In this document: in pieces, positions 1 through 64,000 of the stretch
How positions within the stretch are numbered: the first letter of the stretch is position 1
How the letters are laid out: every line of letters begins with the position of its first letter
DNA from: Escherichia coli
GTDB lineage: Bacteria > Pseudomonadota > Gammaproteobacteria > Enterobacterales > Enterobacteriaceae
Length of the DNA: 64,000 bases
Reading direction: 5' to 3' (one strand)
Assembly (NCBI RefSeq): GCF_009931435.1
Contig: NZ_CP043414.1
Notes under the pieces: model-generated
What the model saw: the letters and a program-made list of their open reading frames with translations, nothing else
The model's database searches: none
What the model was told of the DNA's origin: nothing
Made by a program: the position numbers and the translations under genes

Positions 1-4179
<4,179 letters not shown>

Positions 4180-4182
4180 AAC

Positions 4183-4215
4183 AATCGGATGGCGACGTCG
4201 TATCGCCATCCGATT
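4183..4215. terminator. Bidirectional hairpin between convergent ygjH and patA
   Basis: aatcggatggcga cgtcgta tcgccatccgatt perfect inverted repeat. Confidence 0.6.
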
Positions 4216-4220
4216 TGATA

Positions 4221-5711
<1,491 letters not shown>

Positions 5712-5941
5712 TTACGCAATATTTAATGCTATTTGTTAACATTTGCTGTTATTTTGCACGGTCTATATTGGGTATGGATGTGGTGATCGCTGCGCAAATG
5801 CACGCTTTTAGGGCAATAAATGCCTGATTTTTGGGCAAGATAATTAACGTTTTCGTATAGTAACAGAGTGAAAGTATTTTAAATCAAGGAATTAGATTTG
5901 TGCTTTAATCGCAAATTGCGATCTAAATCAAATTAATCGGT

Positions 5942-5968
5942 TAAAGATAACCGCAGCGGGGCCGACAT
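5942..5968 (+). promoter_or_regulatory. sigma28 (FliA)-type promoter for aer: TAAAGATA-N11-GCCGACAT
   Basis: Match to TAAAGTTT-N11-GCCGATAA consensus about 50 bp upstream of aer start. Confidence 0.6.
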
Positions 5969-6017
5969 AAACTCTGACAAGAAGTTAACAACCATATAAC
6001 CTGCACAGGACGCGAAC

Positions 6018-7538
6018 ATGTCTTCTCATCCGTATGTCACCCAGCAAAATACCCCGCTGGCGGACGATACCACTCTGATGTCCACTACCGATCTGCAAAG
6101 CTATATCACTCATGCTAATGACACTTTTGTGCAGGTGAGCGGCTATACCTTGCAGGAGTTACAGGGGCAGCCGCACAATATGGTGCGTCATCCCGATATG
6201 CCAAAAGCGGCGTTTGCGGATATGTGGTTCACCCTGAAAAAAGGGGAGCCCTGGAGCGGCATCGTGAAAAATCGCCGCAAAAATGGCGACCATTATTGGG
6301 TGCGGGCCAATGCGGTACCGATGGTGCGCGAGGGAAAAATCAGTGGCTATATGTCGATTCGTACCCGGGCGACGGATGAAGAGATTGCGGCGGTGGAGCC
6401 ACTGTACAAAGCGTTGAACGCCGGACGTACCAGTAAGCGTATTCATAAAGGCCTGGTGGTGCGTAAAGGCTGGCTGGGAAAACTGCCTTCATTGCCGCTT
6501 CGCTGGCGGGCGCGTGGAGTGATGACGCTGATGTTTATCTTGTTGGCGGCTATGCTTGGGTTTGTTGCTGCCCCGGTGGTGTCGTATTTCCTCTGTGCAT
6601 TAGTGGTATTGTTAGTAAGCGCCTGTTTTGAATGGCAGATTGTGCGCCCGATAGAAAATGTCGCCCGTCAGGCACTGAAGGTGGCGACCGGAGAACGTAA
6701 TAGTGTTGAGCATCTGAATCGCAGCGATGAGCTGGGGCTGACATTACGCGCGGTAGGGCAGCTTGGCCTGATGTGCCGTTGGCTAATTAACGATGTCTCG
6801 AGCCAGGTGTCCAGTGTCAGAAACGGCAGCGAGACGCTGGCGAAAGGCACTGATGAACTGAACGAACATACCCAACAGACGGTTGATAATGTTCAGCAAA
6901 CGGTGGCGACCATGAACCAGATGGCGGCGTCGGTGAAACAGAACTCTGCCACGGCGTCGGCTGCCGATAAACTTTCGATCACCGCCAGTAATGCGGCCGT
7001 GCAGGGCGGGGAGGCGATGTCCACGGTGATCAAAACGATGGACGATATTGCTGACAGTACCCAGCGCATTGGCACCATTACTTCGCTGATTAACGATATT
7101 GCGTTTCAGACCAATATTCTCGCCCTGAATGCGGCGGTGGAAGCTGCGCGTGCCGGAGAACAAGGCAAAGGTTTTGCAGTGGTGGCAGGGGAAGTGCGTC
7201 ATTTAGCCAGCCGCAGTGCTAATGCCGCCAACGATATTCGCAAGCTGATTGATGCCAGTGCTGATAAGGTGCAATCCGGTTCGCAGCAGGTACACGCCGC
7301 CGGACGGACGATGGAAGATATTGTGGCGCAGGTAAAAAACGTCACCCAGTTGATAGCTCAGATTAGCCATTCAACGCTGGAACAGTCCGATGGGCTTTCC
7401 AGCCTGACCCGTGCGGTGGATGAGCTTAACCTGATCACCCAGAAAAACGCCGAGTTAGTGGAAGAGAGTGCGCAGGTGTCGGCGATGGTGAAACACCGCG
7501 CCAGCCGACTGGAAGACGCGGTGACGGTGCTGCATTAA
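6018..7538 (+). CDS. aer: Aerotaxis receptor (PAS domain plus methyl-accepting chemotaxis signalling domain)
   Basis: ORF track 506 aa; MCP signalling motifs ILALNAAVEAARAGEQGKGFAVVAGEVRHLA. Confidence 0.9.
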   Translation: MSSHPYVTQQNTPLADDTTLMSTTDLQSYITHANDTFVQVSGYTLQELQGQPHNMVRHPDMPKAAFADMWFTLKKGEPWSGIVKNRRKNGDHYWVRANAVPMVREGKISGYMSIRTRATDEEIAAVEPLYKALNAGRTSKRIHKGLVVRKGWLGKLPSLPLRWRARGVMTLMFILLAAMLGFVAAPVVSYFLCALVVLLVSACFEWQIVRPIENVARQALKVATGERNSVEHLNRSDELGLTLRAVGQLGLMCRWLINDVSSQVSSVRNGSETLAKGTDELNEHTQQTVDNVQQTVATMNQMAASVKQNSATASAADKLSITASNAAVQGGEAMSTVIKTMDDIADSTQRIGTITSLINDIAFQTNILALNAAVEAARAGEQGKGFAVVAGEVRHLASRSANAANDIRKLIDASADKVQSGSQQVHAAGRTMEDIVAQVKNVTQLIAQISHSTLEQSDGLSSLTRAVDELNLITQKNAELVEESAQVSAMVKHRASRLEDAVTVLH

Positions 7539-7544
7539 TCGGTA

Positions 7545-7640
7545 TGCCGCATCCGGCGGTTGGCGCACAATGCCTGATGCGATGCTGGCGCATCTTATCA
7601 GGCCTACGGGGTGTGTAGGGTACGCCGCATCCGGCAATCG
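7545..7640. repeat. REP/BIME palindromic units between convergent aer and yqjI
   Basis: gcctgatgcgatgctggcgcatcttatcaggcctac and gccgcatccggc motifs. Confidence 0.7.
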
Positions 7641-7644
7641 GTGA

Positions 7645-8268
7645 TTAATCCAGTTGGGTAATATCAAAAGCGGCGCGGTCGATCACCGCAATGATCTTTT
7701 TTATTTGTGCATCAGTGATATCGCTCTGGTTGACGCGTAAATCCAGCACCGCTTTAAAATTATCCAGCGCCCGCTTCATTTGCGGGTTCTGGCGCAGCGC
7801 AGCGCCAACGCAACGCGCTTTGATGCGCTCTTCAATCATCTCCACTTGTTCGCGGTTTTCTTCCAGCCACTGCGCGCCTTGTTCGGTCAGCGCAATCTGC
7901 TTCTTACCACCTTCCTCTTCGCGGATGGTAATTAGCGACTGTTCCTGAAGAAAATCCAGCGTCGGGTAGATGACGCCCGGGCTTGGGGTGTAATTTCCCT
8001 GGGTCAGATTTTCAATCGCTTTAATCAATTCGTAACCGTGGCTGTCATCGCGCGAGAGAATATCCAGAATCACCAGACGCAATTCACCGTGACCAAAGAA
8101 ACGTTGCCGACGACCGCCGCCGCGACCGTGGCGACCACCACAGCATTGACCGTGTTCATGCTGGTGACCGTGTCCGCAGTGTTCGTGTTCTGATTTCTCA
8201 CCTTTGCAGCAGCCTTCATGACGTGGCTGGCCTTCATGTTTACAACACCCTTCGTGGTGATGGCTCAT
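7645..8268 (-). CDS. yqjI: PadR-family metal-responsive repressor with His/Cys-rich N-terminus
   Basis: ORF track 207 aa MSHHHEGCCKHEGQPRHEGCC. Confidence 0.85.
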   Translation of the reverse strand: MSHHHEGCCKHEGQPRHEGCCKGEKSEHEHCGHGHQHEHGQCCGGRHGRGGGRRQRFFGHGELRLVILDILSRDDSHGYELIKAIENLTQGNYTPSPGVIYPTLDFLQEQSLITIREEEGGKKQIALTEQGAQWLEENREQVEMIEERIKARCVGAALRQNPQMKRALDNFKAVLDLRVNQSDITDAQIKKIIAVIDRAAFDITQLD

Positions 8269-8367
8269 ATCAGCCTCCTTTGGCTTAATTAGATATATCT
8301 AATTTATATCTGATATGAGCGCTCTTGCAAGTGTAAAAATGATTTTTAAACGTGGACTCATCTCACA

Positions 8368-8404
8368 CGTAGGCCGGATAAGGCGTTCACGCCGCATCCG
8401 GCGT
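8368..8404. repeat. REP element in yqjI-yqjH intergenic region
   Basis: gtaggccggataaggcgttcacgccgcatccggc. Confidence 0.6.
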
Positions 8405-8484
8405 TGAGTAATGATGCCTGAGAAGAGGCGGTTCGTCTTATCAGACTATAGACATATCAGTTCTACAAATCGCTTGCATTTATC

Positions 8485-8503
8485 ACGATTAACAATCATT
8501 ATC
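8485..8503. promoter_or_regulatory. Fur box upstream of yqjH (half-site aatcattatc exact), flanked by YqjI-type palindromes tagatatatcta at about 8289 and 8521
   Basis: About 13/19 match to GATAATGATAATCATTATC; repeated palindrome tagatatatct seen near both gene starts. Confidence 0.6.
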
Positions 8504-8555
8504 ATTTAATAATTTTATTTAGATATATCTGATTATCATCACGAAGGCGATAACA

Positions 8556-9320
8556 ATGAATAATTCCCCCAGCTACCCACAGCGCGTTCGCAATGATCTG
8601 CGCTTCCGTGAACTGACTGTGTTACGCGTTGAGCGTATCAGTGCCGGTTTTCAGCGCATTGTCCTCGGCGGCGAGGCGCTGGACGGTTTTACATCGCGCG
8701 GCTTTGACGATCACAGCAAACTCTTCTTTCCTCAATCTGACGTTCACTTTGTGCCGCCAACGGTAACGGAAGAGGGGATCGTCTGGCCGGAAGGACCACG
8801 CCCACCGTCGCGTGACTATACGCCGCTGTATGACGAACTACGCCATGAACTGGCGATTGATTTCTTTATTCACGAAGGCGGCGTCGCCAGCAGCTGGGCA
8901 ATGCAGGCGCAACCGGGCGATAAACTCACGGTGGCAGGTCCGCGCGGTTCGCTGGTGGTGCCGGAAGATTACGCGTATCAGGTGTATGTTTGCGATGAGT
9001 CCGGAATGCCGGCACTGCGCCGCCGCCTGGAAACGTTGAGTAAACTTGCCGTTAAACCGCAAGTTACCGCGCTGGTCAGCGTACAGGATAACGCCTGTCA
9101 GGATTATCTCGCGCACCTTGATGGTTTTAATATCGAATGGTTGGCGCATGATGAGCAGGCGGTAGACGCACGCCTGGCGCAGCTGCAAATCCCTGCCGAT
9201 GATTACTTCATCTGGATAACCGGCGAAGGCAAAGTCGTTAAGAATTTAAGCAGCCGCTTTGAAGCGGAACAGTATGACCCACAGCGGGTACGCGCAGCGG
9301 CTTACTGGCACGAAAAGTAA
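8556..9320 (+). CDS. yqjH: Siderophore-interacting NADPH-dependent ferric-chelate reductase
   Basis: ORF track 254 aa; FAD-binding siderophore-interacting protein family; Fur box upstream. Confidence 0.85.
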   Translation: MNNSPSYPQRVRNDLRFRELTVLRVERISAGFQRIVLGGEALDGFTSRGFDDHSKLFFPQSDVHFVPPTVTEEGIVWPEGPRPPSRDYTPLYDELRHELAIDFFIHEGGVASSWAMQAQPGDKLTVAGPRGSLVVPEDYAYQVYVCDESGMPALRRRLETLSKLAVKPQVTALVSVQDNACQDYLAHLDGFNIEWLAHDEQAVDARLAQLQIPADDYFIWITGEGKVVKNLSSRFEAEQYDPQRVRAAAYWHEK

Positions 9321-9344
9321 CTGATATATAAAAAGAAAAAGGCT

Positions 9345-9368
9345 GACGATTTCTCGTCAGCCTTTGCT
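9345..9368 (+). terminator. Rho-independent terminator after yqjH
   Basis: ggctgacga tttc tcgtcagcc followed by ttt. Confidence 0.55.
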
Positions 9369-9373
9369 ATGTC

Positions 9374-9449
9374 TGGTGGCCCCTGCTGGACTTGAACCAG
9401 CGACCAAGCGATTATGAGTCGCCTGCTCTAACCACTGAGCTAAGGGGCC
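9374..9449 (-). tRNA. ileX: tRNA-Ile2 (anticodon CAU, lysidine-modified class)
   Basis: Reverse complement reads GGCCCCTTAGCTCAGTGGTTAGAGCAGGCGACTCATAATCGCTTGGTCGCTGGTTCAAGTCCAGCAGGGGCCACCA; cloverleaf with CAT anticodon loop and CCA end. Confidence 0.9.
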
Positions 9450-9573
9450 ATGGTAGCGGATTATAAAGTAACTCCGTGTCGCAATCCAGCCATTACCGCT
9501 CGCCTGCTGTTTTTATAAACAATGTATTTTCAATCCGTTATACTTTTCCTGGTGATGTTAGAAAGGAGTAAAT

Positions 9574-10080
9574 ATGGTTGAGGATATTTTGGCTCCAGGG
9601 TTACGGGTTGTGTTTTGCGGTATCAATCCTGGTCTTTCATCCGCCGGAACTGGTTTTCCCTTTGCTCATCCGGCAAATCGCTTCTGGAAGGTGATATATC
9701 AGGCTGGGTTTACCGACCGTCAGTTGAAGCCGCAGGAGGCACAGCATCTGCTGGATTATCGTTGTGGTGTCACCAAACTGGTAGACCGTCCAACGGTGCA
9801 AGCCAATGAAGTTTCAAAGCAGGAGCTGCACGCAGGCGGGCGTAAGCTGATTGAAAAAATTGAAGATTACCAACCACAAGCGTTGGCAATTCTGGGCAAA
9901 CAGGCGTTTGAGCAAGGATTCAGCCAACGCGGTGCACAGTGGGGGAAGCAAACGCTCACTATTGGTTCGACGCAGATTTGGGTACTGCCAAATCCCAGCG
10001 GTTTAAGTCGCGTTTCACTGGAGAAACTGGTTGAGGCGTATCGGGAACTGGACCAGGCGCTGGTAGTGCGTGGGCGATAA
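9574..10080 (+). CDS. mug: G/U mismatch-specific uracil DNA glycosylase
   Basis: ORF track 168 aa; GINPGL motif. Confidence 0.9.
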
Positions 10081-10082
10081 AA

Positions 10083-10157
10083 AACGCCACCGAAAAGGTG
10101 GCGTTTGTGCAAAGGGAAAAGTGCCGGATGTGGTGTAACGCCTGATCCGGCCTACCG
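10083..10157. terminator. Bidirectional terminator hairpin (acgccacc gaaa ggtggcgt) plus REP unit between mug and rpoD
   Basis: Inverted repeat flanked by A-run and T-run; REP gtgccggatg...ccggcctac. Confidence 0.6.
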
Positions 10158-10158
10158 A

Positions 10159-12000
10159 TTAATCGTCCAGGAAGCTACGCAGTACTTCAGAACGGCTCGG
10201 GTGACGCAGTTTACGCAGCGCCTTCGCTTCGATCTGACGGATACGTTCGCGGGTAACGTCGAACTGTTTACCCACTTCTTCCAGCGTGTGGTCGGTGTTC
10301 ATGTCGATACCGAAACGCATACGCAGAACTTTCGCTTCACGCGCGGTCAGGCCAGCCAGCACGTCGTGCGTTGCCGCACGCAGGCTTTCAGTGGTCGCAG
10401 AATCCAGCGGCAGCTCGAGGGTGGTATCCTCGATGAAATCCCCCAGATGCGAATCTTCATCATCACCGATCGGCGTTTCCATGGAGATTGGCTCTTTGGC
10501 GATCTTCAGCACTTTGCGGATCTTGTCTTCTGGCATCAGCATACGTTCAGCCAGTTCTTCCGGCGTCGGCTCGCGGCCCATCTCTTGCAGCATCTGGCGA
10601 GAAATACGGTTGAGCTTATTGATAGTCTCAATCATATGCACCGGAATACGGATGGTGCGCGCCTGATCCGCGATAGAACGGGTGATAGCCTGACGAATCC
10701 ACCAGGTTGCGTAGGTGGAGAATTTGTAACCACGACGGTATTCGAACTTATCAACCGCTTTCATCAGGCCGATGTTACCTTCCTGAATCAGGTCAAGGAA
10801 CTGCAAGCCACGGTTGGTGTATTTCTTGGCGATAGAAATAACCAGACGTAAGTTCGCTTCAACCATCTCTTTCTTCGCACGGCGGGCTTTCGCTTCACCG
10901 ATGGACATACGACGGTTGATATCTTTAACCTGCTCGATGGTCAGGCCTGTTTCTTCTTCAATCTGTTGCAGCTTCTGCAGAGCGCGATGCACTTCTTCAG
11001 AGACATCGTGCAGTTTTTCCGACCACGGCTTGTTCATCGCAATTGCCGCGTTGAACCAGGTATCGCTGGTTTCGTTGCCGGTAAACAGGGTAATGAAGTT
11101 TTTCTTCGGCATTTTGCACTGTTCAACGCAGAGCTTCATGATCAGACGTTCTTGCGTACGAACGCGGTCCATCATGACGCGCATGCTGTTGACCAGGTAG
11201 TCAAACTGCTTCGGTACCAGGCGGAACTGTTTGAATACTTCAGACAGTTTCAGGATCTCTTCCTGAGCGGCTGCGTGACTGCGACCTTTCGCTTTGATGG
11301 TGTCACGTGTTACAACGTACTGAGCGCGCAGTTCCGCAAATTTTTCGCGAGCCAGTTCCGGGTCGATGCTGTTGTCATCATCGGCGCTATCGTCATCGCC
11401 ATCTTCTTCGTCTTCATCTTCGTCATCGTCCAGATCTTCCTGGGAAAGCTCAGAACCGACGTGAGTGGCGGTAGGTGCCAGATCTTCTTCTGCGTTCGGG
11501 TCAACAAAGCCGGTGATCAGATCGGACAGACGCGCTTCTTCTGCTTCAACACGATCGTACTGTTCCAGCAGATAGGTGATCGCTTCCGGATATTCAGCAA
11601 CGGAGCATTGAACCTGGTTGATCCCGTCTTCAATACGCTTAGCGATGTCAATTTCGCCTTCGCGGGTCAACAGTTCAACGGTGCCCATTTCACGCATGTA
11701 CATGCGTACCGGGTCAGTCGTGCGCCCGATTTCAGATTCCACGCTGGAAAGCACCTGCGCGGCGGCTTCGGCAGCATCTTCGTCCGCGGTGTTTTCAGCC
11801 AGCATCAGATCATCGGCATCCGGTGCTTCTTCCATCACCTGAATGCCCATGTCGTTGATCATTTGGATGATGTCTTCGATCTGATCTGAATCGACGATAT
11901 CTTCCGGCAGATGGTCATTGACCTCGGCATAGGTCAGATAGCCTTGCTCCTTACCACGGGTGACAAGAAGTTTCAGCTGTGACTGCGGGTTTTGCTCCAT
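10159..12000 (-). CDS. rpoD: RNA polymerase sigma-70
   Basis: ORF track 613 aa [35 protein letters not shown]; acidic region [14 protein letters not shown]. Confidence 0.97.
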
Positions 12001-12194
12001 AAGACGGTATCCACACTTATTTCATGAGGTTGGTGTTGGGCGATTGACCCGCTGTCCTTCAGCCGTTAACGCTGAAATCCAACGGTTGTTTACCGCCAAC
12101 GATAATTACGAGGGCGTACTTATATATTTGCCGCTGCCTCTCAGTGCGGCTGTCGGGGGCTTCCCGATCGCTCTTCGGCACTTAAGCCGTTAAA

Positions 12195-13940
12195 TTACTT
12201 TTTCGCCAGCTCCTGGTTTAATGTCCAGAGCTCAAGGCGTTCTTCGTTGCTTAAACCATGCGTGCGCTCACGAGCGATTAACTCTTCCTGGCGCAGTTCA
12301 AGCAGCGAATCAAACATATGGTTGAGTGAGTCGGTGAAGGTTTGCTCAGCAATATTCCTATCTGCTATATCGTCCCACATCGACAGTTTTTCAAGGGTGG
12401 CAGCATTATTTGTACCACGATAGTGCTCTAAAAGTTGCCCGGTGGTCAGACCTGGCTGAGAGAGACAAGTGTTGACCAGTTCTCTGAATAAGCCAAGTCC
12501 AGGGAGCTTATTTTCATCCAGATTCTCAAGCGGCGGGACCAATGTCGCTAATTCTGGATTTTGCACCAGCAACCCTATAAGTATACGCATGGTCGTGCGT
12601 TTTAGCTGTGGAACAGGGCGAGAAACGCTGCTCTCCGCCGCTTTTGGCATTAATCGTTCAAGCTGGCTGTCATCAAGTATGCCTAATTTGTTGCCTAATT
12701 CCTGACGAAGATATATTCGCAGCGTTTCGCCCGGCACCTGCGATATCAATGGCAGTGCCAGCGTACTCAAACGTGCGCGCCCGTCAGGGGTACTCAGATC
12801 AACTTGCGGCATCAGACTGTTAAACAGAAAAGCGGAGAGCGGCATCGCCTGCTCCATCCGCGCTTCAAACGCTTCTTTACCTTCTTTGCGCACCAGCGTG
12901 TCAGGGTCTTCGCCATCAGGCAAAAACATAAAACGTAGCTGCCGTCCGTCTGTCATGTAAGGCAACGCCGTTTCCAACGCTCGCCAGGCAGCATCGCGAC
13001 CTGCACGGTCGCCGTCATAACAGCAAATGACATTGTTGGTCGCGCGGAACAACAATTGAATGTGATCGGCAGTGGTTGACGTGCCTAACGACGCAACGGC
13101 GTAATTAATGCCGTATTGCGCCAACGCCACCACGTCCATATAGCCTTCGACCACAAGCAGACGATTGGGTTCAGCGTTATCCTGCTGCGCCTCATAAAGA
13201 CCGTATAGCTGGCGGCCTTTATGGAAAATATCGGTTTCCGGCGAGTTCAGGTATTTGGGGGTATCGTTGCCCAACACGCGCCCGCCAAAACCAATCACCC
13301 GACCGCGTTTATCGCGAATGGGGAACATCACCCGTTCGCGGAAACGATCGTAACTGCGACCCTGATCGTTGGTGACCAACATGCCCGCATCAATCAATGA
13401 CTGACGATTTTCTGGATTGCCGCCAAACCGTTTCAGGACGTTGTCCCAGCCGGGGGGCGCAAAACCAATCGCAAAGCGGGCGATAACCTCGTGGCTTAAT
13501 CCGCGTTTTTCCAGATACTGGCGCGCAGACGTGGCTACAGGTTGCTGTAAAGATTGTTGGTAAAACGTATTCAGACCGTCCATCAACTGATAAAGCGTTT
13601 GCCGTTGATGGCGCTCGATCTGACTGGGGCCGCTGCCTGCTTCAAATGGCACTTCAAGATTGTGCATTGCCGCCAGCTCTTCGACCGTTTCGACGAACTC
13701 GAGCTTGTCGTAGTTCATCAGGAAGTCGATCGCATTGCCGTGCGCGCCACATCCAAAGCAGTGGTAAAACTGTTTTTCACCGTTAACGGTGAATGACGGG
13801 GTTTTCTCGTTGTGGAATGGACAACACGCGTGGAAATTCTTGCCCTGCTTTTTCAGCTTTACACGGGCATCGATCAGATCGACGATGTCAGTGCGTGCCA
13901 GCAGATCATTAATGAATACGCGTGGGATTCGTCCAGCCAT
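12195..13940 (-). CDS. dnaG: DNA primase
   Basis: ORF track 581 aa; zinc-binding CCPFHNEKTPSFTVNGEKQFYHCFGCGAHG. Confidence 0.97.
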   Translation of the reverse strand: MAGRIPRVFINDLLARTDIVDLIDARVKLKKQGKNFHACCPFHNEKTPSFTVNGEKQFYHCFGCGAHGNAIDFLMNYDKLEFVETVEELAAMHNLEVPFEAGSGPSQIERHQRQTLYQLMDGLNTFYQQSLQQPVATSARQYLEKRGLSHEVIARFAIGFAPPGWDNVLKRFGGNPENRQSLIDAGMLVTNDQGRSYDRFRERVMFPIRDKRGRVIGFGGRVLGNDTPKYLNSPETDIFHKGRQLYGLYEAQQDNAEPNRLLVVEGYMDVVALAQYGINYAVASLGTSTTADHIQLLFRATNNVICCYDGDRAGRDAAWRALETALPYMTDGRQLRFMFLPDGEDPDTLVRKEGKEAFEARMEQAMPLSAFLFNSLMPQVDLSTPDGRARLSTLALPLISQVPGETLRIYLRQELGNKLGILDDSQLERLMPKAAESSVSRPVPQLKRTTMRILIGLLVQNPELATLVPPLENLDENKLPGLGLFRELVNTCLSQPGLTTGQLLEHYRGTNNAATLEKLSMWDDIADRNIAEQTFTDSLNHMFDSLLELRQEELIARERTHGLSNEERLELWTLNQELAKK

Positions 13941-14050
13941 AGGCCCCGATTTTTAGCAATTCATAAACGAAAATAAGCCGCGCATTCCTTTCGGAAGCAC
14001 GGCCTTACAACTACAACTCGGTCTGATCGGAGAGCAACGCTCTCGGGGAA

Positions 14051-14305
<255 letters not shown>

Positions 14306-14503
14306 TCAACGCCAGCTTATTTCAAAATGGTGCGGAATTTTACTGCAATTGCTGCTGCTTTGTAAAGCACCGCGGCCTTTTTTGAAAGGGACTTTTATAA
14401 GGGTGAGGAGTATACACGAGGCTTTCTCCAGGGGCGAACAAAGTTTTACATCAACCCGCATTGGTCCTACACTGCGCGGTAATAAAGCGAGGTAAAACAA
14501 GTC

Positions 14504-15517
14504 ATGCGTGTACTGGGTATTGAAACTTCCTGCGATGAAACCGGCATCGCCATTTACGACGATGAAAAAGGTTTGTTAGCCAACCAATTGTATAGTCAGG
14601 TGAAATTGCACGCTGACTACGGCGGCGTCGTGCCTGAACTGGCCTCCCGCGATCACGTGCGTAAAACCGTACCGTTGATCCAGGAGGCGCTGAAAGAGTC
14701 CGGTTTAACGGCAAAAGACATTGACGCCGTGGCCTATACTGCAGGCCCTGGATTAGTCGGTGCGCTGTTGGTTGGCGCAACGGTCGGGCGTTCGCTGGCG
14801 TTTGCCTGGGGCGTTCCGGCGATCCCGGTACACCATATGGAAGGGCATCTGTTAGCGCCGATGCTGGAAGATAACCCACCGGAATTTCCGTTTGTGGCGC
14901 TGCTGGTTTCCGGCGGTCATACGCAGTTAATCAGCGTGACTGGCATTGGTCAGTACGAGCTGCTCGGAGAGTCTATCGATGATGCCGCCGGGGAAGCGTT
15001 TGATAAAACCGCGAAGCTGCTGGGACTGGATTATCCTGGCGGGCCATTACTGTCGAAAATGGCGGCTCAGGGTACAGCCGGGCGCTTTGTCTTCCCGCGC
15101 CCGATGACTGACCGCCCAGGGCTGGATTTCAGCTTTTCTGGTCTGAAAACCTTTGCGGCGAACACGATTCGTGACAACGGCACCGACGACCAGACGCGTG
15201 CTGATATCGCCCGCGCCTTTGAAGATGCGGTGGTCGATACGTTGATGATTAAGTGTAAGCGAGCGCTGGATCAGACAGGCTTTAAGCGACTGGTCATGGC
15301 AGGCGGCGTGAGTGCTAACCGCACGTTACGGGCGAAGCTGGCTGAAATGATGAAAAAACGCCGTGGCGAAGTGTTCTACGCGCGTCCGGAATTTTGTACT
15401 GATAACGGCGCGATGATCGCCTATGCCGGAATGGTGCGGTTTAAAGCAGGCGTGACGGCGGATCTCGGCGTTAGCGTGCGTCCGCGCTGGCCGCTGGCAG
15501 AGTTACCGGCCGCGTAA
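14504..15517 (+). CDS. tsaD: tRNA N6-threonylcarbamoyladenosine synthase
   Basis: ORF track 337 aa [20 protein letters not shown]. Confidence 0.95.
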
Positions 15518-15559
15518 AACTATTAGGTGCCGGAGAGTCACTTCCGGCACCGTCCTCAC

Positions 15560-17023
15560 TTAAAGCAACACCACGGGCATCCACAGTAAGCCGGTAATCA
15601 CCAGCAACACGAGGAATATCAGCCCAAAAATTGCCCCCAGTCGCCAGTAATCCACCGTTGGCAGATAACCACTACCGTAGTAAATTGGACTGGGTCCGGT
15701 GGCGTATGGCGTAAGAATGCTCCCCAGACCAATTGCCGCGCCAACCATCAGGCAGAACACGGGAAGCGGGATTTCCGGCATCGCCAGCGCGGCGGCAATC
15801 ATCATCGGCGCGAGAGCGGAGGTATACGCCGTGGCGCTGGCAAAGAAGTAGCGTAGCAGATAAAAGACCACAATCAACGCCACCATCACCATCGTTGGCG
15901 AATAACCGCTTAAGCTGCCTGCTAACAGTTTGCCAAACCAGCTAATAAAACCGGTGTTGTTGAGTCCGGTAGCGAGGGTGATAAGCGAGGCCAGCCAGAA
16001 GAAAACGTTCCACGCCGCTTTATTACTGACAATATCGTCCCAGCAGATAATGCGCAGAAGCAGCATCAGTGCCACCACGCTGTAACCGACCATCGCGGCA
16101 TCGATATAATCACCGCCGAAAATCCACAGCACCAGTGCGCCTACCATCAGCCCCAGCATCCGTTTTTCACGAGAACAGAGCGGGCCCATTGCCTGCAGTT
16201 CCGTCTCTGCCCAGCGCGGCACCTGATCACCAGACTTCAGTACCGGCGGGTACAGCACGTAAGCCAGCCAGGGAACCAGCAGAACCAGTAAAATGCTGAG
16301 CGGCAACATGCCGAGAAACCAGTCGCCCCAACTCAGCGTGGCGTGAGATGCGCTTTTCATCAGTCCAATTAACAGCAAGTTAGGTGCCATCGCCGTCAGG
16401 AAAATGGCGCTGGTCACGCAGTCGGCAACAATCCCCATCCACATGATGTACGAGCCAATGCTGCGCGAACTGCTGTCGTTTGGTTGTGATTGATAGAGCG
16501 GTGGCAGGTTACGGATGATGGGATAGATAATCCCCGCACCGCGCGCTGAGTTGGACGGTGTTACAGGTGCCAGGATCAGCTCGGAGAACATCACCGCATA
16601 GCCGAGAAACAGCGTACGATGCCCCATCTTTTTCACCAGAATCAGCGCGATACGTCGCCCCAGCCCGGTTTTTTCATAGCCTGTGCCAAACATAAAGGCG
16701 GCGAAAATCAGCCAGATAACCGAATTAGAAAAACCAGAAACCGCCCAGGAGAGGGATTTGGCGGTGAACTTAAAACCTGGCTGGGCGAGCTGCTCCGGGC
16801 TAAACAGCAGCCACGGCGAGAGAATGGCGATAATGGAGATACCCACCATCGCCACCACGGCACCCGGCACGGGTTCGAGGATCAGTCCAACGATCACGCC
16901 AGTAAAAACGGCAAAGTAGAGCCAGGTATGACTCTCCAGCCCTGCGGGAACCGGAATTAGAGCAATAATGGCGATGACCGCCAGCGGCGCAAGGTATCGC
17001 CACCATTCAGTGGAAGGTTTCAT
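15560..17023 (-). CDS. ttdT: L-tartrate/succinate antiporter
   Basis: ORF track 487 aa polytopic membrane protein; adjacent to ttdAB. Confidence 0.85.
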   Translation of the reverse strand: MKPSTEWWRYLAPLAVIAIIALIPVPAGLESHTWLYFAVFTGVIVGLILEPVPGAVVAMVGISIIAILSPWLLFSPEQLAQPGFKFTAKSLSWAVSGFSNSVIWLIFAAFMFGTGYEKTGLGRRIALILVKKMGHRTLFLGYAVMFSELILAPVTPSNSARGAGIIYPIIRNLPPLYQSQPNDSSSRSIGSYIMWMGIVADCVTSAIFLTAMAPNLLLIGLMKSASHATLSWGDWFLGMLPLSILLVLLVPWLAYVLYPPVLKSGDQVPRWAETELQAMGPLCSREKRMLGLMVGALVLWIFGGDYIDAAMVGYSVVALMLLLRIICWDDIVSNKAAWNVFFWLASLITLATGLNNTGFISWFGKLLAGSLSGYSPTMVMVALIVVFYLLRYFFASATAYTSALAPMMIAAALAMPEIPLPVFCLMVGAAIGLGSILTPYATGPSPIYYGSGYLPTVDYWRLGAIFGLIFLVLLVITGLLWMPVVLL

Positions 17024-17071
17024 CGTGTTATGCCTGCGAAAAAGGAGAGGGGGTGAGCCTCTCCGGGAGGG

Positions 17072-17677
17072 TTATTTGATGTAGTGGACGTGCTCGCAAA
17101 TCTCTTCCACGATGGGATCGCGGCGTTCGGCGAACAGCTTTTTGTTTTCGGCTATCAGGTTGTTGCCGTGGGTATCAATAGAGACAATCAGCGGACCGAA
17201 CTCTTTGACCCGGCAGACCCACAGCGACTCCGGCATCCCGAGTTCTGTCCAGTGCACCTCTTCAATCTCTTCCACCTGGGTTGCCGCCAGTACTGCGCAG
17301 CCTGCCGGGAAAATCACATGCAGCGCCTTGAATTTCTGGCAGCCTTCTTCGGTCAGCGGCCCCATTCCGCCTTTGCCGACCACCAGTTTCACGCCAGTCT
17401 GTTCGATAAATTCACGTTCAAAACTTTCCATACGCATACTGGTTGTCGGGCCGACGGATACCATCTCCCATTTGTCGCCGTTTTTGCGCACGATGGGGCC
17501 AGCGTGGAATATCGCTTTGCCGTTGAGATCGTAAGGGATCGGACGTTTGAGTTCGATCAAGCGACGGTGACAAACGTCACGGCAGGTTACTAGCGTACCG
17601 GTCAGGTAGATCACATCGCCGACGCGAATATCTTGCAGATCTTCAGCTTTGATCGGGGTTGTCAGGATCTTTTTCAT
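17072..17677 (-). CDS. ttdB: L(+)-tartrate dehydratase beta subunit
   Basis: ORF track 201 aa; fumarase class I C-terminal-like. Confidence 0.85.
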
Positions 17678-18585
17678 AACGCGCTCCGGGTGTGAGACAG
17701 ATTTTCAAAGGTGAGATCGGCATGAACCAGCAGTGTGCCGCGACGATGCGCCCAGCAGCCGGTAGAAACAGCAACGCCGATGGTTGACGGATGGCGGGCG
17801 GCAGATTCGATATGTACGCCCATCACTGAACTGTTGCCAGTCAGCCCCTGTGGACCAATCCCCAGACGGTTGAGTCCTTCTTCCAGGCGTAGTTCCAGCT
17901 CTGCCGCTTTTGGATTGGGATGGCGGCTGCCAATCGGGCGCAAAATGGCTTTACGTGAGAGCACAGCGGCGGTTTCCACCGAGGTGGCGATGCCCACGCC
18001 TACCAGTACCGGTGGACAGGCGTTTACGGCGAGGGTGGAGATATTTTCGAAGACGAATTTCACTACGCCTTCGTAGCCTTCCGACGGCATTAACACTTTC
18101 GAACGACCAGGCAACGTGCAGCCGCCGCCTGCCATGTAAACTTCGATTTCCGCATCGTCACCGTCGGGGACGATATCCCAGGTGACCCACGGTACGCCGC
18201 TGCCGGTATTTTTGCCGGTGTTCACTTCGTCAAAAATTTCTACCGCATTGTGACGCAGTGGCGCTTTGACGGTTGCCTCTTCCACGGCTTGCTTAAGAAT
18301 GCTTTGCAGCTCGCCAAGCAGTGGGAAACGGGAACCGACCTTAACAAAAAACATGATTTCGCCGGTGTCCTGACAGGCAGGACGATTCAGGTCGATTGCT
18401 TTTTGCATGTTGTCGAACATCGTGTGGTAGATGATTTTCCCCATCGACGACGTTTCGGCATCCTTTAGCTGTTTTAGTTTGTCCACCACGTCATCGGGCA
18501 TTCGGGTAGAAATCATGGCGGTAAAGTTAGCGACAATCTCCGTCAACTTATTCACTGCCTGTTGCTTATTACTTTCGCTCATCAT
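17674..18585 (-). CDS. ttdA: L(+)-tartrate dehydratase alpha subunit
   Basis: ORF track 303 aa; overlaps ttdB start by 4 nt (operon). Confidence 0.85.
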
Positions 18586-18791
18586 GGCAACTCCAGTTTA
18601 TGTATTTGTCTGGAAAAATTCACCGCCACAAACTACCACTAAAAATGTGGCTTTATATTTTTTGCCGCCGTGAATATGTAATTCACAGTTCGTGAATCAA
18701 CGCGAAAATAAGAATGAATATTGCGCCAGAGCAGGGAATGGCAATGTTTTGCGAAATACACTGCGCTTATCACAACTGCGGATAATTAACG

Positions 18792-19724
18792 ATGCTGAAT
18801 AGCTGGCCTTTAGCCAAAGATTTGCAGGTACTGGTAGAAATCGTCCACAGCGGGAGTTTTAGTGCTGCAGCGGCGACGCTTGGGCAAACGCCTGCATTTG
18901 TCACCAAGCGGATCCAAATCCTTGAAAATACGCTGGCAACAACGCTGCTGAACCGCTCCGCCCGCGGCGTGGCGCTGACTGAAAGTGGCCAACGTTGTTA
19001 CGAGCATGCGCTGGAAATCCTCACCCAATATCAGCGACTGGTTGATGACGTCACGCAAATCAAAACGCGCCCGGAGGGGATGATTCGTATTGGCTGTAGT
19101 TTTGGTTTTGGGCGCAGCCATATTGCGCCAGCTATTACCGAACTGATGCGCAATTATCCTGAGTTACAGGTGCATTTTGAATTGTTCGATCGGCAAATTG
19201 ATTTAGTGCAGGATAATATTGATCTGGATATTCGTATTAATGACGAAATTCCTGATTATTATATTGCGCATCTTTTGACAAAAAATAAACGAATATTATG
19301 TGCAGCACCTGAGTATCTGCAAAAATATCCGCAGCCACAATCCTTGCAGGAATTAAGTCGTCATGACTGTCTGGTGACCAAAGAGCGCGATATGACCCAC
19401 GGAATATGGGAGTTGGGGAACGGTCAGGAGAAAAAATCGGTGAAGGTAAGCGGGCACCTTTCCTCCAATAGCGGCGAGATTGTGCTGCAATGGGCGCTGG
19501 AAGGAAAAGGAATTATGCTGCGTTCTGAGTGGGATGTTTTACCGTTTCTGGAGAGTGGCAAACTGGTGCGAGTATTGCCGGAGTATGCACAAAGCGCCAA
19601 TATCTGGGCTGTTTACCGGGAGCCGCTCTATCGCAGCATGAAATTACGTGTCTGCGTGGAATTTCTGGCGGCATGGTGCCAGCAGCGGCTGGGCAAGCCC
19701 GACGAAGGCTATCAGGTTATGTAG
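18792..19724 (+). CDS. ttdR: LysR-family activator of ttd operon
   Basis: ORF track 310 aa; divergent from ttdA. Confidence 0.85.
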
Positions 19725-19736
19725 ACTCGCGAAAAA

Positions 19737-20354
19737 TCACTCAGGATCCTTTTCGCGCTTTCTTTTGAATTTCGTCCAGATTTTTGTCTCCTGACGACGC
19801 CACAGACGCTGGATGTTGTCATGATGGCGCAGCAGGATCAGGCATGAGAGCATCGAAACCGGGAAGGTGAATTGTGGCTTAAACCACCAGACGTAAAATG
19901 GAGCAATCAGTGCGCTGACAATCGCTCCCAGCGACGAGTATCCGCTCAATAGCACGGTCAGTAACCAGGTTCCCGCCATTACTCCGGTGAGATCCCAGCC
20001 AATTGGTGCGATGGCACCAAAAGCGGTAGCAACGCCTTTTCCTCCTTTAAAACCGAAGAAAACGGGCCAGATGTGTCCAAGGCAGGCGGCGATGGCAATT
20101 AAGCCTAGCCAGAAGGGGCTGACACCTAATTCATACGCGCCCCAGACGGGCAACATTCCTTTCAGAACGTCGAAAATCAGTACTGCTACGGCTGCTCCCT
20201 TGCCACCGATACGTAACACATTGGTTGCGCCAGGATTACCGGAGCCGCTGGTTCGCGGATCGGGCAGCCCACACAAGCGGCAAACCAGAATGGCACTGGA
20301 AATGGAGCCGCAGAGGTACGCGATGAGGATCATTCCAGGCGCGATTGCACTCAT
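19737..20354 (-). CDS. plsY: Glycerol-3-phosphate acyltransferase (acyl-phosphate dependent)
   Basis: ORF track 205 aa [24 protein letters not shown]. Confidence 0.9.
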
Positions 20355-20458
20355 AAGCTGTTCCGTTTTGAAAATTCGTGTTCAACGATGAATCTGTGGA
20401 TAATACGCACATTTCGCCGGAAGTGGTATCCGGTTAGCCAAAAAGCAGGCAGGACGTG

Positions 20459-20827
20459 ATGGATATTGTATTTATAGAGCAACTTTCGGTAATCACCACT
20501 ATTGGTGTTTACGACTGGGAACAGACCATCGAACAGAAGTTAGTGTTCGATATCGAAATGGCGTGGGATAACCGTAAAGCGGCGAAAAGTGATGATGTGG
20601 CGGATTGCCTCAGTTACGCTGACATTGCAGAAACGGTAGTCAGCCACGTCGAGGGCGCGCGTTTTGCGCTGGTGGAACGTGTGGCGGAAGAGGTGGCGGA
20701 GCTGCTGTTAGCACGCTTCAACTCGCCGTGGGTGCGTATCAAACTCAGCAAGCCAGGCGCAGTGGCGCGGGCGGCGAATGTTGGCGTCATCATTGAGCGT
20801 GGCAATAATCTGAAAGAAAATAATTAA
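20459..20827 (+). CDS. folB: Dihydroneopterin aldolase
   Basis: ORF track 20456..20827; MDIVFIEQLSVITTIGVYDWEQ from ATG 20459. Confidence 0.9.
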   Translation: MDIVFIEQLSVITTIGVYDWEQTIEQKLVFDIEMAWDNRKAAKSDDVADCLSYADIAETVVSHVEGARFALVERVAEEVAELLLARFNSPWVRIKLSKPGAVARAANVGVIIERGNNLKENN

Positions 20828-20917
20828 TTTTACAGCTGTTAAACCAAACGGTTATAACCTGGTCATACTGCAGTAGTTTGGACAAGCGTTACATTTTTAT
20901 AATTTAGGGGTTTATTG

Positions 20918-21739
20918 ATGAGCGATATGCACTCGCTGCTGATAGCGGCAATATTGGGTGTGGTCGAAGGATTGACAGAATTTCTGCCGGTATCCAGCAC
21001 GGGCCATATGATTATTGTCGGTCACTTGTTGGGATTTGAGGGCGACACGGCGAAAACCTTTGAAGTCGTGATCCAGTTAGGATCAATTCTGGCGGTAGTA
21101 GTGATGTTCTGGCGGCGTCTGTTTGGCCTGATTGGCATTCACTTTGGTCGTCCGCTGCAACACGAAGGAGAAAGCAAAGGCCGTTTAACGCTGATCCACA
21201 TTCTGCTTGGCATGATCCCAGCGGTAGTACTGGGGCTGTTGTTCCACGACACGATTAAGTCGTTGTTTAATCCAATAAATGTGATGTATGCGCTGGTCGT
21301 TGGCGGCCTGTTGCTGATTGCCGCCGAATGCCTGAAACCAAAAGAACCGCGTGCGCCGGGTCTCGATGATATGACCTATCGTCAGGCGTTTATGATTGGC
21401 TGCTTCCAGTGTCTGGCGCTGTGGCCAGGTTTCTCCCGTTCCGGGGCGACCATTTCAGGTGGGATGCTGATGGGTGTGAGCCGTTATGCGGCTTCTGAGT
21501 TCTCGTTCCTGCTGGCGGTGCCGATGATGATGGGCGCAACGGCGCTCGATCTCTACAAAAGCTGGGGCTTCCTGACAACCGGCGATATCCCGATGTTTGC
21601 CGTTGGGTTTATCACCGCTTTTGTGGTGGCGCTGATAGCGATTAAAACCTTCCTGCAATTGATTAAGCGCATTTCGTTTATCCCTTTCGCCATTTATCGC
21701 TTTATTGTGGCGGCTGTGGTGTATGTCGTGTTCTTTTGA
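20918..21739 (+). CDS. bacA: Undecaprenyl-diphosphate phosphatase
   Basis: ORF track 20915..21739; [30 protein letters not shown]. Confidence 0.9.
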
Positions 21740-21751
21740 TTGAGGAATAGT

Positions 21752-21785
21752 GTCGGATATGACGCTTGTGCGTCTTATCCGACCT
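21752..21785. repeat. REP-like palindrome between convergent bacA and cca
   Basis: tgtcggatatgacgcttgtgcgtcttatccgac. Confidence 0.5.
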
Positions 21786-21819
21786 GGCCGGTGTTTGCAA
21801 TAAATTGAAATTCAAGTGC

Positions 21820-23058
21820 TTAATCAGGCTTTGGACAACGTTGTTCCTTCCAGCTGGATACCGCCGCAATCCGCCGTCGGGTCAGCTCCTCGCGAATCTC
21901 CACACCTTTAAATCCCGCTTCAACGACGGCTTTTGTCGGCACTGACTGTGCCACTTCCCAGGCTTCGCGCAACCAGCGGCCTTGCGGGTAGTCCGCTGAT
22001 TCAAAACCGGTTCTGCCGCGCACATCAGCCTCGCTGGTCAGCGCCAGTTGCTCGACACGCTGCGGTTTACGCCAGGCGTCGATGGAATCAAATAGTTTGA
22101 CGATGGTTTTTGGGTTCAGCATTGGGAAGGTGTGGATGAGATCGTGAAACTCAGCCACCAGTCTGGCTAAATCGCGAATTTCATTTGGCACGCGCAGACG
22201 CTGGCATAGTTGTTCCACTAACTTCACACCCGCCGGGCCATGACCATGATGACGCGGCCAAAGTTCTGGCGGCGTCAGTCCTTTACCGAGATCGTGGCAT
22301 AGCGTTGCGAAACGGACATCGACCTGCGGACTTAGCATCGCCGCCATTGAGAGCGTCATTAAGGTGTGAATACCGGTGTCGATTTCCGGATGCCACTTGG
22401 CAGGGGCCGGAACGCCAAACAGGGCGTCAATTTCCGGGAATAAAACGCGCAGTGCGCCGCAATCGCGCAGTACCTGGAAGAACACCTGGGGATTGCGGGT
22501 AGTGAGGGCGCTTTCCGTCTCTTTCCACACCCGTTCAGGCGTCAGGTGTTCCAGTTCACCCGCGTGGGTCATCTCGCGCATCAGCGCCAGAGTTTCATCG
22601 GCAATACGAAAACCGAGGTGGGCATAACGCGCAGCAAAACGCGCCACGCGCAGTACGCGTAACGGATCTTCGCCAAAAGCGGGGGAAACATGGCGCAACA
22701 GACGATTTTGCAGATCGCCCAGACCGTTGTACGGGTCGATAATCTCGCCGTTATCGTCCTGGGCCAGCGCATTAATGGTCAGATCGCGCCGCTTAAGATC
22801 ATCTTCCAGCGTGACATCCGGTGCGGCATAGCAGGTAAAACCGGTGTAACCGGAACCGGATTTCCGTTCGGTACGTGCCAGCGCATACTCTTCATGCGTT
22901 TGCGGATGCAGAAAAACAGGAAAATCGCGGCCTACCTGCTGGTAGCCCGCGTCGAGCATCTCCTGTGGCGTACTACCGACTACCACCCAATCTCTGTCTT
23001 TGACCGGTAGCCCTAACAATGCATCCCGAACAGCACCACCGACCAGATAAATCTTCAC
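21820..23058 (-). CDS. cca: tRNA CCA-adding nucleotidyltransferase / phosphohydrolase
   Basis: ORF track 412 aa [28 protein letters not shown]. Confidence 0.95.
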
Positions 23059-23121
23059 GCCATCATCCCTTCGTCAAATACACAATTCCTAATAATAAGA
23101 CAGTGCAACGAAGAAGGCGAT

Positions 23122-23742
23122 TTAGTTCATCCAGCGATCTTTACGTTTGCGCGTTGGGATCAGGTGCGGCAGTACCAGACCGAGCAGCAAGCCAAGCCCC
23201 AGCACGCCGCCACCATACATAAACCACTGCATGATGATGGTGCGCTGTTTGTCATCCAGCTGCACGCTGGCGGCATCGACCTTTTTCTGCGCGACAATCA
23301 GCTCGTTTTTCAGTTTCTGATTTTCTTCTTTTAACCCGTTGATCACGCTGTCGCTCTGCGCCACTTTTTGCTGCATTTCTGCGGTGCGCTGATTCCAGGT
23401 GTTATCGATATTGGTGAGCTTATCGGTCAGGGTTTTGACCTGATTTTCCAGATCTGGCACACGGGAGCGCAGGCTTGGCTCTGTGCTAAGTTGTTTCAAC
23501 GGGATCCAGGCGGTACGGCCAGAGCTGTCTTTCACCTGGGCATAATTGGTGTTGGCGTCAGTTTGTAATAAGGTCACTTCCTCGCCGGCGTTAACCGTGC
23601 CCACGAGGCGATAATGGTCTCCCGGACCGCTACGGACCCAGGTATTCAGTTCGTCAGAAACATAGCGCGTTTCTTCAGCGTGTGAGACGGCAGTGGCGCT
23701 AAGCGCGAGTAAAGTTAATCCGATCAGGCGTAATTTTGGCAT
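23122..23742 (-). CDS. ygiM: SH3-domain membrane-anchored protein
   Basis: ORF track 206 aa; signal peptide, coiled-coil, C-terminal TM. Confidence 0.8.
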   Translation of the reverse strand: MPKLRLIGLTLLALSATAVSHAEETRYVSDELNTWVRSGPGDHYRLVGTVNAGEEVTLLQTDANTNYAQVKDSSGRTAWIPLKQLSTEPSLRSRVPDLENQVKTLTDKLTNIDNTWNQRTAEMQQKVAQSDSVINGLKEENQKLKNELIVAQKKVDAASVQLDDKQRTIIMQWFMYGGGVLGLGLLLGLVLPHLIPTRKRKDRWMN

Positions 23743-24084
23743 CAGGCTGTCGTTATTGTCATGGAAAGTGGAACGATAGTAGTGGCATCAGTGTCGCTAC
23801 GCAAAGCATTCGACATCAATCGGAATCCTCTGTGTCAGGTCTTGCCACTGCTTCAAACTTTTACGCCCGTCAAATTGCCCGTTGCATGGCAATTTGGCGC
23901 AAAATACTATCTACTGACAAAAAAGATCGCATTAAGTTCGCCGTTCATCGTCACTTATGTGACATAACCGATAAGTAAAGGCCTTGACATCCTCCCCCAC
24001 CTTCGCGCAAAGCGACTCAGGAGGGGGATTCCCTTGTCAGGGTAGCAATACGTTGCCGCATTGCCCGGTTCCTCGCTCGACGGC

Positions 24085-25290
24085 TTACGCCGCCTTACGG
24101 GCGCGTCCTTTACGGACTGACGGCAATATTTGTCCTGCCGCCATGACTTCAAAACCTGCTGTTAATATATTGCGAGCGCCGTTTACATCGGCGTTTGCCG
24201 TATAGCCGCACGCGGTACAGATAAAGCTCGCCTGCGTCCTGCGGTTATTTTTCGATGTATGCCCACAACATGCGCATTTCTGACTGGTGTACGCCGGATT
24301 AATCGCCAGCACATCACCGCCGCGCCATGCCTGCTTATATTCGAGCTGGCGGCGCATTTCTGCCCAGCCCTGATCCAGTATCGCCCGGTTAAGACCTGAT
24401 TTTGCCGCGACGTTGCGCCCCGGCTGGTCTACCGTACCCACTGCTGATTTTGACATGTTCGAAACCTTTAAATCCTCAATGACTATCATCGCGTGGTTTT
24501 TGCTGATCGTCGTCGTGGTTTTATGAAGGTAATCGCGGCGGATGTTTGCGATATGAGAGTGGAAACGGGAAATCTTCGCTTTCTGCTTTTTCCAGTTGGC
24601 GGAGAATTTAACCATCCGGGCCAGACGGCGCTGTAAGCGAGCCAGCTTATCCTGATTTTTTTTAAAGCTGTTTACCGGTTCAAAGACCGTGCCGTCTGAA
24701 AGTGTTGCCAGCTTTGTTATACCTGCATCCAGGCCTATTGCGCTGGTCGATGCGTGAATCGGATCGGTAACAGCTAATTCGACCTGAAAAGACACATACC
24801 AGTGTCCGGCATGCTGGCTGATGGTGCAATTTTTAATGACGCCTTCAATCTTCCGGGACTGACGAAATTTAACCCAGCCCAGTCCTGACGGGAGTTTCAC
24901 ACGGCCATAATCCAGCCCACAATATTTGCTGAAATTGACGAACCGGATAGAGTCGCAGCCTTTGGTTTTCTTTTTGAAAACGGGCTTTTCAGCCGTCAGG
25001 GATTTATCAAAACAGCGATCCCATGCGCTCCGCAGGTCTTTCAGTTTCTGCTGGAGGTTGTCAGTGTAACCCTCAGCAAGAAAGGCCAGCTCAGGGAGTT
25101 TTTTCCAGCCCGTAAGTCGTTTATTCAGGTCGAAAGCTGACAGAATTTTTCCGCCCGCGTCATGAATGCTCAGTGTTTCATTCAGTGCATAGTTCCAGAC
25201 AAAGCGAGCGCAACCGCACAACTGACGCAACCTTTGCGCCTGCTGGTCAGTGGGGTAGAGCCTGTATTTATATGCTTTCTGGATTAACAT
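24085..25290 (-). CDS. tnpB: TnpB (IS605 OrfB family, RuvC-like RNA-guided endonuclease)
   Basis: ORF track 24085..25353; likely start MLIQKAYKYRLYPTDQQ at 25290; RuvC motifs GLDAGI, IEDL, C-x2-C...C-x2-C zinc finger CACCGH...CTACGY, DVNGARNI. Confidence 0.85.
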   Translation of the reverse strand: MLIQKAYKYRLYPTDQQAQRLRQLCGCARFVWNYALNETLSIHDAGGKILSAFDLNKRLTGWKKLPELAFLAEGYTDNLQQKLKDLRSAWDRCFDKSLTAEKPVFKKKTKGCDSIRFVNFSKYCGLDYGRVKLPSGLGWVKFRQSRKIEGVIKNCTISQHAGHWYVSFQVELAVTDPIHASTSAIGLDAGITKLATLSDGTVFEPVNSFKKNQDKLARLQRRLARMVKFSANWKKQKAKISRFHSHIANIRRDYLHKTTTTISKNHAMIVIEDLKVSNMSKSAVGTVDQPGRNVAAKSGLNRAILDQGWAEMRRQLEYKQAWRGGDVLAINPAYTSQKCACCGHTSKNNRRTQASFICTACGYTANADVNGARNILTAGFEVMAAGQILPSVRKGRARKAA

Positions 25291-25356
25291 TTTGCATTCA
25301 GTATGTGGTTGTTTAGAATGTACAATATATCCACATTTTTTTGGGAGGGTCAATAC

Positions 25357-25755
25357 GTGTGCGAAATCAATCGTTCACGCTATTCAGCTTACCTGTTGCA
25401 TGTTCACGTTGTTTTTATGACAAAATACCGCCGTCCAGTTTTTGGTGAATTGCATCATGCAAACATGCGTCAGTATGTAGCGGAGGTATGCGCGGACTTT
25501 GGCGCCGAGTTAAAGGAATGTGACGGCGAGGCAGATCATGTTCACATGCTGATTGAATACCCACCGTTGGTGCAACTCACAAAGCTGGTAAACAGCCTTA
25601 AGTCCGTTACCAGTAGGCGGCTGCGGAATGATTTTATTGATTTGCGCGCCGCGTATTCAAAGCCCGTACTCTGGTCACGCTCTTATTTCATCGGTTCATG
25701 TGGTGGAGCACCGCTGGAAGTTGTGAAAAAGTATATTCAGAATCAGCGTGGCTGA
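25357..25755 (+). CDS. tnpA: IS200-type Y1 (HuH) transposase TnpA
   Basis: ORF track 25303..25755; probable GTG start 25357 after gggaggg SD; HuH motif HVHMLI and catalytic Tyr in SRSYFIGS. Confidence 0.8.
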   Translation: MCEINRSRYSAYLLHVHVVFMTKYRRPVFGELHHANMRQYVAEVCADFGAELKECDGEADHVHMLIEYPPLVQLTKLVNSLKSVTSRRLRNDFIDLRAAYSKPVLWSRSYFIGSCGGAPLEVVKKYIQNQRG

Positions 25756-25825
25756 TAAACTGCGGGCTTAACAGCCCAAATTCCCCTCCCGCCTACGTTG
25801 GGGGGGAGTACCCAGTGGAGGAAGG

Positions 25826-27127
25826 ATGGCTCAGGAAATCGAATTAAAGTTTATTGTTAATCACAGTGCCGTTGAGGCGTTGCGTGACCATCTCAATACG
25901 CTGGGCGGTGAGCACCATGACCCCGTGCAGTTGCTGAATATTTACTACGAAACGCCGGATAACTGGTTGCGTGAACACGATATGGGCTTACGTATTCGTG
26001 GCGAAAACGGCCGCTATGAGATGACCATGAAAGTCGCAGGAAGAGTGACTGGCGGTTTACACCAGCGCCCGGAATATAACGTGGCGTTGAGCGAACCGAC
26101 GCTCGAGCTAGCGCAGTTACCGACGGAAGTCTGGCCGAACGGTGAGTTACCAGCCGATCTCGCGTCCCGCGTGAAGCCACTGTTCAGCACCGATTTTTAT
26201 CGCGAAAAATGGCTGGTGGAACTCGATGGCAGCCGAATTGAAATCGCTCTCGATCAGGGCGAGGTGAAGGCAGGCGAATTTGCTGAGCCTATCTGCGAGC
26301 TGGAACTGGAGCTGCTTAGCGGCGATACGCGCGCGGTACTGAAACTGGCGAACCAACTGGTATCGCAAACCGGATTACGTCAGGGCAGCCTGAGCAAAGC
26401 CGCGCGCGGCTATCATCTGGCGCAGGGCAATCCCGCGCGTGAAATCAAACCGATCACCATTTTGCATGTTGCGGCAAAAGCTGATGTGGAACAGGGGCTG
26501 GAAGCGGCGCTCGAGCTGGCGTTAGCGCAATGGCAGTATCATGAAGAACTGTGGGTACGTGGCAACGATGCGGCGAAAGAGCAGGTGCTGGCAGCCATCG
26601 GTCTGGTCCGTCATACGCTGATGCTGTTCGGCGGTATTGTGCCGCGTAAAGCGAGCACTCACTTACGTGACCTGCTGACCCAATGCGAAGCGACCATCGT
26701 TTCTGCGGTATCTGCCGTGACGGCGGTCTACTCTACCGAAACGGCGATGGCGAAGCTGGCGTTGACCGAATGGCTGGTAAGCAAAGCCTGGCAGCCGTTT
26801 TTAGATGCCAAAGCGCAGGGCAAAATCAGCGATTCTTTCAAACGCTTTGCCGATATCCATCTTTCCCGCCATGCCGCTGAACTGAAAAGCGTTTTCTGCC
26901 AGCCATTAGGCGATCGCTACCGTGACCAATTGCCGCGCCTGAAGCGTGACATTGACTCAATATTGTTGCTGGCGGGTTACTACGATCCTCTCGTCGCGCA
27001 AGCCTGGCTGGAGAACTGGCAGGGACTGCGTCATGCCATTGCGACCGGGCAACGCATTGAAATTGAACATTTCCGTAATGAGGCAAACAATCAGGAACCG
27101 TTCTGGTTGCACAGCGGAAAACGTTAA
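25826..27127 (+). CDS. ygiF: Inorganic triphosphatase (CYTH domain)
   Basis: ORF track 433 aa [11 protein letters not shown]. Confidence 0.9.
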
Positions 27128-27149
27128 TCAGGCAAGGATAAAATCGCTT

Positions 27150-29990
27150 ATGAAGCCGCTCTCTTCACCGTTACAGCAGTACTGGCAGACCGTTGTTGAG
27201 CGGCTGCCAGCGCCTTTAGCCGAGGAATCACTTAGCGCACAGGCGAAGTCAGTACTTACCTTCAGTGATTTTGTGCAGGACAGCGTAATTGCGCATCCAG
27301 AGTGGCTGACGGAACTGGAAAGCCAGCCGCCGCAGGCCGACGAATGGCAGCATTACGCTGCATGGTTGCAGAAGGCGCTCAGTGATGTAAGCGACGAAGC
27401 AGGGTTAATGCGCGAGCTGCGTCTGTTCCGGCGGCGCATTATGGTGCGCATTGCCTGGGCGCAAACGCTGGCACTGGTTACTGAAGAGAGCATATTGCAG
27501 CAGCTCAGCCATCTGGCGGAGACATTGATTGTCGCCGCGCGTGACTGGCTGTATGAGGCCTGCTGCCGCGAGTGGGGTACGCCCTGCAATGCGCAGGGTG
27601 AAGCGCAACCGCTGCTGATTTTAGGCATGGGTAAACTGGGCGGCGGGGAGCTGAATTTTTCCTCAGATATCGATCTGATTTTTGTCTGGCCGGAACATGG
27701 TTGCACGCAGGGCGGACGCAGGGAACTGGATAACGCTCAGTTCTTTACCCGCATGGGTCAGCGGCTGATTAAAGTGCTGGATCAACCAACGCAGGATGGT
27801 TTTGTTTATCGCGTGGATATGCGACTGCGTCCGTTTGGCGAAAGTGGCCCGCTGGTGCTGAGCTTTGCGGCGCTGGAAGACTATTACCAGGAGCAGGGGC
27901 GCGACTGGGAGCGATACGCCATGGTCAAGGCGCGGATTATGGGCGATAGCGACGGCGTCTATGCTAACGAGTTGCGTGCGATGCTGCGCCCGTTTGTTTT
28001 CCGCCGTTACATCGATTTCAGCGTGATCCAGTCGCTGCGCAACATGAAAGGGATGATTGCCCGTGAAGTGCGCCGACGCGGTTTGACCGACAACATCAAA
28101 CTTGGCGCGGGTGGCATTCGCGAAATTGAATTTATCGTTCAGGTGTTCCAGCTCATTCGCGGTGGGCGCGAGCCGTCGCTGCAATCCCGCTCTTTACTAC
28201 CCACTCTCAGCGCCATTGCCGCGCTGCATCTGCTTTCTGAAAACGATGCTGAACAATTGCGAGTGGCGTATCTGTTCCTGCGGCGTCTGGAAAACCTGCT
28301 GCAAAGCATTAACGACGAACAAACTCAGACGCTTCCTTCGGATGAGCTTAACCGTGCGCGGCTGGCATGGGCAATGGATTTCGCGGACTGGCCGCAACTG
28401 ACCGGGGCGCTGACCGGACATATGACCAATGTGCGCCGGGTGTTTAATGAATTGATTGGCGACGACGAAAGCGAAACTCAGGAAGAGTCGCTGTCGGAAC
28501 AGTGGCGTGAGCTGTGGCAGGATGCGTTGCAGGAAGATGACACCACGCCAGTGCTGGCGCATCTTAGCGAAGATGATCGCAAACAGGTGCTGACGCTGAT
28601 TGCTGATTTCCGCAAAGAGCTGGATAAGCGCACTATTGGGCCGCGAGGACGTCTGGTGCTCGACCATCTGATGCCGCATCTGCTAAGTGATGTCTGTGCG
28701 CGTGAAGACGCTGCTGTCACGCTGTCGCGCATTACGGCTTTGCTGGTGGGGATTGTTACCCGCACTACCTATCTTGAGCTGCTTAGTGAATTCCCCGCAG
28801 CGCTTAAGCATTTGATTTCGCTGTGCGCCGCATCGCCGATGATTGCCAGCCAACTGGCGCGTTATCCATTATTGCTGGACGAACTGCTCGATCCGAACAC
28901 TCTTTACCAGCCGACGGCGACGGATGCCTACCGTGATGAACTGCGCCAGTATTTGCTGCGCGTGCCGGAAGATGACGAAGAGCAACAGCTTGAGGCGCTG
29001 CGTCAGTTCAAACAGGCGCAACTTTTACGCATCGCGGCGGCGGATATCGCCGGTACGCTACCGGTAATGAAAGTGAGCGATCACTTAACCTGGCTGGCAG
29101 AAGCCATGATAGATGCTGTCGTACAACAGGCATGGGTTCAAATGGTTGCCCGCTACGGTAAGCCAAATCACCTGAACGAACGCGAAGGGCGTGGTTTTGC
29201 GGTGGTCGGCTACGGCAAGCTGGGCGGCTGGGAGTTAGGCTACAGTTCTGATCTTGACCTGATCTTCCTCCATGATTGCCCAATGGATGCGATGACTGAC
29301 GGCGAGCGGGAAATCGACGGGCGACAGTTTTATCTGCGTCTGGCGCAACGCATTATGCATCTGTTCAGTACGCGAACCTCTTCCGGCATTTTGTATGAAG
29401 TGGATGCTCGACTGCGTCCGTCCGGGGCGGCGGGAATGCTGGTGACATCTGCAGAAGCGTTTTCCGATTATCAGAAAAACGAGGCCTGGACGTGGGAACA
29501 TCAGGCGCTGGTGCGTGCGCGTGTAGTGTACGGCGATCCGCAGCTCACCGCGCACTTTGACGCGGTGCGTCGCGAGATTATGACGCTGCCGCGTGAAGGT
29601 AAAACTCTGCAAACGGAAGTGCGGGAAATGCGCGAGAAAATGCGCGCTCATCTCGGCAATAAACATCGCGATCGCTTTGATATCAAAGCCGATGAAGGCG
29701 GAATTACCGATATCGAATTTATTACCCAATATCTGGTGTTGCGCTACGCTCATGAAAAACCGAAGTTAACGCGCTGGTCAGACAACGTGCGTATTCTGGA
29801 GCTGCTGGCGCAAAACGACATTATGGAAGAGCAGGAAGCGATGGCGCTGACCCGTGCTTACACGACGCTGCGCGATGAACTTCATCATCTGGCATTACAG
29901 GAATTGCCGGGTCATGTGCCGGAAGATTGCTTTACCGCAGAGCGTGAACTGGTGCGGGCAAGCTGGCAGAAGTGGCTGGTGGAAGAATGA
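27150..29990 (+). CDS. glnE: Glutamine synthetase adenylyltransferase / adenylyl-removing enzyme
   Basis: ORF track 26946..29990; true start [13 protein letters not shown] at 27150 (946 aa); two nucleotidyltransferase domains. Confidence 0.95.
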
Positions 29991-30037
29991 AGTATGGTAT
30001 TATCGCGCGCAAATTTTGAATCTCTCAGGAGACAGGA

Positions 30038-31471
30038 ATGAAAGTAACGCTGCCAGAGTTTGAACGTGCAGGAGTGATGGTGGTTGGTGATGTGATGCTG
30101 GATCGTTACTGGTACGGTCCCACCAGCCGTATCTCGCCGGAAGCGCCGGTGCCCGTGGTTAAAGTGAATACCATCGAAGAACGTCCGGGCGGCGCGGCTA
30201 ACGTGGCGATGAATATCGCTTCTCTCGGTGCTAATGCACGCCTGGTCGGGTTGACGGGCATTGACGATGCGGCGCGCGCGCTGAGTAAATCTCTGGCCGA
30301 CGTCAACGTCAAATGCGACTTCGTTTCTGTACCGACGCATCCGACCATCACCAAATTACGGGTACTTTCCCGCAACCAACAGCTGATCCGTCTGGATTTT
30401 GAAGAAGGTTTCGAAGGGGTTGATCCGCAGCCGCTGCACGAGCGGATTAATCAGGCGCTGAGTTCGATTGGCGCGCTGGTGCTCTCTGACTACGCGAAAG
30501 GTGCGCTGGCAAGCGTGCAGCAGATGATCCAACTGGCGCGTAAAGCGGGCGTTCCGGTGCTGATTGATCCAAAAGGCACCGATTTTGAGCGCTACCGCGG
30601 CGCTACGCTGTTAACGCCGAATCTCTCGGAATTTGAAGCTGTTGTTGGTAAATGTAAAACAGAAGAAGAGATTGTTGAACGCGGCATGAAACTGATTGCC
30701 GACTACGAACTCTCGGCTCTGTTGGTGACCCGTTCCGAACAAGGGATGACCCTGCTGCAACCGGGTAAAGCGCCGCTGCATATGCCAACCCAGGCGCAGG
30801 AAGTGTATGACGTTACCGGTGCGGGCGACACGGTGATTGGCGTCCTGGCGGCAACGCTGGCAGCGGGTAATTCGCTGGAAGAAGCCTGCTTCTTTGCCAA
30901 TGCGGCAGCTGGTGTGGTGGTTGGCAAACTGGGAACATCCACGGTTTCACCGATCGAGCTGGAAAACGCAGTACGTGGACGTGCAGATACCGGCTTTGGT
31001 GTGATGACCGAAGAGGAGCTGAAGCTGGCGGTAGCGGCGGCGCGTAAACGCGGTGAAAAAGTGGTGATGACCAACGGCGTCTTCGACATTCTGCACGCCG
31101 GGCATGTCTCCTATCTGGCAAACGCCCGTAAACTGGGTGACCGCCTGATTGTCGCTGTGAACAGCGATGCCTCCACCAAACGGCTGAAAGGGGATTCCCG
31201 CCCCGTTAACCCTCTCGAACAGCGTATGATTGTGCTGGGGGCACTGGAAGCGGTCGACTGGGTGGTGTCGTTTGAAGAAGATACGCCGCAGCGCTTGATC
31301 GCCGGGATCTTGCCAGACCTGCTGGTGAAAGGCGGCGACTATAAACCAGAAGAGATTGCCGGGAGTAAAGAAGTCTGGGCCAACGGTGGCGAAGTGTTGG
31401 TGCTCAACTTTGAAGACGGTTGCTCAACGACCAACATCATCAAGAAGATCCAACAGGATAAAAAAGGCTAA
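30038..31471 (+). CDS. hldE: Bifunctional heptose 7-phosphate kinase / heptose 1-phosphate adenylyltransferase
   Basis: ORF track 477 aa [27 protein letters not shown]. Confidence 0.95.
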
Positions 31472-31564
31472 CCGGAAAGCGGTTCACAGATCTCGCTTCG
31501 AACCAGGCAGGCCTATTGACGCTGTTGTTTTTTCAACCTAAAGTAAAGGAACAAGGGTAAGGGA

Positions 31565-31700
31565 GGATTTCTCCCCCCTCTGAATTGGTTGTTAGTAAGT
31601 CGGGAAACTTAACAGTAACAACACAATCAGTATGATGACGAACTTCATCATAACCCTTTCCTTATACAAGGCCCCTTCCTCGGGAGGGGCTTTCCCGTTT
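31565..31700 (+). ncRNA. sib: Sib-type antisense sRNA overlapping ibs (antitoxin); ends approximate
   Basis: Inferred from ibs position; GC hairpin ccccttcc tc gggagggg plus ctttcccgttt at 31669..31700 as plus-strand terminator. Confidence 0.45.
31592..31651 (-). CDS. ibs: Ibs-family type I toxin, 19-aa hydrophobic peptide MMKFVIILIVLLLLSFPTY
   Basis: Read from minus strand: ATG ATG AAG TTC ... TAC TAA with aaggaaaggg SD; close resemblance to K-12 Ibs peptides (from memory). Confidence 0.7.
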   Translation of the reverse strand: MMKFVIILIVLLLLSFPTY

Positions 31701-31889
31701 CAGCCCCTTGCTGACTACCCGATTGTTGATGAGCGCCAGACCCCGCGCAATGCTTTCTCTTATGCAGTTTTCTCTTCCCCGAGTTGGCTCGCAAAACGCT
31801 GTAACAACCTGATCATTTGTACTTTTTAGCGGAACGCAGATATAAAAAATCCCCGGCTTTTTGGGCCAGGGATGTTCATAGTTGAAAAT

Positions 31890-33551
31890 TTATTCTATGT
31901 TTTCTGCGACGGGAGTTGTTGAGGTTAAGGGTGAAGTCAATGCCGCTAGCGAGCCGCCTGAAACACCGATTTCATTGAGTAAGGAGTCAATCAGCGGTGC
32001 CTGTGTGCGATAAGAAAGCGCGGCTGATAACGCTTGTTCCGCCAGATTTCCTCCACCAACGCTACCTGATATTGCATCCCCTGCGGTACCACCACGGTTC
32101 AGACCATCGACCTGAATAATCTTAATACCGTCGATAGACTTCATTGGTTCCACAGATTTCTCAATTACCGCAGGGAGCGCCTGCAACAATGCCAGTTTGA
32201 ATTTAAGGCTGGTTTGCTCGTCAGAAAGTACGTTGATAGCATCGTTCAGCGCACGTTGCGCTTCTGCTTCCGCCAGGCCTTTTTTACGCGTAGCTTCGGC
32301 TAACTCAACGATCGCCGCCGCCTGCATCTCTGCGGCTTCTTTTTCTGCTTTCGCCCGCACGGTCAGTTCAACCGCTTTGGTTTCTGCATCCTGCGCGGCA
32401 GCGATTAGGGCAACTTGTTTAGCACGATCGGCTTCTGCGGTCTGGCGAGTGGTTTCTACGTTTTGCTGGGCGCTTACCGCTTCTGCAAGTGCAAGGTTGG
32501 CACGCGCTTCCGCTTGTGACTGCTGTTCCGATTTGGCGGCAATAGCGATCGATTTCGTCTGGTTGGCGATTTCGGTGACCTGCTGCTGTTCGATCTCTTT
32601 AATGCGAACTTCACGTTCAGCTTCAACTTTTCTGGAACGGACGGCCTGTTCGCGGTCGATTTCCGTTTCCTGAATCTGTCGTTCAGCCAGAATTCGCGTC
32701 TGCTCTGCTTCCCGACGACGCTCGGCCTCAAAAGCCGCAATTTTCGCATTCTGCTCAGCGGTACGGGTTTTAACCTGCTGCTCCTGCTCAAGCGTCATAA
32801 ACGCTTCTTGCTGTTCAATCTCCAGCTTCCGCGATAGCGCATCACGGTTTTTCTCACGCACCGCAACTTCTACATCTTGTTCAACTTCGTTACGTTCGCG
32901 GCGACGGCGCTCCGTCTCCTGCGTCAGCTTGGTTAAACCTTCGGCGTCAAAGGCGTTGTTAGGATTGAAATGTTCTTTCGACGTCTGGTTAAAGTTGGTA
33001 AGTGAAACGCTTTCCAGTTCCAGGCCGTTTTTCGACAGATCTTCAGCAACGGTATTTTGTACGCCCTGCACGAAGTTCTCGCGGGTATCCTGTAACTCAT
33101 GCATGGTCATTTGTGCAGCTGTTGCACGGAGGGCATCGACAAATTTATCTTCAACCAACATACGTAAGTCTTCAGGCGACAGGGTGCGTTGCCCCAGCGT
33201 CTGGGCGGCGGTGGCAATACCTTCCACTGACGGTTTTACCCGCACAAAGAAAGCGACAACGACATCGACGCGCATACGATCTTTCGTAATCAGGCTATCA
33301 ATGGTTGAGCGGCTGACTTCCAGCTTCAGAGTATTCATATTGATGGGGATTATTTCATGAAAGATCGGCATCACGATTGCGCCACCGCTCATTACCACTT
33401 TTTGCCCACCTAAACCAGTACGAACAAAAGCTTGCTCTGCCGAAGCGCGACGATAGAGCCTGGCGAAAATAATTCCAATAATAAACAGAATGCATACGGC
33501 AATAATTGCGGTAAACATCCAGGAGGGCACAGAATTAACAATATCATCCAT
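31890..33551 (-). CDS. yqiK: SPFH/band-7 (flotillin-like) membrane protein
   Basis: ORF track 553 aa; N-terminal TM plus long coiled-coil. Confidence 0.85.
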   Translation of the reverse strand: MDDIVNSVPSWMFTAIIAVCILFIIGIIFARLYRRASAEQAFVRTGLGGQKVVMSGGAIVMPIFHEIIPINMNTLKLEVSRSTIDSLITKDRMRVDVVVAFFVRVKPSVEGIATAAQTLGQRTLSPEDLRMLVEDKFVDALRATAAQMTMHELQDTRENFVQGVQNTVAEDLSKNGLELESVSLTNFNQTSKEHFNPNNAFDAEGLTKLTQETERRRRERNEVEQDVEVAVREKNRDALSRKLEIEQQEAFMTLEQEQQVKTRTAEQNAKIAAFEAERRREAEQTRILAERQIQETEIDREQAVRSRKVEAEREVRIKEIEQQQVTEIANQTKSIAIAAKSEQQSQAEARANLALAEAVSAQQNVETTRQTAEADRAKQVALIAAAQDAETKAVELTVRAKAEKEAAEMQAAAIVELAEATRKKGLAEAEAQRALNDAINVLSDEQTSLKFKLALLQALPAVIEKSVEPMKSIDGIKIIQVDGLNRGGTAGDAISGSVGGGNLAEQALSAALSYRTQAPLIDSLLNEIGVSGGSLAALTSPLTSTTPVAENIE

Positions 33552-33577
33552 TATTAAATTTCCTTTTGATTAATAAA

Positions 33578-34207
33578 TTACAATATCTGGGGCCAGGGAT
33601 TGTTTTCCGCCAAATATCGCGTTGCAGAAAGTCGGCAAATAATTAACACTTTGTCTCCTTTAGTGAAAATTTTTCCTTCTTCAGGCTCTAGTAGTAAATA
33701 ATGTATTTGGCCAAATTGATCGGTGAGTTTTCCTTCGCAGGGATTACCTGAAGTGGCCTGATGACCGGTAATGAACGCCATGCTACCAATATATTCTTCT
33801 TCTGTAATAGCTGAACTATGGTCGCGTGGAATCCAGGGCGCAACTATTTTACCGGTATAATGCACCGCAATAATCGTAAACAGTAAACTGACAGGAGCCA
33901 CGAACAGGTTCGAGAGTGGTGATTGCCAAACCATGATGCAGGCATGCTGCAACAGGATGCCAATAAGACCAAAAAAACCAGCCAGTAAACAGAGAACGAC
34001 GAGAGCTGGCAATCTTCCGATATTGAGATAATGAAGTGCCTGGCTAATATGACCTGTGGTTATGGAATCATAATGGTCAAGATGTGCATCAAGAGCACCG
34101 GAGAGCATGTGACCGCAGATAAGCGCAAAAATTTCTAAAAGGCCGATCAACAGTACAAAGGAAATAGCGAAAAGATAAGGGGTGTTATAGTCGGCGAATA
34201 AAATCAT
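33578..34207 (-). CDS. yqiJ: NfeD-like inner-membrane protein, partner of YqiK
   Basis: ORF track 209 aa polytopic membrane protein upstream of yqiK. Confidence 0.8.
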
Positions 34208-34475
34208 ATGTCACTCCAATGTCCATTTAGTGACGCAATATTTACTTTAGGATAGTTTCCTTGCTTACATTTATCTTTGTTAATAATAACACATGTTAGA
34301 GAGGTTCTGGAAGAGAAAGTCTTTTAATATGGTTTTTTATTTTTCACTAAAAAGTGTGATCGGGGACAATATATTTACGCACGTTATGTTTAAAGGCACT
34401 ACACTGATTGGGGAATACTGAAATCAGAAAAAGCATATGGCCTTAAAAGGTATGCGATAACCGGAGGATGTGCTT

Positions 34476-34676
34476 ATGGATCATAGTCTTAATTCTTTAA
34501 ATAATTTCGATTTCCTGGCGCGTAGTTTTGCCAGAATGCACGCAGAAGGTCGCCCGGTCGATATTCTAGCCGTTACTGGTAACATGGATGAAGAACATAG
34601 AACCTGGTTTTGCGCACGTTATGCCTGGTATTGCCAACAGATGATGCAAACCAGAGAACTGGAATTAGAACATTGA
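34476..34676 (+). CDS. glgS: Glycogen synthesis / surface-composition regulator
   Basis: ORF track 34470..34676; [25 protein letters not shown] from ATG 34476 with ggagg SD. Confidence 0.9.
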
Positions 34677-34680
34677 TATT

Positions 34681-34703
34681 ACGGGCCGTCTGGCCCGTTT
34701 TTG
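34681..34703 (+). terminator. Rho-independent terminator of glgS
   Basis: acgggccgtctggcccg followed by ttttt. Confidence 0.65.
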
Positions 34704-34710
34704 TGGTGCT

Positions 34711-35010
34711 TTATTCTGCTTTATCAACCGGCGGGATAGCCGGAGGAGATTGAAGTTCTGCTACCGGATTATTGCGCGCTTCCAGTTCGCTGATGCGTTG
34801 TTCCAGTAACGCCAGTTTTTCACGAGTCCGTAACAGGACTTGCGTCTGAACGTCGAATTCTTCGCGGCTTACCAGATCGAGACGCGTCAACTGCGCTTGT
34901 AGGGTTTGGCGGATTTTTTTCTCCACATCTTCCCCGAACTCCCTGATTCCTTTAGGCATTGATTCGTGAACCTGGCGAGCGATTTGCTCAATTTTTTTCG
35001 GGTCAATCAT
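34711..35010 (-). CDS. ubiK: Ubiquinone biosynthesis accessory factor UbiK
   Basis: ORF track 34711..35070; likely start [21 protein letters not shown] at 35010. Confidence 0.85.
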
Positions 35011-35129
35011 TGTAGTTTCCCTGTACTGATAGGTGTTGAGTGCCATTGTAGTGCGATAAGGGTAAGTCATAAACCAGAATAATGTGAAGCTATGCGTTGC
35101 TGCCGCTAATCATTAGCGTTATAGTGAAT

Positions 35130-35383
35130 CCGCTTATTCTCAGGGCGGGGCGAAATTCCCCACCGGCGGTAAATCAACTCAGTTGAAAGCCCGCGAGCGC
35201 TTTGGGTGCGAACTCAAAGGACAGCAGATCCGGTGTAATTCCGGGGCCGACGGTTAGAGTCCGGATGGGAGAGAGTAACGATTCTGTCGGGCATGGACCC
35301 GCTCACGTTATTTTGGCTATATGCCGCCACTCCTAAGACTGCCCTGATTCTGGTAACCATAATTTTAGTGAGGTTTTTTTACC
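35130..35383 (+). ncRNA. FMN riboswitch (RFN element) in ribB leader
   Basis: Conserved RFN segments gcttattctcagggcggggcgaaattccccaccggcggtaaa ... ccggggccgacggttagagtccggatgggagagagtaacg; downstream hairpin and T-run. Confidence 0.85.
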
Positions 35384-36037
35384 ATGAATCAGACGCTACT
35401 TTCCTCTTTTGGTACGCCTTTCGAACGTGTTGAAAATGCACTGGCTGCGCTGCGTGAAGGACGCGGTGTAATGGTGCTTGATGATGAAGACCGTGAAAAC
35501 GAAGGCGATATGATCTTCCCGGCAGAAACCATGACCGTTGAGCAGATGGCGCTGACCATTCGCCACGGTAGCGGTATTGTTTGCCTGTGCATCACTGAAG
35601 ATCGCCGTAAACAACTCGATCTGCCAATGATGGTAGAAAATAACACCAGCGCCTATGGCACCGGTTTTACCGTGACCATTGAAGCGGCTGAAGGGGTGAC
35701 TACCGGTGTTTCTGCCGCTGACCGTATTACGACCGTTCGTGCTGCGATTGCCGATGGCGCTAAACCTTCTGATCTGAATCGTCCTGGCCACGTTTTCCCA
35801 CTGCGCGCGCAGGCGGGTGGTGTGCTGACGCGTGGCGGCCATACCGAAGCGACTATTGATCTGATGACGCTGGCAGGCTTTAAACCAGCTGGTGTGTTGT
35901 GTGAGCTGACTAATGACGATGGCACGATGGCGCGTGCGCCAGAGTGCATTGAGTTTGCCAAGAAACACAATATGGCGCTCGTGACTATTGAAGACCTGGT
36001 GGCATACCGTCAGGCACATGAGCGTAAAGCTAGCTGA
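35384..36037 (+). CDS. ribB: 3,4-dihydroxy-2-butanone 4-phosphate synthase
   Basis: ORF track 217 aa [42 protein letters not shown]. Confidence 0.95.
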
Positions 36038-36299
36038 AAACCGCTGCTTAATTTACCGCGTTAATCAAGAAACCGAAGCTATTACTGGCTTCGGTTTTTA
36101 TTTTGCTCTTGTTATGCAAGATGTTAATTCCTCTTCTCTTTCTATGAGAAAATTTCATTAATATCAGGCATTCTTTTCCATTATGATCAAAATCATATAA
36201 TTGTTCCGTTATTATGCGACCATATGAATATATCCGAAAAAGGATATGTGAATTTTATGCGCTAAATGTTTAGTATTGTTAAATATTAAGGGTAAAAGG

Positions 36300-36470
36300 A
36301 TGTTTATCGCCTGGTACTGGATTGTATTGATTGCTCTGGTTGTGGTGGGTTATTTACTGCATTTGAAACGTTATTGTCGGGCGTTTCGTCAGGACAGAGA
36401 CGCACTGCTTGAAGCGCGGAATAAATACTTAAACAGTACGAGAGAAGAGACAGCCGAGAAGGTAGAATAG
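36300..36470 (+). CDS. Hypothetical small membrane protein (one TM helix, charged C-terminus); start could also be 36276
   Basis: ORF track 36276..36470; MFIAWYWIVLIALVVVGYLLHLKRY...; SD-like taaggg upstream of ATG 36300. Confidence 0.4.
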   Translation: MFIAWYWIVLIALVVVGYLLHLKRYCRAFRQDRDALLEARNKYLNSTREETAEKVE

Positions 36471-36527
36471 GGCTTTAGTGAAGCTGGCAGAAGTTGTCCA
36501 TGCGCTGGACAACTTCTGATGTTGCTT

Positions 36528-37301
36528 TTAACCAATTCCCGCCGTTTGTAGTAGCACTAAACTGAATCCCATCACTGACATTCCACATAGCACGCCATAG
36601 CTGGGGTTATTATTGGGGTCAATCTCTTTAGCTAGCGGCATTAATTCATCAACCGAGAGCGCCACCATAATTCCTGCAACCGCCGCCATGATTGCCGCCA
36701 TGACCACCGGAGAAATCATGCTACCGAGGATTAACCACGCCAGAACACCACCAAGAATTTCTGCCAGCCCAGAAATGCCCGCCCACAAAATTGCGGTGCG
36801 TTTTGACCCCGTTGCCGCGTAAACCGGCCCCGCAACTGCCAGACCTTCAGGAATATTATGCAATGCAACAGCCAGCGCGATGCCAAAGCCCAGCTCCAGG
36901 TTACTGCTCGCCGTGACAAAGGTGGCAATGCCTTCCGGGAAGTTATGCAGACTGATGCCGAGAGTGAGCAGAATGGCTGTGCGCTTGATCGATTTTGGCA
37001 ACGGCTGCACCGATTTTTGCATTAAATCCTGCGGATGCGCATGTGGCAACATGCGGTCCAGACCAAAATAGCCAAGCAGACCGAAGATAAACATTCCATA
37101 ACCCAGCACAGGCGACATTCCTTCGGCGGCTAATGCGGCAGGAAGCATTTCCATTAATGAGATGAGCAACATAATCCCCGCCGCAAATCCTAGCGAAAAC
37201 GCCAGTAAGCGGTTCGAGGGTTTTTGTCCGAGAACGCCGAGAAACGCGCCAATAAACGTGGCTGCCCCCGCCAGTATGGTCAGAATGAGAGGTACTGACA
37301 T
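36528..37301 (-). CDS. zupT: Zinc/metal transporter (ZIP family)
   Basis: ORF track 36528..37343; start [19 protein letters not shown] at 37301 with aaggag SD. Confidence 0.9.
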
Positions 37302-37443
37302 CGACAACTCCTTATAAATCTTTACCTTCAGGCAGATCGTCAAAATAACTGATGATCATCATCATTGTTATCCGGGTTCTTACTCCGCCGAACAAGCGTA
37401 TTGTGAGGATATCAAAATGACACCTTTAGTTAAGGATATCATC

Positions 37444-38232
37444 ATGTCTTCAACACGTATGCCAGCATTGTTTTTAGGTCACGGTAGTCCGATGAACGTG
37501 CTGGAAGATAATTTGTATACCCGCAGCTGGCAGAAGTTGGGGATGACATTGCCACGCCCGCAAGCGATTGTGGTGGTTTCGGCTCACTGGTTTACCCGTG
37601 GAACAGGAGTGACCGCGATGGAGACGCCGCCCACGATTCATGATTTTGGCGGTTTTCCGCAGGCGCTGTACGACACCCATTATCCTGCTCCGGGTTCGCC
37701 TGCGCTGGCACAGCGTCTGGTTGAGCTGTTAGCGCCGGTCCCTGTGACGCTGGATAAAGAAGCCTGGGGCTTTGACCACGGTTCCTGGGGCGTGCTGATT
37801 AAGATGTATCCTGACGCCGATATCCCGATGGTGCAGTTGAGTATCGACAGTACCAAACCTGCCGCCTGGCACTTTGAGATGGGGCGTAAACTGGCGGCTC
37901 TGCGAGACGAAGGAATAATGTTGGTCGCCAGCGGTAACGTGGTGCATAACCTGCGTACGGTGAAGTGGCACGGTGATAGTTCACCGTATCCGTGGGCGAC
38001 GTCATTTAATGAGTATGTGAAAGCGAATCTGACGTGGCAAGGACCGGTAGAGCAGCATCCTCTGGTGAATTATCTCGACCATGAAGGTGGCGCGTTATCG
38101 AACCCAACGCCAGAGCACTATCTGCCGTTGTTGTATGTCTTAGGTGCGTGGGATGGGCAGGAGCCAATTACCATTCCGGTCGATGGTATAGAAATGGGCA
38201 GTTTAAGTATGTTGTCGGTGCAGATAGGCTAA
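37444..38232 (+). CDS. ygiD: 4,5-DOPA dioxygenase extradiol-like protein
   Basis: ORF track 37417..38232; MSSTRMPALFLGHGSPMN. Confidence 0.85.
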   Translation: MSSTRMPALFLGHGSPMNVLEDNLYTRSWQKLGMTLPRPQAIVVVSAHWFTRGTGVTAMETPPTIHDFGGFPQALYDTHYPAPGSPALAQRLVELLAPVPVTLDKEAWGFDHGSWGVLIKMYPDADIPMVQLSIDSTKPAAWHFEMGRKLAALRDEGIMLVASGNVVHNLRTVKWHGDSSPYPWATSFNEYVKANLTWQGPVEQHPLVNYLDHEGGALSNPTPEHYLPLLYVLGAWDGQEPITIPVDGIEMGSLSMLSVQIG

Positions 38233-38238
38233 TAATTA

Positions 38239-38260
38239 CCGGATGGCGAGTGCCATCCGG
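38239..38260. terminator. Bidirectional hairpin between convergent ygiD and ygiC
   Basis: ccggatggc gagt gccatccgg. Confidence 0.55.
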
Positions 38261-38269
38261 TATCATGGC

Positions 38270-39430
38270 TTATTCAACAAAAATATGTGGATAAAACCGA
38301 GACATATCCTGGGTGATCAATGCACGGTCTTCACGAATGCCAATTCCGGCAGGTTGATCGTTCACCAGCCAGCTACCAATCAGCATATAGCTATCGCCGA
38401 ATTTCGGTAACGGGTGGAATTGCTGAACAATCATCCCTTCTTCGCCATACGGACCTTCTGCTGCTTCAATGGTTTTGCCGTTCTCAATGATCGACACGTT
38501 TGCGCCTTCACGGGAGAAGATCGGTTTAACCACATATTTTTCCATTTGCGGATGATCATCTTCCGCAAAATAAGCGGGCAACAGGTTTGGGTGATTCGGG
38601 AACATCTCCCACAGCAGCGGTAGAAGCGCCTTGTTGGAGATAATGCTCTTCCACGCCGGTTCCAGCCAGCGTACGCCTGCATCCTCCAGCTTGGTTGAGA
38701 ACATCTCACGCAGCATAAATTCCCACGGATACAGCTTGAACAGGTTGGAAATCACCTGATCCTGTAAATCCGTGAACTGACCTTTTTCGCCTAAACCGAT
38801 ATCGTCGATGTAGAGGAATTCGGTAGCGATTTCAGCTTCGGTTGCGCAGTCCTGCAAATATTGAATGGTGCCGCGATCTTCCACTGTATCGCGACAGCAG
38901 GTGAGATGTAGCAATTGGAAGCCGAACTGCTCACGCAGCTCGACAAAGCGATCAATAAGCTTTTCTTGCAGACTGTTAAACTGGTCGCTGCCTTCCGGCA
39001 GGTTACCGGCGTTAAGCTGATCTTCCAGCCAGATCCACTGAAAGAATGCGGCTTCATACAGTGACGTTGGCGTATCGGCGTTATTTTCCAGAAGTTTAGG
39101 TTCGCCAGTACCATCCCACGCCAGATCAAGACGCGAATAAAGCGATGGCTGGTGAGTCAGCCATGACTGGCGCACAAAACTCCAGGTGTGTTTTGGAATG
39201 CGGAATTTGGTCATCAGCTCATCGCTGGCGATCACTTTTTCAACCACTTTCAGGCACATCTGGTGCAGTTCGGCGGTGACTTCTTCCAGCTTTTCAACCT
39301 GGGCGAGGGTCAACTTGTAGTAAGCATCTTCACACCAGTACGGTTCGCCGTACATGGTGTGAAAATTGAAACCGTATTCGTGGGCTTTTTCGCGCCAGTC
39401 CGGGCGCTCGGTAATACTGACTCTTTCCAT
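38270..39430 (-). CDS. ygiC: Glutathionylspermidine synthase-like ATP-grasp protein
   Basis: ORF track 386 aa. Confidence 0.85.
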
Positions 39431-39435
39431 CGGTA

Positions 39436-40107
39436 TCAGCCACCCATTGAACGAGAAGAGGTGCCAGTTGCGCTACGCTGCATGGTGCTTTGTTTGGCAA
39501 CAGATTCACCAAAGCCACCGCGGGTAACGGTAGTGGTGGTCGCCGGTTTTGGTGCCATGGCTGTCTTCGGTACGGTCATGGTGCGGCCTGGCTGAGCTGC
39601 GCCATAGTTTTTACCGGTGGCATCAGTATATTTACCGTAAGCCGGGCTGGCTGGGTTTTTCGAGGAGAACAGCGGTTGTTGTGCAAAGCCCGCGCCGCCG
39701 CCCATCAAACGTCCCATCATGTAACCTGCCATCAGCGGCATCCAGAAACTCCCGCTGGATTGCTGGGCCTGCGCCTGATTTTCAGGTGCCATGCCAGCCT
39801 GGGCTGGTGCCTGCTGGCACTGACCTTCACCAAATTCGGCAACACAGTCTTCACGTGTGGCGTATTTCGGCGCAGTACGTTCGGCTTCTTTCAGCGCATT
39901 GTTATACGCAGTGGTACATTCTGCGCTTTTGCCTGGGTTTGCGGCTGAGCAGTCATCAGCATTTTGATACAGAGACACTGTCTCATCACTCTTTTCACAG
40001 CCTGCCAGCATAAAAACAGTGGCAACAGCAAGAGCGACAGGTGTCAGATGGCGTGCGCTCCAGTTTTTGCGGAACGATGCGTGGCGTATGGATTTTGTCC
40101 GTTTCAT
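39436..40107 (-). CDS. ygiB: DUF1190 lipoprotein-like protein
   Basis: ORF track 39436..40140; likely start [12 protein letters not shown] at 40107. Confidence 0.8.
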
Positions 40108-40254
40108 TTTTGTCTTCCGGGACCAGTGGTAAATACCCATCAGAATAGAGGATGGCTGGTCGAAATTGAAGCGGGAAGGGGGAAGAATGCGGCAGATAAC
40201 CCGTATCTTTACGTTGCCTTACGTTCAGACGGGGCCGAAGCCCCGTCGTCAGCA

Positions 40255-41736
40255 TCAGTTACGGAAAGGGTTATGACCGTTACTGGTAGTCGTGCGTGCG
40301 GATGCTTGCTGAACGGCTGGGGCTGGGCTATCTGGTGCATAACCATCAGCAATAGCATTTTGTTCTGGCGTTTGCGGCGCAACGTTTTCTGGATTAGTGG
40401 AAACCGGTTTGCTCAGCGCATTGTTCAGTGCCAGCAGATCCTGCTCGTTCAACGTACCCAGAGCTGATTTAATATTCAACTGGTTAATCAGGTAGTTATA
40501 ACGCGCATTCGCCAACTCTTGCTTGGCGTTGTACAGCGTGGTGGTCGCATCCAACACATCAACAATGGTACGCGTACCGACCGAGTAGCCCGCTTCCATC
40601 GCGTCTAATGAGCTTTGAGCGGAAACTACGGCTTGTTTGTAGGCGTTAATGCTACTGATAGAAGCATTAATGTTGTTGAATGAGGAACGTACGGTTTGCA
40701 CGACGCTACGATGGGCGCTTTCCAGTTGCTCACTGGCACCAACAAAGTTGTACTGGGCCTGTTTCACCTGCGAGTTAACCATTCCGCCCTGATAAATCGG
40801 CAGCGAGAAGCTCAGGCCAACTTTGTTCTGGCCCATATTGCTATCGTCATACTGGGTACCAGCGGCACCACGGGTTTTCGAACCGCTATATGAGGTGTCA
40901 GAAATCCCGGTAGAAGCCGTTAAATCCAGAGTCGGTAAGTGACCATCCTGCGCCTGGCGAATTTGCTCGCGCGCCAGGTCTTGGCTCAAGCGTGCCTGTA
41001 ACAGCGACAGGTTGCGTTTTTCGGCTTCTTTCAGCAGCGCGTTAACCGGCTGCGGTTTGTCGGTTTTAAAGTTTTCGACATTCAGCGCCGCCAGTTCCGG
41101 ATAATAGTTACCGGTGATCTGACGCAGTTGCTCTACAGCGTTATCGAGGTTATTACGTGCGGTCACTTCATTCGCCAGCACGGTATCGTACTGTGCACGG
41201 GCGTTCTGCACGTCGGTGATCGCCACCAGGCCCACGTTAAAACGTTGAGTGGTTTGATCTAACTGACGGTAGATCGCTTCTTTTTGCGCCTGTGTATAGG
41301 AAAGAACGTCAATCGCATTCAACACGTTGAAATAAGCGGTCGCGGTGTTGAGGATCAAGGTTTGTTGATCGGTCTGATACGTGACGTCCTGAATACCCGC
41401 TGCTTTTTCCTGTAGCGTTAACGCACGCCATTTTGACATATCAAAAATGGATTGAGTTAACTGCAGGGACGCACTGGTCGCGTTAGAGTTGATGCCGTTC
41501 GCGTCGCGGTAGCCGTTGCTATAGGTGTAATCTGCACCTAAACCTAGCTGTGGCAGTAATGGACTGCGCGCTTCATTAATTTTTTCAAAGGCAGCATCAC
41601 GATCGGCGGCAGACTTACGCAATTCCGGGTTACTAAGGCGTGCTTGCTGATAAACTTGCATCAGGTTCTCGGCCTGGCTCAACGTACTGAACCCAGAAAG
41701 GCTCAGGCCGATAAGAATGGGGAGCAATTTCTTCAT
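40255..41736 (-). CDS. tolC: Outer-membrane efflux channel TolC
   Basis: ORF track 40255..41775; mature start MKKLLPILIGLSLSGFS at 41736. Confidence 0.95.
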   Translation of the reverse strand: MKKLLPILIGLSLSGFSTLSQAENLMQVYQQARLSNPELRKSAADRDAAFEKINEARSPLLPQLGLGADYTYSNGYRDANGINSNATSASLQLTQSIFDMSKWRALTLQEKAAGIQDVTYQTDQQTLILNTATAYFNVLNAIDVLSYTQAQKEAIYRQLDQTTQRFNVGLVAITDVQNARAQYDTVLANEVTARNNLDNAVEQLRQITGNYYPELAALNVENFKTDKPQPVNALLKEAEKRNLSLLQARLSQDLAREQIRQAQDGHLPTLDLTASTGISDTSYSGSKTRGAAGTQYDDSNMGQNKVGLSFSLPIYQGGMVNSQVKQAQYNFVGASEQLESAHRSVVQTVRSSFNNINASISSINAYKQAVVSAQSSLDAMEAGYSVGTRTIVDVLDATTTLYNAKQELANARYNYLINQLNIKSALGTLNEQDLLALNNALSKPVSTNPENVAPQTPEQNAIADGYAPDSPAPAVQQASARTTTSNGHNPFRN

Positions 41737-41940
41737 TTGCATTCCTTGTGGTGAAGCAGTATTTAGCGCGATCAAACTGTAAAATTATTGCGGATTCTAG
41801 CAGAAGCCGCTACCGCAAAAGGTTGGCGTTACGTGCCATAGGGCGTTAATGTGCCTCAATTTAACACATGACTGCTCAAACGGCAGTCAAACGTCGCTGA
41901 AATTCACATTTAATTCACTATTAGTGCCAGGACATTAACA

Positions 41941-42570
41941 ATGCTTAAGCCAGACAACCTGCCCGTTACTTTTGGCAAAAACGATGTTGAAATTATTGCA
42001 CGAGAAACACTTTATCGCGGCTTTTTTTCATTAGATCTTTATAGATTTCGTCATCGTCTATTCAACGGGCAAATGAGTCGTGAGGTACGGCGGGAAATTT
42101 TTGAGCGCGGTCACGCCGCAGTCTTGCTACCCTTTGACCCAGTGCGCGATGAAGTTGTGCTGATTGAGCAGATTCGGATTGCCGCGTATGACACCAGCGA
42201 AACCCCCTGGCTACTGGAGATGGTGGCCGGGATGATTGAAGAGGGTGAAAGTGTGGAAGATGTCGCCCGTCGCGAAGCGATTGAAGAGGCGGGACTGATA
42301 GTCAAACGGACCAAACCGGTGTTAAGTTTCCTGGCAAGCCCTGGGGGCACCAGTGAGCGTTCGTCAATTATGGTGGGCGAAGTGGACGCCACGACCGCAA
42401 GCGGTATTCACGGTCTGGCTGATGAAAACGAAGATATTCGCGTTCATGTGGTAAGCCGGGAACAGGCATACCAATGGGTAGAAGAGGGGAAAATCGACAA
42501 CGCAGCGTCGGTCATCGCTTTGCAATGGCTGCAGCTGCATCATCAAGCGTTAAAAAATGAGTGGGCATAA
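41941..42570 (+). CDS. nudF: ADP-ribose pyrophosphatase (Nudix)
   Basis: ORF track 209 aa; Nudix box [22 protein letters not shown]. Confidence 0.9.
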
Positions 42571-42993
42571 ATGAAGCGTTACACACCTGACTTTCCTGAA
42601 ATGATGCGCCTGTGCGAGATGAACTTTTCACAATTGCGGCGTTTGTTACCGCGCAATGACGCACCCGGCGAAACTGTAAGCTATCAGGTGGCAAACGCAC
42701 AATATCGGCTAACGATTGTGGAATCGACCCGATACACTACCCTGGTGACAATCGAACAGACTGCGCCCGCGATCAGTTACTGGAGCCTTCCGTCAATGAC
42801 GGTGCGTCTGTATCATGACGCGATGGTGGCTGAAGTGTGTTCAAGTCAGCAGATTTTTCGCTTCAAAGCGCGGTATGATTATCCTAATAAAAAGTTGCAT
42901 CAACGCGACGAAAAGCATCAAATTAACCAGTTTTTAGCGGACTGGTTGCGATACTGTTTAGCACATGGAGCGATGGCGATTCCGGTTTATTAG
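42571..42993 (+). CDS. yqiB: DUF1249 protein
   Basis: ORF track 140 aa. Confidence 0.8.
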
Positions 42994-43017
42994 CGTCGTG
43001 AAACCTAAGGACACCAT

Positions 43018-43845
43018 TTGGAAAGCCTGTTAACCCTTCCTCTGGCTGGTGAGGCCAGAGTCAGGATTTTACAAATTACCGACACTCACCTGTTTGCGCA
43101 AAAGCACGAAGCCCTGTTGGGGGTAAATACCTGGGAAAGCTACCAGGCGGTGCTGGAGGCGATTCGTCCACACCAGCACGAATTCGACCTGATTGTCGCG
43201 ACCGGTGATTTAGCGCAGGATCAATCCTCTGCGGCCTATCAGCATTTCGCTGAAGGCATCGCAAGTTTTCGTGCGCCCTGCGTCTGGCTGCCGGGCAACC
43301 ACGATTTTCAGCCTGCGATGTACAGCGCGCTACAGGATGCGGGGATTTCCCCGGCGAAGCGGGTGTTTATTGGTGAGCAATGGCAAATCCTGTTGCTGGA
43401 TAGCCAGGTGTTTGGCGTGCCGCACGGTGAGCTGAGCGAGTTTCAGCTTGAGTGGCTGGAACGTAAACTGGCCGATGCGCCAGAACGCCATACGTTGCTG
43501 CTGCTGCACCATCATCCGCTACCTGCGGGTTGTAGCTGGCTCGACCAACACAGTCTGCGTAACGCGGGCGAACTGGATAACGTGCTGGCGAAGTTTCCGA
43601 ACGTTAAATACTTGTTGTGTGGACATATCCATCAGGAGCTGGATCTCGACTGGAATGGTCGCCGCCTGCTGGCAACGCCATCGACCTGCGTGCAGTTTAA
43701 GCCGCACTGTTCCAACTTCACGCTGGACACCATAGCGCCTGGTTGGCGTACGCTGGAACTCCATGCCGATGGCACGTTGACCACCGAGGTGCACCGCCTG
43801 GCAGACTCCCGTTTCCAACCAGATACCGCTTCAGAAGGTTACTGA
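43018..43845 (+). CDS. cpdA: 3',5'-cyclic AMP phosphodiesterase (TTG start)
   Basis: ORF track 275 aa; metallophosphoesterase motifs GDLAQD, GNHD, GHIH. Confidence 0.9.
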
Positions 43846-44426
43846 TGTCGACGCTTCTTTATTTACACGGTTTCAATAGTTCGCCGCGTTCTGCGAAAGC
43901 GAGCTTGTTGAAAAACTGGCTGGCGGAACATCACCCTGACGTTGAGATGATCATTCCGCAGTTGCCGCCGTATCCTTCCGACGCGGCAGAACTGCTGGAA
44001 TCCATTGTCCTGGAACATGGCGGCGATTCACTGGGGATCGTCGGTTCATCACTGGGGGGATATTACGCCACCTGGTTGTCGCAATGTTTTATGCTGCCCG
44101 CCGTGGTGGTAAACCCAGCGGTGCGCCCGTTTGAACTGTTGACGGACTATCTCGGTCAGAACGAGAACCCCTACACCGGGCAGCAATATGTGCTAGAGTC
44201 ACGCCATATTTACGATCTCAAAGTCATGCAGATTGACCCGCTGGAAGCGCCGGATTTGATCTGGCTGCTGCAACAGACGGGAGATGAAGTGCTGGATTAC
44301 CGCCAGGCAGTTGCGTATTACGCCTCCTGCCGCCAGACGGTGATTGAAGGCGGTAACCACGCATTCACGGGCTTCGAAGATTATTTCAACCCGATCGTCG
44401 ATTTTCTTGGTCTGCACCATCTCTGA
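43845..44426 (+). CDS. yqiA: Esterase YqiA (alpha/beta hydrolase)
   Basis: ORF track 43743..44426; start [13 protein letters not shown] at 43845 overlapping cpdA stop (TGATG). Confidence 0.85.
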
Positions 44427-44451
44427 CGATCAACTCGAATTGCTAACTTAA

Positions 44452-46347
<1,896 letters not shown>

Positions 46348-46373
46348 TAATCCTCCCGCCAGAAGAATAAAAC

Positions 46374-46408
46374 ATAGCCCGGTATACAAGTGTATACCGG
46401 GCTTTTTT
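46374..46408. terminator. Bidirectional terminator between parE and the islet receptor gene
   Basis: gcccggtataca agtg tataccgggc followed by tttttt; receptor stop codon abuts at 46411. Confidence 0.7.
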
Positions 46409-46410
46409 GA

Positions 46411-48552
46411 TCAAAATTCCATTTTCACCGTGAATTGCACTTCACGAGGATCGCCAATCTGGTTGCCCAGATTATTTGTGGCGATGGAAGAGGTGTAATA
46501 CGTTTTATCAAACAGGTTTTTGACGTTTAATTGCAGTGTGACCGGATACTGCAATTTCATTTTGTATGCGGCGAAGGCATCGGCAACAAAATAGCCTGGC
46601 AGATAATAGTCAGCCCCATTGGTTGCCGAACGACGGCTTACACCATGTCCACCACCGCCAAACGTCAGTGTGTTATTGCCTGGCATGTTATGAATATCAT
46701 AGGTCAGGAATAGCGAACCGGTATGACGAGGAACATTCGGCAATGGTTTCCCTGCATAATCAGGATCCTCCAGAACCTTAGCATCGGTATAGCCGTAGCT
46801 GGCAATGATATTAATGTTTTCAGTTAATGCTCCCGCAAGGTCGACTTCTACCCCTCTTGAACGAACACGGCCTGCCGTTTTGGCAATGGTTTCATCACCA
46901 ACACTTTCGGTATACAACACATTACGTTTATGGATATCAAACAGCGCAATATCTGCGGTGATACCATCGAATAGCTCGAATTTTGCCCCGACTTCGTAAG
47001 CATTAGATGATTCTGGTGGTAGATCGCCAATGTAGCTGGCAATTGACGATTGCGGCATAAATGTTTGCGAATAATTGGCAAATAAGGATACCGATGGCGT
47101 CAGTTTGTAGACCAATCCCAGTTTGGGAGTCCATTGTTCATCGCGGCTGTCAGTATTGACATTAAAAGGACGGCCTTTACCCGCATACTGCGTGTAATAC
47201 TGATAGCGGAGCCCGGCGACGGCAATCCAGTTATCGGTCAGATAGAGTGCATCCTGTGCATAAGCTGAGTAGCTCTCCTGTTTGATCGTCTGATCACTGT
47301 CCGACGCCGAGACCGTTGTGCATTTGCTGGTATTGCCATAAACAGGGTTGTAGATATTGAAATCTTTAGCTTTTTTACAGCGAATCATATCTGTGCGCAG
47401 AAGATCATAATATTCATATGACACCCCACCCAGAATCTCATTATAGAATCCAGCAACATCAACATTCCCTTGCAGATCCGCACGAGTAGCATGCATACGC
47501 TGGGTAGATCCTTGAGTTGCATCAACACGCCGTGTCAGCGTTCCTGTCGTTGCATCATACGCGGTAACACGCGCCTGATTATCGCTGTATTTATCCTGGC
47601 TGTAGCTGTAATCAAAGCGCGCTGTCCACTGGCTATTGAGATGATATTCTGCGTTGAGTTGCGCCAGATCGGACTGACCATCTGTAATATTAAACGGTTC
47701 GTCAAAACGTATTTTTCGATCAACGTTTACGGGCTGTTTCGTCGTAAGGTCGAAAATCGTTCCACGATCGAACGGAGTTTTATAGTCCCGATGGGAATAG
47801 AGCATGGTTACTGTTGCATTATCACCAAACCAGGTGAGTGACGGGGCAATAAATGTACTGCGCTCTTTACCGAAGTTTCGCCAGTAATCTTCATCCTGCA
47901 CTTCCCCGGTAAGGCGATACGCCAGCTGAGTGCCTTCAATGGGACCTGTGATATCCAATTGCCCAGTGCCTCCGCCAAAACTGGAGGAAGTGGCTGAGAC
48001 AGTACCATGGAATGTTTTTTCCGGGCGCTTTGTCACGACGTTAATCAGTCCGCCAGGATCGAGAATGCCATACAGCGTGGAGGCCGGACCTTTTAGCACT
48101 TCCACACGTTCTGTGGCGGCGTTGAAACTGCGAGGAAGTACAGTTCGCAGGCCGTTGGTCATGATGGAGCCATCCCGGTTAGCACCAAACCCACGACGTA
48201 CAAAAGCATCCTGAGTCCCGCCTAATGTATTGGTCTGTACCACGTTACTGACGTTATAAAGTGCCTCATCCAGCGTCGTCGCATTCTGATTTTCCAGAAC
48301 TTGATCGCTAACCGTATTGACCACCTGCGGGATATCCAGCATCGGCATATCGGTTAATGTCGCCGTGGAGGTGCTCAGAGGTTGATAACCATCGGTCGCC
48401 TCAGTTGCGGTATTTGCATCCGCTGTAACAGTGATTGTTTCGCCATCTTTGGTCGTTACAGTGTCGGTTGCATGAATCATCGGTGCTGCAAAGAGCAGTG
48501 AAAAGAGCGCTCGACCTTTGAGTCCTGAGAATGAAGGTGTGAACATAGCCAT
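46411..48552 (-). CDS. TonB-dependent outer-membrane receptor (siderophore-type)
   Basis: ORF track 713 aa; signal peptide, TonB box ETITVTA, plug domain, C-terminal aromatic residue (FTVKMEF). Confidence 0.85.
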   Translation of the reverse strand: MAMFTPSFSGLKGRALFSLLFAAPMIHATDTVTTKDGETITVTADANTATEATDGYQPLSTSTATLTDMPMLDIPQVVNTVSDQVLENQNATTLDEALYNVSNVVQTNTLGGTQDAFVRRGFGANRDGSIMTNGLRTVLPRSFNAATERVEVLKGPASTLYGILDPGGLINVVTKRPEKTFHGTVSATSSSFGGGTGQLDITGPIEGTQLAYRLTGEVQDEDYWRNFGKERSTFIAPSLTWFGDNATVTMLYSHRDYKTPFDRGTIFDLTTKQPVNVDRKIRFDEPFNITDGQSDLAQLNAEYHLNSQWTARFDYSYSQDKYSDNQARVTAYDATTGTLTRRVDATQGSTQRMHATRADLQGNVDVAGFYNEILGGVSYEYYDLLRTDMIRCKKAKDFNIYNPVYGNTSKCTTVSASDSDQTIKQESYSAYAQDALYLTDNWIAVAGLRYQYYTQYAGKGRPFNVNTDSRDEQWTPKLGLVYKLTPSVSLFANYSQTFMPQSSIASYIGDLPPESSNAYEVGAKFELFDGITADIALFDIHKRNVLYTESVGDETIAKTAGRVRSRGVEVDLAGALTENINIIASYGYTDAKVLEDPDYAGKPLPNVPRHTGSLFLTYDIHNMPGNNTLTFGGGGHGVSRRSATNGADYYLPGYFVADAFAAYKMKLQYPVTLQLNVKNLFDKTYYTSSIATNNLGNQIGDPREVQFTVKMEF

Positions 48553-48650
48553 TTAGTCTGTTATCCCAAAAACTCGCGGATTGTCGCGAGTGAAAATTGT
48601 TTCTTATTGCTCACTAAGCACTATCCGTTTGTTATTTCGCCATCGGATAT

Positions 48651-48669
48651 GTAATTGAGAATCATTCAA
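48651..48669. promoter_or_regulatory. Candidate Fur box in the receptor/ABC divergent control region
   Basis: gtaattgagaatcattcaa, about 12/19 match to Fur consensus, core GAGAATCATT. Confidence 0.35.
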
Positions 48670-48925
48670 TCACGCGGTAATGTAGTAGTAAATGAGAAAT
48701 AACAAAAAATTGCTACATGTGTTTTTATGAAAGGTTTATACAATTTAATTGTTTTTAATTTATTAATATTTAATGTTTTTATTTTTATGTGCAAAAATAT
48801 TTTACCTGTTATTTACCTTGTTTTTGTGTGGCTTTTAACTGCTTGACTACTACATTTTGTGGCATCAAACTCTCAAAGGAGAATGAGTTTTATTTTTGTT
48901 TGTCTTTGATTAAGTTGGCGTACAC

Positions 48926-49735
48926 GTGGCACATAACGCAAAAGGGCAGGGGCTGATCCTCGACAATGTTTCTGCCGGGTATCACAAGAAAATCATTGTT
49001 GATGGTGTTTCTTTCTCCGTTCCCACAGAAAAAATGACCGTTCTGGTTGGGGCAAACGGCTGTGGAAAGTCGACGCTGCTCAGCACCATTGCTCGTATCT
49101 TGCATCCCATGGGCGGTTCGATATTGCTTGATGGCAACGCGATTCACGAGCAACCAACGAAAGCGTTATCCCGTAGACTTGGGATCTTGCCGCAGTCGCC
49201 ATTATTGCCGGAGGGCTTAACCGTTTATGAACTGGTGTCGCGTGGGCGTTTTCCCTGGCAGAATTTCATTCGTCAATGGAGCGACGCCGATGAGCTGGCG
49301 GTAGAAGAGGCCCTGAAATTAACGGGTACGCAGGAGTTTGCACATTTACCTGTTGAAAAACTCTCTGGTGGGCAGCGCCAGCGTTGCTGGATTGCGATGG
49401 TGTTGGCGCAAAAGACGCCTTATATCCTGCTGGATGAACCCACAACCTGGCTTGATTTACGTTATCAGGTTGAAATTCTTGAGTTATTACATGATTTAAC
49501 GCGTCATCACGGGCGTACAGTCGTCGTGGTGTTGCATGATCTGAATTTTGCCGTCAATTATGGCGATACGTTGATATTTTTACGCCAGGGGAAAGTGGTG
49601 CGTGTGTTGAATGAGGGGGAGCATTGCACGCCTGAGCTGGTAAAAGCGGTCTTTGACGTTGATGTTCACGCATCAATAAATCCTCTGACGGGAAAGCCGT
49701 TCTTCATGCCGTTTCGTGGTGTAGAAAAAGTATGA
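48926..49735 (+). CDS. Iron-siderophore ABC transporter ATP-binding protein (FecE/FepC-like)
   Basis: ORF track 269 aa; Walker A GANGCGKST, signature LSGGQRQR, Walker B ILLDEP; GTG start with weak SD. Confidence 0.85.
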   Translation: MAHNAKGQGLILDNVSAGYHKKIIVDGVSFSVPTEKMTVLVGANGCGKSTLLSTIARILHPMGGSILLDGNAIHEQPTKALSRRLGILPQSPLLPEGLTVYELVSRGRFPWQNFIRQWSDADELAVEEALKLTGTQEFAHLPVEKLSGGQRQRCWIAMVLAQKTPYILLDEPTTWLDLRYQVEILELLHDLTRHHGRTVVVVLHDLNFAVNYGDTLIFLRQGKVVRVLNEGEHCTPELVKAVFDVDVHASINPLTGKPFFMPFRGVEKV

Positions 49736-50715
49736 TGCGCACAGGGCTGGTTACTGTAATTTTCCTCGCCTTACTGCTGGTGGGATGCGTGGTATATCCA
49801 GGGATTGGTGCCCGATTTATTGCACCACAAACGGTGTTGCAGGCATTTCTTCATTTTGATCTGCAAAACTTCGATCACAACGTAATTGTAAGACTCCGTT
49901 TGCCGCGTTTAGCGGCAGCATTGCTTACCGGTGCTTCTCTTGGCGTTGCTGGTGCTTTGTTGCAGGCTGTCATTCGTAACCCATTGGGGGAGCCACATAT
50001 TTTAGGCTTAAATGCCGGAGCCGCTCTTGCTGTCGTTGCCGCCAGTGCGCTTGGACTGGCCTTTCCGATTGGACGCCCACTGCTGGCATCTACGGGGGGC
50101 GCGTTATTGTTCCTGTTGATATTGCTGCTTTCCTCCGCAGGGCGTTCAGGGTTAACGCCAATGAAAGTTACTTTATGCGGCGTGGCGCTATCGGCGTTCG
50201 TGTCCTCAATAACGGCTGCAATCCTGATTCTTGACGAACAAACACTGCTGGCGATGCGGACATGGCTAGCAGGTGATTTAGCGGGGCAGGATTGGGCGAC
50301 GCTGGGTACGTCCGCCTGGTTTTCTCTGGGGGGATTTGTGTTAGCCCTTTACCTTGCACCCTCCCTTAACATGTTGGCACTGGGCGATCGCATGGCGCAG
50401 GGGCTGGGCGTCTCTGTATTCCGCACGCGAACATTCACCCTGCTTGCGATCGCGTTGCTCTGTGGCGCAGCCGTATCGATTGCTGGCCCCATTGGTTTTG
50501 TCGGCCTGCTAGTACCGCAGATTGTCCGGCGTCTGGTATCAGCGGATCTGCGCGTTCTGCTCCCTCTTTCAGCTTGTGTCGGCGCACTTTTGTTATTACT
50601 GGCAGATATTATTGCCCGTACGCTTTTCACGCCCCATGAGTTAGCGACCGGTGTCATGACGGCGTTAGTTGGTGCGCCTGTTTTTGTCATTATGGCGACG
50701 AGGATGTTCAAATGA
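49732..50715 (+). CDS. ABC transporter permease (FecCD family)
   Basis: ORF track 327 aa polytopic; overlaps neighbours by 4 nt. Confidence 0.85.
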   Translation: MMRTGLVTVIFLALLLVGCVVYPGIGARFIAPQTVLQAFLHFDLQNFDHNVIVRLRLPRLAAALLTGASLGVAGALLQAVIRNPLGEPHILGLNAGAALAVVAASALGLAFPIGRPLLASTGGALLFLLILLLSSAGRSGLTPMKVTLCGVALSAFVSSITAAILILDEQTLLAMRTWLAGDLAGQDWATLGTSAWFSLGGFVLALYLAPSLNMLALGDRMAQGLGVSVFRTRTFTLLAIALLCGAAVSIAGPIGFVGLLVPQIVRRLVSADLRVLLPLSACVGALLLLLADIIARTLFTPHELATGVMTALVGAPVFVIMATRMFK

Positions 50716-51761
50716 GTCGGATAATGAACGTCGGGCTACGCCCACTACGTGTTGGTAAGTTTTCGACACTGGTACGCCCTAAAAATCTGCTGTTGCTTGG
50801 TGGGCTGTTCCTGCTTGCGGTTGGAATACTGATATTCGGTCTGATGCAGGGTTCTTTCTCTGTTCCGGCATCGGAAGTAGGACGAGCGTTGTTTGCTCCA
50901 GAAAACGTAAGCACAGACGCACGTTATATTGTGCAGGATATTCGCTTGCCGAGAGTCATCATGGCATTGCTATGCGGGGCCATGTTAGGTATGGCAGGGG
51001 CCGCAATGCAATCCATTGCACGTAACGGCCTTGCCGATCCTGGTTTAATCGGCGTCAAAGAAGGATGTAGCGTGGCTGTGCTGTGGCTGATTTTCCAGTT
51101 TCCAATGCTGGGAATGTTCTGGCGTCCAGTGGCTGGTCTTGCTGGCGGCCTGTTGGTGGCTTTAATCGTGATTTTTTGTGCGCGCGATATTTCCCGCCCG
51201 CGATTTGTTCTGATTGGTATTGGTGTTTCCTGGTTTTTCGCCGCCGGTATCGGTGTATTTATGACCACTGCAGATGTTCGAGATGTACAAACTGCATTGA
51301 TGTGGTTATCGGGAAGCCTGCATGCAGCTAACTGGATGTTAGTCGGTATTTCAGCCTGTTGGATGTTGCCAGCCGCTCTTTTATTGCTGTTCACCGCCAG
51401 GACGGCGGATATCGCTCTGCTTGGTCATCAGGTGGCAACCGGGTTAGGCGTGAATAGTTCTCGCCTGGCGTTGTTACGTGTCGCCGCACCCATAATCCTG
51501 ACAGCCGTCTGCGTTTCGTGTGTTGGTAACATAGGTTTTGTCGGATTGATAGCACCCCATATATCACGTTTTATTCTACGTGGCGGGCAGACGACATTAC
51601 TGCTGGGGAGCGCGGTATCGGGGGCGTTGTTAGTTATTCTGGCGGATAGCATTGGTCGTTTGGCTTTTTTGCCTTTGCAACTGCCTGCCGGAATCATTAT
51701 CTCACTGATTGGTGGACCATTTTTTTTGCTACTGCTCTGGCAGCGCAGGAACAGTTTTTAA
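50712..51761 (+). CDS. ABC transporter permease (FecCD family), second subunit
   Basis: ORF track 349 aa polytopic. Confidence 0.85.
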   Translation: MSRIMNVGLRPLRVGKFSTLVRPKNLLLLGGLFLLAVGILIFGLMQGSFSVPASEVGRALFAPENVSTDARYIVQDIRLPRVIMALLCGAMLGMAGAAMQSIARNGLADPGLIGVKEGCSVAVLWLIFQFPMLGMFWRPVAGLAGGLLVALIVIFCARDISRPRFVLIGIGVSWFFAAGIGVFMTTADVRDVQTALMWLSGSLHAANWMLVGISACWMLPAALLLLFTARTADIALLGHQVATGLGVNSSRLALLRVAAPIILTAVCVSCVGNIGFVGLIAPHISRFILRGGQTTLLLGSAVSGALLVILADSIGRLAFLPLQLPAGIIISLIGGPFFLLLLWQRRNSF

Positions 51762-51771
51762 CGGGAGTTAT

Positions 51772-52719
51772 ATGCGTTTATTTTTTTCTCTGCTGATACT
51801 GTTGTCATTTTTTTCCCGTGCAACAGAACCTGTTCAGGTATTTACTGATGATTTAGGGCGCAAAGTCACTGTTCCTGCTCATCCAAAGAGAATTGTCTCT
51901 TTACACGATCTTGATATCACTATTCCTCTGATTGAGCTCGGTGTACCTCCTATCGCCAGCCACGGGCGAACTCGGCCTGACGGTAGCCATTTCATTCGAT
52001 CTGGCGCGTTATTGACAGGTGTCGACTTTGATAATTCATCGATCGCCTTTATTGGTACCGCTGATATTGATATTGAAGCGATTGTGGCGGCAAAGCCTGA
52101 CCTGATCATCACAGAACCGACCCGTAATACGCCCATTGAACAACTTGAAAAAATTGCGCCCACGGTGAGCATTGATCATCTCAAAGGGGGCGCGCCAGAA
52201 ATCTATCGCAAGCTGGCAGAACTTACAGGAACGCAGTCGCAGCTGGCGATACTTGAACGCCGCTATCAGGCACAAATCAATGCGCTGAAGGCGACGCTGG
52301 ACAGCCAAAAAATAACGGTATCGGTGATTCAGGCAAACCAGGGAAAAATTAATGTGATGCATAGCTATCATTCGCTGGGGCGGGTATTACGCGATGCTGG
52401 TTTTCGTTTTCCGCCGCTGATTGAGAGCATTCCTGAAGGTGGGCGAATGGATGTGAGCGCGGAGCGTTTACCTGAACTGGATGCCGATTTTGTTTTTGCA
52501 ACCTGGCGCGGTGACACCGGGGGTAAACCTCAGGATGAGCTGGCAGCAATGGAAAAAGTCATGCCGGGATGGTGTCAGTTTCTGACTGCCTGTCGTTCCG
52601 GGCGTTATGTGCTGATTTCTCGTGAAGAGGCAATTTCTAACTCCTTTGCATCTCTGGGGCTGATGGCTGCGCAGATACAATCACAAATTGCAGGGCGACC
52701 TCTACCGGAGGCTAAATGA
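51772..52719 (+). CDS. Periplasmic siderophore-binding protein (class III, FecB/FhuD-like)
   Basis: ORF track 51709..52719; start MRLFFSLLILLSFFSRA at 51772 with gggag SD; signal peptide. Confidence 0.8.
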   Translation: MRLFFSLLILLSFFSRATEPVQVFTDDLGRKVTVPAHPKRIVSLHDLDITIPLIELGVPPIASHGRTRPDGSHFIRSGALLTGVDFDNSSIAFIGTADIDIEAIVAAKPDLIITEPTRNTPIEQLEKIAPTVSIDHLKGGAPEIYRKLAELTGTQSQLAILERRYQAQINALKATLDSQKITVSVIQANQGKINVMHSYHSLGRVLRDAGFRFPPLIESIPEGGRMDVSAERLPELDADFVFATWRGDTGGKPQDELAAMEKVMPGWCQFLTACRSGRYVLISREEAISNSFASLGLMAAQIQSQIAGRPLPEAK

Positions 52720-53604
52720 TCCAGAAAGATAAAGCGCGGGTTGATATTTTTGGTGAGCGTTTTCGCACTCGCGCGAGTCAGTTAACGCCTGGGTTAAGAG
52801 CTGTCGCCAGCTACATTAATGAGCATCGTGAAGTGGTACTCGAGCAAACGGCGATGGAAATTGCGGCCACGTTGAACACTTCCGATGCCACAGTTATCAG
52901 GGCTATACAGGCCCTGGGGTTTGCCGGGCTGCGTGATCTGAAACGCACTCTGGAACAGTGGCTTGGTCCAGCCCTTAGTTCCAGCGAAAAGATGTCTACG
53001 ACGGTGAGTAACTTGACGAGCGATGTTAACACCGCAATCGACTTTGTTCTTGAAGGGCATTTGTATACCTGTAATGTCCTGTCAGAGCCTGAAAACCGCC
53101 ACGCGCTTGCGCAAGCTGTAGCGTTGTTGGTGCAGGCACGGCAAGTCGCAATTTTTGGCATTGGCGCTTCGGGTATTCTGGCGGACTATACCGCACGACT
53201 ATTCAACCGCATAGGTTTGCCTGCCACGGCACTAAACCGTACGGGTATTGGCCTTGCCGAGCAACTGATCGCGCTTCAACGTGGCGATGTTCTGATCATG
53301 ATGGCGCAAAAATCTGCGCACCGGGAAGGGGTGACAACGCTTCGTGAGGCGAGGCGGCTGGGGAATCCCTGTTATTTTGCTGACAAACGCGCTGGATTCA
53401 CGTTTTAGCAAAGACGCCAGTATCGTGATTCATGTTCCGCGCGGGGATGAAAAAGGGAAAACGCCGCTACATGGTACGGTATTGTTGTGTCTGGAAATGA
53501 TTGTCTGGTCGGTAGCTTCCGCAGTGCCGCAGCGTGCGGTTAAAACCATTAAGCGAATTAACGATTTCCATCGAGGACTGAAAACGGGAAGAAAGAATGG
53601 CTAA
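52716..53604 (+). pseudogene. RpiR/MurR-family regulator (HTH_6 plus SIS domain) interrupted by a +1 frameshift near 53357..53362
   Basis: ORF 52716..53408 ends in NPCYFADKRAGFTF; ORF 53344..53604 in the next frame continues the SIS domain as GIPVILLTNALDSRF...; the two join across a gggg/aa run. Confidence 0.7.
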
Positions 53605-53616
53605 TCTGGGCTGAGA

Positions 53617-53645
53617 CCGGTAGCAGCACCGGCCTCTTTTCAGGA
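53617..53645 (+). terminator. Hairpin after the regulator gene (ccggtagcagcaccgg plus T-rich tail)
   Basis: Inverted repeat seen in sequence between regulator and ygiN. Confidence 0.45.
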
Positions 53646-53648
53646 ATG

Positions 53649-53963
53649 TTAAATCCCCGGTTGCAGGATACGAATATTCATCTCCAGCACGTCGCCTTTT
53701 ACGGCTTCGCTGTACGCCTTCATGTGCGGGGTTTGCAGGTGCGCTTCAAGGTGCGCGATGCTTTCCCACTGCTCAATCATCACGATAGAATCCGGTGCCA
53801 TAGACTGGAAACTCACGCCAGCAGCGCAATCCACCATTGGCGCATAGCCGTGGCAACCTTCTTCTTTCAATACGGTTGGAACGATTTTAGCAAACTGATC
53901 CAACACTGCCTGACGGTGATGTTGACCTGGACGAGTACGGATTTCTGCGATTACTGTAATCAT
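53649..53963 (-). CDS. ygiN: Quinol monooxygenase
   Basis: ORF track 104 aa MITVIAEIRTRPGQHHRQAVLDQF. Confidence 0.9.
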   Translation of the reverse strand: MITVIAEIRTRPGQHHRQAVLDQFAKIVPTVLKEEGCHGYAPMVDCAAGVSFQSMAPDSIVMIEQWESIAHLEAHLQTPHMKAYSEAVKGDVLEMNIRILQPGI

Positions 53964-53993
53964 GGTTAACTCCTTCTAAAGCCAGAGCTCTAG

Positions 53994-54575
53994 TTAACCA
54001 AAAATTTCCACAAGATGCTTGCGATATTCTTCAGTATAGCGGGGAACATCAGGCATTTTTATCACGTCATTAGCGATAAATGTCGGTAGCGGTTCCATAC
54101 CGAGGAATTGGTTTGCTTTATGGAACGGCAGGTACACACCGTCAACACCAACGCCGTGGAAGAACTGATCTTTTTCGGTGAAGGCTTCCATTGGTGCGTT
54201 CCAGGTCAGGGAAAGCATATATTTTTTGCCCTGTATCAGGCCGCCGGAACCGTATTTTTTTGATGGATCTTTGCGGGTACGACCATCGCTGGCATACAGA
54301 GTCCCGTGACCTTCGGTGAATACATCATCAATATATTTTTTCACTGTCCACGGCGCGCCCATCCACCAGCCTGGCATCTGCCAGATCACCACATCAGCCC
54401 AGAGAAAGTTTTGTACTTCGGCTTTGACATCGTAGTCGCTCTCGGCGCGAACAATACGGACATCATGCCCGAGGTCGCGCAGCGTGCCATCCGCGACTTC
54501 GGTCAGGGTGTCGTTCAGTTGACCATTGGAGTGGGCGAATTTTTTCGCGCCGTTGATAATCAGGATGTTGCTCAT
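53994..54575 (-). CDS. mdaB: NADPH:quinone oxidoreductase
   Basis: ORF track 193 aa MSNILIINGAKKFAHSNGQLN. Confidence 0.9.
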   Translation of the reverse strand: MSNILIINGAKKFAHSNGQLNDTLTEVADGTLRDLGHDVRIVRAESDYDVKAEVQNFLWADVVIWQMPGWWMGAPWTVKKYIDDVFTEGHGTLYASDGRTRKDPSKKYGSGGLIQGKKYMLSLTWNAPMEAFTEKDQFFHGVGVDGVYLPFHKANQFLGMEPLPTFIANDVIKMPDVPRYTEEYRKHLVEIFG

Positions 54576-54891
54576 TTTTTAACCTCAAGGTGAGACGTTT
54601 GCCGACTATAGTACGTCACAGAGCGGTACGGTGAAATTAGCAAAATGTGCAAAGTCTTTTGCGAATTTAGCAAAAGTCTGATCTTGCTCCGATTCACCGA
54701 TGCAGGATAAATATTTTCTGAAAATGACAATACTGATAGCCATTCCTCATAATTCCTACTCGCACCGGATTAATTTACAGGTTTGGTTCGGTTTTTTGGG
54801 GATTAAAAATATGGCGTTGGATAAGTAAAAATGAAAATATCAACGCGTCACGTTGATAATTATAAATGGATTTTTATGAGCGTGCTAACAT

Positions 54892-55224
54892 ATGTTAAAG
54901 CATAAAATTCAAACAATATTTGAAGCTCTGTTATATATAGTGCTTACTTATTGGTTAATAGATGCTTTTTTTGCATTCAATAAGTATGACTGGATGCTTG
55001 AGTCGGGAGACAATATTTGCAGTATACCTTCCGTTTCAGGCGAAGATCGTATATTGCAAACAATGATTGCAGCATTTTTTCTTCTGACGCCACTTATTAT
55101 TCTTATCTTAAGAAAACTCTTTGTGCGAGAAATCTTTGAGTTTTGGTTATATGTAATCTCGCTCGTTATTTGTTTGGTTTGTGGTTGGTGGCTTTTTTGG
55201 GGACGGTTTATATTTTGCTATTAA
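54892..55224 (+). CDS. ygiZ: Inner-membrane protein
   Basis: ORF track 110 aa, 3 predicted TM segments. Confidence 0.7.
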   Translation: MLKHKIQTIFEALLYIVLTYWLIDAFFAFNKYDWMLESGDNICSIPSVSGEDRILQTMIAAFFLLTPLIILILRKLFVREIFEFWLYVISLVICLVCGWWLFWGRFIFCY

Positions 55225-55269
55225 TAAAATCTATGAGAGTCGTTTTAACGGCTCTCATAGACAGAGAAG

Positions 55270-56619
55270 TTACCAGCTTACTTTCGCCTCAAATCCACCT
55301 TGTTCCGCATTCCCAAACTCAACATTCATGCCATGCAGCTTGGCGATTCGCTGGACAATTGAAAGCCCAAGTCCACTGCCGGTAGCGGTTTGTCCGGGTG
55401 GGCGATAGAAGCGTTCGCCAATTCTCGCCAGTGCCTCTGGTGTCACACCGGGGCCGTTATCCCTCACGATGAAATTATCGGCATTCAGCGTGACGTCCAC
55501 CACGCTACCTTGTGGACTGTAGCGCACGGCGTTATCCAGCAAATTTCGCACCAACAAACTTAGCAATAGCGGTTGTCCGGTGCGTTTGATGCCGTGGGCA
55601 TTGAGTGTCAGTCGCACGTCAATTTTTGCCTGCTGCGCCGTGTGGTAAATATCCATCACCGACGATTGCAGGAGATCTTCAAGCGGGATCTCCGCGACGT
55701 CCTGAAGGTTATCCAGTGAGTCCAGCCGCGATAGCGTGAGCAGTTGATCAACCAGACGAGTAGCACGATCGATCCCGGAATGTAATTGGAGCAGCGCTTT
55801 TTTCCGCGCCTGCGGATCATCGTCAGAGAGCTGCGCAACTTCGGTTTGCACTTTCAGCGCCGTTAACGGGCTTCGTAGTTCATGCGCTGCGTCGGAGGTA
55901 AAGCGTCGTTCACGAACCATCATCGCATGTGTGCGGGCGAACAGTTGATTTAGCGACTCAACCAGTGGACGCACTTCGCTGGGTACGCCCGTCGCGTTTA
56001 GTGGTTTTTCCGAGTCAGGGTCACGCATACGTAGTGCCAGCGCCAGTTTGTTCAGCGGCGCGAGTTCACGACCCAGTAGTACCATCATGATGATTAACAT
56101 AATCGGCAGTGCGACAAGCCACGGGATCAATTGCCCGGCAACAATTGCCAGCGCCATGTCTTCGCGGTATTCCCATTCCTGACCAACAACGATGCGATAT
56201 TTGCCATCAGGTGAGGTCATCCAGACAAAACGCCAGGGATCGTCTTCACCGACCAGTTGCCCGTCAGCAAAACCTTCCCGTTGATAGCTATAGGGAATAT
56301 CTTCTCCGTTATCCCCATCATTAAGGACCATTCTGCCGTCGTGGGTAAAGATGGCAAAGGTCAGCGCATCGTCATCAACATGACCGTGTTTTAATTTATT
56401 TGGCGTCTGTGCCATGCGATCCGCCGCGTTGATTTCGTTGAGATCGAGCGTACTTAACCGTTTGGCAAACAGCATCAGTTGGGTGTCGAACAACTCATCG
56501 ACGTTATCCGTTGTTTGTTTCCAGGCGACAAAGCTGGAAAGCAGCCAGGTCACCGAGGCCAGAATTAAAAAGATTAGCGTCAGCCTGACTCGCAGACTAA
56601 GACGTTGGGTAAATTTCAT
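55270..56619 (-). CDS. qseC: Quorum-sensing sensor histidine kinase
   Basis: ORF track 449 aa; H-box AAHELRSPL, HATPase motifs. Confidence 0.9.
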
Positions 56620-57275
56620 TTCTCACCTAATGTGTAGCCAATACCATGAACGGTACGAATAAAATCACTGCCGAGTTTGCGTCGCAGATGATGTACATGC
56701 ACTTCAACGGCATTACTGGTGACCTCTTCGTCCCAGGTATACAGTTTCTCTTCAATCAGTTTGCGCGGCAGTACCCGACCAGCGTTACGCATCAGTAATT
56801 CCAGCAGGGCAAATTCTTTTGGTTTCAGCGTTAAGGGTTCGCCAGCCAGCGTGGCGATACGTTTGCCGGGGTCGAGCATGACGTTACCGTGGCGCAGCTC
56901 GTTGCTGGCCTGGCCGTTGGTTCGGCGCATCAGAGCTTCCAGCCTGGCGGCGACTTCTATCAACGCAAAAGGTTTACACAGATAATCGTCAGCTCCCAGA
57001 CGCAGCCCTTCTACACGTTCCGCCAGCGCATCGCGCGCAGTCAGGATTAATACCGGCTCACGCTGACCTTTTTCTCGCCATTCGCGCAAAATATCGCGAC
57101 CATCCATGCCCGGTAAGGTTAAATCCAGGATCACCGCATCATAAGGTGCGCTATATAGCGCCTCTTTTCCCTGACGACCTTGTGTAAACCAGTCGACGCT
57201 AAAACCCATTTTACTAAGGCCCGTTTTGATGCCGTCGCCAATCAGCATGTCATCTTCTATCAGTAAAATTCGCAT
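56616..57275 (-). CDS. qseB: Response regulator (OmpR family)
   Basis: ORF track 219 aa [15 protein letters not shown]; overlaps qseC by 4 nt. Confidence 0.9.
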
Positions 57276-57426
57276 TTTTTCATCCCTGCGATAACCATAT
57301 TTGCTGCCAGTAAACCGTGTTGTAACGCGCTCTGTACAGCACTAAATTTTATTTTTTTCCCTTAAGAAGTTGTTAAGGACTATCTTGTTAAATGCTCGAA
57401 AACAGACATTAAAGGGAGTAATAAAC

Positions 57427-57819
57427 ATGAAAAAATTCGCAGCAGTAATCGCAGTAATGGCCCTGTGCAGTGCACCGGTGATGGCAGCAGAGCAGGGCGG
57501 TTTTTCTGGTCCATCGGCAACACAAAGTCAGGCCGGAGGATTCCAGGGGCCGAATGGCAGCGTAACGACCGTAGAAAGCGCAAAATCCCTGCGTGATGAC
57601 ACTTGGGTCACCCTGCGCGGCAATATCGTTGAACGTATCTCTGACGATCTCTACGTGTTCAAAGATGCCAGCGGTACTATCAATGTTGATATCGACCACA
57701 AACGCTGGAACGGCGTGACGGTGACCCCGAAAGATACCGTTGAGATTCAGGGTGAAGTCGATAAAGACTGGAACTCTGCTGAAATTGACGTCAAACAGAT
57801 CCGCAAAGTAAATCCGTAA
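57427..57819 (+). CDS. ygiW: BOF-family periplasmic OB-fold protein
   Basis: ORF track 57370..57819; start MKKFAAVIAVMALCSAPVMA at 57427. Confidence 0.85.
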   Translation: MKKFAAVIAVMALCSAPVMAAEQGGFSGPSATQSQAGGFQGPNGSVTTVESAKSLRDDTWVTLRGNIVERISDDLYVFKDASGTINVDIDHKRWNGVTVTPKDTVEIQGEVDKDWNSAEIDVKQIRKVNP

Positions 57820-57871
57820 TTGTTAGCGCTCCCGGGACACGTTCCCGGGAATAATTTCGCAGGGAGGCAAA

Positions 57872-58354
57872 ATGAAAAACCTGACACTGGATGTAAATAT
57901 TATCGATTTCCCATCAATCCCTGTGGCGATGTTGCCACATCGCTGTAGCCCTGAATTGCTCAACTACAGCGTGGCGAAATTTATCATGTGGCGTAAAGAA
58001 ACGGGGCTTTCTCCTGTTAACCAAAGCCAGACTTTTGGTGTCGCCTGGGATGACCCTGCCACCACCGTACCGGAAGCGTTTCGCTTTGATATCTGCGGCA
58101 GCGTTAACGAACCGATTCCCGATAATCGTTATGGCGTGAGTAATGGTGAACTTACCGGTGGACGTTATGCCGTGGCCCGCCACGTTGGCGAGCTGGACGA
58201 TATTTCACATACGGTATGGGGCATCATTCGCCACTGGCTGCCTGCAAGCGGCGAGAAAATGCGTAAAGCACCGATTCTGTTTCACTACACCAATCTTGCC
58301 GAAGGGGTAACAGAGCAGCGACTGGAAACGGATGTTTATGTGCCGTTGGCGTGA
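57872..58354 (+). CDS. ygiV: GyrI-like effector-binding domain protein
   Basis: ORF track 160 aa. Confidence 0.8.
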   Translation: MKNLTLDVNIIDFPSIPVAMLPHRCSPELLNYSVAKFIMWRKETGLSPVNQSQTFGVAWDDPATTVPEAFRFDICGSVNEPIPDNRYGVSNGELTGGRYAVARHVGELDDISHTVWGIIRHWLPASGEKMRKAPILFHYTNLAEGVTEQRLETDVYVPLA

Positions 58355-58462
58355 TGAAGAATCTTTACCGGAGTGTGAGCCAAATCACTCGCGATAAGTT
58401 TGAGCGAACAATGCCACAGGCGTATTGTTGTTGGGCTTATAATTTCTCCGGTAAGGAATACC

Positions 58463-60070
58463 ATGTATACGCGAAATTTATTATGGCTGGTCAGCCTGGT
58501 AAGTGCGGCTCCTCTCTACGCTGCTGACGTTCCCGCCAACACACCGCTCGCCCCGCAACAAGTCTTTCGTTACAACAATCATAGCGACCCAGGTACGCTC
58601 GACCCGCAAAAGGTGGAGGAGAATACTGCCGCGCAGATTGTGCTGGATCTGTTTGAAGGTCTGGTATGGATGGACGGTGAAGGCCAGGTGCAGCCCGCTC
58701 AGGCTGAACGCTGGGAGATACTGGACGGCGGCAAGCGCTATATTTTCCATCTGCGTAGAGGTTTGCAGTGGTCAGACGGTCAGCCTCTGACGGCAGAGGA
58801 TTTTGTCCTCGGCTGGCAGCGCGCGGTTGACCCGAAAACGGCAAGCCCTTTTGCTGGCTATCTGGCACAGGCGCACATTAACAATGCCGCGGCTATTGTT
58901 GCGGGTAAAGCAGATGTTACATCGCTGGGTGTCAAAGCGATGGATGATCGTACTATTGAAGTTACGCTTGAGCAGCCGGTTCCTTGGTTCACGACGATGC
59001 TCGCCTGGCCGACGCTGTTCCCGGTTCCCCATCATGTAATCGCGAAATATGGCGATAGCTGGAGTAAGCCTGCGCATATGGTTTACAACGGTGCCTTTGT
59101 GCTTGATAAATGGGTAGTTAACGAAAAGATTACTGCACGCAAAAATCCAAAGTACCGCGATGCGCAACATACGGTATTGCAACAGGTTGAGTATCTGGCG
59201 CTGGATAATTCGGTCACCGGCTATAACCGCTATCGCGCGGGAGAGGTCGATCTCACCTGGGTTCCGGCACAGCAAATTCCTGCCATTGAAAAATCACTGC
59301 CTGGCGAGCTACGAATTATCCCGCGTCTGAACAGCGAATATTACAACTTTAACCTTGAGAAACCGCCATTTAACGATGTGCGGGTGCGTCGGGCGCTATA
59401 TCTTACGGTTGATCGACAGCTTATTGCGCAAAAGGTACTGGGGTTGAGAACGCCCGCAACCACGCTGACGCCGCCAGAGGTAAAAGGCTTTAGCGCGACG
59501 ACGTTCGATGAACTGCAAAAGCCAATGAGTGAGCGTGTCGCGATGGCAAAAGCCTTGCTGAAACAGGCGGGATACGACGCCTCTCATCCGCTACGCTTTG
59601 AGCTGTTCTACAACAAGTACGATCTGCATGAAAAAACCGCGATAGCGTTGTCTTCCGAATGGAAAAAATGGCTGGGTGCACAGGTGACGCTGCGCACAAT
59701 GGAGTGGAAAACCTATCTTGATGCCCGACGAACCGGTGATTTCATGCTGTCTCGGCAGTCGTGGGATGCGACGTACAATGATGCTTCCAGCTTTCTGAGC
59801 ACGCTCAAAAGCGATAGTGAAGAAAACGTCGGTCACTGGAAAAATGCGCAGTATGACGCCTTACTAAACCAGGCCACGCAGATCACTGATGCGACAAAGC
59901 GTAATGCGTTGTATCAGCAGGCAGAAGTAATCATCAACCAGCAGGCACCGCTGATTCCTATCTACTATCAGCCGTTAATCAAACTGCTTAAACCCTACGT
60001 TGGCGGTTTTCCGCTGCATAATCCCCAGGATTATGTCTACAGCAAAGAGTTGTATATCAAGGCACATTGA
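58463..60070 (+). CDS. ygiS: Periplasmic solute-binding protein (family 5, oligopeptide/deoxycholate type)
   Basis: ORF track 58400..60070; start MYTRNLLWLVSLVSAAPLYA at 58463. Confidence 0.85.
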   Translation: MYTRNLLWLVSLVSAAPLYAADVPANTPLAPQQVFRYNNHSDPGTLDPQKVEENTAAQIVLDLFEGLVWMDGEGQVQPAQAERWEILDGGKRYIFHLRRGLQWSDGQPLTAEDFVLGWQRAVDPKTASPFAGYLAQAHINNAAAIVAGKADVTSLGVKAMDDRTIEVTLEQPVPWFTTMLAWPTLFPVPHHVIAKYGDSWSKPAHMVYNGAFVLDKWVVNEKITARKNPKYRDAQHTVLQQVEYLALDNSVTGYNRYRAGEVDLTWVPAQQIPAIEKSLPGELRIIPRLNSEYYNFNLEKPPFNDVRVRRALYLTVDRQLIAQKVLGLRTPATTLTPPEVKGFSATTFDELQKPMSERVAMAKALLKQAGYDASHPLRFELFYNKYDLHEKTAIALSSEWKKWLGAQVTLRTMEWKTYLDARRTGDFMLSRQSWDATYNDASSFLSTLKSDSEENVGHWKNAQYDALLNQATQITDATKRNALYQQAEVIINQQAPLIPIYYQPLIKLLKPYVGGFPLHNPQDYVYSKELYIKAH

Positions 60071-60207
60071 TGCCTTTATCGCCGTCGGAGCACGTCCGGC
60101 GGCGCTATTCACGCTGATCTCCTGTGACTCGACGCGGCAGATAATGTAGTATCTCCGGCAATATTGCCCCTTTGAAGGCTGGCGAATAAGTTGAGGAATC
60201 AGAATTA

Positions 60208-62466
60208 ATGAGCGATATGGCAGAGCGCCTTGCGCTACATGAATTTACGGAAAACGCCTACTTAAATTACTCCATGTACGTAATCATGGACCGTGCGTTG
60301 CCGTTTATTGGTGATGGTCTGAAACCTGTTCAGCGCCGCATTGTGTATGCGATGTCTGAACTGGGACTAAATGCCAGCGCCAAATTTAAAAAATCGGCCC
60401 GTACCGTCGGTGACGTACTGGGTAAATACCATCCGCACGGCGATAGCGCTTGTTATGAAGCGATGGTCCTGATGGCACAGCCGTTCTCTTACCGTTATCC
60501 GCTGGTTGATGGTCAGGGGAACTGGGGCGCGCCGGACGATCCGAAATCGTTCGCAGCAATGCGTTACACCGAATCCCGGTTGTCGAAATATTCCGAGCTG
60601 CTATTGAGCGAGCTGGGGCAGGGTACGGCTGACTGGGTGCCAAACTTCGACGGTACTTTGCAGGAGCCGAAAATGCTACCTGCCCGTCTGCCAAACATTT
60701 TGCTTAACGGCACCACCGGTATTGCCGTCGGCATGGCGACCGATATTCCACCGCATAACCTGCGTGAAGTGGCTCAGGCGGCAATCGCATTAATCGACCA
60801 GCCGAAAACCACGCTCGACCAGCTGCTGGATATCGTGCAGGGGCCGGATTATCCGACCGAAGCGGAAATCATCACCTCGCGTGCCGAGATCCGTAAAATC
60901 TACGAAAATGGTCGCGGTTCTGTGCGTATGCGCGCGGTGTGGAAGAAAGAAGACGGTGCGGTGGTTATCAGCGCATTGCCGCATCAGGTTTCTGGTGCGC
61001 GCGTACTGGAGCAAATTGCTGCGCAAATGCGCAACAAAAAGCTGCCGATGGTTGACGATCTGCGCGATGAGTCTGACCACGAGAACCCGACCCGTCTGGT
61101 GATTGTGCCGCGTTCCAACCGCGTGGATATGGATCAGGTGATGAACCACCTCTTCGCAACCACCGATCTGGAAAAGAGCTATCGTATTAACCTCAATATG
61201 ATCGGTCTGGATGGGCGTCCGGCGGTGAAAAACCTGCTGGAAATCCTTTCCGAATGGCTGGTGTTCCGCCGTGATACCGTGCGCCGCCGTCTGAACTATC
61301 GTCTGGAGAAAGTCCTCAAGCGCCTGCATATTCTGGAAGGTTTGCTGGTGGCGTTTCTCAATATCGACGAAGTGATTGAGATCATTCGCAATGAAGATGA
61401 ACCGAAACCGGCGCTGATGTCGCGCTTTGGCCTCACGGAAACTCAGGCGGAAGCGATCCTCGAACTGAAACTGCGTCATCTCGCCAAACTGGAAGAGATG
61501 AAGATTCGCGGTGAGCAGAGTGAGCTGGAAAAAGAGCGCGACCAGTTGCAGGGCATTTTGGCTTCCGAGCGTAAAATGAATAACCTGCTGAAGAAAGAAC
61601 TGCAGGCAGACGCGCAAGCCTACGGTGACGATCGTCGTTCGCCGTTGCAGGAACGCGAAGAAGCGAAAGCGATGAGCGAGCACGACATGTTGCCGTCTGA
61701 ACCTGTCACCATTGTGCTGTCGCAGATGGGCTGGGTACGCAGCGCTAAAGGCCATGACATCGACGCGCCGGGCCTGAATTATAAAGCGGGTGATAGTTTC
61801 AAAGCAGCGGTGAAAGGCAAGAGTAACCAACCGGTAGTGTTTGTTGATTCCACCGGTCGTAGCTATGCCATCGACCCGATTACGCTGCCGTCGGCGCGTG
61901 GTCAGGGCGAACCGCTCACCGGCAAATTAACGTTGCCGCCTGGGGCGACCGTTGACCATATGCTGATGGAAAGCGACGATCAGAAACTGCTGATGGCTTC
62001 CGATGCGGGTTACGGTTTCGTCTGTACCTTTAACGATCTGGTGGCGCGTAACCGTGCAGGTAAGGCTTTGATCACCTTACCGGAAAATGCCCATGTTATG
62101 CCGCCGGTGGTGATTGAAGATGCTTCCGATATGCTGCTGGCAATCACTCAGGCAGGCCGTATGTTGATGTTCCCGGTAAGCGATCTGCCGCAGCTGTCGA
62201 AGGGCAAAGGCAACAAGATTATCAACATTCCGTCGGCAGAAGCCGCGCGTGGCGAGGATGGTCTGGCGCAACTGTACGTTCTGCCGCCGCAAAGCACGCT
62301 GACCATTCATGTTGGGAAACGCAAAATTAAACTGCGTCCGGAAGAGCTACAGAAAGTCACTGGCGAACGTGGACGCCGCGGTACGTTGATGCGCGGTTTG
62401 CAGCGTATCGATCGTGTCGAGATCGACTCTCCTCGCCGCGCCAGCAGCGGCGATAGCGAAGAGTAG
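60208..62466 (+). CDS. parC: DNA topoisomerase IV subunit A
   Basis: ORF track 752 aa; active-site region [10 protein letters not shown]. Confidence 0.97.
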
Positions 62467-62699
62467 TATGCCGGGGAGGGTATTGCTTCCTCCCGCTTGC
62501 AAGGAACGCCGGATGAAACGTTAAGTCGTCATCCGGCAGCATATTCAACCCCCGGAAACGATAAAAATTCCCTTGAAACCGTTGTTTATTCATGCGTTGC
62601 GATTAACAATACGCTTTTCCAGAGAGCGGCTTTTAACAATGCCCTAACCTGATTTCAGGTGACGTACAATGCCAGTCTCTCAGACCTTCAGAGGGTGTT

Positions 62700-63437
62700 A
62701 TGCTATATATCTTTCGTCTTATTATTACCGTGATTTACAGCATCTTAGTCTGTGTATTCGGCTCCATTTACTGCCTTTTCAGCCCGCGTAACCCGAAACA
62801 TGTAGCCACCTTTGGGCATATGTTTGGTCGTCTTGCGCCGCTGTTCGGCCTGAAAGTTGAGTGTCGCAAACCTGCAGATGCTGAAAGCTACGGCAATGCT
62901 ATTTATATTGCTAACCACCAGAACAACTATGACATGGTGACAGCATCGAACATTGTGCAACCGCCGACGGTGACGGTAGGTAAAAAGAGTTTGCTGTGGA
63001 TCCCCTTCTTTGGTCAGTTGTACTGGCTAACCGGCAACTTATTGATCGACAGAAATAACCGCACTAAAGCTCACGGCACCATTGCAGAAGTAGTGAATCA
63101 CTTCAAAAAACGCCGTATTTCCATCTGGATGTTCCCGGAAGGTACCCGCAGCCGTGGTCGCGGCCTGCTGCCGTTCAAGACAGGAGCATTTCACGCGGCA
63201 ATTGCGGCGGGCGTCCCGATTATTCCCGTGTGCGTCTCTACAACTTCGAATAAGATTAATCTTAATCGGCTACACAACGGTCTGGTGATTGTCGAAATGC
63301 TGCCGCCAATTGACGTCAGTCAGTATGGCAAAGATCAGGTTCGCGAGTTGGCTGCCCATTGTCGTTCGATAATGGAACAAAAAATCGCTGAGCTCGATAA
63401 AGAAGTCGCAGAACGCGAAGCCGCCGGAAGAGTTTAA
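62700..63437 (+). CDS. plsC: 1-acyl-sn-glycerol-3-phosphate acyltransferase
   Basis: ORF track 245 aa; HxxxxD motif NHQNNYD. Confidence 0.95.
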   Translation: MLYIFRLIITVIYSILVCVFGSIYCLFSPRNPKHVATFGHMFGRLAPLFGLKVECRKPADAESYGNAIYIANHQNNYDMVTASNIVQPPTVTVGKKSLLWIPFFGQLYWLTGNLLIDRNNRTKAHGTIAEVVNHFKKRRISIWMFPEGTRSRGRGLLPFKTGAFHAAIAAGVPIIPVCVSTTSNKINLNRLHNGLVIVEMLPPIDVSQYGKDQVRELAAHCRSIMEQKIAELDKEVAEREAAGRV

Positions 63438-63509
63438 GTCGGCAATCTGTATTTTTGCGGGAACACTTTCCTGCACGGTATTACTTTAGCCAGTTTTACA
63501 TGGAGCAAA

Positions 63510-64000
63510 TATGTCACTCAGTCGGCGTCAGTTCATTCAGGCATCGGGGATTGCACTTTGTGCAGGCGCTGTTCCCCTGAAGGCCAGCGCAGCCGGGCAA
63601 CAGCAACCGCTACCCGTTCCGCCGCTGCTTGAATCTCGCCGTGGGCAACCGCTGTTTATGACTGTACAACGTGCGCACTGGTCATTTACGCCAGGAACGC
63701 GCGCATCGGTCTGGGGAATCAATGGTCGTTACCTGGGGCCGACTATCCGCGTCTGGAAGGGCGATGATGTTAAGCTGATCTACAGTAACCGCCTGACAGA
63801 AAATGTCTCAATGACGGTGTCTGGTTTACAGGTGCCTGGCCCGCTGATGGGCGGTCCGGCACGGATGATGTCGCCAAACGCTGACTGGGCACCCGTATTA
63901 CCCATTCGCCAGAACGCAGCGACATTGTGGTATCACGCTAATACCCCCAATCGCACGGCTCAGCAGGTCTATAATGGCCTTGCCGGAATGTGGCTGGTGG
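63510..64000 (+). CDS. ftsP: Cell-division multicopper-oxidase-like protein FtsP, 5' part (runs off window end)
   Basis: ATG 63510 gives MSLSRRQFIQASGIALCAGAVPLKASA (Tat signal RRQF); no stop in window. Confidence 0.9.

Follow-up and report, generated by a model that had tools for sequence, protein, structure and literature searches.

A complete ISEc41-type IS200/IS605 element abutting the start codon of ygiF in Escherichia coli

The stretch of Escherichia coli DNA analysed here (64,000 nucleotides, referred to as the window) carries, within the gene order cca-ygiM-ygiF-glnE, a complete and already catalogued insertion sequence of the ISEc41 type, whose two divergent open reading frames lie between ygiM and ygiF. 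We consider it highly probable that this is a single-copy member of the IS200/IS605 family which inserted 3' of a CCAT target, antisense to ygiF, and which follows the peel-and-paste transposition and TnpB-dependent retention described for the family. The element as such is a known, annotated insertion sequence from a well-understood family: in well-studied strains such as CFT073, Nissle 1917, and ATCC 25922, RefSeq labels its tnpA as "IS200/IS605-like element ISEc41 family transposase" and its tnpB as "RNA-guided endonuclease InsQ/TnpB family protein". The name ISEc41 is used here on the strength of the PGAP label "ISEc41 family" (e.g., WP_000266197.1), and our search of the literature for ISEc41 returned mentions in lists only. 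The present analysis adds its precise limits, its target (CCAT), the exchange of the translation signal of ygiF, three alleles of the site, and a discordance between the element and its flanks. The features of the locus are:

23964..23983, - strand: predicted omega-RNA guide, host DNA just outside the right end that includes the native ygiF Shine-Dalgarno region (published position rule)
23984..25825, - strand: whole IS200/IS605 (ISEc41-type) element (empty-site comparison; ends conserved in relatives, flanks beyond them diverge)
23984..24084, - strand: right end (RE), non-coding (DNA fold, conservation in relatives)
23984..24203, - strand: predicted scaffold of the omega RNA, covering the RE and the 3' end of tnpB (fold and family alignment)
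24085..25290, - strand: tnpB, 401 aa, RNA-guided endonuclease family (NF040570)
25291..25356, no strand assigned: divergent promoter region in the tnpB/tnpA spacer, 66 bp (consensus matches only)
25357..25755, + strand: tnpA, Y1 HUH transposase, 132 aa from GTG 25357 (NF033573)
25756..25825, - strand: left end (LE) (fold, alignment of the LE with relatives)
25817..25821, + strand: GGAGG, an element-borne Shine-Dalgarno sequence located 4 nt before the ATG of ygiF (anti-SD pairing)
25826..25829, - strand: target or transposon-adjacent motif CCAT, corresponding to ATGG of ygiF, i.e., the start codon plus one base of the second codon (also found in the empty site)
25826..27127, + strand: ygiF (inorganic triphosphatase), intact, 433 aa (gene call)

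The limits of the insert were set by comparison with the empty site of K-12 (JM109), where the region between ygiM and ygiF consists of spacer only, as a first-pass annotation of this DNA had stated for K-12, and reads ...GATAAGTAAAGGCC|ATGGCTCAGG (the bar marks the insertion point). Filled and empty sites differ by exactly 1842 bp, corresponding to window positions 23984-25825, with zero duplicated bases and unambiguous junctions: ...TAAAGGCC precedes the insert on one side, and the ygiF ATG forms the junction on the other. This alignment, which the first-pass annotation had recommended for locating the insertion site and its motif, thus yields both the limits and the CCAT target; the span of 23990-25810 given there was correct in location, but fell a little short on either side. 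Elements of the IS200/IS605 family characteristically insert 3' of a short specific motif and leave no target-site duplication, and CCAT lies directly 5' of the LE in all six of the closest relatives, while a more distant subgroup carries TTAC or TTAT in its place. The 3' end of tnpB faces 23984, and in this family tnpB is followed by the omega RNA and the RE. The active "top" strand therefore corresponds to the - strand of the window, with the LE at 25825 and the RE at 23984. The window element is 100% identical to a copy in E. coli R32_14_1F; further copies or solo ends were not found within the 64-kb window.

Both proteins belong where the first-pass annotation had placed them. For tnpB, the NCBIfam profile NF040570 is matched with 357 bits (E = 1.4e-106) over profile positions 1-388 of 389, and the protein aligns over its full length with the TnpB of ISDra2 from Deinococcus radiodurans (8bf8; E = 8e-49). 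The RuvC residues D188/E272/D368 align with D191/E278/D361 of the ISDra2 protein and the zinc finger is intact (CxxC at 339 and 358), so that the D/E/D triad, whose loss the annotation had named as evidence against its reading, is retained together with the CxxC...CxxC finger that marks a TnpB. On these grounds the window TnpB could be a functional nuclease. It differs from ISDra2 TnpB in a 15-residue insertion after the strand bearing E272 and in its C-terminus. The product of tnpA matches NF033573 with 139.9 bits (cutoff 55) and aligns with the TnpA of IS608 from Helicobacter pylori (2a6m; E = 1.5e-20), including the HUH motif (HVH) and the catalytic tyrosine in KKYIQNQ, as is characteristic of the Y1 HUH transposases of the family. 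PGAP calls a protein of 150 aa from ATG 25303; however, promoter-like sites and a Shine-Dalgarno sequence GGGAGGG 8 nt before GTG 25357 suggest that translation starts at this GTG, and the resulting 132-aa form is also found in databases. The promoter-like sites, which are consensus matches only, read TTTGCA-17-TAGAAT on the + strand (25291-25319) and TTGACC-18-TATATT on the - strand (25353-25324).

The ends of the element carry subterminal imperfect palindromes in place of terminal inverted repeats, again a property of IS200/IS605 elements, and together with the profile matches and the alignment to IS608 TnpA they uphold the family assignment of the first-pass annotation. A hairpin at 23993-24028 in the RE (z = -3.5 for the DNA fold) and one at 25783-25808 in the LE, which contains a further small hairpin at 25764-25777, are oriented alike: on the - strand the C-rich arm comes first (5') and the G-rich arm second (3'), and the similarity of the two hairpins had been noticed previously; both are kept in relatives with compensatory changes. 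GAAT is located 5' of the RE hairpin (24028-24031, - strand), the RE closes with the cleavage motif TCAA (the reverse complement of 23984-23987), and its terminus ...GGAGGATGTCAA| is common to about 30 related loci in other genera, where the flanks beyond it are unrelated. On the top strand, GGTA (the reverse complement of 25809-25812) lies 5' of the LE hairpin and complements CCAT position by position. Elements of this family recognise their cleavage sites through short internal guides placed 5' of each hairpin. In IS608 the corresponding motifs are GAAT (GR) and TCAA (CR), and AAAG complements the target TTAC (PMC5934647). We therefore regard GGTA as a putative DNA guide that would pair with CCAT in agreement with this known rule. 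The window element shares with IS608 the type of transposase, the subterminal hairpins, the lack of a target duplication, and identical GAAT and terminal TCAA motifs, whereas it differs in its target (CCAT, not TTAC), in carrying GGTA and not AAAG 5' of the LE hairpin, and in the divergent, IS605-like arrangement of tnpA and tnpB, which are co-directional in IS608.

A structured RNA is predicted at the 3' end of tnpB and the RE, as in ISDra2. The last ~220 nt of the element plus 20 nt of flank fold with -111.5 kcal/mol (z = -5.0 vs. shuffled sequences), and in an alignment of 27 sequences of the family nine predicted pairs show compensatory changes, one covarying hairpin falling on synonymous sites of the TnpB C-terminus. 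The non-coding RE, with 77-85%, is conserved at least as well as the coding sequence, with 75-79%. An Rfam scan of 23000-27000 with E up to 1 returned no match for the predicted omega RNA. The RE hairpin doubles as a DNA signal for TnpA. One hairpin of the predicted omega RNA appeared to be broken in the window copy by AA and GA mispairs, which proved to be a MAFFT misalignment: the homologous hairpin, GCGGCA...UGCCGU, lies 21 nt farther downstream, where its loop is longer.

By the published position rule (PMC10055086), the predicted guide of this RNA would be 5'-GGCCUUUACUUAUCGGUUAU, the - strand of 23964-23983. The empty site consists of CCAT followed by exactly this sequence, and therefore corresponds to the "donor joint" cut by TnpB in the retention model, in which excision by TnpA is seamless (PMC10055086). 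Applied to the present locus, the published family work would have TnpA excise and insert the top strand as single-stranded DNA, while transcription of the tnpB 3' end and the RE would yield an omega RNA that takes its guide from the 16-20 nt of host sequence adjoining the RE (GGCCUUUACUUAUCGG...); following excision, TnpB and its omega RNA would cut the resealed site, i.e., CCAT plus the guide sequence, and repair from the sister copy would retain the element. The presumed target of TnpB is thus CCAT-GGCCTTTACTTATCGG, with a presumed transposon-adjacent motif that differs from the TTGAT of ISDra2. It is of modest practical interest that this TnpB is native to E. coli, has a defined presumed motif that is not T-rich, and has a natural target in almost every E. 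coli.

As the target CCAT reads ATGG on the opposite strand, the element touches the ygiF start codon, and the insertion falls exactly between the native Shine-Dalgarno sequence and the ATG. The insertion has displaced the native upstream region of ygiF (23743-23983), along with the weak Shine-Dalgarno sequence that it contains, by 1.84 kb, and the final bases of the element, GTGGAGGAAGG, supply GGAGG in its stead, with a predicted duplex with the 16S tail of -9.3 kcal/mol compared to -3.5 kcal/mol for the K-12 upstream sequence. The first-pass annotation, which had the element end some 10-20 bp from the ribosome-binding site of ygiF, has to be corrected in this respect: the end abuts the ATG at 25826, and the site at 25817-25821 is inside the element. 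Since a scan for terminator-like sites between tnpA and ygiF found none, co-transcription of ygiF with tnpA or read-through is likely, and judging from this arrangement transcription of ygiF would have to start within the element or pass through it.

The distribution of the element was determined across 5,426 complete E. coli genomes, in which three alleles of the site can be distinguished:

146 of 5,426 genomes (2.7%): full element (at least 99.3% identity, both junctions as here, single copy)
10 genomes: 63-bp deletion scar
all remaining genomes: empty site

Junction-specific and LE-specific queries alike give the figure of 146, and the 156 records at 99% identity or above comprise these full copies and the 10 scars. 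A count of 148 carriers, two of them possibly with the element at another site, was discarded in view of these queries; the extra two are, judging from the counts, presumably plasmid relatives below 90% identity. A second insertion site was not found among the 5,426 genomes, and the copy number, which the first-pass annotation had proposed to determine, is one in every carrier. Carriers include CFT073, Nissle 1917, ATCC 25922, and ABU 83972, and in the first three of these the same element occupies the same site with 99.5% identity over 1842 bp; the CFT073 copy is separated from that of the window by eight substitutions and one indel, with four TnpB amino acids affected. The exact TnpA sequence is present on at least 1000 contigs. 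In the scar, the first 18 nt of the LE and the hairpin plus tail of the RE are joined through the microhomology TCCCCC, and the new Shine-Dalgarno sequence is retained. The idea that the scar is an ancestral state which received the element was dismissed, since related elements from other genera have homologues of its two parts in their RE and LE. The recognizable losses of the element are all imprecise, and a clean excision would resemble a site that was never occupied. Together, the empty, filled, and scar alleles form a natural series altering the translation signal of ygiF-glnE, which could be of modest use.

Outside E. coli, plasmid elements of Citrobacter and Klebsiella, as well as elements of Aeromonas, Xenorhabdus, and others, show the same gene order, the RE end ...GGAGGATGTCAA, and the CCAT target, although the full-length relatives on Citrobacter and Klebsiella plasmids reach only 74-77% nucleotide identity, and no relative above ~80% amino-acid identity was detected among 100,044 species representatives. 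Unlike these plasmid-borne or multi-copy relatives, the element of E. coli resides in the chromosome, in one copy and at one site. Comparison with the plasmid relatives yields dN/dS values of 0.11-0.14 for tnpB and 0.07-0.09 for tnpA, indicating that the family is under long-term constraint. Among seven E. coli copies, 26 variable sites are seen and differences do not exceed 0.8%; 12 of the ~18 variable sites in tnpB alter the amino acid, the resulting pN/pS of about 0.3-0.8 being based on very few sites and not establishing constraint at present, and all seven copies keep full-length reading frames and catalytic residues.

With all 146 full copies at one site and one copy per genome, there is no trace of recent transposition. 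GC skew on the + strand is positive throughout the window, which places the top strand of the element on the leading-strand template, an orientation that the family disfavours (PMC6006769). The element might be intact in sequence but immobile in E. coli, passed on by vertical descent and homologous recombination and decaying slowly, a reading we regard as somewhat unlikely. The single site, the unfavourable orientation, the predominance of amino acid changes in tnpB, and the imprecise nature of the 63-bp scar, as opposed to a clean excision, would all fit with it. On the other hand, the preserved reading frames and catalytic residues, the intact ends and guide motifs, and the low between-species dN/dS argue against it, a divergence of ~0.5% leaves too little time for decay to show, and a low copy number is usual for IS200-type elements. 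A second scenario, in which the element is kept for the benefit of the host as a regulatory allele, its end serving ygiF-glnE as a new signal for translation and perhaps for transcription, draws on the much stronger predicted pairing of the GGAGG with the 16S rRNA, on the scar allele, which loses the genes and keeps exactly the GGAGG-bearing end, and on the lack of a terminator-like site upstream of ygiF. We consider it very doubtful, given that only 2.7% of the genomes are carriers, that GGAGG is not conserved in the LE of related elements and so appears incidental, and that the TCCCCC microhomology between the two hairpins accounts for the scar junction without selection.

The synonymous divergence of the element also bears on whether it is ancestral at this site. 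Between pairs of copies this amounts to 0-0.015 for tnpB and 0-0.02 for tnpA, compared to values of up to 0.10 for cca and ygiM and of 0.08-0.19 between six distinct ygiF haplotypes, so that the adjacent host genes are about ten-fold more divergent than the element between the same strains. The common ancestor of the element copies must accordingly be far younger than that of the locus itself. An ancestral presence with loss from K-12-like strains, i.e., a deletion in most genomes in place of an insertion in few, would gain plausibility from the seamless excision by TnpA, which makes emptied and never-occupied sites alike (PMC10055086). Nevertheless, with about 97% of the genomes, from all lineages, being empty and with the recent ancestry of the copies, it is effectively refuted, as is the first-pass annotation's own reservation that this might be a fragment fixed in all E. 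coli. Insertion of a mobile IS200/IS605 element 3' of CCAT, with TnpB-dependent retention, is the reading we prefer.

How this element came to lie in such different backgrounds is a further question. The ygiF haplotype switches within 0-142 bp and within 231-282 bp of the element end. Repeated chance insertion at the same site is implausible, as CCAT occurs 497 times in the 64-kb window alone. Because the copies are far more alike than their flanks and independent hits are implausible, we conclude that the element was moved between lineages into the homologous site by recombination, or that its flanks were overwritten up to it. A clearly imported tract around the element in CFT073 was looked for and could not be upheld: five of the ten right-flank differences from its nearest empty relatives lie within 424 bp, a weak clustering that cannot be interpreted on so few sites. 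As the region is prone to recombination, ordinary homologous exchange accounts for the data with no role for TnpB. A homing or gene-drive effect of TnpB has been discussed for plasmids (PMC11870625), and the element may likewise spread as a natural RNA-guided homing element between E. coli lineages, which we take to be unlikely. In such a case, DNA from a carrier would enter an empty strain, TnpB and its omega RNA would cut the universally conserved CCAT-plus-guide site at the start of ygiF, and repair would introduce a copy of the element together with no more than tens to hundreds of base pairs of flank. If true, homing would account for near-identical copies at one site in at least six ygiF haplotypes and for the switches within 0-282 bp of the element. 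The population pattern could in a modest way serve as a test of TnpB-promoted spread between strains.

Besides the full ISEc41-type element, a short derivative of it occupies the same ygiM-ygiF site in ten complete E. coli genomes, consisting of the first 18 nt of the left end fused with the right-end hairpin and tail, with a TCCCCC microhomology at the junction. The IS-borne GGAGG that precedes ygiF is retained in this remnant. The coordinates of this allele and of an additional structure near the end of tnpB are as follows.

23984-24028 joined to 25807-25825: 63-bp remnant, seen in L003/L050, E. coli RM14723
24100-24127, - strand: additional GC-rich stem-loop of 28 nt (AAAGGACGCGCCCGTAAGGCGGCGTAAG) where the stop codon of tnpB lies

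The stem-loop is common to the E. coli and Klebsiella elements, is missing from most relatives, and makes the TnpB C-terminus shorter. At the opposite side of the right-end boundary, the base touching the element (23983) is T in place of C both in 2013C-4282, which carries the element, and in 2022H047, where the site is empty; the population thus varies at position 1 of both the predicted omega-RNA guide and its target.

For tnpA, RefSeq/PGAP places the start at ATG 25303, giving a protein of 150 aa. This codon lies upstream of a promoter-like -10 hexamer, and the tnpB start is just 12 bp away. An alternative start, GTG 25357, is preceded by GGGAGGG and, judged from these sequence features, would be the better fit; a 132-aa version of TnpA is also found among deposited sequences.

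GC skew of the + strand is positive over all 64 kb of the window, which places the active strand of the element (23984-25825) on the leading-strand template. This orientation is reportedly disfavored by IS200/IS605 elements (PMC6006769), and might contribute to the stability of the element.

The flank that spans ygiF and extends into the 5' portion of glnE (25826-28825) shows unusual mosaicism among E. coli: carriers diverge from one another by 2.6-5.5% at the nucleotide level and by 0.08-0.19 at synonymous sites. Strain R32_14_1F is the same as the window over 3 kb of the left flank, the whole IS and 281 bp of ygiF, beyond which divergence rises to ~7% per 200 bp. The flanks of the window are matched at no more than 98.7% by any complete genome. 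In the bacA-cca spacer (~21760), the window and most carriers lack a ~110-bp, apparently REP-like insert that is present in K-12 (JM109) and in RM14723.

Among related loci in other records, at least six contig ends of Buttiauxella warmboldiae (L031, L036-L040) lie inside copies of a related element, indicating that relatives can be multi-copy. An enterobacterial-type family member on a 2-kb contig filed under Streptomyces mutabilis JCM 4400 (L017) is probably contamination. An E. coli plasmid (NZ_OZ547057.1, 211150-217301; L004) carries an IS605-type cluster of two intact tnpB genes, one of the cluster's tnpB genes being ~78% identical to that of the window, together with one tnpA and one frameshifted tnpB, adjoining a RelE/Phd toxin-antitoxin pair.

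Follow-up and report, generated by a model that had tools for sequence, protein, structure and literature searches.

An ISEc41-like IS200/IS605 element at the ygiM–ygiF locus of Escherichia coli and its right end as a probable omega-RNA scaffold

The element and its insertion site

The gap between ygiM and ygiF in the analyzed 64-kb stretch of an Escherichia coli chromosome (the window) holds a 1,842-bp ISEc41-like IS200/IS605 element, whose parts follow each other along the minus strand in the order left end (LE), tnpA, tnpB, and right end (RE), with tnpA lying on the opposite strand and hence divergent from tnpB (Table 1). It is an insertion sequence of a known kind, already present in RefSeq as an ISEc41-family transposase and TnpB. 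In the full-text literature, ISEc41 was found only in mentions in resistance surveys, and our search for publications on the endogenous TnpB of the Nissle strain near ygiF, or on an RNA of the ISEc41-like element, yielded none.

When filled and empty sites are compared, the element is seen to have inserted cleanly at the junction of CCAT and GGCC, with neither target duplication nor terminal inverted repeats, and imperfect subterminal hairpins are seen at both ends of the element (~25808..25783 in the LE, 23993..24028 in the RE). The same comparison sets the RE boundary at 23984; a preliminary description of this DNA had the right place, with the end at ~23990, i.e., 6 nt off. Over 130 homologous right ends, taken from 36 genome loci and at least 120 metagenome stretches, finish in GGAGGATGTCAA and then pass into unrelated DNA; the RE tail with its TCAA is present in every right end retrieved, the flanks diverging right after it, with the caveat that the tail and TCAA belonged to the search pattern in both retrievals. 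A full-text literature search with the tail sequences GGAGGATGTCAA and GGAGGAUGUCAA returned unrelated primers only.

The imperfect LE hairpin is formed by CTCCCCCCC and GGGAGGGG, and the tetranucleotide just before it, GGTA, is a candidate left guide tetranucleotide. In five independent insertions in different hosts, CCAT abuts the LE on its 5' side, and in a sister subfamily the target TTAT or TTAC is accompanied by matching AAAA or AAAG beside the LE hairpin. On the plus strand, CCAT reads ATGG and contains the start codon of ygiF, which the insertion cuts off from its native 5' region. The LE supplies a Shine-Dalgarno-like GGAGG 4 nt ahead of the ygiF ATG, and tnpA and ygiF have the same orientation.

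Three alleles occur at the ygiM–ygiF site and bear indirectly on transposition: the full element, carried by 146 out of the 5,426 complete E. coli genomes, a mini-element of 63 bp, seen in 10 genomes, and the empty site. In 146 out of 146 carrier E. coli genomes, the element is single-copy and occupies this one site, no second E. coli insertion site having been found, and nothing in such a distribution points to recent activity. Two further E. coli records listed as "full-length" were considered as second insertion sites and rejected, as these are probably 75%-identical Klebsiella-type plasmid copies (e.g., H65) and not ISEc41.

The tnpB product is homologous to ISDra2 TnpB (8bf8/8exa/8h1j, E 8e-49) and keeps both zinc-finger CxxC motifs and the D-E-D triad (D191, E278, and D361 in ISDra2); judging from this alignment, the catalytic triad is intact. 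The tnpB stop codon (24085..24087) is located 101 nt ahead of the RE tip.

Table 1. Features of the ISEc41-like element and its flanks. Positions refer to the window.
Feature	Position	Strand	Evidence and remarks
Whole ISEc41-like element	23984..25825	-	Empty-site alignment; RefSeq annotation in strain R32_14_1F, whose locus is identical
Target site and putative TAM, 5'-CCAT-3'	25826..25829	-	Host DNA; occurs in the empty site
Left end (LE)	25756..25825	-	Sequence; homologous left ends in five relatives
tnpA, Y1 (HUH) transposase	25303..25755	+	Pfam PF01797, E 3.2e-39; RefSeq: ISEc41 family transposase
tnpB, RNA-guided endonuclease, 401 aa	24085..25290	-	Pfam OrfB_IS605, Cas12f1-like TNB, HTH
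Putative omega-RNA scaffold, ~159 nt, S-a to RE tip	23984..24142	-	Fold z-score, covarying helices; 5' end may reach ~24193
S-a hairpin, GGCGGCA-GGACAAAUAU-UGCCGUC	24119..24142	-	Within the tnpB coding region
Conserved motif AGGAACC	24067..24073	-	Non-coding here, coding (..QEP..) in relatives
P1 stem-loop, GGCAAUGCG-GCAA-CGUAUUGCU	24044..24065	-	9 bp, GNRA tetraloop; covariation
P1b small hairpin, CCCU-GACA-AGGG	24031..24042	-	Confined to the closest subgroup
P2 subterminal RE hairpin	23993..24028	-	GGAAU just 5'; GGAAUCC at 24026..24032
RE tail, GGAUGUCAA	23984..23992	-	Ends in the TCAA cleavage site; last base of element and scaffold is 23984
Putative guide, GGCCUUUACUUAUCGG(UUAU), 16–20 nt	23964..23983	-	Host flank, ygiM–ygiF intergenic; adjoins the RE
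Host palindrome, TTATGTgACATAA (TTATGT-g-ACATAA)	23955..23967	.	Outside the element

Conserved structure of the right end

The 217 nt from 24200 to 23984 on the minus strand fold with a predicted energy of -92.8 kcal/mol (z = -4.7), and none out of 200 dinucleotide shuffles was as good. The conserved structure begins at ~24142 and may reach 24193, so that the start at 24150 given in the preliminary description was approximate. On inspection, S-a is seen to follow a decayed 21-nt duplicate (decayed copy of S-a at 24146..24162); in one relative (L162) S-a is also duplicated, and in another (L077) a tandem triplication marks out the same S-a-to-GTCAA unit as the putative scaffold. The middle module (24079..24117) is remodeled, the tnpB stop codon being situated in its GUAA loop. 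On the minus strand, P2 has the form UCCCCCUCC-[18-nt loop]-GGUGGGGGA with one T.T mismatch; in the window copy, the loop is enlarged to 18 nt and encloses an inner mini-hairpin. This is the hairpin tccccc (23993..23998)...ggggga (24023..24028) recognized previously, although it ends at 24028 and not at 24027.

The helices covary among relatives. The 106 distinct relatives compared have 94.3% paired cells and 428 double-change cells, compared to 128 +/- 12 in shuffles; their covariation score of 0.544 is to be set beside values of 0.075 or less when the register is slid. All these values come from an alignment fitted to the model structure and hence favoring that structure. Family-wide, i.e., in the same 106 relatives, P1 and P2 covary strongly, with six out of nine P2 pairs changing on both sides. 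When the 10 closest relatives are aligned with MAFFT, both sides change in eight out of nine P1 pairs and in two out of four P1b pairs, and pairing is seen in 96.5% of P1 cells. In the helix homologous to S-a, two synonymous codon positions covary (GC in 16, AU in nine, CG in one, and no broken pairs). The loops also show preferences: among the 4-nt loops of P1, 60% are of the GNRA or UNCG type, compared to ~5% expected, and the P2 loops across the family are UUUA (36) and UUCA (35). Finally, AGGAACC and P1 are kept past the tnpB stop codon, yet are coding in relatives, and therefore the constraint acts on nucleotides, not on protein.

A search of positions 22500..27000 against Rfam 15 (E <= 1) found no matching family, which is due to the coverage of the library and is not evidence against an RNA. 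The hand-seeded covariance model R1, built by us from 15 homologous right ends, had a single match in the 64-kb window, namely, the RE (23984..24073, minus strand, 25.8 bits, E 1.2e-4). The window copy departs from the model in its P1 register and middle module, hence its low score. The global alignment of 126 right ends of 240 nt (MAFFT followed by RNAalifold), which was gappy and spanned 638 columns, recovered P2 alone. RNAalifold applied to 26 genome right ends yielded a long-range helix GAUGU (24185..24189) : AUGUC (23986..23990) with one-sided changes only. It is the only pseudoknot candidate; it falls on the catalytic Asp codon and on the invariant tail, and is inseparable from the coding constraint.

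Possible functions of the right end

Taking all this into account, we consider it quite probable that 23984..~24142 on the minus strand is the RE of the ISEc41-like element doubling as the DNA substrate of TnpA and the omega-RNA scaffold of TnpB. The assignment made in the preliminary description, a right end with an omega-RNA region on the minus strand, is supported: two of the checks that it proposed, boundary mapping and a covariance-model search, came out in its favor, with the mapped boundary, the single R1 match, and the covarying helices in 106 relatives. As single-stranded DNA, P2 together with GAAT 5' of P2 and the terminal TCAA (23984..23987) would be bound and cut by Y1 TnpA; the motifs themselves are present in the sequence, and their role is suggested by analogy with IS608. 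As RNA, the 3' end of tnpB together with the RE would be transcribed on the tnpB strand to produce an omega-RNA (reRNA), whose scaffold, comprising S-a, the remodeled middle module, AGGAACC, P1 with its GNRA loop, P1b, and P2, is predicted to be bound by TnpB, and whose 3' extension into the host flank, likely 16–20 nt long (GGCCUUUACUUAUCGG..), would serve as the guide. With insertion taking place 3' of CCAT, the unoccupied ygiM–ygiF site consists of CCAT followed by the guide target; in the empty allele, CCAT directly precedes the guide sequence, of which the window has a single occurrence. A complex of TnpB and omega-RNA may use CCAT as its TAM and cut this target, and the element would then be re-copied into the cut vacant site by homologous recombination, in accordance with the published homing model.

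The hairpin and the cleavage site are the only RE parts that TnpA is known to need, according to the work on IS608. One could therefore suppose that the region is a DNA-level RE serving TnpA only (the hairpin plus TCAA), the omega-RNA being absent or defunct in a fixed single-copy element. P2, the 5' GAAT, and the terminal TCAA are the parts required of a TnpA substrate, and a DNA hairpin required by TnpA explains the covariation of P2 equally well. The presence of the element as a single copy at one site in 146 genomes is in line with this, as are the C->G substitution at 24063 in the common Nissle-type allele, which breaks one P1 pair, and the scan of the minus strand in 23850..24700, where no sigma-70-like promoter site was found. 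Against it, neither P1 nor P1b nor S-a belongs to the RE hairpin or the cleavage site, and yet they covary, including at synonymous sites; their caps are tetraloops of the RNA type (GNRA/UNCG); and TnpB is apparently intact, with the full catalytic triad. On balance, we regard this explanation as unlikely.

A still lower probability is assigned to the hairpins being a 3' stabilizer or terminator of the tnpB mRNA, devoid of guide function. Indeed, stable stem-loops are positioned directly 3' of the tnpB stop codon, but P2 is followed by AGGAUGUCAAGGCC rather than a U-tract, no terminator was called on the minus strand in 23850..24700, and a terminator would need far less than the invariant tail GGAGGAUGUCAA and the conserved, covarying arrangement of several helices; besides, homologous TnpB systems use this region as a guide-RNA scaffold (PMC8612924; PMC10097598). 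As for a small protein encoded by the 65-aa open reading frame at 23955..24152 (minus strand), the frame is open and has a TTG start, but it runs over the 3' end of tnpB in a different frame, crosses the junction between the element and the host so that its last 10 codons and the stop lie in host DNA, has no match in Pfam, and is interrupted by stops in six out of seven related elements, making such a protein hardly credible, as had been supposed from the outset.

Comparison with known systems and wider context

The closest comparison is with ISDra2 of Deinococcus radiodurans, a system of TnpB and omega-RNA, or reRNA (Karvelis 2021, PMC8612924; Nakagawa 2023, PMC10097598). The structure of the ISDra2 omega-RNA is solved, and the layout of the right end resembles it. 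It has a terminal hairpin (stem 4, UUUA tetraloop, ~17–20 nt from the guide) and a stem 3 of variable length (3a/3b); its scaffold overlaps the dispensable C-terminal tail of tnpB, and guide RNAs of both TnpB and Cas12 share a pseudoknot between the scaffold 3' tail and an upstream segment (PMC10097598). The E. coli element has a homologous TnpB with D-E-D, and its predicted RNA would likewise be encoded, in the sense orientation, by the 3' end of tnpB and by the RE. P2 corresponds to the guide-adjacent stem 4, with UUUA or UUCA loops in most members of its family compared to UUUA in ISDra2, and P1, a variable-length stem before the terminal hairpin, corresponds to stem 3 by position. In ISDra2 the guide is the flank and the TAM is the transposon target site, and the same is predicted for the E. 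coli element. The differences are the putative TAM (CCAT here, TTGAT in ISDra2), the divergent tnpA and tnpB, the 18-nt P2 loop, and the remodeled middle module of the E. coli element, and also the pseudoknot, whose partner here is only a candidate.

The paradigm of IS200/IS605 transposition is provided by IS608/IS605 from Helicobacter pylori (Barabas et al. 2008; Ton-Hoang et al.). The E. coli element shares with it Y1 TnpA and TnpB, the absence of inverted repeats and target duplication, subterminal imperfect hairpins, an RE ending in TCAA with GAAT 5' of the RE hairpin, an LE abutting a fixed tetranucleotide target, and, with IS605, the divergent arrangement of tnpA and tnpB. It differs in the target (CCAT, not TTAC) and in the tetranucleotide beside the LE hairpin (GGTA, not AAAG). 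By itself, the right end is of little import, being a textbook IS200/IS605 example.

Non-coding RNAs overlapping the tnpB 3' end on the sense strand are represented in Rfam by the IS605-orfB motifs. They are also described as sotRNAs, sense-overlapping ncRNAs at the 3' end of IS1341-type tnpB (PMC4615843). The putative RNA of the window overlaps the tnpB 3' end in the same sense orientation, but, differing from the IS605-orfB motifs in this respect, its RE family is outside the curated models (no match in 22500..27000 at E <= 1). A study of IS605-family TnpB of Geobacillus stearothermophilus presents these proteins as homing endonucleases and proposes a homing model (10.1101/2023.11.20.567912). 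The logic predicted here is the same: the guide matches the vacant donor site by the TAM, and excised sites would be re-cut and refilled; the E. coli element differs in being single-copy at a single site, and its homing is a prediction.

The RE module AGGAACC..P1..GGAAUCC-P2-GGAGGAUGUCAA is present in at least 120 metagenome stretches and 36 genome loci, none of them covered by Rfam 15; this RE/omega-RNA family is widespread and missing from Rfam. A joint reading, which we offer tentatively and hold to be rather doubtful as a whole, is that the module defines a large uncurated omega-RNA family, that its E. coli branch has a previously unreported TAM, CCAT, set by GGTA, and that the fixed ygiF-proximal copy may have been co-opted. 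If the co-option is true, expression of ygiF in the lineage of Nissle and ATCC 25922 could depend on the element, via GGAGG of the LE and the co-oriented tnpA. The widely used strains E. coli Nissle 1917, ATCC 25922, and ABU 83972 have an endogenous, apparently intact TnpB, whose predicted guide targets the ygiM–ygiF site of other strains; this is relevant to engineering these three strains or using TnpB tools in them. The defined scaffold, together with the predicted TAM (CCAT) and guide, makes the scheme directly testable.

The palindrome TTATGT-g-ACATAA, previously placed just outside the element, exists and is indeed outside it, in ordinary intergenic DNA of the host, although at the position given in Table 1 and not at 23957..23969; it is overlapped by a second palindrome, GTCAC-ttat-GTGAC (23950..23963). 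It was rejected as a feature of the element or a protein-binding site, since it is unchanged in E. coli lacking the element and such palindromes occur at the chance rate: the window contains 19 perfect ones with 6-nt arms and a 1-nt spacer, compared to ~15.6 expected. A guide of 17–20 nt would reach into the palindrome, which is otherwise unrelated to the element.

The locus and the boundaries of the element

The ORFs listed near the right end (RE) of the element, uppP/bacA, cca, ygiM, a tnpB/tnpA pair, ygiF, and glnE, identify the locus as E. coli chromosome. For the identical locus of R32_14_1F, RefSeq gives 24085..25290 as an "RNA-guided endonuclease InsQ/TnpB family protein" and tnpA as an "IS200/IS605-like element ISEc41 family transposase"; tnpB and tnpA diverge, with 12 bp between their starts. 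TnpB is 401 aa long; its alignment with the ISDra2 protein (8bf8/8exa/8h1j) covers residues 2-379 (E 8e-49), with D, E, and D at the positions aligned with ISDra2 D191, E278, and D361, and includes both CxxC motifs. The alignment ends at ..NILTAG, the final ~20 residues being unconserved; such a tail has likewise been reported for ISDra2, where the omega-RNA, the guide RNA of TnpB, overlaps the dispensable tail (Nakagawa et al., PMC10097598).

Features of the element and its surroundings (window coordinates)
Feature	Coordinates	Strand	Remarks
Insertion	23984..25825		1,842 bp
tnpB ORF	24085..25353	-	Pfam OrfB_IS605, Cas12f1-like TNB, HTH
tnpA	25303..25755	+	Pfam Y1_Tnp
S-a stem-loop	24119..24142	-	decayed duplicate upstream, 24146..24162
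P2 hairpin, tccccc / ggggga	23993..23998 / 24023..24028		
Palindrome TTATGTgACATAA	23955..23967		overlaps GTCACttatGTGAC, 23950..23963
73-aa ORF	23984-24205	+	no Pfam match
Putative guide	23983..23964		GGCCUUUACUUAUCGG(UUAU)

The insertion is present in 146 out of 5,426 complete E. coli genomes, in all cases as a single copy between ygiM and ygiF, and this site is empty in essentially all others; two further "full-length" E. coli hits probably represent plasmid copies of the Klebsiella type, such as H65, with 75% identity. Alignment to an empty site (L001) yields the junctions ..gataagtaaaggcc|ttgacatcc.. and ..ggaggaagg|ATGGCTCAG without target duplication: the minus-strand sequence is GAGCCAT|GGCCTTTACTT when the site is empty and GAGCCAT|CCTTCC..(IS)..GGAGGATGTCAA|GGCCTTTACTT when it is filled. 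Thus, the RE does end where the preliminary description had placed it, at about 23990, but the exact position is 6 nt off, at 23984. At the sequence level, this end is confirmed independently by homologous right ends, as the tip GG(A/G/T)GG(A/G)TGTCAA is found in all 36 TnpB-homologous genome loci and at least 120 metagenome stretches, with unrelated sequence beyond it.

The 65-aa ORF from the window ORF list begins within tnpB in another frame, crosses the RE, and stops 29 nt inside host DNA. Pfam yields no match for it, and in six out of seven relatives the frame is interrupted; as stated earlier, the ORF is an artefact of RNA/DNA-coding sequence and not a protein. The 73-aa ORF, beginning exactly at the RE tip (its TTG pairs with the terminal CAA of the other strand), is likely another artefact of the structured RE.

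Conserved structure of the right end

Folding of the 217-nt sequence upstream of the boundary yields -92.8 kcal/mol, far better than shuffles (z = -4.7). Common to all relatives, 5' to 3' on the tnpB strand, are AGGAACC, a spacer, the P1 stem-loop, ..GUA-GGAAUCC, the P2 hairpin, and GGAGGAUGUCAA; P2 itself had been noticed earlier, with its end set one base short, at 24027. The AGGAACC-GGAAUCC segments differ widely in sequence, and each, folded singly, forms a hairpin (median -13.1 kcal/mol, median z = -2.3, 135 distinct right ends). GNRA or UNCG account for 60% of four-nucleotide P1 loops, compared to ~5% expected, and this enrichment is a signature of RNA, not DNA.

The covariance model R1 (78 positions, 18 pairs), built from 15 equal-length seeds among homologous right ends, produced 107 hits in 100 sources. 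In the R1 alignment, which is itself fitted to the model, paired cells make up 94.3% (67.5% in shuffles), changes on both sides occur in 428 cells (128 ± 12 in shuffles), the covariation score is 0.544 vs. at most 0.075 when the register is slid by 1-3 columns, and double changes affect nine out of nine P1 pairs and six out of nine P2 pairs. R1 hits the window once, at 23984..24073 on the minus strand (25.8 bits, E 1.2e-4); the score is low because in the closest subgroup P1 immediately follows AGGAACC and an extra small hairpin is present.

This subgroup comprises ten relatives (the window, two Klebsiella plasmid types, Klebsiella sp. PL-2018, two Aeromonas, Xenorhabdus, a Salmonella IncI plasmid, Oceanimonas, and one metagenome contig) sharing three hairpins: P1 with a GNRA loop, P1b (CCCN-NNNN-NGGG), and P2, whose loop is enlarged and holds a mini-hairpin. 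When our structure is imposed on a plain MAFFT alignment, 90% of cells pair, with a covariation score of 0.402 vs. at most 0.067 for slid controls. Both sides are changed in eight out of nine pairs of P1 (96.5% paired) and in two out of four pairs of P1b, and within the inner mini-hairpin of P2 one pair swaps between G-C and A-U.

Further upstream, the S-a hairpin (GCGGCR-GGACA-YGCCGU in relatives) lies within the tnpB coding sequence and has two synonymous third positions that covary (GC 16, AU 9, CG 1, none broken). It has a clean tandem duplicate in plasmid pmk2 of Klebsiella sp. PL-2018 (L162, about 335-380); the decayed copy in the window adds seven codons to TnpB. In the window and two Klebsiella relatives, module 24079..24117 is remodelled into GNRA-type hairpins, with the tnpB stop codon inside a GUAA loop, which leaves 101 nt of non-coding sequence between the stop and the RE tip in the window. 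As this stretch can still be aligned with protein-coding sequence of other relatives (..GAAGCAGGAACC.. = KQEP), conservation acts at the nucleotide level. The conserved, structured region ends at the mapped boundary and supports a putative omega-RNA region at the tnpB 3' end and RE, as initially proposed.

In soil metagenome contig Ga0210409_10000045 (L077 5148-5600, minus strand), a ~140-nt unit spanning from the S-a hairpin to GGAGGATGTCAA occurs three times in tandem after tnpB, with junctions of 5-7 nt and a degenerate terminal hairpin in copies 1 and 2; the unit coincides with the inferred omega-RNA scaffold.

The ISDra2 scaffold consists of 116 nt with stems 1-4 and a pseudoknot; the distal part of stem 3 is flexible, the guide-proximal stem has a UUUA tetraloop at -20..-17, and the 3' tail (-6..-2) pairs far upstream, not with a nearby G-A motif (PMC10097598). 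In the family considered here, P2 loops are UUUA (36) or UUCA (35) at the equivalent distance, P1 is a variable-length stem in place of stem 3, and the "predicted but unused" pairing partner of ISDra2 has its equivalent in the GGAAU motif 5' of P2. No pseudoknot partner as in ISDra2 was identified in the window scaffold; the RNAalifold candidate, GAUGU (24185..24189) with AUGUC (23986..23990), places GAUGU on the catalytic Asp codon, where covariation is uninformative.

Target site, predicted TAM, and putative guide

CCAT immediately precedes the left end (LE) at five independent junctions (the window, a Klebsiella plasmid, Aeromonas caviae, a Rhodocyclaceae MAG, and Xenorhabdus) and already belongs to the host in the empty E. 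coli site. Directly 5' of the LE hairpin, both the window and the Klebsiella copy have the tetranucleotide GGTA. In a sister subfamily sharing this RE tail (Morganella, Yersinia, Serratia, and others; L011, L012, L014, L015, L016, L024), the junction reads TTAT or TTAC and the corresponding tetranucleotide is, respectively, AAAA or AAAG, so that target and left-guide bases co-vary. The RE has GAAT 5' of the hairpin and TCAA at the tip, reportedly the same motifs as in IS608. All this is the expected "guide / cleavage-site" logic of TnpA in the IS200/IS605 family. Since TAMs of TnpB mirror the transposon target, CCAT is the predicted TAM of the window TnpB.

The standard IS200/IS605 reading is best supported: the RE would be used by TnpA as single-stranded DNA and would also form the 3' part of the TnpB omega-RNA, with the adjacent host sequence as the probable guide. 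The vacant allele reads CCAT followed by this same sequence, and hence the complex would cut vacated or naive sites, which would promote re-copying of the element, as in the homing model set out in 10.1101/2023.11.20.567912. Transcription of the omega-RNA, its binding by TnpB, guide length, and cleavage are all inferred here. The preliminary finding is correct and ordinary: it concerns an uncharacterised member of a well-known kind, an IS200/IS605 RE with a TnpB omega-RNA, and what it mainly offers is a defined boundary, scaffold, and guide, along with a predicted TAM.

The perfect palindrome flanking the RE exists, two bases away from its earlier placement at 23957..23969, and is indeed outside the element, in host intergenic DNA that is also found in empty sites. 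It is incidental, as its first base is guide position +17; palindromes with 6-nt arms and a 1-nt spacer are not unusual in the window (19 vs. ~15.6 expected).

Variation in E. coli and neighbouring sequences

Ten out of 5,426 complete E. coli genomes, e.g., RM14723 (L003 1483-1545), carry at the ygiM-ygiF site a 63-bp mini-element, in which the first 24 nt of the LE and the last 39 nt of the RE are fused via a shared CTCCCCC/ATCCCCC run and form a hybrid hairpin. It is either an internal deletion between similar C-runs of the end hairpins or a PATE/MITE-like derivative.

The E. coli copies are 9-12 substitutions apart. In the Nissle-type allele, C->G at 24063 breaks one P1 pair, and the C-run of the LE hairpin is one base shorter; for Nissle 1917 and 2013C-4282, the annotation shows TnpB as an intact CDS of equal length. 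Between Nissle 1917 (L165) and the window strain, the IS differs by 0.5%, the adjacent 300 nt of ygiF (25826-26125), by ~4%, and the ygiM side (23684-23983), by ~1%. The same insertion thus occurs in divergent ygiF backgrounds. This pattern would fit either recombination in ygiF or transfer of the filled allele from one lineage to another.

The insertion lies exactly between the ygiF ribosome-binding region and ATG (25826), with the LE tip GGAGGAAGG directly 5' of the ATG (25810-25830, plus strand) and tnpA co-oriented with ygiF; hence, the IS may provide the Shine-Dalgarno sequence for translation of ygiF, and tnpA read-through may account for its transcription.

K. pneumoniae plasmid p44-1 (L004 1-620) carries another, different TnpB element upstream of the ISEc41-like copy; its RE ends at position 75, and only ~450 bp separate it from the ISEc41-like LE, so that two related IS200/IS605 elements stand head-to-tail.

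Follow-up and report, generated by a model that had tools for sequence, protein, structure and literature searches.

A single-copy Ibs/Sib type I toxin-antitoxin module, probably the ibsE/sibE ortholog, between hldE and yqiK in Escherichia coli

Escherichia coli K-12 carries five Sib/Ibs pairs. Ibs toxins are highly hydrophobic peptides of 18-19 amino acids, and their mRNAs of 159-163 nt have an 18-nt 5' overhang past the antisense Sib RNA (PMC2943612). Sib pairs with ibs via the recognition domains TRD1 and TRD2, pairing spreads to the flanks, and the outcome is a block of translation and RNase III-dependent decay (PMC2943612; PMC4147584); shorter Sib species have also been ascribed to RNase III processing (PMC4147584). 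Repression, which has been shown for the K-12 pairs, is specific, with each Sib acting on its cognate ibs only, ibsA excepted (PMC2943612). Sib RNAs begin with A and are partly NAD-capped (PMC12956327). Toxicity upon overexpression was reported for the K-12 Ibs proteins and for Salmonella IbsA (PMC2943612; PMC9426594; bioRxiv 10.1101/2025.05.26.656083). Ibs peptides depolarise the inner membrane (PMC9426594), and in a 2025 preprint Salmonella IbsA was found to inhibit the Fo sector of ATP synthase (bioRxiv 10.1101/2025.05.26.656083). In Salmonella, a single Sib lies between yqiK and rfaE (PMC3384567).

The hldE–yqiK gap of K-12 spans 794 bp and holds two Rfam SIB matches and two annotated ibs genes, arranged with a tandem period of ~376 bp, with ibsE adjoining hldE and ibsD adjoining yqiK. 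Such a tandem of sibD and sibE had been given for K-12 in an initial annotation of the DNA studied here, and our comparison bore this out. We analysed a 64,000-nt stretch of E. coli DNA (NZ_CP043414.1, GCF_009931435.1; hereafter the window), in which hldE (30038..31471, plus strand) and yqiK (31890..33551, minus strand) are separated by 418 bp (31472..31889). Only one SIB_RNA match was found in the Rfam scan of the whole 64 kb. Hence the window has one unit and not the K-12-like tandem pair, in line with the earlier remark that there is room for only one copy.

We consider it highly probable that this gap holds an intact, single-copy Ibs/Sib type I toxin-antitoxin module that is the ortholog of K-12 ibsE/sibE and likely reached its one-unit state by a 376-bp deletion. 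The element itself is already known, as it falls into two curated families and its exact peptide is already present in RefSeq. Its sequence anatomy, family membership and copy number, together with its distribution in the population and among species, were determined directly in this work. For the transcript ends, the mechanism of repression and the toxicity we rely on published K-12 and Salmonella work, which the window module would be expected to follow.

Anatomy of the ibs gene and its antisense RNA

The ibs toxin gene, the ibsE ortholog, occupies 31592..31651 on the minus strand and comprises 19 codons and a stop, as seen from ORF translation and a Pfam search. Its product is MMKFVIILIVLLLLSFPTY. 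The gene is preceded by a ribosome-binding site, AAGGAAAGGG (31654..31663, minus strand), which was read directly from the sequence and is invariant in all homologous units; the AAGGA Shine-Dalgarno core (31663..31659) lies 7 nt 5' of the ATG. A hydrophobic minus-strand peptide of 19 residues with a Shine-Dalgarno sequence, resembling Ibs toxins, had been proposed in the initial annotation, and both the gene and the resemblance were confirmed. In the Pfam search, PF13956 (Ibs_toxin) was matched over profile positions 1-19 of 19 with 42.2 bits against a cutoff of 27 (E 7e-11); the query was the 25-aa extended ibs ORF, as the search minimum is 20 aa, and the match spans its residues 7-25. With 19 aa and its own Shine-Dalgarno sequence and ATG, the window gene has the features by which Ibs family members are recognised. 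An NCBIfam search of the peptide gave no HMM match at E up to 1. In RefSeq the identical peptide is named Ibs family toxin (WP_071821827.1) and occurs at the same position in three genomes; this name is therefore presumably based on evidence outside the NCBIfam models.

A candidate ibs promoter, placed by conservation and the published mRNA length, is found at 31722..31750 on the minus strand. It has a -35 element TTGCGC (31750..31745), a 17-nt spacer and a -10 element AACAAT (31727..31722). The -10 element, the TTG of the -35 element and the spacing are kept in 13 of 14 units from four genera, in surroundings that are only ~50% conserved. Its match to the consensus is weak (7/12), and a simple promoter scan called no minus-strand promoter at the locus, this one included. 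Because of the published length and overhang of ibs mRNAs (PMC2943612), the ibs transcription start may be placed at about 31711..31716.

On the plus strand, the complete RF00113 (SIB_RNA) model, positions 1-147 of 147, was aligned to 31516..31666 and scored 144.7 bits (gathering score 56, E 1e-31). Neither family match can be put down to chance. This model consists of the 35-bp Sib promoter and the first ~112 nt of the RNA; the terminator hairpin lies outside it, so the Rfam coordinates do not mark the ends of the transcript. A promoter scan called the Sib promoter at 31516..31550 on the plus strand, with -35 TTGACG (31516..31521), a 17-nt spacer and -10 TAAAGT (31539..31544); it is kept across 14 homologous units. 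For sibD, a 35-bp sigma-70 minimal promoter and the start context G-2 A-1 A+1 C+2 A+3 have been described (PMC12956327). In the window, GAACA is present at 31549..31553 and its +1 A is at 31551, exactly 35 bp from the -35 start, as mapped for sibD. The start context associated with NAD capping is retained. From the Rfam match, this start context and the fold, we predict a Sib antitoxin RNA, the sibE ortholog, at 31551..31693 on the plus strand, with its +1 A in GA[A]CA at 31551 and its 3' end between 31691 and 31697. The predicted length of ~143 nt agrees with the published ~140 nt (PMC2943612). The predicted RNA encloses, with perfect complementarity, the entire ibs ORF and its ribosome-binding site.

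Folding of the RNA from 31551 to 31700 (150 nt) gave -55.9 kcal/mol (z = -4.7) and a structure with a closing helix, three internal hairpins and an 11-bp terminal hairpin. The terminal hairpin, identified from the fold as the Sib terminator (31668..31693, plus strand), pairs 31668..31678 with 31683..31693 around a CUCG loop and is followed by CCCGUUU. It is kept in 17/17 homologs, and it was not called by a simple terminator scan because its U-tract is interrupted. Across 17 homologs from four genera, little or no change is seen in the Sib stems, and variation falls mostly in the TRD1-equivalent loop. Covariation in the stems is minimal, with one compensatory pair among the 17 homologs; support for the predicted structure thus comes from conservation and the curated Rfam model, not from new covariation.

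In silico, the window Sib has the sigma-70 promoter, the +1 A, the ~140-nt length and the terminal hairpin of a Sib RNA. The overlapping plus-strand Sib with a terminator-like hairpin suggested by the initial annotation was thereby recovered at the sequence level, and similarity to known Ibs and Sib elements was found with PF13956, with RF00113 and in the alignment to K-12 ibsE/sibE. The interval originally given, 31565..31700, covers most of the module and leaves out the Sib 5' end (31551), the Sib promoter and the ibs promoter. A promoter-like site, TTAACA-16-TATGAT (10/12 matches), is also present at 31609-31636 on the plus strand, inside the ibs ORF. An RNA from this site would start within Sib, and the site is probably due to chance.

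A terminator scan further called an intrinsic terminator of yqiK (31849..31873, minus strand), with a 9-bp stem and a T run. It forms the distal boundary of the unit present twice in K-12 and is identical at both K-12 unit ends. As delimited by alignments and Rfam copy counts, the window contains a single repeat unit (31513..31873). Units homologous to it occur as a tandem of two, with a period of 375-377 bp, in K-12, E. albertii, Escherichia sp. E1V33 and E. coli R32_14_1F; those of K-12 each extend from a Sib promoter as far as a yqiK-type terminator hairpin.

Copy identity and copy number in E. coli and relatives

In order to compare the window module with the two K-12 pairs, we aligned their peptides, RNAs and recognition domains. 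Like K-12 ibsE/sibE, the window module adjoins hldE and has the same architecture. The Sib/ibs segment is identical at 178/185 nt and the peptide at 17/19 residues, the window having F4 and I9 where K-12 IbsE has L4 and V9. Other differences from K-12 are the lack of a neighbouring ibsD/sibD, a 1-nt insertion and 2 substitutions just past the ibs stop (window GAATTGG, K-12 G-ATGAG), a Sib -10 element of TAAAGT instead of TAGAGT, and an ibs-upstream half that is only 85.5% identical. Two segments equivalent to the SibC recognition domains were located. The TRD1-equivalent loop and stem (31596..31619, plus strand; SibC +46..+68, PMC2943612) is antisense to the 3' half of the ibs ORF, and the TRD2-equivalent segment (31650..31666, plus strand; SibC +99..+115, PMC2943612) is antisense to the ibs start codon and Shine-Dalgarno sequence. 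Both are identical to those of K-12 SibE and of the E. albertii E copy. K-12 ibsD/sibD belongs to the same family and lies in the same intergenic region, but is yqiK-proximal and encodes MMKLVIILIVLLLVSFAAY; TRD1 of the D copies differs from that of the window at 5 positions and TRD2 differs at its 3' end, and this type is absent from the window. Judged by its recognition domains, the window copy is therefore the sibE/ibsE ortholog, and the D pair is the one that is missing. An even closer match was the hldE-proximal copy of E. albertii NBRC 107761, with an identical Ibs peptide, 184/185 identical nucleotides in the Sib/ibs segment and 97.2% identity over the whole unit. E. albertii differs in that it retains a second (D) unit, and its hldE is only 91.9% identical to that of the window.

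Among 5,426 complete E. coli genomes, the E-type TRD1 (38-nt query) was matched exactly in 4,905, about once per genome, and this 38-mer is annotated under ibsE in other genomes. The K-12 D-type TRD1 (39-nt query) had exact matches in 3,334 of these genomes, and a second D-type found in R32_14_1F and Escherichia sp. E1V33 (39-nt query) in 13. The locus has at least four TRD1 types. The second D-position allele, which has its own TRD1, encodes MMKFVIILIVLLLISFHAY (L059 2997-3056 in R32_14_1F; L035 4494-4643 in Escherichia sp. E1V33), and several of the 13 genomes that carry it are also among the best matches to the hldE flank of the window.

We then assessed copy number with a 991-nt query that included flanks of ~300 nt, for which a two-copy genome reaches ~68% coverage at most per alignment. 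The collinear one-copy arrangement was present in 1,325 of the 5,426 complete E. coli genomes (24%). In a sample of evenly spaced rows, all 15 rows at 98-100% coverage were single-piece, 14 of them spanning exactly 991 bp, and all of the 44 low-coverage rows stopped at the unit boundary, in keeping with the total. One copy was found in the window, U12A, SCPM-O-B-8794, RMDEC465, 2020CK-00188 and an O25b:H4-ST131 strain, and RefSeq annotates ibs in one-copy genomes, often as ibsE. The single copy is a common polymorphism of E. coli and is not specific to the window. As a consequence, the five pairs of K-12 are not the norm of the species: ~24% of complete genomes, including ST131 strains, are without sibD/ibsD, and such strains therefore have no equivalent of the phenotypes described for K-12 sibD, for example its heavy NAD capping in stationary phase.

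Relatives were surveyed by a conserved-motif scan of species-representative genomes, followed by tblastn and Rfam. One unit was found downstream of hldE in three Citrobacter genomes, in Kluyvera, in two Phytobacter genomes and in one further Enterobacteriaceae genome, and two units in E. albertii and Escherichia sp. E1V33. The loci of E. whittamii (L037) and Escherichia sp. MOD1-EC7003 (L048) end just past the first unit and were left outside the copy counts. In E. whittamii Sa2BVA5, the Sib terminator hairpin is interrupted in its loop by an IS-type terminal repeat, CTGTCTCTTATACACAAGT (L037 5961-5979), which splits the ibs ORF from its own promoter; the stored locus stops 57 bp further on. 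We take this repeat to be one base off the IS50 outside end. In Citrobacter sp. Cu233 (L010) and C. amalonaticus (L038), an FMN riboswitch follows the sib unit at a distance of only ~1 kb, and no yqiK was detected by tblastn in these two loci. It seems that yqiJK is absent there and that sib/ibs still stands beside hldE.

Origin of the one-copy state

The intergenic allele of the window is rare, as 100% identity was observed in one complete genome only, 2020CK-00188. The one-copy strain RMDEC465 is 98.8% identical over this region, and the goat strain R32_14_1F is 98.5% identical, only to the unit boundary. All three share the Ibs peptide of the window, and their hldE and glnE are 2 to 4% different from those of the window; hldE is only 96.4% identical to that of 2020CK-00188 despite the 100% intergenic identity. 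For the glnE-hldE flank, no complete E. coli genome exceeded 98.4% identity to the window. R32_14_1F and 2020CK-00188 also have the same YqiK protein as the window (WP_032185149.1), with yqiK of R32_14_1F identical at 1655/1662 nt. R32_14_1F differs in having two units, the extra one being the D unit that encodes the second D-position peptide.

This strain allowed the window unit to be compared with a two-unit relative. From 31513 to 31621, all informative sites of the window agree with the E unit of R32_14_1F; the right flank (31874..31889) is of the D type. Between 31668 and 31835 the two R32_14_1F units do not differ from each other. The direction of the copy-number change is read from such comparisons, and we favour a 376-bp deletion by homologous recombination between tandem units over an ancestral single copy, with fair though not high confidence. 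Recombination between the units would have removed the yqiK-proximal D pair (376 bp) and left the E pair, and on the simplest reading the crossover would lie somewhere within 31622..31873. A comparison based on K-12 sites alone had first given an E-left/D-right mosaic, which we rejected. Many sites matched neither copy, and most of the pattern reflected allelic divergence of the K-12 units; the mosaic had been overstated because the K-12 units are themselves divergent alleles, as seen once E. albertii, SCPM-O-B-8794 and R32_14_1F were added.

Alternatively, the single copy may be ancestral and simply retained, the two-copy strains having arisen by later duplication and the window having lost nothing. 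The single units of Citrobacter, Kluyvera, Phytobacter and another Enterobacteriaceae genome agree with this, as does the single Sib of Salmonella between yqiK and rfaE (PMC3384567). However, E. albertii and Escherichia sp. E1V33 both have two units, and the E-type and the D-type TRD1 are each identical between K-12 and E. albertii; the duplication is therefore older than the split of these species and predates E. coli. Moreover, R32_14_1F, the nearest relative of the window allele, shares its E unit and YqiK with the window and has two units, whose left halves diverged anciently. We regard an ancestral single copy as rather improbable. R32_14_1F could also be read the other way, as having gained its D unit by recombination.

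A broader reading of the locus, which we put forward only tentatively and think is rather unlikely, is that the sib/ibs array between hldE and yqiK may be a trans-species recombination hotspot that shuffles copy number (one or two) and recognition-domain alleles. It is suggested by the number of TRD1 types, by the 184/185-nt match to E. albertii despite 8% divergence in hldE, and by the D-less state of the window, which is part of a 2.5-kb tract shared with an E. coli that is divergent elsewhere. If this were true, alleles of chromosomal type I toxin-antitoxin systems would move between lineages by homologous recombination, with diversifying selection for cognate recognition, and the published view that these systems evolved only by vertical descent and lineage-specific duplication would have to be qualified. 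The main evolutionary interest of the module lies in its hypervariable recognition loop, its near-identity to the E. albertii module and the shared recombination tract.

Only in the tract in question, 31130-33700 (~2.5 kb: the 3' end of hldE, sib/ibs and yqiK), is the window nearly identical to 2020CK-00188. Divergence reaches 4 to 6% in the flanks of the tract, and 32493-32613 forms a small divergent patch; this is the pattern of a recombination mosaic. At the 3' end of yqiK (31890-31950), the last ~20 codons are of an allele unlike that of K-12 and U12A, with tblastn stopping at residue 533/553. This allele is common to 2020CK-00188, R32_14_1F, Escherichia sp. E1V33 and E. coli SCPM-O-B-8794.

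Integrity of the module and the overlapping 65-aa ORF

By analogy with the K-12 pairs, the window module would work as follows. The weak minus-strand promoter (~31750..31722) would give an ibs mRNA of ~160 nt and from it the 19-aa hydrophobic membrane peptide, and the sigma-70 promoter at 31516..31550 would give the ~143-nt Sib from A31551 on the opposite strand. Sib would first contact the mRNA with TRD1, against the ORF, and TRD2, against the start site, both of which are exposed. As pairing spread, ribosome binding would be blocked and the duplex exposed to RNase III, so that little or no toxin would be made.

Instead, the locus could be a decaying remnant that has lost expression or activity of its toxin, its antitoxin or both. 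The ibs promoter is indeed weak by consensus and was not called by the scan, and the peptide departs from K-12 IbsE at residues 4 and 9. In contrast, the ORF and its Shine-Dalgarno sequence are intact, as are the two promoters, the terminator and every Sib stem, and the Rfam model is matched from end to end. The same peptide is found in the E. albertii E copy and in three other E. coli genomes, and F4 and I9 both occur in other family members. Decay is thus a very unlikely explanation. It is still less likely that the single copy is an assembly artefact in which two ~376-bp units were merged; the right halves of the R32_14_1F units are identical over ~170 bp and short reads could mis-join such repeats, but the same collinear one-copy arrangement is seen in the 1,325 complete-level genomes, and the same allele in RMDEC465 (98.8% identical) and 2020CK-00188 (100% identical). 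An intact one-copy module remains our preferred reading.

A plus-strand ORF of 65 aa (31632..31829) has its start within Sib and continues past the Sib terminator. The initial annotation held it to be almost certainly non-coding, and we agree that it is not a gene. It had no Pfam or NCBIfam match, and its homologs range from 27 to 67 aa; the frame is shifted in the K-12 E and E. albertii D units, and a premature stop cuts it short in K-12 D, SCPM-O-B-8794 and E1V33 D. The conservation of its first ~26 residues is due solely to the overlap with Sib and ibs. That it is instead a real coding gene, with an incidental Sib-like signal, is barely credible: its 65 codons are open in the window, in U12A and in the E copies of E. 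albertii and E1V33, but it matches no family, lacks a Shine-Dalgarno sequence, reads past the Sib terminator, is broken in both K-12 units, E. albertii D, SCPM-O-B-8794 and E1V33 D, and is unrelated in other genera beyond residue ~26. Naming ibs, whose length is below what most gene callers accept, and Sib, which does not code for protein, keeps this spurious ORF out of the annotation.

Two other RNA elements were noted in the window. A tRNA gene (RF00005, 73.1 bits) is located at 9377-9449 on the minus strand. An FMN riboswitch (RF00050, 120.9 bits) lies at 35132-35280 on the plus strand, downstream of yqiJ. It is presumably the ribB leader, and the same relative position is kept in the Citrobacter, Kluyvera and Phytobacter loci.

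Follow-up and report, generated by a model that had tools for sequence, protein, structure and literature searches.

Two chaperone-usher fimbrial operons of Escherichia coli, Yqi and Yqi-like, have been described as closely related, differently located, mutually exclusive and tied to particular lineages, which for the Yqi-like operons are A, B1, D and E (Wurpel et al. 2013, PMC3559732). The K-12-type Yqi-like operon, ygiL-yqiGHI, lies between glgS and ubiK. In MG1655 the order is glgS, yqiI, yqiH, usher, IS2, ygiL, ubiK, with the IS2 copy sitting at the 5′ end of the usher gene. A preliminary description of the E. coli DNA analysed here had given this content for the K-12 interval, and the MG1655 gene order bears it out: glgS and ubiK are not adjacent in that genome. 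The literature retrieved for yqi together with glgS and fimbria comprised only genomic SELEX and adaptation papers and was uninformative.

In the window, by which we mean the whole 64-kb stretch of DNA that was analysed, glgS directly adjoins ubiK. The two genes are convergent, tail to tail, and the only content of the spacer is one hairpin (Table 1). Open reading frames, the short spacer and a terminator scan all agree with the earlier statement that a terminator alone separates the genes. Residues 1-66 of GlgS give a full-length match to Pfam GlgS (E = 1e-45). The product of ubiK is a ubiquinone biosynthesis accessory factor, and Pfam BMFP covers its residues 1-78. The same 34-bp spacing is also annotated in E. 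coli 2017-02-2CC, 2020CK-00188, B36 and O157:H7 E32511, and the spacer of E. albertii is comparably short. A tblastn search of the entire window with K-12 YgiL, YqiG, YqiH and YqiI as queries returned no match, as expected from the reported absence of ygiL-yqiGHI; the usher, chaperone and subunit or adhesin genes that make up a chaperone-usher operon are all missing from the window. The junction had further been called clean. A search of it for remnants by blastn-short (word size 7) with the K-12 and I2 islands recovered only the shared terminator stem, and it has no direct repeat. With neither chaperone-usher genes nor remnants of them between glgS and ubiK, the site is unoccupied.

Table 1. 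Features in and around the glgS-ubiK junction (positions in the window).
Feature	Position	Strand	Description	Basis
yqiJ	33578-34207	-	left neighbour of glgS	ORF and annotation
glgS	34476-34676	+	66 aa	ORF list, sequence, annotation in matching genomes
glgS-ubiK spacer	34677-34710	none	34 bp between convergent stop codons	sequence
Terminator-like hairpin and T run	34681-34703	+	ACGGGCC-GTCT-GGCCCGT, then TTTTT	terminator scan
ubiK (yqiC)	35010-34711	-	99 aa	translation, annotation in matching genomes
ubiK C-terminal tail	34711-34779	-	residues 78-99 and stop	K-12 alignment break at ~34781; tails of 19 taxa
ubiK segment adjoining the breakpoint	34782-34881	-	yqi-haplotype substitutions	site-by-site comparison
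FMN riboswitch	35132-35280	+	5′ of ribB	Rfam RF00050, 120.9 bits
ribB	35384-36037	+		ORF; annotation in collinear genomes
ribB-yqiD spacer	36036-36181	none	second fimbrial site	B36 alignment gap; E. fergusonii context

The hairpin proper (34681-34698) consists of a 7-bp stem with six G-C pairs and a 4-nt loop. Its plus-strand fold has an energy of −16.1 kcal/mol (z = −3.0), a stability that no shuffled sequence out of 200 reached. Both hallmarks of an intrinsic terminator, a GC-rich stem-loop and a U tract behind it, are present on this strand, i.e. on the glgS side, and the hairpin is predicted to be the Rho-independent terminator of glgS. The fold on the minus strand is also stable (z = −3.9). 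In that direction the sequence after the stem is AAUAUCAAUG (AAUAUCA), which offers no U tract to ubiK, and the scan called no minus-strand terminator at the spacer. A bidirectional intrinsic terminator was therefore rejected, and judged by its sequence the hairpin would serve glgS and not both genes symmetrically. It is also the only structured element that could terminate transcription of ubiK. The motif CGGGCC-N4-GGCCCG is conserved in an alignment of four loci, those of E. albertii, Salmonella diarizonae, Citrobacter and E. coli. As the hairpin aligns from Salmonella and Citrobacter to Escherichia, the empty, hairpin-only junction appears to be older than the genus.

The empty junction is not a peculiarity of this strain but one side of a common two-allele polymorphism. 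Among 5,426 complete E. coli genomes, 2,066 (~38%) matched a 1.2-kb query across the junction in one piece, and the others matched it at two separate places. K-12-like yqiI-yqiH-usher DNA was present in 3,362 of the 5,426, so that the two counts together account for the whole collection. A shorter query of 161 bp, reaching from the end of glgS through the hairpin into the ubiK tail, matched 2,060 genomes, 2,057 of them at nearly full length, and not a single yqi-bearing genome, which amounts to complete linkage. Among the empty-site genomes are the listed O157:H7 records, Nissle 1917 and NC101. About nine of the 2,066 contiguous genomes are without the standard junction and depart from both main alleles. 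In one strain, BS-01 (NZ_CP172816.1, about 3088031-3088104), the match is confined to the glgS half of the junction, and the gene next to it is annotated 'accessory factor UbiK family protein'.

The alleles differ by more than the fimbrial genes. Alignment of the window with K-12 holds through the glgS terminator and resumes at about 34782, which corresponds to codon 77 of ubiK. One correction to the preliminary description concerns the edge of the polymorphism, which is not in the spacer; on the ubiK side it lies inside the gene, between codons 77 and 78. The Pfam BMFP domain ends at this breakpoint. In yqi-bearing strains residues 78 to the end of UbiK are replaced, and the window tail has no collinear counterpart there. 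E. coli thus has two forms of the protein, one of 99 aa with a PPAIPPVD tail in strains without the island and one of 96 aa ending in ETLPPTL in strains with it, again in complete linkage.

We compared two yqi+ alleles (K-12 and I2), four empty E. coli alleles and E. albertii site by site. K-12 and I2 have in common a private block of substitutions at 34634-34702 (glgS 3′ end and terminator) and 34795-34876 (ubiK). The yqi+-specific substitutions hence span the last ~70 bp of glgS plus the terminator, whose loop reads TGAT instead of the GTCT of the empty alleles, and ~95 bp of ubiK. Divergence within the block is roughly 12-17% and drops to 0-2% outside it; of the 100 ubiK sites adjoining the breakpoint, 11 differ between K-12 and the window. 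The last ~45 nt of the window glgS carry the states of the empty haplotype, including Thr58, which is Ala in K-12. At most sites of the block, E. albertii agrees with the empty alleles.

Outgroup genomes point in the same direction. Species-representative genomes were scanned with the window UbiK, which yielded at least 80 loci. Among the matches listed, wherever glgS was present, it was the next gene downstream of ubiK, in the opposite orientation. This adjacency was found in E. albertii, E. fergusonii, S. enterica subsp. diarizonae and arizonae, at least five Citrobacter, Superficieibacter, Pseudocitrobacter, Raoultella and Klebsiella spallanzanii. E. albertii, Salmonella and Citrobacter align with the window through the spacer hairpin and the ubiK tail, demonstrating that the flanks are orthologous. 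The UbiK tail of the window is the conserved enterobacterial type with the PPAIPPVD motif; in a comparison of tails across 19 taxa, the widespread form was ...PAPAIPPVD(P/D)QE. The window-type tail occurs in Salmonella (...KPAPAIPPVDPQE), Citrobacter, Enterobacter, Kosakonia, Leclercia and E. fergusonii, whereas the K-12 tail departs from it. Since outgroup synteny, the spacer hairpin and the conserved UbiK tail all support this reading, the window very probably holds the ancestral, never-occupied allele of the glgS-ubiK interval. We infer that the island was gained in other strains and not lost in the lineage of the window, and the K-12-type operon would have entered part of the E. coli population later. 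The feature as such is an ordinary ancestral allele of an already published presence/absence polymorphism of a fimbrial operon.

A secondary loss could end in the same allele. An ancestor would have carried the Yqi-like operon, and recombination with an empty-site strain would then have restored the ancestral-type allele together with its flanks. Recombination is frequent in E. coli, both alleles are common in the species, so that donors are at hand, and the divergence of the flanks from K-12 is mosaic, ranging from 0 to 19% per 100 bp. However, nothing in the sequence requires such a detour: the empty type extends uniformly over junction and flanks, another empty-site genome is collinear with all 64 kb of the window, and the allele itself would still be ancestral. 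We consider this history unlikely. The complete genomes nearest to the window, R32_14_1F and 2020CK-00188, are collinear with it over the full 64 kb and only 98.7-98.8% identical, indicating that the window derives from a sparsely sampled E. coli lineage.

At the ends of the K-12 island we found no direct repeats or target-site duplications of at least 8 bp; the longest shared word was 7 bp, which is at chance level. An insertion of the transposon or integrase type is therefore unsupported. A tail resembling that of K-12 and of the same length, NRSTVTVVKDDQETLPPTL (NRST...ETLPPTL), is present in a distant enterobacterium (Logan SRR33454298, L087 152-442). This organism is 77-82% identical to Escherichia at the nucleotide level, and its glgS still adjoins ubiK. 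Its tail is 62% identical in nucleotides to that of K-12, compared with 49% between K-12 and the window (window 34711-34779, L001 9941-10000). Apart from this one distant metagenomic relative (P0022/L087), the UbiK protein search returned K-12-type tails only from E. coli and Shigella. Because a K-12-like tail is native to an organism in which glgS adjoins ubiK, the K-12 tail appears to be a foreign ubiK allele. A fusion created de novo by the insertion was rejected on the same grounds. The enterobacterium itself was rejected as donor of the island, as it has the tail type in common with K-12 but not the flank states, five of which are K-12-like and six window-like.

The private flank substitutions of the yqi+ alleles, a foreign tail and the lack of direct repeats at the island ends fit an import by homologous replacement. 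We infer that this is most likely how the island arrived, its donor being diverged and the crossovers falling within glgS (about 34634) and within ubiK (about 34880), and that the replacement would have brought along foreign flanks, including the different C-terminal tail of UbiK. Among the matches listed from the species-representative scan (at least 80 loci), no close yqi operon was situated between ubiK and glgS, and distant yqi-family operons (33-63% amino acid identity) were found only on the ribB side.

In a published model, residue E77 of UbiK, which immediately precedes the exchanged tail, is a contact to UbiJ, and the C-termini of UbiK were treated as flexible (PMC9499169). A functional difference between the two tails is unlikely. 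If they were not equivalent after all, possession of the fimbrial operon would be tied genetically to one allele of an accessory factor of ubiquinone biosynthesis. The broader proposition, in which linkage of the island to the UbiK tails and to GlgS T58A, entry by homologous replacement and, given non-equivalent tails, a coupling of fimbriae to the ubiK allele all come together, strikes us as quite doubtful.

Besides the ancestral empty state, the preliminary description had left room for a precise deletion, and this second option did not stand. A precise or near-precise loss of ygiL-yqiGHI from a K-12-like ancestor would account for a clean junction devoid of fimbrial remnants. Yet the flanks of the yqi haplotype and the K-12 tail would survive such a deletion, and both are absent from the window. 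It is outgroup-like at most diagnostic sites, and the K-12 tail, the TGAT loop and the linked substitutions are all missing. Moreover, the island ends offer no direct repeats of 8 bp or more that could mediate excision, and the 161-bp junction of the window type recurs in 2,057 genomes. A deletion origin is thus highly improbable. That the assembly collapsed or dropped the island deserves hardly any credence, given the identical architecture of about 2,060 complete genomes, including the O157:H7 genome examined, Nissle 1917 and NC101, and a junction sequence orthologous to that of the outgroups.

A related operon, which we take to be the one named Yqi or ExPEC adhesin I, is inserted between ribB and yqiD in E. 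fergusonii and in the B2-type E. coli strain B36. Related chaperone-usher operons at ribB-yqiD were also found in several Citrobacter, Enterobacter, Lelliottia and Klebsiella genomes, and 993 of the 5,426 complete E. coli genomes have the Yqi operon at this position. The alignment of the window with B36 stops at 36035 and resumes at 36182, B36 having 5.5 kb extra; the site is empty in the window. B36 was the one E. coli carrier inspected, and its glgS-ubiK junction belongs to the empty type. The counts would leave about 1,070 complete genomes without either operon, like the O157:H7 genome examined. The distribution of the operons over the two sites agrees with the earlier survey (Wurpel et al. 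2013, PMC3559732). The yqiD region of the Yqi+ haplotype is only about 80% identical to that of the window.

Several other parts of the window vary among strains. Close to the junction, yqiK (31645-33250) is unusually divergent from K-12, the peak being 19 differences per 100 bp at 32045-32144. Because the neighbouring yqiJ and glgS differ from K-12 by only 0-3%, the sequence comparison suggests that yqiK is a recombined or allelic segment. Between hldE and yqiK (31516-31666), the window has a single module of SIB antitoxin RNA and ibs toxin; tandem ibs copies occur at this position elsewhere, two in I2 and three in CFSAN004176. An element of the IS200/IS605 type at 24085-25755, between ygiF and ygiM, comprises tnpA (25303-25755, plus strand) and a TnpB-like ORF (24085-25353, minus strand). 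The annotation of 2020CK-00188, a collinear genome, names the counterpart of this element ISEc41 plus an RNA-guided endonuclease. The region 46411-53600, between parE and ygiN, codes for a TonB-dependent siderophore receptor, a FecCD-type ABC importer and an RpiR-family regulator, and resembles the Fit iron-uptake system. The gene for the substrate-binding protein of this cluster is an open 336-aa ORF in the window and frameshifted in 2020CK-00188. K-12 presumably has nothing inserted between parE and ygiN.

The position of the polymorphism edge within ubiK gives rise to two annotated UbiK forms, of 96 and 99 aa, that track the island. This is relevant when the structure and function of K-12 UbiK are generalised or when the locus is used as a lineage marker. 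In addition, related fimbrial operons occupy two alternative sites, one on each side of ribB-ubiK, and the strain of the window has neither operon.

In comparison with the Yqi-like locus of K-12, the window has the same flanking genes, and K-12 has kept the glgS terminator stem on the glgS side. K-12 differs from the window in carrying ~6.6 kb extra (a 5.3-kb operon plus IS2), in its shorter UbiK with a different tail, and in linked substitutions in both flanks. The Yqi operon that B2-type E. coli and E. fergusonii carry is likewise missing from the window, although its carriers B36 and E. fergusonii have the same empty glgS-ubiK junction. In O157:H7 E32511, the order yqiK-yqiJ-glgS-ubiK-ribB-yqiD-zupT and the spacing of glgS and ubiK are identical to those of the window, both genomes are free of a fimbrial operon at glgS-ubiK and at ribB-yqiD, and the 161-bp junctions diverge by ~6% of their nucleotides. 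The yqiC(ubiK)-glgS pair of Salmonella and Citrobacter is set apart by diverged coding sequences (73-82% amino acid identity in GlgS) and, in S. enterica diarizonae, by a longer spacer of about 80 bp as opposed to 34 bp. Nevertheless, it has the convergent adjacency, the spacer hairpin and the PAPAIPPVD-type UbiK tail in common with the window.

Follow-up and report, generated by a model that had tools for sequence, protein, structure and literature searches.

What is known of the proteins that YqiD most resembles? AcrZ, MgtS, KdpF and CydX, the small members of the pairs AcrZ-AcrB, MgtS-MgtA/PitA, KdpF-KdpABC and CydX-CydAB, are proteins of about 30 to 60 residues with one transmembrane helix, and AcrZ lies in the membrane N-out/C-in with a cytoplasmic C-terminal segment. 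Closer still is YqiD of E. coli K-12 itself, whose name goes back to VanOrsdel et al. 2018 (Proteomics 18:1700064; PMC6001520). There, the gene was placed between zupT and ribB at K-12 positions 3183381-3183551 and assigned 56 residues, and the protein was seen by immunoblot after chromosomal SPA tagging, being expressed at its native locus and readily detectable in ordinary LB culture; it was one of the 13 small proteins of that study that had been previously unassigned positives in a tetracycline ribosome-profiling screen. The locus number b4756 is used for yqiD in a 2026 paper, and other papers on a "YqiD" concern Bacillus subtilis yqiD/ispA, an unrelated gene. Beyond this detection, the searchable literature yielded nothing on the function, localisation or partners of YqiD, and no report of its fractionation or topology mapping was found.

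Orthologues in Salmonella and Citrobacter, with 63-78% identity and the same architecture, carry the source label "DUF4051 domain-containing protein". This name conveys no function, and no DUF4051 model in the Pfam-A copy used responded to any of 16 family members, even at E <= 1. YqiD thus presents itself as a core, strongly constrained orphan with an invariant cytoplasmic motif, encoded beside a metal importer. As the gene has been named and annotated and its translation shown since 2018, finding it again has no discovery value; the present analysis adds a start codon settled comparatively, a divergent allele in about 18% of E. coli genomes, a probable functional core, and a palindrome common to the control regions of yqiD and zupT/ygiD.

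Identity, start codon and coding status of yqiD

The window, by which we mean the whole stretch of 64,000 nt of E. coli DNA that was analysed, holds an ORF at 36276..36470 on the plus strand, with 56 codons from an ATG at 36300 and 64 codons from a TTG at 36276; its product reads MFIAWYWIVLIALVVVGYLLHL and then KRYCRAFRQDRDALLEARNKYLNSTREETAEKVE. As an earlier note on this DNA had described it, the ORF stands alone in an intergenic region of 490 bp, measured from the stop of ribB (36037) to the stop of the convergent zupT (36528). It is E. coli yqiD (b4756), already named and annotated, and not a new gene. Locus, strand relationship and 56-codon ATG ORF are those of K-12, and the product agrees with the YqiD printed in PMC6001520 at 55 of 56 residues, the only difference being F19L (Leu in the window, Phe in K-12). 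The RefSeq CDS corresponds to window positions 36300-36470 both in strain Z0117EC0005, to which the window interval is 100% identical, and in K-12 C600, and the RefSeq product name under the match is "yqiD: protein YqiD" in more than 4,400 complete genomes. The note, which could not confirm any annotation, was thus right about the gene, and the gene is annotated. Since the ribosome-binding site is identical to that of K-12 and the coding sequence nearly so, YqiD is probably synthesised in the window's strain as well. The features of the locus are collected in Table 1.

Table 1. Features of the yqiD locus, in window coordinates
Feature	Position	Strand	Basis
ribB intrinsic terminator, 14-bp stem and T-run	36068..36099	+	terminator scan
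Palindrome ATGATCAAAATCAT (site 1) 5' of yqiD; possible operator or promoter element	36183..36196	.	conserved arms
Conserved leader block TAAATGTTTAGTATTGTTAAATATTAAGGGTAAAAGG, includes the ribosome-binding site	36263..36299	+	alignments
Shine-Dalgarno AAGGG, 7 nt before the ATG	36288..36292	+	direct reading
yqiD CDS, 56 codons and stop	36300..36470	+	RefSeq annotation, frame conservation
Predicted transmembrane helix FIAWYWIVLIALVVVGYLLHL, codons 2-22	36303..36365	+	hydropathy, AlphaFold2
Conserved juxtamembrane motif KRYCRAFRQDRDALL, codons 23-37, predicted cytoplasmic	36366..36410	+	family conservation, positive-inside rule
Variable charged C-terminal tail, codons 43-56	36426..36467	+	dN/dS ~1, low column information
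Hairpin, 13-bp stem, between convergent yqiD and zupT	36488..36518	.	terminator scan
ATGAT-N4-ATCAT (site 2), divergent zupT-ygiD promoter region	37352-37365		window scan, conservation

The comparison of loci decides between the two possible starts. Direct reading bears out the Shine-Dalgarno-like taaggg that had been remarked upstream of ATG 36300: TAAGGG occupies 36287-36292, its AAGGG core 7 nt 5' of the ATG, and AAGGG, or GAGGAAGG in distant genera, recurs at equal spacing in all loci. All orthologues start MFIAWYW. In the window the frame is open from TTG 36276, and a product of 64 residues could be read from there; we hold this to be highly improbable, as the TTG has no Shine-Dalgarno sequence and the ATG is the start used both by RefSeq and by VanOrsdel et al. 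(PMC6001520). Above all, a 1-nt indel between TTG and ATG (taaaagg versus taaaaagg) disrupts the 64-codon frame in several species (L005, L006, L007, L011, L024 and L025, among other loci), so that ATG 36300 is the start. Of the 56 to 64 codons given at first for this ORF, the lower figure stands, and the upper one belongs to a frame that is not conserved.

Could the frame be open by chance, and its conservation be owed to a non-coding function of the DNA, be it the zupT 3' region, a regulatory RNA or promoter DNA? An ORF of comparable length is easily had in this AT-rich interval: among 2,000 dinucleotide-preserving shuffles of the 490 bp, 20% contained an ATG-ORF with 56 codons or more, and length by itself is therefore weak evidence. 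In only 0.25% of the shuffles did such an ORF also have a hydrophobic window equal in strength to that of yqiD. The pattern of substitutions speaks against the chance reading. By the Nei-Gojobori method, the median dN/dS over residues 1-42 is 0.059 (296 pairs with dS > 0.1); for 28 distinct sequences of the clade it is 0.054 in the annotated frame. For the two shifted frames of the same sequences, values of 1.36 and 1.76 were obtained, and for the three antisense frames 1.55, 0.15 and 2.45. The annotated frame alone is open in 28 of 28 sequences, each control frame having stops in 22 to 28 of them. Variable sites fall on codon positions 1, 2 and 3 in 18, 13 and 37 of 42 cases, respectively, and dS nears saturation between genera, where the protein motif is invariant. 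Residues 1-42 are under strong purifying selection; in the tail, residues 43-56, dN/dS between genera is about 1. The check proposed in the earlier note, conservation of the frame and of the synonymous/nonsynonymous pattern across Enterobacteriaceae, has therefore turned out in favour of the gene, with the frame intact from the same ATG in all 33 loci examined. With frame-control dN/dS, codon-position variability and the published immunoblot of the protein (PMC6001520) all opposed to it, the chance ORF is excluded as a candidate and its residual probability is close to nil. Overall, the locus is best explained, in our judgement very probably correctly, by yqiD (b4756) being a real, translated gene, passed on vertically as part of the core genome of E. 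coli and of closely related Enterobacteriaceae.

Distribution, alleles and transcription

A megablast search with the window interval found a match in 4,432 of 5,426 complete E. coli genomes. The 994 unmatched genomes do not, as a group, lack yqiD: with the copy from strain Z1323CEC0015 as query, the locus was accounted for in 5,425 of the 5,426, in two haplotypes, the second of which is found in 990 genomes (~18%) and is labelled only "hypothetical protein" in RefSeq. The allele of this second haplotype (L003 4119-4289, E. coli Z1323CEC0015) has 69% protein identity to that of the window at a dS of about 1.2-1.6, a distance comparable to that of Salmonella. Since the adjoining ZupT is 100% identical, the divergence of the yqiD sequence would imply an old recombination or transfer breakpoint inside yqiD or at its border.

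Outside E. coli, a word-indexed search returned 108 relatives in Escherichia, Citrobacter and Salmonella, and a scan of species-representative genomes gave 30 loci, reaching as far as Intestinirhabdus, an Enterobacter sp., Phytobacter and Kosakonia (37-39% identity); intact orthologues of 56-70 codons are present in Citrobacter, Salmonella, Intestinirhabdus, Phytobacter, Kosakonia and others. When 1.84 billion cluster representatives were searched exhaustively with a HMMER profile, just 23 hits were obtained, the confident ones being small proteins of the same type, and no relatives outside the YqiD family; hence the family is small and confined to Enterobacteriaceae. On a single Logan contig (SRR31245077_25353; P0118; L038 1499-1876), a 125-residue ORF joins ZupT residues 1-72 to a YqiD-like segment from residue 13 to the end, with a 6-nt overlap at the junction and the ZupT C-terminus then on the opposite strand, a layout to be expected of an inversion broken within both zupT and yqiD, or of a chimeric assembly.

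The two flanks of yqiD differ in constancy. On one side, the gene stands tail-to-tail with zupT in each of the 30 species-level loci; of three divergent relatives, two show this arrangement, and the third contig is too short to tell. The position of the hairpin at 36488-36518 is kept in most of the Escherichia, Salmonella and Citrobacter loci aligned; this hairpin is likely a terminator common to both genes. On the other side, ribB is the upstream neighbour in only about 60% of loci; in about 40% of species-level loci, the 3 kb preceding yqiD hold no ribB. The spacer between ribB and yqiD is a preferred place for variable DNA (window 36100-36180; L003 1-3549; L035 393-3589), the insertions being chaperone-usher fimbrial operons or an assT-dsbL-dsbI cluster, and in L003 a fimbrial operon takes the place of ribB upstream of yqiD. 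The leader at 36263-36299 is nearly invariant (13-species alignment; 29 loci). The non-coding region upstream of yqiD drives a GFP reporter, and natural cis variants alter its expression (bioRxiv 10.1101/2025.06.10.658842). Because ribB has a strong terminator of its own, the block upstream of yqiD is kept where ribB is missing, and the reporter is active, yqiD is probably its own transcription unit.

A covarying hairpin in the 5' leader (ATATCC-N6-GGATAT in E. coli; ATACCT-N6-AGGTAT in some Citrobacter) was considered and rejected, as it is absent from the C. freundii complex and weak in Salmonella. Two observations concern ribB. Over positions 36036-36106, which span its stop and terminator hairpin, the Salmonella sRNA family STnc240 of Rfam scores 29.8 bits (E = 0.07), below its gathering threshold of 55; this weak match may represent an RNA derived from the ribB 3'-UTR. 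An FMN riboswitch (RF00050, 120.9 bits) lies where one expects it, upstream of the gene at 35132-35280, and is annotated by RefSeq in matching strains.

Predicted architecture of YqiD

The strongly hydrophobic helix followed by a charged tail, as first noticed in the translation, is evident in numbers: the best 19-residue Kyte-Doolittle window, residues 2-20, has a mean of 2.48, no charge precedes the hydrophobic stretch 2-22, and residues 23-33 contain five Lys or Arg and one Asp or Glu. Predicted by AlphaFold2 from the family alignment, the protein is one continuous helix over residues 2-55 (pTM 0.34), with a pLDDT of 85-89 in the membrane part and 61-70 beyond. On hydropathy, charge distribution and this helix together, YqiD would be a single inner-membrane helix with about 34 cytoplasmic residues; its orientation would be N-out/C-in by the positive-inside rule, given the five basic residues directly after a helix with an uncharged start. 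In the model, the helix is predicted to continue into the conserved cytoplasmic motif KRYCRAFRQDRDALLEAR. That a real, small, single-pass membrane protein is encoded here, the central claim of the earlier note, is thus supported by the identity with yqiD, the detection of the SPA-tagged protein and purifying selection, its membrane insertion being a prediction.

Conservation is concentrated at two places. At the N-terminal tip, M1, I3 and W5 are invariant or nearly so across the family, and the juxtamembrane segment K23-L37 is the most conserved block of all, with A28 and R30 invariant and R24, R33 and A35 at least 90% conserved (23 sequences, down to 30% identity). The acidic tail varies, family members ranging in length from 56 to more than 70 residues. 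Residues 1-7 and 23-37 would accordingly appear to form the functional core. Fourier analysis revealed no 100-degree periodicity of conservation (permutation p = 0.5-0.9) and therefore no evidence for a single helix face serving as a packing interface. A zinc or other metal site built from His21 and Cys26 (with Cys20 in Citrobacter and Salmonella) found no support, since divergent members have lost His21 and, in some cases, Cys26. Searches of Pfam, NCBIfam, the PDB, PADLOC and PHROGs with the YqiD family returned nothing above threshold; the PADLOC defence profiles gave 0 families and PHROGs only noise, with E values of at least 0.017.

A small protein with a very hydrophobic N-terminal helix, encoded by a stand-alone intergenic gene, could also be a type I toxin-like, membrane-depolarising peptide like TisB, Hok or Ibs, controlled by an antisense RNA. 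Such toxins are typically patchy in distribution and multicopy; yqiD, however, is a single-copy gene at a fixed locus, present in all E. coli genomes searched but one, with a dN/dS of 0.05. The most conserved part of YqiD is the soluble cytoplasmic motif and not the hydrophobic helix. A type I toxin would be recognised by a cis-encoded or adjacent antisense RNA and by tight translational repression; no promoter-like site is found on the antisense strand inside yqiD, and no Rfam sRNA scores above threshold at the locus. Finally, YqiD accumulates in normal growth, as seen from the tagged protein expressed at the native locus and from the ribosome-profiling signal (PMC6001520). We consider a toxin very unlikely.

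Candidate roles and the closest known systems

What, then, might YqiD do? In the scenario that we favour, transcription would begin in a promoter region of its own downstream of the ribB terminator and end at the hairpin common with the convergent zupT, and translation from ATG 36300 would yield the protein of 56 residues. Residues 2-22 would insert as one inner-membrane helix, leaving a one-residue N-terminus in the periplasm and the basic juxtamembrane segment and tail in the cytoplasm. Having no catalytic capacity, YqiD would then bind a larger inner-membrane protein, as AcrZ, MgtS and KdpF do, its functional determinants presumably being the N-terminal tip MxIxW and the cytoplasmic (K/R)R-x-C-x-A-x-R-Q-D-R-D-A-L. 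By analogy with these proteins, we give an even chance to YqiD acting as such an accessory or regulatory binder. The last step, in which the partner would be the neighbouring metal importer ZupT, is the weakest. ZupT is the sole candidate with support, from adjacency and from a common palindrome, and as the partner it ranges from unlikely to quite unlikely. zupT is far more widespread than yqiD, and ZupT therefore does not need YqiD; moreover, their synteny may reflect no more than vertical descent in a family whose gene order is conserved.

The palindrome, ATGAT-N4-ATCAT, occurs twice in the window, as compared with 0.10 expected copies and 0 of 100 shuffles reaching two, and the two copies bracket zupT. 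In site 1, TATGATC(A/G)AAATCAT at 36182-36196, the arms are invariant in 29 of 29 loci of Escherichia, Citrobacter, Salmonella and Intestinirhabdus, though many of these loci share no related DNA beyond it on the 5' side. The site overlaps a -10-like hexamer, TATGAT (36182-36187), and would lie near -42 of a start at about 36231-36233, which makes it a candidate promoter element or operator. A Dam-methylation switch at the GATC within it is not required, the divergent E. coli haplotype having GATT at this place. Site 2 belongs to the best-conserved block of the zupT-ygiD intergenic region, 51-64 nt 5' of the start codon of zupT, its arms fixed and its centre variable; it is present in 28 of 30 species-level loci, and both sites in 27 of 30. 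Five loci of the distant branch (L031-L034 and L036, from Phytobacter, Kosakonia and two Enterobacteriaceae) have no ATGAT palindrome and share instead CTACTTATAAAGTGGTA about 60-90 nt upstream of the yqiD-like ATG, a sign that another promoter or regulator may operate there. Neither palindrome sequence was found in the searchable literature, and the pair is a previously unreported lead.

Which factor might read these sites? A TCA-N7-TGA box at 37340-37352 (minus strand TCAGTTATTTTGA) directly abuts site 2 and fits the published motif of YhaJ, a LysR-type regulator. The motif was described together with the "ygiD" promoter mutations C50T and T42C/T41C (Palevsky et al. 2016; PMC5031710), and these mutations fit the box only on the minus strand when counted from the zupT ATG (37301), not from the ygiD ATG. 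The YhaJ site thus lies equally near to zupT and ygiD, and YhaJ or hydroquinone might act on zupT too. This neighbouring box accounts, at least in part, for the conservation of site 2; none adjoins site 1. Consensus scores for sites 1 and 2 were 8/10 and 8/10 for FNR, 8/10 and 6/10 for CRP, and 12/19 and 14/19 for Fur, with Zur poor for both; under the 7-1-7 model of Fur they were 10/14 and 12/14, the latter among the four best matches in the window. For Fur, FNR and CRP alike, site 1 is no more than a moderate match. Two readings of the pair offer themselves: yqiD and zupT may be co-regulated through it, or site 2 may be no more than a component of a YhaJ or Fur control region.

A more specific reading makes YqiD a dedicated modulator of ZupT, co-regulated with it through ATGAT-N4-ATCAT as a common operator, on the model of MgtS-MgtA and MntS-MntP. 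It draws on the tail-to-tail arrangement seen wherever the neighbour is readable, on variable DNA always entering on the ribB side and never between yqiD and zupT, on the only two palindromes of the window bracketing zupT and being conserved across genera, and on the position of site 2 upstream of a gene whose regulation has been described as uncharacterised, possibly constitutive (PMC6094482). However, the yqiD-zupT spacer measures only about 10-100 nt and is therefore a small target for insertions, and synteny inside one family is weak evidence. Site 2 adjoins the YhaJ box of ygiD and resembles a Fur site (12/14) in a way that site 1, a poor Fur match (12/19), does not, so that different factors, or arms shared by chance, are possible. 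We regard the dedicated modulator as unlikely. A reading in which yqiD and zupT make up one conserved module, both genes answering to a single regulator that recognises the palindrome and YqiD modulating the ZIP-family importer ZupT, we regard as quite unlikely; if true, the supposedly constitutive ZupT would gain both transcriptional and post-translational control, and a bacterial ZIP transporter would for the first time have a known small-protein partner.

We return, therefore, to the preferred reading of YqiD as a binder of some larger inner-membrane protein, and to how it compares with described small proteins. In layout, an N-terminal transmembrane helix with a charged tail, YqiD is like YpfN/UPF0370 (PF13980), and three members of its family gave sub-threshold hits to PF13980 (best E = 0.011), of the kind given by any sequence combining a transmembrane helix and charge; to our knowledge, YpfN has no RAFRQDRDAL motif. 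With AcrZ, MgtS, KdpF and CydX, YqiD shares its size, the predicted single transmembrane helix and the lack of an enzymatic domain, and with AcrZ also the predicted N-out/C-in topology with a cytoplasmic C-terminal segment. It has no sequence similarity to any of the four, and the likeness extends to a probable mode of action only. In contrast to these proteins, the conserved part of YqiD is its charged cytoplasmic motif rather than the transmembrane helix.

Follow-up and report, generated by a model that had tools for sequence, protein, structure and literature searches.

The fit iron-uptake locus between parE and ygiN in an Escherichia coli chromosome and a predicted operator of its regulator FitR

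Gene content and identity of the parE-ygiN islet

The window (the whole 64-kb stretch of E. coli DNA that was analysed) carries an islet of about 7.3 kb between the convergent genes parE and ygiN. The gene fitA is on the minus strand, followed by a control region of 373 bp and by fitB, fitC, fitD, fitE and fitR on the plus strand:

46376..46403, both directions: terminator-like hairpin with a 12-bp stem, AGCCCGGTATAC-AAGT-GTATACCGGGCT followed by TTTTTT
46411..48552, minus: fitA, TonB-dependent outer-membrane siderophore receptor, 713 aa (TIGR01783, 375.1 bits, cutoff 223.5)
48926..49735, plus: fitB, ABC transporter ATPase, FecE/FepC-like, 269 aa, GTG start
49732..50715, plus: fitC, FecCD-family permease (FecC/FecD/FhuB-like), 327 aa
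50712..51761, plus: fitD, FecCD-family permease, 349 aa from the ATG at 50712 (RefSeq start 50724, 345 aa)
51772..52719, plus: fitE, periplasmic siderophore-binding protein, weakly FepB/FecB-like, 315 aa, signal peptide
52716..53604, plus: fitR, RpiR/MurR-family autorepressor (HTH_6 and SIS), disrupted; the present frame ends at 53408 (230 aa)
53364, plus: extra A, frameshift at codon 217 in the SIS domain, GGGGAATCC versus GGGGATCC in every other genome
53617..53632, plus: weak terminator-like hairpin 3' of fitR, just ahead of the ygiN stop codon (53649)

Protein families were assigned with NCBIfam models and their curated cutoffs. These calls and the open reading frames agree with the order that the sequence-only reading had given (receptor on the minus strand, control region, ATPase, two permeases, binding protein, RpiR-type regulator). 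The family of the regulator was correctly named, but the gene is not intact: its open reading frame is cut to 230 aa by the extra A. Similarly, the 4-nt overlaps described for the plus-strand genes exist at three of the four junctions (B/C, C/D and E/R) but not at D/E. The mechanically called fitE reading frame begins at a TTG at 51709. The first hairpin sits between the stop codons of parE and fitA and is partly homologous to the parE-ygiN hairpin of K-12.

The GC content of the islet is slightly low (49.2% versus 51.8%; GC3 is 0.44-0.53 versus 0.53-0.63 in the flanks). As had been noted before, mobility genes (integrase, IS) are absent from the islet, and a search for direct or inverted repeats of at least 7 nt found none that join its two junctions; by the usual marks (integrase or IS, a tRNA target and direct repeats on either side), it does not qualify as a classical genomic island.

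A resemblance of this layout to the fit locus had been suggested, and the relation is closer than likeness: with a probability of about 0.9, the block is the published E. coli fit iron-uptake cluster (fitA, fitBCDE, fitR), together with its general transport and regulatory scheme, because all 18 of 18 published fit primers (Ouyang & Isaacson 2008, PMC2593036) can be placed in the expected genes and orientations with 0-1 mismatches. Published primers for fitA qPCR map to 47732-47808, and those for the cloning of fitR to 52716 and 53587-53601. The six genes, their order and their orientation are the same as in the fit locus of E. coli i484 and CFT073 (c3771-c3775; Ouyang & Isaacson 2006, 2008), which also has a Fur-regulated divergent promoter region; the window copy differs by an insertion of 1 bp, private to it, which shortens FitR to 230 of 295 aa. 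The fit locus is already known from work published in 2006-2009, has been linked to ExPEC, AIEC and EHEC strains, and serves as a strain marker.

FitA belongs to the TonB-dependent siderophore receptors: it passes the TIGR01783 cutoff of this plug-and-barrel family, and its N-terminus consists of a signal peptide followed by a TonB-box-like ETITVTA, with no N-terminal signalling extension of the FecA type. The closest solved relatives are FoxA, FetA and FhuA (~170 bits). With receptor equivalog models (FhuA, FoxA, FhuE, FecA, Fiu, CirA, FepA) the best scores are 160-237 bits, far below the cutoffs of 666-1300, and therefore no substrate can be assigned to FitA by homology. The pocket of FitE, the structure of which is attributed to Shi and colleagues in 2009, is reportedly lined with arginines, pointing to an anionic siderophore; residues 19-315 of the window protein (mature FitE) match the chain of PDB 3BE5/3BE6 with E = 3e-195. 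For each of the transport components, the top-scoring families are ferric-siderophore ones. Judged from family membership and published work, FitA would carry a ferric chelate through the outer membrane on TonB energy; FitE would take the chelate in the periplasm, and FitC/FitD with the ATPase FitB would import it.

This arrangement is like that of the Fhu (ferric hydroxamate) and Fec (ferric dicitrate) systems of K-12, which also combine a TonB-dependent receptor, a class III binding protein, FecCD-type permeases, an ATPase and Fur control. Differences are nevertheless clear: FitA reaches only 230-237 bits with FhuA-type equivalog models (cutoffs 800-880), and fit has a dedicated RpiR/SIS repressor instead of surface signalling of the FecIR type.

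The divergent control region and the regulator FitR

The fit locus is controlled by Fur, as experiments on i484 and CFT073 show (PMC2593036, PMC7157518): chelation of iron induces it and a fur mutant shows 23-fold derepression (PMC2593036), and in CFT073 it counts among the direct members of the Fur regulon and is bound by Fur (PMC7157518). FitR represses fit and binds an intergenic fragment (PMC2593036); the primers of the published EMSA fragment map to 48574-48932. The region contains the following elements:

48553..48925, no strand: divergent fitA/fitB control region, 373 bp, 30% GC, with blocks conserved in at least 20 taxa
48651..48669, no strand: Fur-box-like element GTAATTGAGAATCATTCAA that matches the consensus at 12/19 positions and overlaps the predicted fitA -10 (TTGAAT, minus strand)
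48680..48692, minus: predicted FitR box A, TTTACTACTACAT; spans the predicted fitA -35 and the beginning of the spacer; inverted repeat
48843..48856, plus: predicted FitR box B, CTTGACTACTACAT; spans the predicted fitB -35 (TTGACT) and the beginning of the spacer
48879..48897, no strand: second Fur-box-like element GAGAATGAGTTTTATTTTT, 12/19, downstream of the predicted fitB promoter

The Fur-box-like element at 48651..48669 is nearly invariant across enterobacterial genera and is the presumptive Fur site. All examined cassettes, those of four Rhizobiaceae replicons among them, have the exact 12-mer TTGACTACTACA as an inverted pair: from Escherichia to Rhizobium the pair is invariant, while the neighbouring sequence is not. 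The pair falls inside the published EMSA fragment, and the 12-mer is found nowhere else in the 64-kb window. We slightly favour the inverted boxes as the FitR operator, a prediction from sequence; part of their conservation could reflect promoter function, as the box overlaps a good -35 hexamer. In the proposed scheme, two repressors, Fur-Fe2+ and the cassette's own RpiR-type FitR, would control the back-to-back promoter pair, with FitR predicted to bind two inverted boxes that overlap both -35 regions.

The distance between the boxes is conserved within clades and is 162 bp in the window. Helical phasing of the boxes, with DNA looping, was considered since the spacings of two enterobacterial classes (162-164 and 183-186 bp) are 21 bp apart; the idea was dropped, as the distances are 175 bp in K. 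pneumoniae and 141, 141, 215 and 229 bp in rhizobia, with 175 and 229 out of phase.

An intact fitR would run to 53604 and code for 295 aa. The frame-corrected protein has the domain pair of the MurR/RpiR family (HTH_6 at residues 15-81, SIS at 138-247), whereas in the window's own FitR the SIS domain breaks off at residue 217. The window thus lacks an intact FitR autorepressor; this is a defect of the allele and no argument against its membership in fit. Solved structures offer only distant RpiR relatives (~58 bits) and no clue to the FitR ligand.

The insertion is private, shared by 0 of 1770 genomes (best matches 60/61), and is also seen on comparison with RMDEC465. We regard the frameshift as probably genuine. 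An error in sequencing or assembly, which would leave the strain with a normal, fully regulated fit, is the less likely explanation, yet one to be taken seriously: a single inserted base is absent from all 1770 other genomes, one of them 99.6% identical over the region, and the extra A falls within GATC, a Dam methylation site. Such sites are a known error hot spot in nanopore base-calling and assemblies. However, the insertion lies outside any long homopolymer and no other tested gene of the window is broken: the K-12 genes that it wholly contains are intact in 29 of 29 cases, indicating that the window is not ridden with indels, and fitA to fitE have full length. If the base call is real, FitR control would be lost and expression of fit would probably be a few-fold higher, still repressed by iron via Fur; the truncated FitR, which keeps its HTH, might still bind DNA.

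Distribution and history of the junction

The islet is present in 1870 of 5426 complete E. coli genomes (about a third), and the window copy is 97-99.6% identical to theirs. K-12 has no islet: parE and ygiN are adjacent there, as the sequence-only reading had stated, with a spacer of 47 bp. In EC38, the sole genome where the position was checked, a different cargo, a sugar islet of 8.3 kb, lies between parE and ygiN; this cargo is present in about 405 E. coli genomes. The parE-ygiN junction has at least three alternative states.

In the Fit tree, grouping follows the chromosomal site and not the species phylogeny. This grouping, together with the second cargo at the junction, makes spread via the flanks plausible, and it is rather likely that the fit islet moves among E. 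coli lineages by homologous recombination through conserved flanks. The earlier proposal of an acquisition by homologous recombination of flanking core DNA stays plausible in the sense of this spread. The description as inserted is not established: the junction sequence fits insertion or deletion alike, and the parE-fit-ygiN synteny, which is also found in Enterobacter, Lelliottia, Silvania and Huaxiibacter, is ancient, since it is shared by genomes with saturated synonymous sites (pS of the fit genes between E. coli and these genera is 0.64-0.82; flanks 0.51-0.69).

Could the fit-positive state be ancestral, the K-12-type adjacency a clean deletion and the window a case of retention? The common gene order in the four genera argues for it, as do fit pS values between these genera and E. 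coli that are no lower than those of the flanks. Moreover, the dS of fit is 0.15-0.37, similar to the flanks, in L003 and L004, two divergent genomes of Escherichia, and all sampled empty sites have an identical span of 747 bp, as expected of a single event. Nevertheless, we consider pure retention doubtful. The Fit tree makes the Enterobacter group the sister of Escherichia, with Citrobacter and Kosakonia excluded; this is incongruent with the species tree, and at least one ancient transfer is thus needed. A scan with a single genome per species yielded only two loci from Escherichia and none from the records of Salmonella or other Escherichia species, the K-12 spacer has no recognisable fit remnant, and the junction also takes a different cargo, as a recombination hot spot would. 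A recent import from Enterobacter together with the flanks was rejected, as the synonymous sites of fit are saturated, and parE, ygiN and mdaB of the window are no closer to Enterobacter than those of K-12. The empty site of K-12 was also inspected for a deletion scar or microhomology, with just a shared hairpin and a CAGGA motif, which are uninformative.

Beyond these genera, the six-gene cassette with the inverted TTGACTACTACA pair is conserved as far as Rhizobiaceae. The rhizobial cassettes (for example of Rhizobium tumorigenes, NZ_CP117260.1) have the same six-gene layout as fit, including the MurR/RpiR gene, and their proteins are 60-63% (FitA), 62-67% (FitE) and 42-47% (FitR) identical to those of the window. 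Like the window, they have the inverted pair in the divergent intergenic region; unlike the window, they lack the enterobacterial Fur-box blocks and have a box spacing of 141-229 bp rather than 162 bp. TonB-dependent receptors of Roseomonas, Diaphorobacter and Cupriavidus (44-51% identity) are not fit, as cassette and boxes are absent. The variants of Erwinia and Pantoea have two extra PstS-like binding proteins, and the Erwinia variant has an extra PepSY_TM protein, a member of a family that includes ferric-siderophore reductases such as FoxB. A search for substrate clues beside fit in Citrobacter, Kosakonia, Kluyvera and Yokenella found unrelated, variable neighbours and no biosynthetic cluster.

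Substrate and wider reading

The substrate of fit was still termed unknown in 2018 (PMC5907654) and 2022 (PMC9409007), as the sequence-only reading had noted, and no identification was found in the literature searched. Homology together with regulation by iron and Fur supports a transporter role, and fit is very probably an iron-siderophore uptake module. An anionic xenosiderophore from other organisms as the substrate is a guess of low confidence.

Import of a cargo other than iron, for instance another metallophore or a sugar-derived compound, is conceivable given the phosphosugar-sensing RpiR/SIS type of regulator: such a regulator is unusual for a siderophore system and yet no cassette between Rhizobiaceae and E. 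coli has lost it, PMC5907654 and PMC9409007 still give the substrate as unknown, and the Erwinia and Pantoea variants carry their two added PstS-like proteins. We consider this very improbable, as the best matches of all transport components are to ferric-siderophore families, the PepSY_TM family of the Erwinia variant is known for ferric-siderophore reductases, and fit responds to iron chelation, to the loss of Fur (23-fold) and is Fur-bound in CFT073.

Within the preferred reading of fit as a siderophore uptake module, a tentative and rather unlikely extension is that fit is an ancient self-contained module of Alpha- and Gammaproteobacteria, in which FitR reads the invariant TTGACTACTACA box at both promoters and responds to a signal of sugar or phosphosugar type tied to the substrate. 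If true, this would make fit a new class of ligand-gated uptake system for siderophores or metallophores and the strain a natural FitR-null variant.

The locus itself adds nothing new; its by-products are of modest value. The operator of FitR, left open by the 2008 paper, gains a specific and testable candidate. The parE-ygiN site, with three states that lack mobility genes, is useful for studying the exchange of islets by recombination through their flanks, and the range of the conserved cassette, which reaches from rhizobia to E. coli, restricts the substrate search to something shared by plant, soil and gut habitats.

Identity and layout of the parE-ygiN islet

The open reading frames (ORFs) between parE and ygiN are as follows:

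44455..46347, + strand: parE
46411..48552, - strand: fitA, 713 aa
48553..48925: fitA/fitB gap, 373 bp, 30% GC
48926..49735, + strand: fitB
49732..50715, + strand: fitC
50712..51761, + strand: fitD
51709/51772..52719, + strand: fitE, alternative starts
52716..53408, + strand: fitR reading frame as found in the window
53649..53963, - strand: ygiN, with mdaB beyond it

Judged by its sequence, the islet is the fit system already described in print: the 18 primers of Ouyang & Isaacson 2008, Table 2 (PMC2593036), which cover fitA to fitE, fitR, the promoter fragment and two fitR cloning pairs, all find a target in the window with 0-1 mismatches, each in the gene and orientation expected. The sequence-only reading had seen a likeness to the fit locus of pathogenic E. 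coli, and the primer mapping establishes identity. Mature FitE matches PDB 3BE5/3BE6 with E = 3e-195. The published roles are outer-membrane receptor (FitA), ATPase (FitB), permeases (FitC, FitD), periplasmic binding protein (FitE) and regulator (FitR); in strain i484, dipyridyl induces fit and purified FitR shifts a fitA-fitB intergenic fragment (PMC2593036). The fit genes of strain CFT073 (c3771-c3775) are included in the direct Fur regulon (PMC7157518).

ORFs and NCBIfam families agree with the six-gene layout first proposed, a receptor divergent from transport genes and a regulator: FitA scores 375 bits (cutoff 223.5) as a TonB-dependent siderophore receptor, FitB is a FecE/FepC-like ATPase, FitC and FitD are FecC/FecD/FhuB-like permeases, FitE is a FepB/FecB-like binding protein (a weak call) and FitR is a MurR/RpiR regulator. 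The 4-nt overlaps claimed between the plus-strand genes are present at three of the four junctions by ORF coordinates and absent from one. As the earlier reading had stated, parE and ygiN are neighbours in K-12, separated by 47 bp, and its description of an islet devoid of integrase, IS or junction repeat holds: the islet contains no integrase or IS genes and no repeat of at least 7 nt links both junctions.

The fit substrate was called unknown in 2018 (PMC5907654) and in 2022 (PMC9409007), and we found no later identification in the literature searched. Homology does not name it, as FitA stays far below every NCBIfam equivalog cutoff; the proteins of solved structure closest to FitA, namely FoxA, FetA and FhuA, score only about 170 bits, and FitE, its own structure aside, matches its nearest solved relatives YfiY, FhuD, FepB and SirA weakly throughout. 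No biosynthetic genes lie beside the cassette in any genus examined, consistent with piracy of a chelator from other organisms. The hosts are plant-associated enterics, rhizobia and gut Enterobacteriaceae, and the FitE pocket is reportedly lined with arginine; from these two points, our guess would be an anionic chelator common to plant, rhizobial and gut habitats.

Distribution and origin of the cassette

The whole islet is present in 1870 of 5426 complete E. coli genomes at 97-99.6% identity, and the fit-negative genomes sampled share a 747-bp empty junction. Strain EC38 has a third junction state, in which parE and ygiN flank an 8.3-kb islet other than fit (L051 3696-12027) that encodes a DUF2608 protein, a porin of the KdgM family, a phytase-like esterase, a carbohydrate kinase, a SIS-domain protein, an ADP-ribosylglycohydrolase, a GntR regulator and an MFS transporter; this sequence occurs in 405 of the 5426 genomes, with the parE-ygiN position confirmed in one. 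In E. coli CEC13002 (NZ_AP026116.1), the IS3-family element IS1203 interrupts the receptor gene, showing independent inactivation of fit in other lineages. What look like plasmid-borne copies in E. coli and K. pneumoniae probably come from chromosomes that were wrongly labelled, since the PLSDB records with fit (NZ_CP134663.1, 4.9 Mb; CP125156.1, 5.4 Mb; NZ_CP079635.1, 1.0 Mb) are chromosome-sized though filed as plasmids.

In a scan with one genome per species, fitA orthologues of 71-90% identity were found in Enterobacter, Lelliottia, Silvania and Huaxiibacter, where parE and ygiN/mdaB flank the cassette as in E. coli, and in Citrobacter, Kosakonia, Kluyvera, Yokenella, Erwinia, Pantoea and Affinibrenneria, where it lies at other sites. 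Some Enterobacter loci and a MAG (L006, L009, L033, L024) carry an extra 1.4-6.8 kb between fitA and parE, so the parE 3' end is a variable site in Enterobacter too. Erwinia, Pantoea and Affinibrenneria cassettes (L030 2600-5666 of Erwinia sp. JUb26; L032, L040) carry, between fitE and fitR, three additional genes in the same orientation, for a PepSY_TM membrane protein and two PstS-like (PBP_like_2) binding proteins. Cassettes on four Rhizobiaceae replicons keep the six-gene order of E. coli fit, with FitA 60-63%, FitE 62-67% and FitR 42-47% identical.

The islet had been regarded as inserted, probably by homologous recombination through its flanks. We retain recombination through the flanks as probable; the junction sequence fits insertion and deletion alike, as the K-12 spacer shares a parE-proximal hairpin with the left junction and, with the right one, a few bases (CAGGA-TTA), the expected remnant of insertion or of clean deletion. 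That the K-12 state is a deletion has a modest probability in our estimate. Signs of recent import are absent: when E. coli is compared with the Enterobacter group, synonymous sites of fit are saturated (pS 0.64-0.82; flanking genes 0.51-0.69), fit dS in two divergent Escherichia genomes (0.15-0.37) is similar to that of the flanks, and the flanks of the window are no closer to Enterobacter than those of K-12. Simple vertical descent is spoken against by the concatenated Fit tree, in which Escherichia and the parE-site genera are sister groups while Citrobacter and Kosakonia branch outside them, in conflict with the species tree. Divergence from K-12 is 5-6% in cpdA-parE, about 4% in ygiN-mdaB and 1.4-2.8% further out, suggesting old, linked haplotypes; GC3 is mildly low in fit (0.44-0.53) versus the flanks (0.53-0.63). 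Our reading is that fit is an ancient polymorphism at a cargo-tolerant junction, exchanged by recombination through the flanks.

Elsewhere, the window lacks about 6.6 kb of K-12 at 34705-34780 (holding the ygiL-yqiGHI fimbrial operon, in K-12 together with IS2), leaving a glgS-ubiK gap of only 75 bp, and, at 58356-58362, the mqsR-mqsA toxin-antitoxin module (~0.93 kb, ygiV-ygiS). At 31000-33000, around yqiK and on toward hldE, divergence from K-12 reaches its maximum of 7.5% per kb, higher than beside the islet. The region around ygiZ (54500-55250) is AT-rich (GC 0.33-0.37) and YgiZ shares only 90% identity with its K-12 counterpart. The mdaB dS of 0.19 to the otherwise nearly identical strain RMDEC465 suggests mosaic recombination just past ygiN.

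Control region and candidate FitR boxes

Alignment of the intergenic region from 23 cassettes revealed four conserved blocks amid otherwise unalignable AT-rich DNA:

48649-48669: block 1, TGTAATTGAGAATCATTCAA; last 19 nt (48651-48669) 12/19 to Fur-box consensus
48679-48693: block 2, ATGTAGTAGTAAATG; contains box A (48680-48692, - strand)
48843-48856: block 3, CTTGACTACTACAT; box B (+ strand)
48878-48897: block 4, AGAGAATGAGTTTTATTTTT; last 19 nt (48879-48897) 12/19 to Fur-box consensus

Blocks 2 and 3 form an inverted pair (inverted repeat I20), each reading T-T-(G/T)-A-C-T-ACTACAT in the direction of its own gene and made up of a -35-like hexamer and the first seven bases of the spacer. At 17 bp downstream there is a -10-like hexamer: TTGAAT for fitA, which the Fur-like box overlaps, and CAAACT for fitB. 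The exact 12-mer TTGACTACTACA occurs as an inverted pair in all cassettes examined, including the four Rhizobiaceae replicons, and the 10-mer core of the box has no second site elsewhere in the 64-kb window. The pair is best explained as a candidate FitR operator, because the spacer is invariant across two proteobacterial classes, travels with the cassette repressor and lies within the published EMSA fragment.

Helical-turn quantisation of the box spacing (162-164 versus 183-186 bp, 21 bp apart) was rejected, since neither the 175 bp of K. pneumoniae nor the 229 bp of R. lusitanum conforms to it. A third partial core, GCTACAT at 48711-48717, inverted relative to ATGTAG at 48680 and 26 bp inside box A, is conserved throughout the parE-site class as well as Citrobacter and Kosakonia, does not extend to Kluyvera or Erwinia, and may be an auxiliary half-site.

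The fitR frameshift

The RefSeq regulator of the closest genome has 295 aa. In the window, an extra A at 53364 (GGGGAATCC versus GGGGATCC) shifts the frame at codon 217, within the SIS domain (residues 138-247), giving a product of 230 aa. As sequenced, fitR is broken, a point missed by the sequence-only reading, unless the extra A is a base-calling artefact. It is in none of the 1770 genomes matching the 61-mer (best matches 60/61). Its position in a GATC Dam motif makes such an artefact a real, if less likely, possibility, against which stands that the window is not generally error-prone: all 29 K-12 genes wholly within it are intact and none of fitA to fitE is shortened.

The fit locus itself was already known; what the analysis adds is modest, namely the private fitR frameshift, the three-state junction, the ancient cross-genus synteny and the candidate FitR box. 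If the insertion is real, fit would be derepressed few-fold with Fur control kept, as predicted from the published fitR knockout.
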